Origin: a virus
IMG/VR virus record: IMGVR_UViG_3300020026_000006
Location: 1-6,081 of that record
Strand: one strand, 5' to 3'
Length of the DNA: 6,081 nucleotides
The position numbers and the translations under genes are program-made. How positions within the stretch are numbered: the first letter of the stretch is position 1; every line of letters starts with the position of its first letter. The notes below the pieces were generated by a model. It was not told where the DNA came from. It searched no databases and worked only from the letters and a program-made list of their open reading frames with translations. This document shows, piece by piece, positions 1 to 6,081 of the stretch.

Positions 1-121
1 CTGCTGTACCCAATAAGAGTAAAGATTAGGCAAATTCTGATTAGAATTAACCGCGGAAATCTGTCCCAAAACCTCATCATAAGAAGACCTAAATTCATTA
101 AAACAAGGCTCCTGCGCAAAC
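1..121. repeat. Left copy of the exact 121-nt terminal direct repeat (circular-assembly overlap)
   Basis: Base-by-base comparison shows 1..121 (ctgctgtacccaataagag...ctcctgcgcaaac) is identical to 5961..6081. The repeat lies inside the capsid ORF and preserves its reading frame. Confidence 0.97.
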
Positions 122-1620
122 GATAAATTAGCCTCAACGGTCGGAAGTTTACTAAAGCGCCAATTCGGAACACGCTGATAACCGATATCATTATAAATAG
201 GATTGAAATAATCAGGTCCTTCGTAATTTAAATAATCCGGCCGAACACCACTCCAATAGTAAACAGGTCGAACGCTCAACATATCAATCATATAGCCGGG
301 CTCTCGGAAGTAATAAGATTGACGACGACCCAAGCGATCATTAAAGGCAATTGCACCACCCTGCTGGCCAAGGGGCTGGTTGTTGCCAAAATTATTATCA
401 CCGGCTTGATTCATAACAATTTGAACATTGACTGTCTGTGAAGCAGAAAACAAAAGTTTAGGTCGGTCAACATGCTCGATTTTGGAGGCAAAGAAGGTCT
501 CCAGCCAATCGCTGTAACGACTACCACCAGCACCCAAAAGATCCTTATACTCTTGAAGACGAGAAGCAATAGCCAACTGCGGAATTGTATCAACGCCAGA
601 CATAGATACGGCCGATCCAGAACCAATAGGAAGAAGACGACTAAAACGATCGGGATTCGCCGGAATAACCGCAATAGGGTGAGCGATATTAAAAACAATC
701 GAATTTTGCAAACCCTTGGAATCATCGCGACCAGAAAACTGATCAGTCGGAGCGATGGAGCCCATCAAAGAATAAGCACTCGAAACAGCAACAACGGGGT
801 AACCGTCACCATTCGCGCCGGCAGCAGAACCAGTAGATTCGATATCCGAACGGATGATTTGATCAAAAAGATTGCGACGGTTGTAGGTATTATTCGAAGA
901 AGGTACAGCAGAAGGATAGAACTGACTCTCAAAATAAGCATCGAGGTGCTCCAAATTACCATAACGCTGAACAAAGAACGAGTCATTTCCCGGATCGTTA
1001 AATTCGTAAGTAATGGAACTTCCGGAAGTTGCGGCGGACGTGTAATACCAGGAGGCGGGCCAAGCGAAAGAATAAAGTCCCCACTGGGAATAACCGTAAT
1101 AATTTCGAACGATGTCCCAGTAAGCTAAATAAGTATCAGCGTTAGCCCACTGAATAGGGGAAGTACCAGCAGGAAGCGAACCGCCGGGAGAAGCGGTAGC
1201 GTTGGTAAAATTAATAGAACGATTGGACACCCGAAGCCAATAAAGAAGCGAGTTTGTAAAAGGAGCGGAAACAGAAGGTTTAGCGCCGGCACCGGCAGAA
1301 CCAGGCAGAGCAGGAATCCAATTCAAGCTCAAATCGTTCATGTCGAACTTACTGCTATTTGTCCGCAGCTCAGGATGATACAGCTGAAGAGGCACCCAGA
1401 AACGATGCAAACGAATAGTGTAGGGGTTGAATGTTGGGACAGCGAGGGGGTTGCTACGAACGTCAATGCCTTGCTCGATAGACACACGATCCCGGGCATT
1501 AATAAAATCGATCCGCACCGGATATAAAATACCCGGTGTGCACGTAAAGGCCTTGCTCTCAGGGACATCGTATCGAGAGTAGCCATTTACAGCGTGTGAA
1601 ATAAAAGGTTGTTTTCCCAT
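1..1620 (-). CDS. VP1: Major capsid protein (Microviridae F/VP1 family), 5' part: codons 1-540 of 603. It continues across the circular junction into 5960..5769.
   Basis: The gene is missing from the ORF track because it has no in-window stop. I translated the minus strand by hand from ATG 1620..1618 and found no stop in any of the 540 codons down to position 1. The N-terminus reads MGKQPFISHAVNGYSRYDVPESKAFTCTPGILYPVRIDFINARDRVSIEQGIDVRSNPLAVPTFNPYTIRLHRFWVPLQLYHPELR. Later blocks include LAYWDIVRNYYGYSQW and LLGAGGSRYSDWLETFFASKIEHVDRPKLLFSAS. From memory, not from a search, these resemble conserved blocks of microvirus capsid proteins. The ATG lies 3 nt downstream of the Rep stop. Confidence 0.93.
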   Translation of the reverse strand, partial: MGKQPFISHAVNGYSRYDVPESKAFTCTPGILYPVRIDFINARDRVSIEQGIDVRSNPLAVPTFNPYTIRLHRFWVPLQLYHPELRTNSSKFDMNDLSLNWIPALPGSAGAGAKPSVSAPFTNSLLYWLRVSNRSINFTNATASPGGSLPAGTSPIQWANADTYLAYWDIVRNYYGYSQWGLYSFAWPASWYYTSAATSGSSITYEFNDPGNDSFFVQRYGNLEHLDAYFESQFYPSAVPSSNNTYNRRNLFDQIIRSDIESTGSAAGANGDGYPVVAVSSAYSLMGSIAPTDQFSGRDDSKGLQNSIVFNIAHPIAVIPANPDRFSRLLPIGSGSAVSMSGVDTIPQLAIASRLQEYKDLLGAGGSRYSDWLETFFASKIEHVDRPKLLFSASQTVNVQIVMNQAGDNNFGNNQPLGQQGGAIAFNDRLGRRQSYYFREPGYMIDMLSVRPVYYWSGVRPDYLNYEGPDYFNPIYNDIGYQRVPNWRFSKLPTVEANLSFAQEPCFNEFRSSYDEVLGQISAVNSNQNLPNLYSYWVQQ

Positions 1621-1623
1621 AAA

Positions 1624-2694
1624 TTAAATGTTTAGTTGGAGTTTATAGTGGTCTCTCCAAAATTGGAGAATATCCAAATCTAGCCACGTCGGGGGGTCAA
1701 AGTCAGGCATCCTACGAGAGGAGGCAGAGAATCGCATTATTTGCTTCTGTTCCCACATATACGACGCTCTACGGGATACGGAGGAATTGAGGTTGAACCG
1801 ATCAATACACAGAGACACGATACGCTTAACCAGAGGAGACTTGCTGAAACGTGAATAAGAATCAGCAGAGGTAATCGAGCGAACAACGTCGTCTTCCGGT
1901 TCAAGGTATCTAAGATAATACCGAGGAATCGAGTAGTTATAATTGATACGCTTCTCAAAATCAAAATAAGACCACGACGAAGTACGGGAAGAAGGGCGAG
2001 GCATATGGCCAAGAAAATCACCAACGCCAGCAGATACGAATTTTCGCGTATAACGGCGATGTTGGAGGAGGCAAGATAAAGGTGTAGACTTTCCATCTAA
2101 AACGATATTTTGATCGGATATTTCTGCAGGGTTAAATTGAATTTGCTTAGTAACGTATTTGACGACGTATCGCGCACGCTTATGCGTGCCTTTCGCAAGC
2201 CAAACAAAACCAAGGTCACGGACAGCCGATCGAATATCATTGTATAAACAATCGGTGCCAAAGAGAAAACCGTGGAAGTGAAGACGTGGCGCCGATCCTG
2301 TTTCTGGATGGGTGCCAAACTCCTGGAAAAACGCATGTTTAAAGGAGTGGCCGATCTTATGACGGATTCGCTCATTCCATCGTCGGATAAACTTAGAAGG
2401 ATCTCGCAATGCTTCATCGTAGTACTTCGGTGATATAGTTATTGTAATAAAAATAGCCTGCCGAGACTCGGCTTTACAGCGAGCAAGCTCGCGCTCTAAG
2501 CGAACGAACCAATCATTGCGTTGACGACGCAGGCAGTCTTCGCATTTTCCGCAGGGTACCATAAGCCACTGACGGGCGATATCCCAGGGGCGGAGGGCCA
2601 ATGCGGATTTAGCGACATCGGAGCCATTACGACAGGGGTTCTTCTTGTCAAAATAACGACGATTGCGTATCCATATAGGCGACGAGCAGGGCAT
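1624..2694 (-). CDS. VP4: Rolling-circle replication initiator (HUH endonuclease, Microviridae VP4 / phiX174 gpA-like), 356 aa
   Basis: ATG at 2692..2694 and TAA at 1624..1626. The N-terminus MPCSSPIWIRN and the cysteine cluster VPCGKCEDCLRRQRNDWFVR (2533..2553 region) are typical of VP4. Motif I is IFITITIS (2431..2451). The HUH motif is RLHFHGFLFG (2260..2283). Motif III has two tyrosines, YVVKYVTK (2146..2169), compared with YVAKYVNK recalled for phiX174 gpA. Confidence 0.95.
   Translation of the reverse strand: MPCSSPIWIRNRRYFDKKNPCRNGSDVAKSALALRPWDIARQWLMVPCGKCEDCLRRQRNDWFVRLERELARCKAESRQAIFITITISPKYYDEALRDPSKFIRRWNERIRHKIGHSFKHAFFQEFGTHPETGSAPRLHFHGFLFGTDCLYNDIRSAVRDLGFVWLAKGTHKRARYVVKYVTKQIQFNPAEISDQNIVLDGKSTPLSCLLQHRRYTRKFVSAGVGDFLGHMPRPSSRTSSWSYFDFEKRINYNYSIPRYYLRYLEPEDDVVRSITSADSYSRFSKSPLVKRIVSLCIDRFNLNSSVSRRASYMWEQKQIMRFSASSRRMPDFDPPTWLDLDILQFWRDHYKLQLNI
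1675..1701 (-). promoter_or_regulatory. Weaker Bacteroides-type promoter-like motif inside the 3' end of Rep, upstream of the capsid gene
   Basis: The coding strand has TAGATTTG (plus 1675..1682 = caaatcta) 54 nt upstream of the capsid ATG, and a TTTG (plus 1698..1701). The spacer is only 15 nt, shorter than I recall as typical. Confidence 0.2.
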
Positions 2695-2894
2695 TACATC
2701 AGACTTTGAAGACAGTCAAATTTAACCCGAGGATGATCACGACGACAGCGGGCAAGATAGTCTTTCGCGGAGACGTGGTCGGGAAACCAGGCGATAACGA
2801 CACGCCTTCTACCGCGGTATGCGCCAATGGAAAAACGGAAGGACGAACTACCAACAATAGGTGAAAACTTGGGTCTAAAATCGAAATAATCCAT
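2694..2894 (-). CDS. Small basic protein (66 aa) translationally coupled to Rep; function unknown, possibly DNA-binding
   Basis: ATG at 2892..2894. Its TAA (2694..2696) overlaps the Rep ATG by 1 nt (TAATG on the coding strand). The sequence is rich in Arg and Lys (RGRRR, ARCRRDHPRVK). I recognise no homolog. The ORF sits at the 3' edge of the structured non-coding region. Confidence 0.55.
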   Translation of the reverse strand: MDYFDFRPKFSPIVGSSSFRFSIGAYRGRRRVVIAWFPDHVSAKDYLARCRRDHPRVKFDCLQSLM

Positions 2895-2904
2895 GATTAA
2901 AAAG

Positions 2905-2995
2905 ATTAATATACGCTTCGAAAGACGGTACTTTCGAGCGCGAAAACTGTTGCGTTACGCCGCTCGACGGCCTAACGGCCGGGACGCTTCGCGTC
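2905..2995 (-). promoter_or_regulatory. Cluster of short GC-rich stem-loops plus an AT-rich box, directly upstream of the 66-aa/Rep/capsid gene string; candidate origin or priming signal
   Basis: Three stems can be read directly. The first is tcgaaag (2918..2924) / ctttcga (2931..2937) with a 6-nt loop. The second is cggcc (2968..2972) / ggccg (2977..2981) with loop taac. The third is gacgc (2983..2987) / gcgtc (2991..2995) with loop ttc. The coding strand then reads GCGTATATTAATC (plus strand 2905..2912 = attaatat). The motif acgcttcg occurs twice (2913..2920 and 2984..2991). Confidence 0.4.
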
Positions 2996-3030
2996 TTCGA
3001 GCTCCATGGCTCCACTCCACAAACTATATA

Positions 3031-3044
3031 CCGAATAAATTCGG
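3031..3044. repeat. 14-nt palindrome ccgaat-aa-attcgg in the non-coding region
   Basis: Read directly: 3031..3036 ccgaat is the reverse complement of 3039..3044 attcgg. It could be a protein-binding site or a tight hairpin. Function is unknown. Confidence 0.5.
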
Positions 3045-3054
3045 TGAGTTTGAG

Positions 3055-3092
3055 AACAAAAACTCCCAGGGGAGAGAAGGCTCCCCTGGGGG
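3055..3092 (-). terminator. Intrinsic (rho-independent) terminator downstream of the 107-aa ORF
   Basis: There is a perfect 10-bp GC-rich stem, cccaggggag (3065..3074) / ctcccctggg (3081..3090), with a 6-nt loop (3075..3080). On the coding strand the stem is followed immediately by AGTTTTTGTT (plus strand 3055..3064). No T-run follows it on the plus strand, so its orientation matches the gene strand. It begins 47 nt after the stop at 3138..3140. Confidence 0.7.
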
Positions 3093-3137
3093 CCTCATAG
3101 TTAAAGAACTCTTCCACCAAGCGGGCGGGTAACAACC

Positions 3138-3461
3138 TTAGTTCCCTTTCCCTTCTTCTTCCGTCGCGCCTTCATCGTAGTTAAGATCAAAATCAAACAT
3201 GAGAACCATTGTATTATCAAAGAATTCGATGGCGAAACCAGGAAAATCTCCACAGGCGGCAATAAGATCGACTACTTTCGGGTGGTAAACGTAGAGTGAA
3301 TCGCTAATATCCGATTTCTCGAAGAAACGCGCAATAGGAGTGTTCGCGACGGCGCCGAGGGGCAGCGGATCAAACTGACCATCCTTAAAACGACCTATCT
3401 GAGCAAGGTCAACCTTGAGGGCCGGATTAACTCGCCGAATAACAACATGAATCTGTGTCAT
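3138..3461 (-). CDS. Hypothetical acidic protein, 107 aa (orphan accessory ORF)
   Basis: ATG at 3459..3461 and TAA at 3138..3140. It starts 11 nt after the upstream ORF stop. The C-terminal tail is acidic (FDFDLNYDEGATEEEGKGN). It resembles no core microvirus protein that I recognise. Confidence 0.62.
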   Translation of the reverse strand: MTQIHVVIRRVNPALKVDLAQIGRFKDGQFDPLPLGAVANTPIARFFEKSDISDSLYVYHPKVVDLIAACGDFPGFAIEFFDNTMVLMFDFDLNYDEGATEEEGKGN

Positions 3462-3472
3462 AATAATGTGAT

Positions 3473-3793
3473 TTAAAATTTTACTTGAAGTTCATCGCAA
3501 AAACGCTCCCAAGCAGCATTCTGCTTACCCCAAAATTCAACACCTTCGGGTGTCGAAACAAATGGAAACGAAGAGGTAATAAGACTGCTCGGGCCAAAGC
3601 TGAAATCGTAAAGAGAGTGTCGAATCTGGGAACGCAAGCGTTCACGGAAACTCCTATAAGGCATAAAACTACGTTCGTAGTTCGCCTTAAAAGCTGCAAA
3701 TATTCCTCGATCAACAAGCCACGCGATGAATGCGTACTCTACAACGTCAATCAACAGCTTTTTGTTTTTAATGCTTTTGCTAGACTTTTTCAT
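3473..3793 (-). CDS. Hypothetical protein, 106 aa (orphan accessory ORF)
   Basis: ATG at 3791..3793 and TAA at 3473..3475. The N-terminus is Lys-rich (MKKSSKSIKNKK). The C-terminal segment SFPFVSTPEGVEFWGKQNAAWERF is aromatic/Trp-rich and looks like a folded small domain. It is the first gene after the promoter-like motif. Confidence 0.65.
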   Translation of the reverse strand: MKKSSKSIKNKKLLIDVVEYAFIAWLVDRGIFAAFKANYERSFMPYRSFRERLRSQIRHSLYDFSFGPSSLITSSFPFVSTPEGVEFWGKQNAAWERFCDELQVKF

Positions 3794-3819
3794 GGTAGTA
3801 TGGTTATTGGTTTACAGTA

Positions 3820-3850
3820 CAAATATACAGCAAAAAGGACAAGCAACAAA
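3820..3850 (-). promoter_or_regulatory. Candidate Bacteroides-type promoter (-33 TTTG / -7 TAnnTTTG)
   Basis: The coding strand reads aacTTTG-ttgcttgtcctttttgctg-TATATTTGtac. TTTG corresponds to plus 3847..3850, the spacer is 19 nt, and TATATTTG corresponds to plus 3820..3827. The -7 box ends 26 nt upstream of the ATG at 3793. It lies in the 83-nt gap after the VP2 stop. The consensus is recalled from the Bacteroides fragilis promoter literature. Confidence 0.4.
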
Positions 3851-3876
3851 GTTCAAAAGGTTGGAGAAATTGTTCA

Positions 3877-5133
3877 TTATTTCCCAGAATAACTACGACG
3901 GGTGTAGATACTGCCGTTCTTATCGCCGTAGGGGCTGTAAATCTCCTTCACCTCTTCATAGCCTTCCGGGCCGGTAGGACCAGCAGCCTTACGACTAGCG
4001 TAGGCAGCACCGGCAACACCTGCAGCAGCAGCAAAGGAGCGAATAATGTCATGACCAAGACGAAGCCTAGAATTGCGCAAATCCCAACGAGTATTACCGA
4101 CTTCAAGTTGAGCGGCTTCAGCAGCAGCAGACTTCAGAATAGACGTAGTCTCAGCAACTTTCATCATCTTAGTCTCGACGACTTCACCTTTATCATTGCG
4201 AATCTGGACAGGCACTTCTTTCTCCCAGTTAAGCTCGAACCATTTCTGCATATCCTTGAGTTCTTGGTAGTTAAGCTTCATCCGAGACTCGGACTCGGCG
4301 GCAGCGGACATGTTAGCAATAGCCGAAGACCAAGCGACAGCAAGCGCAGCACCGGCTTCGGGCTCAAACCAATCATTAGTTTTGCGAAGATTCTGGTACT
4401 TTTCCTCCAAAATGCCGGCCATAGCCATGATAGAAGACATCTTGTAACCTTGAGTAATATTGGATAAATAGGCGTCAATTGCAACGATTTGAGCCTGCGC
4501 CTCACGAAGGTTGGCGAGCTCACGAGCATCCTTAACCTGATGTTCGGCAATCTGCAACTCAAATTTATCCATTCGTTCTCGCCACTCTAGCGAATGAGTA
4601 TTACCTCGAAGATTAGCGGCTTCTGCATCATCTCGGTTGGCGGCAGCGGCATTGCGATCAATCGTGGATTGTGCAACCATGTTTTGAGCGATAGAGGTAG
4701 GATCAGCAGGGGCAAAACCACCAGGAGCGATCGGGGAGCCACCCGAAGGACCAGAGGCAGACGGCATGGACGCAGAACCACCTGACATAGTGGCATTTAC
4801 ACCGACGCCAGAAGAGCCTAGGACAGCAGCAGGCGTCACGCCGGCCTTCAGGTAACGATCGAAAACCTTCGAAGGATCATTGTAGGAATTTTCGTAATCA
4901 AACTGTCTCTGCCAATTGGCGTAGGAAAGCTCGGACTGTTTTTGCATTTGCTCTAAAGCGTACTTCTGTTGAAGAGCCATTTGTTTTTGCTGAAATCTCC
5001 ACTGACGGCGAGCGTTCATACCTCCAAAAAGCTGACCGAGGGCGCCGGTAATTAAACCCGTAGAAGCGGTAGACGCAGCCGACTGGCCAAGAGCCTGGCC
5101 AAAAGATGCGGCAGCAGCAGCAGGAATAGGCAT
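3877..5133 (-). CDS. VP2: Minor capsid / DNA pilot protein (Microviridae VP2, functional analogue of phiX174 H), 418 aa
   Basis: ATG at 5131..5133 and TAA at 3877..3879. The N-terminus is Ala/Gly-rich (MPIPAAAAASFGQALGQSAASTASTGLITGALGQLFGG). It is followed by a Q-rich helical segment and YNDPSKVFDRYLKAGVTPAAVLG, which resembles the ...R...AGLNP..L block I recall from VP2 proteins. Long Ala/Glu/Gln helical stretches follow. Size and position are typical of the second-largest structural gene. Confidence 0.85.
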   Translation of the reverse strand: MPIPAAAAASFGQALGQSAASTASTGLITGALGQLFGGMNARRQWRFQQKQMALQQKYALEQMQKQSELSYANWQRQFDYENSYNDPSKVFDRYLKAGVTPAAVLGSSGVGVNATMSGGSASMPSASGPSGGSPIAPGGFAPADPTSIAQNMVAQSTIDRNAAAANRDDAEAANLRGNTHSLEWRERMDKFELQIAEHQVKDARELANLREAQAQIVAIDAYLSNITQGYKMSSIMAMAGILEEKYQNLRKTNDWFEPEAGAALAVAWSSAIANMSAAAESESRMKLNYQELKDMQKWFELNWEKEVPVQIRNDKGEVVETKMMKVAETTSILKSAAAEAAQLEVGNTRWDLRNSRLRLGHDIIRSFAAAAGVAGAAYASRKAAGPTGPEGYEEVKEIYSPYGDKNGSIYTRRSYSGK

Positions 5134-5134
5134 A

Positions 5135-5326
5135 CTACAAATGAGTTAAATTATTAGAACGAATGATGTAATCAACGCGAACAGTGTCAATATGAACGCC
5201 ACTACGTTGCATCCTAGCTTGAGCCGAACAGGAAGAGAGGAAAAAAGCAGCCAATGCAGCAACAATAGATGAAACGAGCGTCCAAAAAGCTTTTGACTTA
5301 TAGAAGGGTTGCTTAACGTCTGACAT
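5135..5326 (-). CDS. Small secreted/membrane protein with a lipoprotein-type signal peptide (63 aa from the internal ATG; the track ORF extends to an upstream ATG at 5437, giving 100 aa)
   Basis: From ATG 5324..5326 the sequence is MSDVKQPFYKSKAFWTLVSSIVAALAAFFLSSC-SAQARMQRSGVHIDTVRVDYIIRSNNLTHL. It has a Lys-containing n-region, a ~17-aa hydrophobic core, and L-S-S-C at residues 30-33, which fits the lipobox pattern [LVI][ASTVI][GAS]C. The TAG stop (5135..5137) is 1 nt from the VP2 ATG. The sequence upstream of this ATG is A/T-rich (ctttaatttttaatacc), like the other starts. The alternative ATG at 5435..5437 adds 37 Arg-rich residues that span an inverted repeat, so I favour the shorter form. 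Confidence 0.55.
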   Translation of the reverse strand: MSDVKQPFYKSKAFWTLVSSIVAALAAFFLSSCSAQARMQRSGVHIDTVRVDYIIRSNNLTHL

Positions 5327-5350
5327 GGTATTAAAAATTAAAGAACGATA

Positions 5351-5429
5351 GAAAAATGCGCGGCCTCTCCTGCAGTCGTTACCAATAACCTCTAGAAATT
5401 CACGAACTCTTCCAAGAGGGGTCCGCGCA
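5351..5429 (-). promoter_or_regulatory. Imperfect long-range inverted repeat followed by a T-run (terminator-like or regulatory structure) between the 98-aa ORF and the lipobox ORF
   Basis: tgcgcgg+cctct (5357..5368) pairs with agagg (5415..5419) and ccgcgca (5423..5429), leaving a 3-nt bulge. On the coding strand the 3' arm is followed by TTTTTC (plus 5351..5356). The enclosed loop is ~46 nt, and competing small hairpins exist (for example ctctt/aagag at 5407..5418), so this is not a canonical terminator. Confidence 0.3.
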
Positions 5430-5459
5430 CGTAGCATATATCGTCAAGTAAAGGATATA

Positions 5460-5756
5460 CTATTTTTCTTCAGGATTAGGAGGTGTCGAGGAAGGTTTTG
5501 ACATATCAAGCTGAGAATCAATAAGTTCCTGACCGACCTCGAGACCGTCAAACTTATCCATACGGGAAAACGAATTAGGGTCGAAATCAATTTCGGGATT
5601 GAACCTCTCACCCTTATCGAAGTCCGAGGATGAAACCTCCACATCCGGACGACCGGGAAGAACGTCAACAGAGCCAGAACCGTCGAGAACGGAAAGAATC
5701 TGCTGACCGCGAGAAATATATTCAGGAGTATCTTCTAAAAACCAATCAAGTGCCAT
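5460..5756 (-). CDS. Highly acidic, probably disordered 98-aa protein immediately downstream of the capsid gene; possible scaffolding-type protein
   Basis: Coordinates are from the ORF track. The TAG stop is at 5460..5462, and the start lies ~12 nt after the capsid stop. The sequence MALDWFLEDTPEYISRGQQILSVLDGSGSVDVLPGRPDVEVSSSDFDKGERFNPEIDFDPNSFSRMDKFDGLEVGQELIDSQLDMSKPSSTPPNPEEK is very rich in D/E/S/P. I recognise no similarity to gokushovirus VP3. The scaffold idea rests only on position and composition. Confidence 0.6.
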   Translation of the reverse strand: MALDWFLEDTPEYISRGQQILSVLDGSGSVDVLPGRPDVEVSSSDFDKGERFNPEIDFDPNSFSRMDKFDGLEVGQELIDSQLDMSKPSSTPPNPEEK

Positions 5757-5768
5757 AAAATCAATATA

Positions 5769-6081
5769 TTAGCGATTAGACAAACGGGTAGCAAAAGTTT
5801 TATTCACCAAATTCTTTTTCTGAACCGCATAGGAGAGATTTACAAAAAAATTATCCTCTAAGTTCGAAGAAAAGGGAGAATTTACCTGCGTCATATCAAC
5901 AAAAAGAGCCGGCGCGTAACTCTCCGAAGAAGGCCAGTTTGAAGACCAATTTAAATAGCGCTGCTGTACCCAATAAGAGTAAAGATTAGGCAAATTCTGA
6001 TTAGAATTAACCGCGGAAATCTGTCCCAAAACCTCATCATAAGAAGACCTAAATTCATTAAAACAAGGCTCCTGCGCAAAC
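5769..6081 (-). CDS. VP1: Major capsid protein, 3' part. 5769..5960 holds the unique final 63 codons plus the TAA stop; 5961..6081 duplicates 1..121.
   Basis: The track ORF 5769..6029 is in the same frame as the 1..1620 ORF through the repeat (6029-5960=69, and 69 and 1620 are both multiples of 3). Its listed initial M is a TTG (caa at 6027..6029) internal to the capsid sequence ...SSYDEVLGQISAVNSNQNLPNLYSYWVQQRYLNW.... The TAA stop is at 5769..5771. Confidence 0.92.
   Translation of the reverse strand, partial: FAQEPCFNEFRSSYDEVLGQISAVNSNQNLPNLYSYWVQQRYLNWSSNWPSSESYAPALFVDMTQVNSPFSSNLEDNFFVNLSYAVQKKNLVNKTFATRLSNR
5961..6081. repeat. Right copy of the exact 121-nt terminal direct repeat (circular-assembly overlap)
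   Basis: Identical to 1..121. It reaches both window ends exactly, as expected for a circular contig cut at an arbitrary point. Confidence 0.97.

Follow-up and report, generated by a model that had tools for sequence, protein, structure and literature searches.

A promoter-like motif, two small genes and a terminator-like hairpin, lined up on one strand of a 6-kb viral genome, raise the question of whether such a unit is accessory cargo or part of the viral backbone. We addressed this question in a stretch of 6,081 nucleotides, hereafter the window, from an uncultured gut microvirus (IMG/VR record IMGVR_UViG_3300020026_000006), in which the unit lies between the pilot gene VP2 and Rep. An initial annotation had described it as a self-contained, moron-like accessory cassette, and all the elements that it named, the two ORFs, the promoter motif and the hairpin, are present on the minus strand at the positions it gave. 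ORF A (3473-3793, 106 aa) and ORF B (3138-3461, 107 aa) are both encoded on the minus strand and separated by 11 nt. Two other minus-strand features had been overlooked: an ORF at 3101-3175, which overlaps ORF B beneath its acidic tail, and a conserved basic ORF of 66 aa, o66 (2694-2894), which is the next gene 3′ of the unit, lies between the hairpin region and Rep, and has a stop that overlaps the Rep start. The results show that the unit made of a predicted promoter, two small same-strand genes and a hairpin with a T-run is real and conserved, in a related but unclassified lineage that stands beside the Bacteroidetes-associated (Alpavirinae-type) microviruses. The host is probably a member of the Bacteroidota, because the predicted promoter is of the Bacteroidetes type.

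We compared the locus with that of 80 IMG/VR genomes and of GenBank records. Nearly all complete relatives retain the order VP2-A-B-o66-Rep. Two genomes (L005 and L061) have a clean deletion of A, whereas no loss of B from a complete genome, and none of the J-like gene (the overlapping ORF described below), was seen; in one assembly, L015, B is disrupted. Profiles still detect A, B and the J-like gene at 66-69% Rep identity, and homologues of all three can be recognised in PQ006896 and PQ006814. At 61% Rep identity, Dulem virus 225 has a clear J-like gene and a marginal B (E 0.006), with A falling short of significance. The downstream o66 is found in nearly all relatives, the most distant included, with a dN/dS of 0.13, and has no family match; for o66 and for the ORFs o98 and o100, nothing significant came from Pfam, NCBIfam or PDB sequence searches. 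Both genes of the pair carry coding signal, with dN/dS values of 0.27 for A and 0.23 for B that are not close to 1 and indicate purifying selection, compared with 0.09 for Rep. ORF A is the fastest-evolving gene, with a median identity of 48% where that of Rep is 87%.

According to the initial annotation, A and B would form an autonomous moron-like cassette that interrupts the core genes, carries a promoter and a terminator of its own and serves host takeover, anti-defence or lysogeny. Such a reading draws on the promoter-like and terminator-like signals that flank the pair, on the lack of a named family for either gene, and on their evolution, which is two to three times faster than that of Rep and about as fast as that of the host-contacting pilot VP2. 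It also draws on the co-inheritance of A and B as a recombining unit (rho 0.55, vs. 0.10-0.33 with their neighbours), and on A being deletable with relatives in other phages. However, the base composition of the cassette is ordinary (44.0% GC vs. 46.1% for the genome, with GC3 within the range of other genes), and the slot between VP2 and Rep, which had been raised as a possible hotspot of swapped cargo, holds diverged homologous alleles of A, B and the J-like ORF across nearly all complete relatives. B is thus a conserved core gene of the clade, and A is nearly one, being lost in two genomes. Nor is the unit self-contained: it hides a third, near-invariant J-like gene. The genome has no other conserved consensus promoter than that of the unit, which is retained when A is lost, and sister lineages have no hairpin as a terminator boundary. 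A profile search with B of 185,579 bacterial and archaeal genomes found no relative, which speaks against a lysogeny-related role, and the B homologues listed sit on small, microvirus-sized contigs. The acidic tail of B, moreover, is a disordered overlap artefact. Taken together, the moron reading is already largely refuted for the A/B pair, and we hold it to be very improbable; of the accessory function once assigned to both genes, what stays plausible concerns A alone, while the pair belongs to the lineage backbone.

ORF B is acidic (pI 4.5), and its AlphaFold2 model (pLDDT 87, pTM 0.78) is a compact alpha/beta fold in which residues 98-107 are disordered. Homologue searches returned 576 and then 1022 sequences; all of the 227 homologues listed are 107 aa long bar three close variants (125, 104 and 102 aa), and nearly all lie on contigs of at most ~6.3 kb. 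Nothing significant was found for B in Pfam, NCBIfam or PDB sequence searches, and PHROGs gives one weak match. A profile match to PDB 8fje “E8” (E = 0.001) contained no stretch above threshold and was set aside. Foldseek against PDB gave no significant match for B, its best hit, GFRP (E = 0.03, TM 0.31-0.41), being too weak to count as a structural match. The same search raised, as a lead only, the idea of a B pentamer. In BFVD, the fold matches solely uncharacterised microvirus proteins. B is a folded protein, specific to microviruses and core to the lineage. Its EEE tail had been taken as a sign of a DNA-mimic or anti-defence protein, a suggestion that does not hold for the tail itself: the tail is disordered (pLDDT <50) and is a by-product dictated by the basic J-like ORF that overlaps there. 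The DNA-mimic reading finds no fold match in PDB, and it is possible that B acts by other means.

The overlapping ORF (3101-3175, minus strand, +1 frame relative to B) has 24 codons and encodes the J/ORF8-like basic peptide MKARRKKKGKGTKVVTRPLGGRVL, with a pI of 12.0 and a charge of +9.5. It overprints the final 12 codons of B and extends 37 nt beyond the B stop. The peptide is near-identical in almost all relatives, even where B identity is 36-56%, and variation in the overlap is concentrated on the third codon positions of the J-like ORF and not on those of B: the entropies at the three codon positions are 0.16/0.12/0.90 in the J-like frame and 0.90/0.16/0.12 in the B frame. This pattern continues beyond the B stop (0.13/0.08/0.86), and the entropy jumps to 1.4-1.9 after the ORF’s own stop. 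Given that the ATG of the J-like ORF (3175-3173) is invariant even where the B residue alternates between D and N, we rejected a programmed frameshift joining B to a basic tail in favour of independent initiation. These substitution patterns point to a real coding gene under selection, which is presumably translated.

We found the C-terminal coding motif of the J-like ORF in 101 IMG/VR stretches, and the 80 listed are all on microvirus-sized contigs of 4.7-6.3 kb. The gene is unannotated in the six GenBank relatives inspected, and the peptide is absent from a collection of 15 billion proteins. At E values up to 10, it does not match Pfam PF04726 (Microvir_J), phrog_3780/2354 or phrog_10695, under conditions in which control peptides matched their own families. 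A C-terminal GG-x-x-[LF] signature is common to the peptide (..RPLGGRVL), alpha3 J (..YVGGSQF), Chp2 ORF8 (..RGGIRF) and its phiMH2K counterpart (..RGGIRL), a likeness over a few residues. We thus describe the peptide as one that seems to resemble J and ORF8 in features and position, a resemblance distinct from demonstrated homology.

The Bacteroides promoter consensus consists of a -7 TAnnTTTG box and a -33 TTTG box, ~19-21 nt apart. A search of both strands of the window for TTTG-N17-22-TAnnTTTG returned a single match, upstream of ORF A on the minus strand: TTTG (3850-3847), an N19 spacer and TATATTTG (3827-3820), which satisfies both boxes and the spacing of the consensus and agrees with the initial annotation, where it had been called the only clean motif of this type. 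Within the window alone the motif is not significant, as 0.22 matches per window are expected by chance and at least one match was found in 36 of 200 shuffles; its significance comes from conservation among relatives. The strict two-box motif precedes A in 30 of the 65 complete relatives, with other sites in only 4, and the -7 box alone is found there in 52 of the 65. A near-invariant leader, GTAAACCAATAACC (3802-3815, minus strand), lies at or just 3′ of the predicted transcription start. It is carried by 67 of 87 sequences, as one copy per genome in 66 and as two copies in one, and its entropy is near zero while flanking positions are variable. Exactly 4 nt 5′ of this leader, TAnnTTTG is present in 54 of 67 genomes and near-consensus variants such as CATCTTTG in the remainder, and a TTTG occurs 25-45 nt 5′ of it in 55 of the 67 relatives. 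The leader may be a 5′UTR/translation signal or, alternatively, a Rep or recombination site. A TAnnTTTG inside o66, present in 41 of 65 genomes, was considered as an internal Rep promoter and rejected, since its letters belong to conserved KFD codons and no -33 box accompanies it. The predicted promoter upstream of A, which is kept in the two genomes without A, is the one consensus promoter conserved in these genomes, non-consensus promoters elsewhere being possible.

At the other end of the unit, the GC-rich hairpin HP1 (3065-3090, minus strand) begins 10 nt after the stop of the J-like ORF. Its arms, CCCAGGGGAG and CTCCCCTGGG (3090-3065), form 10 perfect pairs, 8 of them G-C, around a 6-nt loop, and are directly followed by the T-rich run AGTTTTTGTT (3055-3064, minus strand). 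Among the perfect looped inverted repeats of the window, HP1 is the longest; it also comes first in the terminator scan, consistent with its earlier description as the strongest hairpin, with a T-run in minus-strand sense. With 54 hits aligned by a covariance model, pairing holds in 96.6% of cells and both sides have changed in 6 of the 10 pairs; an alignment fitted to the model in this way is biased towards the structure. Compensatory cells number 64, compared with 26 expected in shuffles, a count reached by none of 500 shuffles, and the signal collapses when partners are slid. A MAFFT alignment of the region analyzed with RNAalifold yielded only 4 pairs, as loop lengths differ, and the covariance-model alignment was used instead. 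Across 63 genomes, the median MFE of HP1 is -23 kcal/mol and the median z is -4.2. The weakest part of the case for a terminator is the T-run: 7 of 10 nt are T in the window, while at least 4-5 T within the 10 nt after the stem are found in only 41-56% of relatives.

HP1 also opens a structured non-coding region of 206 nt (2895-3100), which as ssDNA folds to -46.5 kcal/mol (z = -6.8, none of 200 shuffles being as good) with four or five hairpins. The rest of this region (2895-3054, minus strand) comprises HP2 (3030-3045), a Y-shaped element with GCGAAGC (2962-3002) and a hairpin (2914-2940), elements that are conserved and co-vary in the alignment; an Rfam search of the window at E up to 1 returned no family. 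DNA of the sequence d(GCGAAGC) forms a mini-hairpin of exceptional stability, which is reported from phage origins of replication. In a short-intergenic class of relatives, the structured module is nested within the HP1 stem, the outer stem enclosing two GNA-loop mini-hairpins of the GCGAAGC/CCGAAGG type, followed by a mixed pyrimidine run.

These features are those expected if HP1 were not mainly a terminator and were instead the first stem of an ssDNA origin or packaging region, acting in complementary-strand priming or as a Rep/packaging signal, with A, B, J, o66 and Rep forming one uninterrupted operon. Besides the fold of the region, its co-varying downstream elements with GCGAAGC/CCGAAGG mini-hairpins and the inconsistent T-run, the sister lineages point in this direction. 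In them, the structured region is elsewhere or missing from this spot, and the J-like stop abuts or overlaps o66, as in Dulem virus 225, PQ006896 and PQ006814. Dulem virus 225 has related hairpins between VP2 and A instead, the largest gap between annotated genes in PQ006896 is elsewhere, between small ORFs close to VP1, and intergenic space is all but absent from PQ006814. Three sister genomes (L003, L004 and L006) have no hairpin between the J-like gene and o66, suggesting that the stem may serve ssDNA functions and not termination. Conversely, HP1 is a GC-rich stem-loop in sense orientation just 3′ of a stop codon, with the T-rich run of the window behind it, and the stem often contains G-T/G-U pairs (at two positions, in 12 and 6 sequences), which RNA tolerates better than DNA does. 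Moreover, terminator and ssDNA functions are not mutually exclusive. We regard an exclusively or mainly ssDNA role of HP1 as a possibility of some weight, against which we lean.

The reading that we prefer, and consider probable, is that the unit is the promoter-proximal transcription unit of a gut microvirus, belonging to the backbone rather than to cargo, with the J-like peptide included. Under this model, the -33 TTTG/-7 TAnnTTTG promoter, which sits directly after VP2, would start an mRNA with the near-invariant leader, and this mRNA would encode three products: A, B and the highly basic 24-aa peptide overprinted on the end of B. The peptide would be the lineage’s equivalent of phiX174 J and gokushovirus ORF8, neutralising and tethering the ssDNA in the capsid. 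The GC hairpin 10 nt past the peptide stop would most likely act as a partial intrinsic terminator, such that partial termination would give an abundant A-B-J message and read-through would supply o66, Rep, VP1 and the remaining genes; HP1 may at the same time be the first stem of the genome’s structured, origin-like non-coding region. From the adjacency, overlap and universal co-occurrence of the two genes, we infer that B works with the J-like peptide in DNA packaging or morphogenesis.

A different way to place the pair in the backbone is to take A and B as an unrecognisably diverged internal scaffold (VP3/B-like) and an ssDNA-synthesis/packaging protein (VP5/C-like), the unit being a morphogenesis module. 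The VP2-Rep slot holds VP3, VP5 and a J-like gene in phiMH2K, and VP3 and ORF8 in Chp2, an arrangement mirrored here by the order VP2-A-B-J-like-(o66)-Rep; sizes are alike (~85-150 aa), B is acidic as are VP5 and VP3, and B is universal in the lineage with a microvirus-only fold. Against this, there is no Pfam match, Chlamy_scaf included, and hhalign comparisons of A and B with VP3, VP5 and alpha3 B, C, D and K give probabilities of at most 1.1%, these targets being shallow alignments; no signal was seen for o98 and o66 either. In agreement with the initial annotation, A and B are thus unlike the known microvirus proteins compared, and nothing emerged from Pfam or NCBIfam. The BFVD matches to A and B bear no VP3 or VP5 label, a missing label being weak evidence. 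A deletable A whose module occurs in non-microviruses fits a scaffold poorly, and the positional VP3 candidate of the literature is an acidic ORF of 98 aa after VP1 (PMC3091885, PMC3394797). A diverged scaffold pair is in our view unlikely.

ORF A differs from B in its distribution. It is basic (pI 9.7), with a four-helix AlphaFold2 model (pLDDT 89, pTM 0.82) and a C-terminal AFxFxxTPEGxxFWxxxxxxW motif, and its 87 homologues, all of ~106 aa, are on contigs of up to ~6.4 kb. No significant match was found in Pfam, NCBIfam or PDB sequence searches, and the PHROGs matches are to families of unknown function only, phrog_30073 (57 of 87 family members) and phrog_10949 (23 of 87). The family and these PHROGs have in common the motif F..FL...G....F..N ... 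LI..AF.W..TPEG..FW......W. Elsewhere, proteins of 150-570 aa carry this “TPEG-FW” module in 2-5 tandem copies, whereas ORF A has a single copy and a basic N terminus. Foldseek against BFVD, which had tied B to microviruses only, gives A weak links (E 0.006-0.13) with small proteins from crAss-like and other tailed phages of the gut. One protein with an A-like module (P0387) weakly matched an uncultured phage of 735 kb and also had a match in a microvirus; for others, no related loci were found among viral contigs (P0366 and P0357) or among genomes (P0356), and tblastn against GenBank phages found nothing (P0355 and P0370).

Given that A is fast-evolving, is deleted in two genomes and has its module outside the lineage, an accessory or host-directed role is plausible for A, and for A only; we infer that it is the sole such component of the unit. 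A joint reading would go further: A would be a single-copy member of an undescribed module (AFxWxxTPEGxxFW...W), present in microviruses, possibly in crAss-like and other tailed gut phages and in the 735-kb phage, and would act as a host-takeover or anti-defence factor in an arms race from what would be the most highly expressed position of the genome, while B would serve the overprinted J-like peptide as a dedicated acidic partner or chaperone. We consider this combination doubtful. The two genes nevertheless call for different follow-up, B as a microvirus-specific core fold and A as the only reasonable candidate for host interaction or anti-defence.

Published surveys of Alpavirinae-type microviruses report homologues of VP1, VP2 and VP4 only, and a study of Bacteroidetes proviruses stated that it could find no DNA-binding protein of the J/VP8 type (PMC3091885, PMC3394797). 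The hidden 24-codon gene is a candidate for this missing function in one large gut lineage, and it illustrates how small overlapping genes escape annotation. The expression model is testable as a whole: a single promoter of the Bacteroidetes type would yield abundant A-B-J message, and an attenuating hairpin would open an origin-like structured region.

Comparison with known systems helps to place the unit. At the level of motifs, it is like lambdoid morons in having same-strand genes between a promoter-like site and a hairpin with a T-run; unlike them, it is neither sporadic nor compositionally distinct or foreign, and it holds a core gene. This calls for caution, since bracketing by a promoter and a terminator, without a named family, does not make a moron in a 6-kb genome. 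In gokushoviruses, ORF8 of Chp2 and the putative DNA-binding protein of phiMH2K occupy the slot between VP2/VP3(/VP5) and Rep, as the J-like gene does here. These peptides and the J-like peptide are Arg/Lys-rich, with C termini ..MRGGIRF and ..MRGGIRL compared with ..PLGGRVL, but the J-like peptide is shorter (24 aa vs. 38-44 aa), overlaps the upstream gene, and lacks a match to phrog_10695, the family of both gokushovirus peptides. Gokushovirus VP3 and VP5 share with A and B the slot and similar sizes, and VP5 its acidity with B, whereas no sequence, profile or fold similarity was detected between them, B being a compact alpha/beta domain.

The Bullavirinae offer a parallel in organization. 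Transcription of phiX174 includes a promoter-D-(E)-J-terminator TJ unit, and its genome uses gene overprinting, as does this lineage. As with Bullavirinae J, the J-like ORF closes a promoter-proximal unit, and a hairpin separates it from the genes that follow. The products are alike too: J of phiX174, G4 and alpha3 is a very basic peptide, within a range of 24-38 aa that takes in the peptide here, with a short non-basic C terminus containing GG (alpha3 MKKARRSPSRRKGARLWYVGGSQF vs. MKARRKKKGKGTKVVTRPLGGRVL). Alpha3 J matches phrog_3780/Pfam Microvir_J at 1e-14 to 1e-17, whereas the peptide described here matches neither and is without the aromatic LWYVGG anchor. The J-like gene lies between the pilot gene and Rep, and Bullavirinae J between the external scaffold and capsid genes. 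Unlike Bullavirinae J, the peptide gene is itself overprinted on the upstream gene, and, in the joint reading that we consider doubtful, with B as the partner of the peptide, this B/J overlap would be a new solution to the reported lack of J/VP8 in Alpavirinae-like microviruses.

A complete circular microvirus genome makes up the window, and all its genes lie on the minus strand. The terminal 30 nt on each side are found again at a distance of 121 nt from the other end (1-121 and 5961-6081), and these end 30-mers indicate a terminal redundancy of ~121 nt from circular assembly, so that the true genome would be ~5,960 nt, with VP1 reading across the junction. Among seven ORFs scanned with PHROGs and Pfam, only Rep (VP4, 1624-2694) and the pilot protein VP2 (3877-5133) were recognized; VP1 runs across the window ends and was recognized by its tblastn matches to annotated capsid genes. 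In GenBank the nearest records, all from animal faeces, are unclassified "Microviridae sp." and bajarodmic, Dulem, Dipodfec and tortoise microviruses, whose VP1 is no more than 72% identical. Between VP2 and Rep lie ORF A (3473-3793) and ORF B (3138-3461), separated by 11 nt as the initial annotation had it, followed by o66 (2694-2894), a basic ORF of 66 codons whose stop overlaps the Rep ATG. This last ORF has no family match, is kept in nearly all relatives, the most distant included, is annotated in only some GenBank relatives, and could be a C/VP5-like or Rep-accessory gene. Before VP2, a 100-aa ORF (5135-5437) has a hydrophobic stretch that closes with a lipobox-like FFLSSC; it may encode a lysis or membrane protein, and occurs in relatives in two allelic forms, of about 100 aa and about 63 aa. 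Directly after VP1 lies o98 (5460-5756), a very acidic (pI 4.05), disordered-looking product of 98 aa. The ORF right after VP1 has been proposed as a positional candidate for a VP3-like scaffold (PMC3091885, PMC3394797); despite fitting this position, o98 shows no VP3 similarity by hhalign.

A and B had been read as an accessory, moron-like insert in a slot that might prove to be a variable hotspot with swapped cargo. In the GenBank relatives, tblastn and annotation show instead a common order of VP2, A-like gene, B-like gene, gap and Rep. The 80 closest IMG/VR genomes (Rep 82-94% identical) were fetched with Rep as the query, so the sample is not biased towards carriers of A and B. Every complete ~6-kb genome among them has the order VP2-A-B-o66-Rep, save L061, which is without A, and L015, in which B is disrupted; the remaining absences are truncated contigs. 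Using profile HMMs, we found A-like and B-like genes at the same slot in the more distant sister genomes PQ006896 and PQ006814 (Rep 66-69% identical). At a Rep identity of 61%, in Dulem virus 225, an A-like ORF is discernible by eye only and the match of the B profile is marginal. In protein databases, A has 87 relatives of ~106 aa, and B has 576, then 1,022; among the 227 B matches listed, all are 107 aa save three close variants (125, 104 and 102 aa), and nearly all lie on contigs no longer than about 6.3 kb. A search with the B profile found no relative among 185,579 bacterial and archaeal species, one genome each. A protein in the same 90%-identity cluster as B (P0405) is recorded on 68 contigs, the longest of which, at 11,974 nt or ~2x genome length, may be a concatemeric assembly.

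Among genomes with Rep 87% identical, the median identity to the window is 82% for o98, 68% for o66, 60% for B (range 50-89%), 54% for VP2 and 48% for A (range 32-78%). The dN/dS values, which are rough because dS is near saturation, are 0.27 for A, 0.23 for B, 0.24 for VP2, 0.13 for o66, 0.09 for Rep and 0.08 for o98. Pairwise identities correlate much better between A and B (rho 0.55) than between either and its neighbours (0.10-0.33), and the pair therefore recombines as a unit of homologous alleles. Its GC content is ordinary. As judged from these comparisons, the A-B slot is not a cargo slot. B turns out to be a conserved core gene, and A nearly so, which is the outcome that the initial annotation had set against its own proposal; although both ORFs lack matches to named families, a moron origin of the unit is improbable.

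VP2 is itself mosaic among relatives with nearly identical Rep (L007-L086; 36-95% identity), with a divergence tied only weakly to that of A and B, which implies that recombination around the VP2-A junction is frequent. Several IMG/VR relatives have local tandem duplications (100-200 nt), either around the promoter in the VP2-A spacer (L010, L014, L029) or at the B/J junction at the end of B (L019, L022, L053); these may stem from assembly or be genuine scars of recombination at module borders.

The 37 nt past the stop of B are highly conserved, with variation at every third base alone. They belong to a hidden ORF whose ATG lies within B at 3175-3173 (in the ..YDEG.. of B), which ends at 3103-3101 and which encodes MKARRKKKGKGTKVVTRPLGGRVL. 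Taken per codon position across 63 genomes, the entropy of the overlap is 0.16/0.12/0.90 in the frame of this ORF and 0.90/0.16/0.12 in that of B; beyond the stop of B it is 0.13/0.08/0.86, and after the ORF's own stop it rises to 1.4-1.9. The peptide is virtually identical in nearly all relatives, MG945813 included, in which B is 56% and A 33% identical, and has recognisable versions in PQ006896 (MSRKKKKSRGNGTRVVTRPVGGKVL), PQ006814 and Dulem virus 225. The conserved "EEEGKGN" tail of B, which is the sole disordered part of the B model and had been noted as an acidic EEE tail, is dictated by the overlapping gene.

The hidden peptide has a pI of 12 and ends in GG-x-x-[LF], as do alpha3 J (..VGGSQF), Chp2 ORF8 (..RGGIRF) and the J-like protein of phiMH2K (..RGGIRL); the J-like gene of Chp2 and phiMH2K also sits in this slot, with VP2/VP3(/VP5) on one side and Rep on the other. 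The hidden peptide has no match among Pfam and PHROG models, whereas control peptides match theirs, and we therefore call it J/ORF8-like by features and position rather than as a proven homologue. The ORF carries no annotation in the GenBank relatives, and the peptide is absent from a 15-billion-protein collection; its C-terminal coding motif occurs in 101 IMG/VR stretches, and the 80 matches listed all come from microvirus-sized contigs. The description of Alpavirinae-type Bacteroidetes proviruses found no J/VP8 homologue, and a later survey of 81 genomes detected in Alpavirinae no microviral genes beyond VP1, VP2 and VP4 (PMC3091885, PMC3394797).

Upstream of A, the Bacteroidetes-type two-box motif TTTG-N19-TATATTTG at 3850-3820 has no other match on either strand, in agreement with the first reading, and with a chance expectation of 0.22 per window it is not significant by itself. 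A count over 65 complete genomes gives a mean of 0.52 strict motifs each: 30 of them carry it upstream of A and only 4 at any other position, and the -7 box alone is present at this site in 52. The VP2-A spacer of ~80 nt has a conserved order of ..TTTTGAACTTTG.., a T-rich spacer, TAnnTTTG, four bases, GTAAACCAATAACC, ~12 nt and ATG. The promoter persists in MG945141 and L061, from which A is cleanly deleted and in which it would drive B directly. Its presence at this site and hardly elsewhere, and its retention without A, mark it as the sole conserved consensus promoter of these one-strand, tightly packed genomes and not the private promoter of a self-contained insert. The loss of A is precise (MG945141, i.e., L005, 4794-4904; L061, 5240-5361), and leaves promoter and leader ~45 nt upstream of B. 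The leader GTAAACCAATAACC (3802-3815, minus strand), 4 nt after the -7 box, is almost invariant between variable flanks; of the 87 sequences examined, 66 have it in a single copy. Part of it resembles the AATAAC core of the phiX174 origin, and it may be a leader/translation signal, a Rep site or a recombination anchor.

The hairpin after the J-like gene (3090-3065) has 10 perfect pairs, 8 of them G-C, and a 6-nt loop, and is followed by AGTTTTTGTT; it ranks top in the scan for terminators, and no perfect looped inverted repeat is longer, as its description as the strongest hairpin implied. A covariance model built from six hairpins found one sense-strand copy in 45 of 87 sequences searched, with weaker opposite-strand echoes of the same site in nine. 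In the model-based alignment, pairing holds in 96.6% of cells, both sides have changed at 6 of the 10 pairs, and compensatory cells number 64, against 26 in shuffles (0/500 reach 64) and 0-4 in slid-partner controls, the alignment being model-fitted and so leaning towards structure. The median MFE is -23 kcal/mol and the median z -4.2.

This hairpin does not, however, stand alone as a terminator: it is the first element of a non-coding region of 206 nt, for which folding as ssDNA gives four or five hairpins (z = -6.8). Within 2895-3054 (minus strand) are a second hairpin, HP2 (3030-3045), followed by ATATAG, a co-varying Y-shaped element (2962-3002) that includes the mini-hairpin GCGAAGC, and a near-invariant hairpin TCGAAAGTACCGTCTTTCGA (2918-2937). 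Genomes of the short-intergenic class (MG945813 type) have two GNA-loop mini-hairpins within the same outer stem, that of the first hairpin. In relatives, the counterpart of 2895-3054 is nested inside the first stem. A clear T-run is present in about half of the relatives only. No hairpin separates the J-like gene from o66 in PQ006896, PQ006814 and Dulem virus 225, where the stop of the former touches or overlaps the start of the latter; in Dulem virus 225 related hairpins are located between VP2 and A instead. The "promoter-to-terminator" boundary is not, then, a defining feature of the gene set. Region 2895-3054 is probably an ssDNA origin or priming region, and the stem probably attenuates transcription in the window's lineage, but belongs to a movable, origin-like structured module. 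Alternatively, the hairpin may serve the ssDNA origin or packaging and not termination, a possibility to which the ssDNA fold and the patchy T-run lend some weight; we lean against it, and it is compatible with partial termination.

Searches of Pfam, NCBIfam and PDB sequences returned no match for A or B. The claim that neither resembles the familiar core microvirus proteins holds; in PHROGs, A matches only families of unknown function: 57 of 87 family members match phrog_30073 and 23 of 87 match phrog_10949. The B model is a confident, compact alpha/beta domain (pLDDT 87, pTM 0.78) with no significant match among PDB structures (best GFRP, E = 0.03, TM 0.3-0.4). Its BFVD matches are limited to uncharacterised proteins, and the named significant ones are all from other microviruses (TM 0.55-0.75), Microvirus mar42 among them; B is a microvirus-specific protein distributed more widely than sequence searches show. 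A is confidently modelled as four helices (pLDDT 89, pTM 0.82), with weak Foldseek matches to small proteins of gut myoviruses, siphoviruses and crAss-like phages. An exhaustive profile search with A gave 83 representative proteins: single-module ones of 65-120 aa, and proteins of 150-570 aa in which its C-terminal module is repeated 2-5 times. Five of them (P0353, P0356, P0357, P0384 and P0387; 300-570 aa) have 3-5 tandem copies with ..AFxWxxTxEGxxFWxxxxxxW... One tandem-repeat protein matches a 735-kb uncultured phage (LR756501 42926-43423), and the tandem module is an undescribed repeat family.

A and B might also be VP3 and VP5 that have diverged beyond recognition; profile comparison shows no likeness of A, B, o66 or o98 to VP3, VP5 or alpha3 B, C, D and K, and we regard this identity as unlikely. 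Of the accessory or host-directed role first proposed for both proteins, A is the sole plausible bearer, and we advance it tentatively. B is a universal protein specific to microviruses, and its gene is coupled to that of the peptide both physically and in translation, which with similar caution points to a part in packaging or morphogenesis.

Taken together, the predicted functions of A, B, the J-like peptide, the promoter and the hairpin combine into an operon model that we consider likely. A Bacteroidetes-type promoter after VP2 would start the main mRNA, which would encode A, B and the overprinted J-like peptide. The hairpin would terminate this mRNA in part, enriching the A-B-J message, and read-through would supply o66, Rep, VP1 and the rest; the J-like peptide would condense and tether the ssDNA. 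What would be new is a J-like gene, overprinted and unannotated, in a lineage akin to groups reported without a J/VP8 gene, the architecture of a single promoter and a structured region, and a family of A-like modules recurring beyond this lineage, with weak links to tailed and crAss-like phages and to one 735-kb phage. The overall arrangement is familiar from microviruses: a promoter-proximal operon whose last gene encodes a small DNA-binding protein. In phiX174, transcription follows a graded promoter/terminator scheme, and the unit ending in J stops at the terminator TJ, to which partial termination after the J-like gene of the window would be analogous.

Follow-up and report, generated by a model that had tools for sequence, protein, structure and literature searches.

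A 63-codon open reading frame (ORF) directly upstream of the VP2 pilot protein gene was, judging from its pattern of variation among relatives, a genuine gene under strong purifying selection, and its product carried the sequence features of a membrane-targeted lipoprotein precursor. Because the gene is real, occurs in every relative covering the region, and encodes those features, it is the leading candidate for the means by which these viruses of Bacteroidales escape from their host or protect it. A role as a lysis or release factor that would act on the envelope, in the manner of colicin release lipoproteins, is plausible and somewhat short of probable. The window (the whole stretch of DNA analyzed, 6,081 nucleotides) held a circular microvirus genome of 5,960 nt with every gene on the minus strand (Table 1). 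This microvirus is of the Bacteroidales-associated, Alpavirinae-like, Alistipes-type clade. Its host is a Gram-negative member of the Bacteroidota, since Alistipes genomes hold related prophages and Shine-Dalgarno sequences were absent upstream of every gene in the window.

TABLE 1 Positions of the lipoprotein gene, its predicted parts, and neighboring features in the window
Feature	Position	Strand	Description
ORF98, acidic, 98 aa	5756..5460	-	Between capsid gene and lipoprotein gene
Conserved structured noncoding element	5335..5454	-	Fills the "37-codon N-terminal extension"; supported by covariation
Small putative prolipoprotein gene, short form	5135..5326	-	Start ATG 5326..5324, 63 codons, stop TAG 5137..5135
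Predicted signal peptide/transmembrane part, residues 1 to 32	5231..5326	-	n-region with K5, K10, and K12, then hydrophobic helix AFWTLVSSIVAALAAFFL
Lipobox L-S-S-C, residues 30 to 33	5228..5239	-	Cys33 codon TGT 5230..5228
Predicted mature 31-residue basic lipopeptide CSAQARMQRSGVHIDTVRVDYIIRSNNLTHL	5138..5230	-	Core G-V-H-x-D-T-V...R-S, beta-hairpin
VP2 pilot protein gene	5133..3877	-	Start codon 5131..5133; matches PHROG pilot-protein families

One base separated the stop codon of the lipoprotein gene from the VP2 ATG, in agreement with an earlier note, made from the letters of the window, that had placed a small membrane-targeted product 1 nt from VP2; from this spacing, the two genes are probably translationally coupled. 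The location between the capsid and VP2 genes given in that note held on the VP2 side, but the capsid gene was not the immediate neighbor, as ORF98 and the structured element of ~120 nt intervened. No peptidase, endolysin, holin, or second small membrane protein was recognized among the ORFs scanned (Pfam, NCBIfam, and PHROGs).

The minus-strand ORF at 5437..5135 encoded 100 aa, and its in-frame ATG at 5326..5324 opened the 63-aa product, MSDVKQPFYKSKAFWTLVSSIVAALAAFFLSSCSAQARMQRSGVHIDTVRVDYIIRSNNLTHL. Across 83 relatives, variation in the short ORF was concentrated at third codon positions (entropy by codon position, 16/8/68), with pN of 0.078, pS of 0.61, and dN/dS of 0.066, so that purifying selection, for which the earlier note had suggested a test, was borne out. 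The synonymous diversity of 0.61 indicated that no second-frame constraint applied and that the gene was not overprinted. Met1 was kept in all 188 distinct sequences. The syntenic small ORF that the note had suggested looking for in related microviruses was found in 77/77 informative genomes of a sample chosen by capsid similarity alone, and the three apparent absences were contigs broken at the lipoprotein locus. Clustering of the family at 90% and 50% identity gave 430 and 55 clusters, respectively. The family was found in microviruses only (50,697 phage records), and it persisted as its place in the genome moved (ahead of VP2, ahead of VP4, or between VP4 and VP1).

Codons 1 to 37 of the 100-aa form (5437..5327) behaved differently. 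Their entropy in the same 83 relatives was 8.4/7.9/10.0, without codon periodicity, and they had a pS of 0.15 (versus 0.61 next door) and a dN/dS of 0.47. They lay within a conserved structured noncoding element consisting of a 5′ flank (CCTTTACTTGACGATATATGCTACG), an outer stem (5428..5420 with 5365..5358), an inner hairpin, a small third hairpin, and, on its 3′ side, a T-run (5356..5352) followed by a 3′ flank (TCTATCGTTCTTTAAT) up to the ATG. In the covariation analysis, 98.9% of cells were paired, and 66 cells carried double changes, compared to 17.8 ± 6.8 in shuffles (0 of 500 shuffles reached the observed value); an alternative extended stem was likewise 98.9% paired, and pair 21-65 covaried. 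The apparent amino acid changes in codons 1 to 37 were compensatory base changes in helices. Covariation constitutes the evidence for structure, since single-sequence folding of positions 5320 to 5480 was not significant by itself (z = −0.9 as RNA and −1.4 as DNA). No Rfam family matched the whole window at an E value of ≤1, and ARAGORN reported neither a tRNA nor a tmRNA, which speaks against a tRNA-like nature of the upstream hairpin; a simple terminator scan missed this hairpin because only loops of 3 to 8 were allowed. The element was the only DNA block that matched in some diverged microviruses (86%). Its interior was replaced, with the flanks retained, in MG945680, and was replaced or separated from the gene in MG945680, MG945509, and PQ006896. 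The 5′ flank motif ACTTGACGATAT may mark a rolling-circle origin, by comparison with the phiX174 origin CAACTTGATATTAAT; the motif was absent from sister lineages.

The earlier note had further proposed that the ATG at 5437 and the internal ATG would give two forms with two topologies, loosely like a holin/antiholin pair. Both ORFs exist, the long frame being open in the window and in 67/83 relatives, and 100-aa products appear in the output of gene callers. A 100-aa protein is contradicted by the missing periodicity and the dN/dS of 0.47, by the compensatory nature of the changes, by the exchanged or separated element interiors, and by breaks of the long form in 16/83 relatives: in 11 a stop codon lay shortly before the internal ATG, in 3 a frameshift had removed the upstream ATG, and the other 2 carried insertions of 10 or 32 codons. 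The dual start of holins was also not matched, in that the upstream start lay in the structured noncoding element and was lost in 14/83 relatives. Since the upstream codons are a structured noncoding element, the idea of two starts with two topologies is refuted, and joint production of both forms is vanishingly improbable. The 100-aa form is, from the comparison of relatives, an artifact of read-through across the element.

The short form was compared to a PROSITE PS51257-type lipoprotein rule (lipobox [LVI][ASTVI][GAS]C, whose Cys must fall within positions 15 to 35). It begins with a basic n-region (M-S-D-V-K5; K5 and K12 were each kept in 187/188 sequences), continues with a hydrophobic region that is free of charged residues (residues 13 to 32), and reaches the lipobox LSSC at Cys33, so that all rule-based features of the signal peptidase II (SPase II) substrate described in the earlier note were present. 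The pattern was fitted by 188/190 sequences. The lipobox Cys was kept in 187/188 distinct close homologues and in 32/32 distant representatives, the residue preceding it was G, A, or S in all cases, and variants among close homologues included LASC (103), LSSC (78), LTSC (3), and others. Only 1 of the 76 ATG-started frames of ≥30 aa in the window matched the pattern, and 6% of mononucleotide shuffles of the window gave at least one match. No acidic surface-export motif followed Cys33. The mature part is predicted to have 31 residues and a net charge of about +2, which agrees with the small basic peptide anticipated earlier. The hydrophobic region, at 18 to 20 residues, is longer than in a typical lipoprotein signal. 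A region of this length could be an uncleaved anchor, which would count against a cleaved, release-type lipoprotein.

The AlphaFold2 model (whole-model pLDDT, 82) contained a helix at residues 8 to 32 (pLDDT of about 95) and strands at residues 35 to 42 and 50 to 57 in the mature part. Among 32 diverse representatives, mean identity was 70% for residues 11 to 32 and 36% for the mature part; conservation of the helix was thus double that of the mature part, so the helix itself probably matters. The helix region had a dN/dS of 0.049 with a pS of 0.60, indicating that constraint acts on the protein and not on the DNA. Within the mature part, G43, H45, D47, T48, V49, D52, R56, and S57 were kept in 188/188 sequences. 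In three homologues (P0149, P0160, and P0166), the Cys and mature peptide were retained behind a different hydrophobic region.

Searches of Pfam (E ≤ 10, 0 families), NCBIfam, PHROGs, and the PDB (sequence and profile) gave no match to the lipoprotein family. The best Foldseek E value for the 63-residue model was 1.6, which carries no meaning because the model is a helix plus a hairpin. PADLOC gave a marginal match to the candidate-defense protein PDC-M02A (E values of 0.017 and 0.003), which was judged too weak, and this identity was set aside. No paper describing a microvirus lipoprotein was found in the literature. One GenBank third-party record, DAU60727.1 ("MAG TPA: lipoprotein [Microviridae sp.]"), is a homologue with 90% identity over the 100-aa call; its label is automatic, its call takes in the noncoding element, and the record gives neither a function nor an analysis. 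In most other records, the gene was unannotated or called hypothetical. In MG945680-type records, the lipoprotein seemed to be fused to VP2, but the annotation there begins in a wrong frame.

The earlier statement that no general lysis gene is established for microviruses outside the phiX-like group is in line with microvirus diversity papers, apart from sporadic M15 peptidases. In the proposed mechanism, a core gene of the clade would be translated from ATG 5326 into a 63-residue prolipoprotein, whose basic n-region and hydrophobic helix of 18 to 20 residues would insert into the inner membrane with the N terminus inside. Cys33 would be lipidated and SPase II would cut before it, freeing a periplasm-facing, 31-residue basic beta-hairpin lipopeptide and leaving a 32-residue transmembrane signal peptide, the unusual conservation of which suggests that it may persist and act in its own right. 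Expression would probably be low and late, and transcripts from the capsid and ORF98 genes would have to read through the terminator-like structured element. Progeny would then be released through envelope damage, unlike with an endolysin. Conservation of the helix alongside saturated synonymous sites fits an active membrane helix.

Colicin and bacteriocin release proteins (pCloDF13 BRP; Pfam Lysis_col) are likewise tiny prolipoproteins, with mature lipopeptides of ~28 to 33 residues in the two cases, and the 63-residue precursor and 31-residue predicted mature part found here are within the ~28 to 35 residues taken as the mark of such proteins. The mature part of colicin release proteins is about 28 residues long, and their signal peptide is stable and active; that of the release protein is reportedly both stable and functional (van der Wal 1994/1995, cited in PMC5727409). 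The signal region is the most conserved part of the protein described here (70% versus 36%), and in both cases damage to the envelope would proceed without a muralytic enzyme, as proposed here for the lipoprotein. In Escherichia coli, release proteins cause quasi-lysis via outer-membrane phospholipase, which weighs against the parallel unless Alistipes has a counterpart. In contrast to release proteins, the lipoprotein is virus encoded in Bacteroidota and not plasmid encoded in enterobacteria, and it has the longer signal peptide, of 32 residues; there was no sequence similarity between them, with Pfam Lysis_col unmatched at E values of ≤10. More broadly, the lipoprotein resembled no lysis or release protein in sequence or fold (Pfam, NCBIfam, PDB, and Foldseek). 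The phiX174 protein E, which accomplishes single-gene lysis as an inhibitor of MraY, is likewise a small microvirus membrane protein with a variable, basic C-terminal part and with an N-terminal hydrophobic helix that is better kept than the rest, and phiX174 and the window genome both lack an endolysin. Unlike the overprinted E gene, the window gene occupies its own slot between ORF98 and VP2, with saturated synonymous sites, and its product has a lipobox Cys, a charge pattern that places the N terminus inside, and no conserved helix Pro. No match to the E family was found in Pfam, PHROG, or NCBIfam.

Among other explanations, superinfection exclusion or receptor masking is unlikely, although several observations accord with it. 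The mature lipopeptide would lie in the inner leaflet of the outer membrane and bind the phage receptor (for example, a TonB-dependent transporter); masking would block new infections and save progeny from inactivation on debris. T5 Llp acts likewise on FhuA (PMC9586334; bioRxiv 10.64898/2026.03.26.714494). Like T5 Llp and Cor, the lipoprotein is a small phage lipoprotein predicted to face the periplasm, encoded beside the capsid and pilot genes, i.e., the receptor-binding and entry module, and at least two unrelated-looking mature peptide types occurred behind the same signal, as expected with a changing target. In Alistipes and other prophages, it was the first gene after the attachment site. 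That position, which is typical of exclusion genes expressed by lysogens, counts against lysis. Exclusion genes are usually accessory, however, yet the lipoprotein gene was universal in the clade (77/77); the signal peptide, which would be discarded, was the most conserved part; and the mature core GVHxDTV was nearly invariant across genomes with strongly different capsids. There was no sequence or fold similarity to the Llp or Cor families (Pfam, PHROGs, and PDB; best Foldseek E value, 1.6), and the mature part of Llp has 61 residues, so that the 31 residues in the window are half of that length. The conserved helix and the universality of the gene would speak for an essential role at the envelope rather than for accessory exclusion. 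An uncleaved single-pass membrane protein, in which the conserved transmembrane helix is the effector and the Cys has another role, has a similarly low probability. Such a helix could inhibit a membrane step of cell wall synthesis, as E does with MraY, or form a depolarizing holin- or toxin-like pore. Its 70% conservation, invariant K12, W15, and F29, small-residue face (SSxxAAxAA), and full transmembrane length would suit this explanation, as would a C-terminal part that appears replaceable (different peptide types and an extension by about 140 residues), as the C-terminal domain of phiX174 E also is. Against it stand the invariant Cys after G/A/S and an uncharged stretch, which is the exact SPase II signature, the three homologues that exchanged the helix and retained the Cys and mature peptide, the lack of a conserved Pro like P21 of E, and the lack of a Pfam match to the E family.

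Sister lineages bear on a third explanation, in which the protein is a morphogenesis or genome-handling accessory that tethers replication, packaging, or entry to the membrane together with VP2 and a J-like DNA-binding peptide. In these lineages, the lipoprotein N terminus was fused in frame, across an overprinted gene, to a basic J-like tail (RRGGRRGKPRPKxKxIPLGG) resembling the phiX174 J protein, giving a C-terminal extension of about 140 residues; both ends of the long frame were under selection and its middle was overprinted on another gene. The gene embedded in the long forms matched ORF106/ORF107 of the window weakly (E values of 0.98 and 0.028). A pure lysis role predicts no such fusion. 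The tether would also suit the abutment of the lipoprotein gene on VP2 in the window and a stretch of ~15 residues ahead of the basic tail, which is short and marginally hydrophobic and is compatible with a stop-transfer segment that would keep the tail cytoplasmic. In the clade of the window, however, the lipoprotein and the J-like peptide were encoded by separate genes 2 kb apart, the latter with its own ATG; the long frame was open in 31 to 47% of synonymous shuffles, so its openness was weakly significant per genome; and a lipid-anchored periplasmic peptide would have no obvious access to cytoplasmic procapsids. A tethering role is thus decidedly unlikely. The long forms also recall a unimolecular spanin (lipoprotein N terminus, ~110-residue linker, hydrophobic stretch, and basic tail), and spanins (Rz1 o-spanin and unimolecular T1 gp11) are, like the window protein, small phage proteins that carry an outer-membrane-type lipoprotein signal. 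The window protein differs in ending 31 residues after the Cys, without a partner or C-terminal anchor, and no holin or endolysin was recognized in the window genome for a spanin to complete. The ORF could, finally, be mainly an upstream frame that feeds ribosomes to VP2 by termination-reinitiation, with an unimportant peptide, as the one-base gap and the lack of Shine-Dalgarno sequences would allow; the dN/dS of 0.066 and saturated synonymous sites, which indicate selection on the peptide sequence, and the persistence of the family at positions away from VP2 make this highly improbable.

For lysis by microviruses outside the phiX174 group, which rank with the most abundant gut phages of mammals, the lipoprotein gene offers a concrete and universal 63-codon candidate. 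On the release-factor reading, a more elaborate and rather doubtful scheme would make the gene the missing lysis system of Bacteroidales microviruses and a novel type of single-gene lysis. The prolipoprotein would yield two active pieces, namely, a conserved transmembrane signal peptide and a beta-hairpin lipopeptide of 31 residues, a switchable structured terminator would control its dosage through the extent of read-through, and the weld to the J-like tail in sister lineages would be an envelope-spanning coupler of packaging and exit. If lytic, the product would represent a new small protein antibiotic against the Bacteroidota envelope; if it serves exclusion, it would lead to the receptor that these phages use. 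A tractable entry point is provided by a related prophage in Alistipes montrealensis kh20, a cultured strain. The results also correct database annotation, since 100-aa calls contain a noncoding element and many records miss the gene. Two conserved structured noncoding elements were exposed, which are candidates for regulatory or replication signals.

Across 83 related loci, the 63-codon part of the ORF at 5437..5135 (−), read from the internal ATG at 5326, had column entropies of 16, 8, and 68 by codon position. The purifying selection looked for on this short form was evident in the third-position variation and in the rates (pN, 0.078; pS, 0.61; dN/dS, 0.066), with close dN/dS values in the signal (0.049) and mature (0.081) halves. 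In the upstream 37 codons (5437..5327), entropies were 8.4, 7.9, and 10.0, without codon periodicity, synonymous-site diversity was just 0.15, and dN/dS was 0.47, which together indicate constraint on DNA or RNA and not on protein. At the same loci, a stop codon lay directly 5' of the internal ATG in 11, the upstream ATG was gone through a frameshift in 3, and 10 or 32 codons were inserted between the extension and the short form in 2. In the diverged genomes MG945509 and PQ006896, the structured element and the gene were up to ~150 nt apart, and the PQ006896 annotation contained the short form alone (65 aa). On comparative grounds, the 63-codon short form is judged to be the real gene and the 100-aa long form is not. 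The suggestion that two starts yield two products was thereby refuted, the extension being constrained nucleic acid and the long form being broken by stops, frameshifts, or insertions in 16 of 83 loci. Gene callers output the 100-aa form and thereby include the noncoding element.

The remaining description in the earlier note was borne out by the sequence, including the ORF with its internal ATG, the LSSC motif with Cys33, the basic 31-residue C-terminal part, and the VP2 (pilot protein) start one base beyond the ORF stop. Its core idea, a small membrane-targeted product that is a candidate for exit from or protection of the host, stands. The 63-residue product is real, universal in the clade, and strongly constrained, and it has lipoprotein sequence features. 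The lipoprotein pattern was found in 1 of 76 ATG-started frames in the window and in 6% of shuffled windows, and a protein search for homologues returned 430 clusters. Among 188 distinct 63-residue sequences, Met1 was invariant (188/188), Cys33 was retained in 187, and the lipobox read LASC, LSSC, or LTSC except in four sequences, of which three still ended in Cys; 188 of 190 distinct sequences of any length fitted the standard lipoprotein pattern. A profile-free exhaustive search of 1.84 billion representatives produced 55 clusters at 50% identity, and in every alignable one the Cys was invariant and position −1 was G, A, or S.

An AlphaFold2 model (32-sequence alignment; pLDDT, 82) contained a helix at residues 8-32 and a beta-hairpin at 35-42/50-57. 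Across 32 diverse representatives, mean identity was 70% in the hydrophobic "signal" (residues 11-32, SKKFWTLVAAIVAALxAFF) and just 36% in the mature part, for which two or more types exist, among them GVHIDTVRVDYIIRS and SGDTTRTTITYEQIG. Three homologues had another hydrophobic region, yet the Cys and mature peptide were unchanged. Since the helix is conserved across mature types and can be swapped while the mature peptide is kept, both halves seem to matter; in the sequences compared, the Cys is the fixed point between them. This conservation pattern is what one would expect of a lipoprotein that is processed and whose signal peptide is active. PADLOC returned marginal matches to the candidate-defence protein PDC-M02A, for residues 27-61 (lipobox plus hairpin; E = 0.017) and for the homologous protein P0133 (E = 0.003); no reading was based on matches this weak. 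No similar sequence or fold was found in Pfam, NCBIfam, PHROGs, or PDB, nor any homology to a known lysis or exclusion protein; by analogy, the family would be classed with small phage- or plasmid-encoded envelope-acting lipoproteins.

The constraint upstream of the gene was traced to a structured element. Positions 5472..5335 were the sole DNA block that megablast still matched in some otherwise diverged microviruses (~86% identity). The element consists of a G+C-rich outer stem (GCGCGG.CC pairing with GGCCGCGC), an inner hairpin whose arms, CCTCT.GGAA and TTTC.AGAGG, enclose an 11-nt loop, a small third hairpin, and a T-run. Apparent amino acid substitutions in the extension were compensatory base changes (CCTCT/AGAGG, CCTTC/GAAGG, and CCTTT/AAAGG; GCAA/TTGC and GCGA/TCGC; GCGCGG/CCGCGC and GCGCGA/TCGCGC). 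Over 66 distinct sequences, 98.9% of cells were paired, falling to 35-45% in slid controls, and there were 66 double-change cells, compared to 17.8 ± 6.8 in shuffles (0/500 reached 66). The outer stem can alternatively be extended, to the exclusion of the first fold; this version was likewise 98.9% paired, through G-U wobbles, with one clearly covarying pair, so that the element may alternate between two folds. Rfam and ARAGORN returned no match for it. The preferred reading is a terminator- or attenuator-like structure that would hold down transcription of VP2 and the lipoprotein gene; less probably, it could be a replication signal. In MG945680, the hairpin interior was unrelated sequence and both flanks were retained. 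Some relatives carried G+C-rich, hairpin-forming insertions of 30 to 150 nt between the element and the lipoprotein start, which may represent a small hairpin that moves or has been duplicated.

The gene was found in just 30 of 50,697 phage records, all of them microviruses from animal faeces, and had no annotated feature in 11 of these 30 GenBank records. Among 80 IMG/VR contigs selected by capsid (VP1 68-85% identical to that of the window), it was present in 77; the other three were linear contigs broken exactly there. In reference genomes, the family occurred in microvirus prophages of Alistipes montrealensis and of one uncultured Alistipes, and several metagenomic relatives likewise had bacterial genes on their flanks. 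The host is a Gram-negative member of the Bacteroidota, and these prophages point to Rikenellaceae (Bacteroidales) as the likely host group. Several prophages adjoin the same HTH regulator gene, and in prophages the lipoprotein gene is the first past the attachment region or junction; by lineage, it lies before VP2, before VP4 (replication initiator), or between VP4 and VP1. The family is uncharacterised except for one automatic label, nr entry DAU60727.1 ("MAG TPA: lipoprotein [Microviridae sp.]"), and no paper discussing this microvirus lipoprotein was found. In MG945680.1 (1602..3230), a feature labelled "similar to VP2" begins in the wrong frame and crosses the lipoprotein gene.

About half of the distant clusters were proteins of 180 to 220 residues. 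In these sister-lineage forms the lipoprotein N terminus comes first and a basic, conserved sequence (RRGGRRGKPRPKxKxIPLGGSHL) last, and the ~110 residues between them are unconserved and enriched in S, T, L, F, and P. This middle part is overlapped by an ATG-started gene of 120 to 140 codons in another frame. Pairwise differences by codon position were 2/2/7 and 6/0/17 at the N terminus, 3/13/5 and 4/26/6 in the middle, where the second-position excess falls on what is the embedded gene's third position, and 0/0/6 and 2/1/10 in the tail; selection thus acts on the long frame at both ends and on the embedded frame in between. Per genome, the openness of the long frame was only weakly significant, but it recurs in many lineages. 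About 15 moderately hydrophobic residues just before the tail would allow, speculatively, an N terminus anchored by lipid and a tail in the cytoplasm, joined by a linker in the periplasm. Within the clade of the window, the basic motif stands alone as a 24-codon ORF (MKARRKKKGKGTKVVTRPLGGRVL) that starts at an ATG of its own and is conserved in ~45 relatives; its product resembles, in size and pattern, the J proteins of phiX174-like phages, which are small, basic, and bind DNA. This ORF overlaps the acidic end of a 107-aa ORF.

The product would be inserted through the Sec pathway, lipidated, and then cleaved by SPase II. Bacteroidota surface lipoproteins carry acidic residues immediately after the Cys; these are absent here, for which reason the lipopeptide would be expected to face the periplasm. 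Expression would be low, through terminator read-through, and translation would be coupled to that of VP2. No muralytic enzyme was recognisable among the ORFs scanned. Lysis or release through envelope damage is tentatively preferred because it jointly explains why the gene is universal, why no endolysin is found, why the helix is conserved, and why the Cys is fixed. The analogy is with colicin-release lipoproteins, in which the mature part is ~28 residues and the protein's own signal peptide is active, reportedly being both stable and functional (van der Wal 1994/1995, as cited in PMC5727409).

Superinfection exclusion resembling that of T5 Llp is unlikely, given the conserved signal peptide and the universal gene. 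The SPase II signature makes it doubtful that the helix stays uncleaved and acts as a pore or in the manner of phiX174 E, and a role as a tether working with VP2 and the J-like peptide is quite improbable. This small lipoprotein gene makes the old question of how microviruses outside the phiX174 group lyse their hosts directly testable, and A. montrealensis kh20, a cultured strain carrying a related prophage, is a workable system.

Every recognisable gene in the window was on the minus strand. A 121-nt terminal direct repeat (1..121 and 5961..6081) identifies the window as a circular genome of 5,960 nt. VP4 immediately upstream of VP1 is the layout described for Alpavirinae-type Bacteroidales proviruses. 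No Shine-Dalgarno sequence was found at any window gene, upstream regions being A/T-rich.

Features of the window and of related loci (L-numbers)
Feature	Position	Strand	Remarks
VP4 replication initiator	2694..1624	-	
VP1 major capsid protein, 603 aa	1620..1 then 5960..5769	-	across circle junction
Acidic 98-aa ORF	5756..5460	-	between capsid gene and structured element
VP2 pilot protein	5133..3877	-	
Two ORFs, each ~106 aa		-	
Basic 24-aa ORF	3175..3101	-	
66-aa ORF		-	abutting VP4
Conserved structured noncoding element	5335..5454	-	compensatory changes, T-run
Second noncoding region	2915..3100	-	directly after 24-aa ORF
Second mature type, TARHYVVQSASSIKSGDTTRTTITYEQIGNFKRP	L085 1347..1544; L086 1486..1683		behind conserved signal peptide and Cys, between element and VP2
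Long forms	L084 1512..2114; L087 2432..3025; L088, L089, L090, L092, L093, L112; L167 6977..7585		
G+C-rich insertions	L020, L030, L042, L049, L056, L071 (about 1600-1700); L086 1340..1480; L004, L021		
Prophage L167	NZ_JAGYXY010000001.1, about 131.2-136.7 kb		Alistipes montrealensis kh20
Prophage-type loci	L167; L168; L087, L088, L089, L092, L093; L172; L173		flanked by bacterial genes

The nearest GenBank records, unclassified Microviridae from faeces of pig, deer, civet, rodent, and lemur, matched the window only in VP1 and VP4 (~80% identity). The acidic 98-aa ORF, which had no family match, may encode a scaffolding-type protein; it is kept in relatives with the motif MxLDWLLED..YxSRG..xSVLDGSGSVD...FDPNSFSRMDKFDGLEVGQELIDS. 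The second noncoding region, a candidate origin or attachment region, begins with a perfect 10-bp hairpin and a T-run followed by several more hairpins (fold z-score, −4.66; 0/200 shuffles fold as well). It was 90% identical to that of L084, though the lipoprotein-family ORF of that locus was just ~40-45% identical, and the pair differed by a compensatory change (ACCGAAT/ATTCGGT against ACCGAAC/GTTCGGT). This conservation probably accounts for the ORFs at 2893..3132 (+) and 2875..3135 (−), which would then be artefacts.
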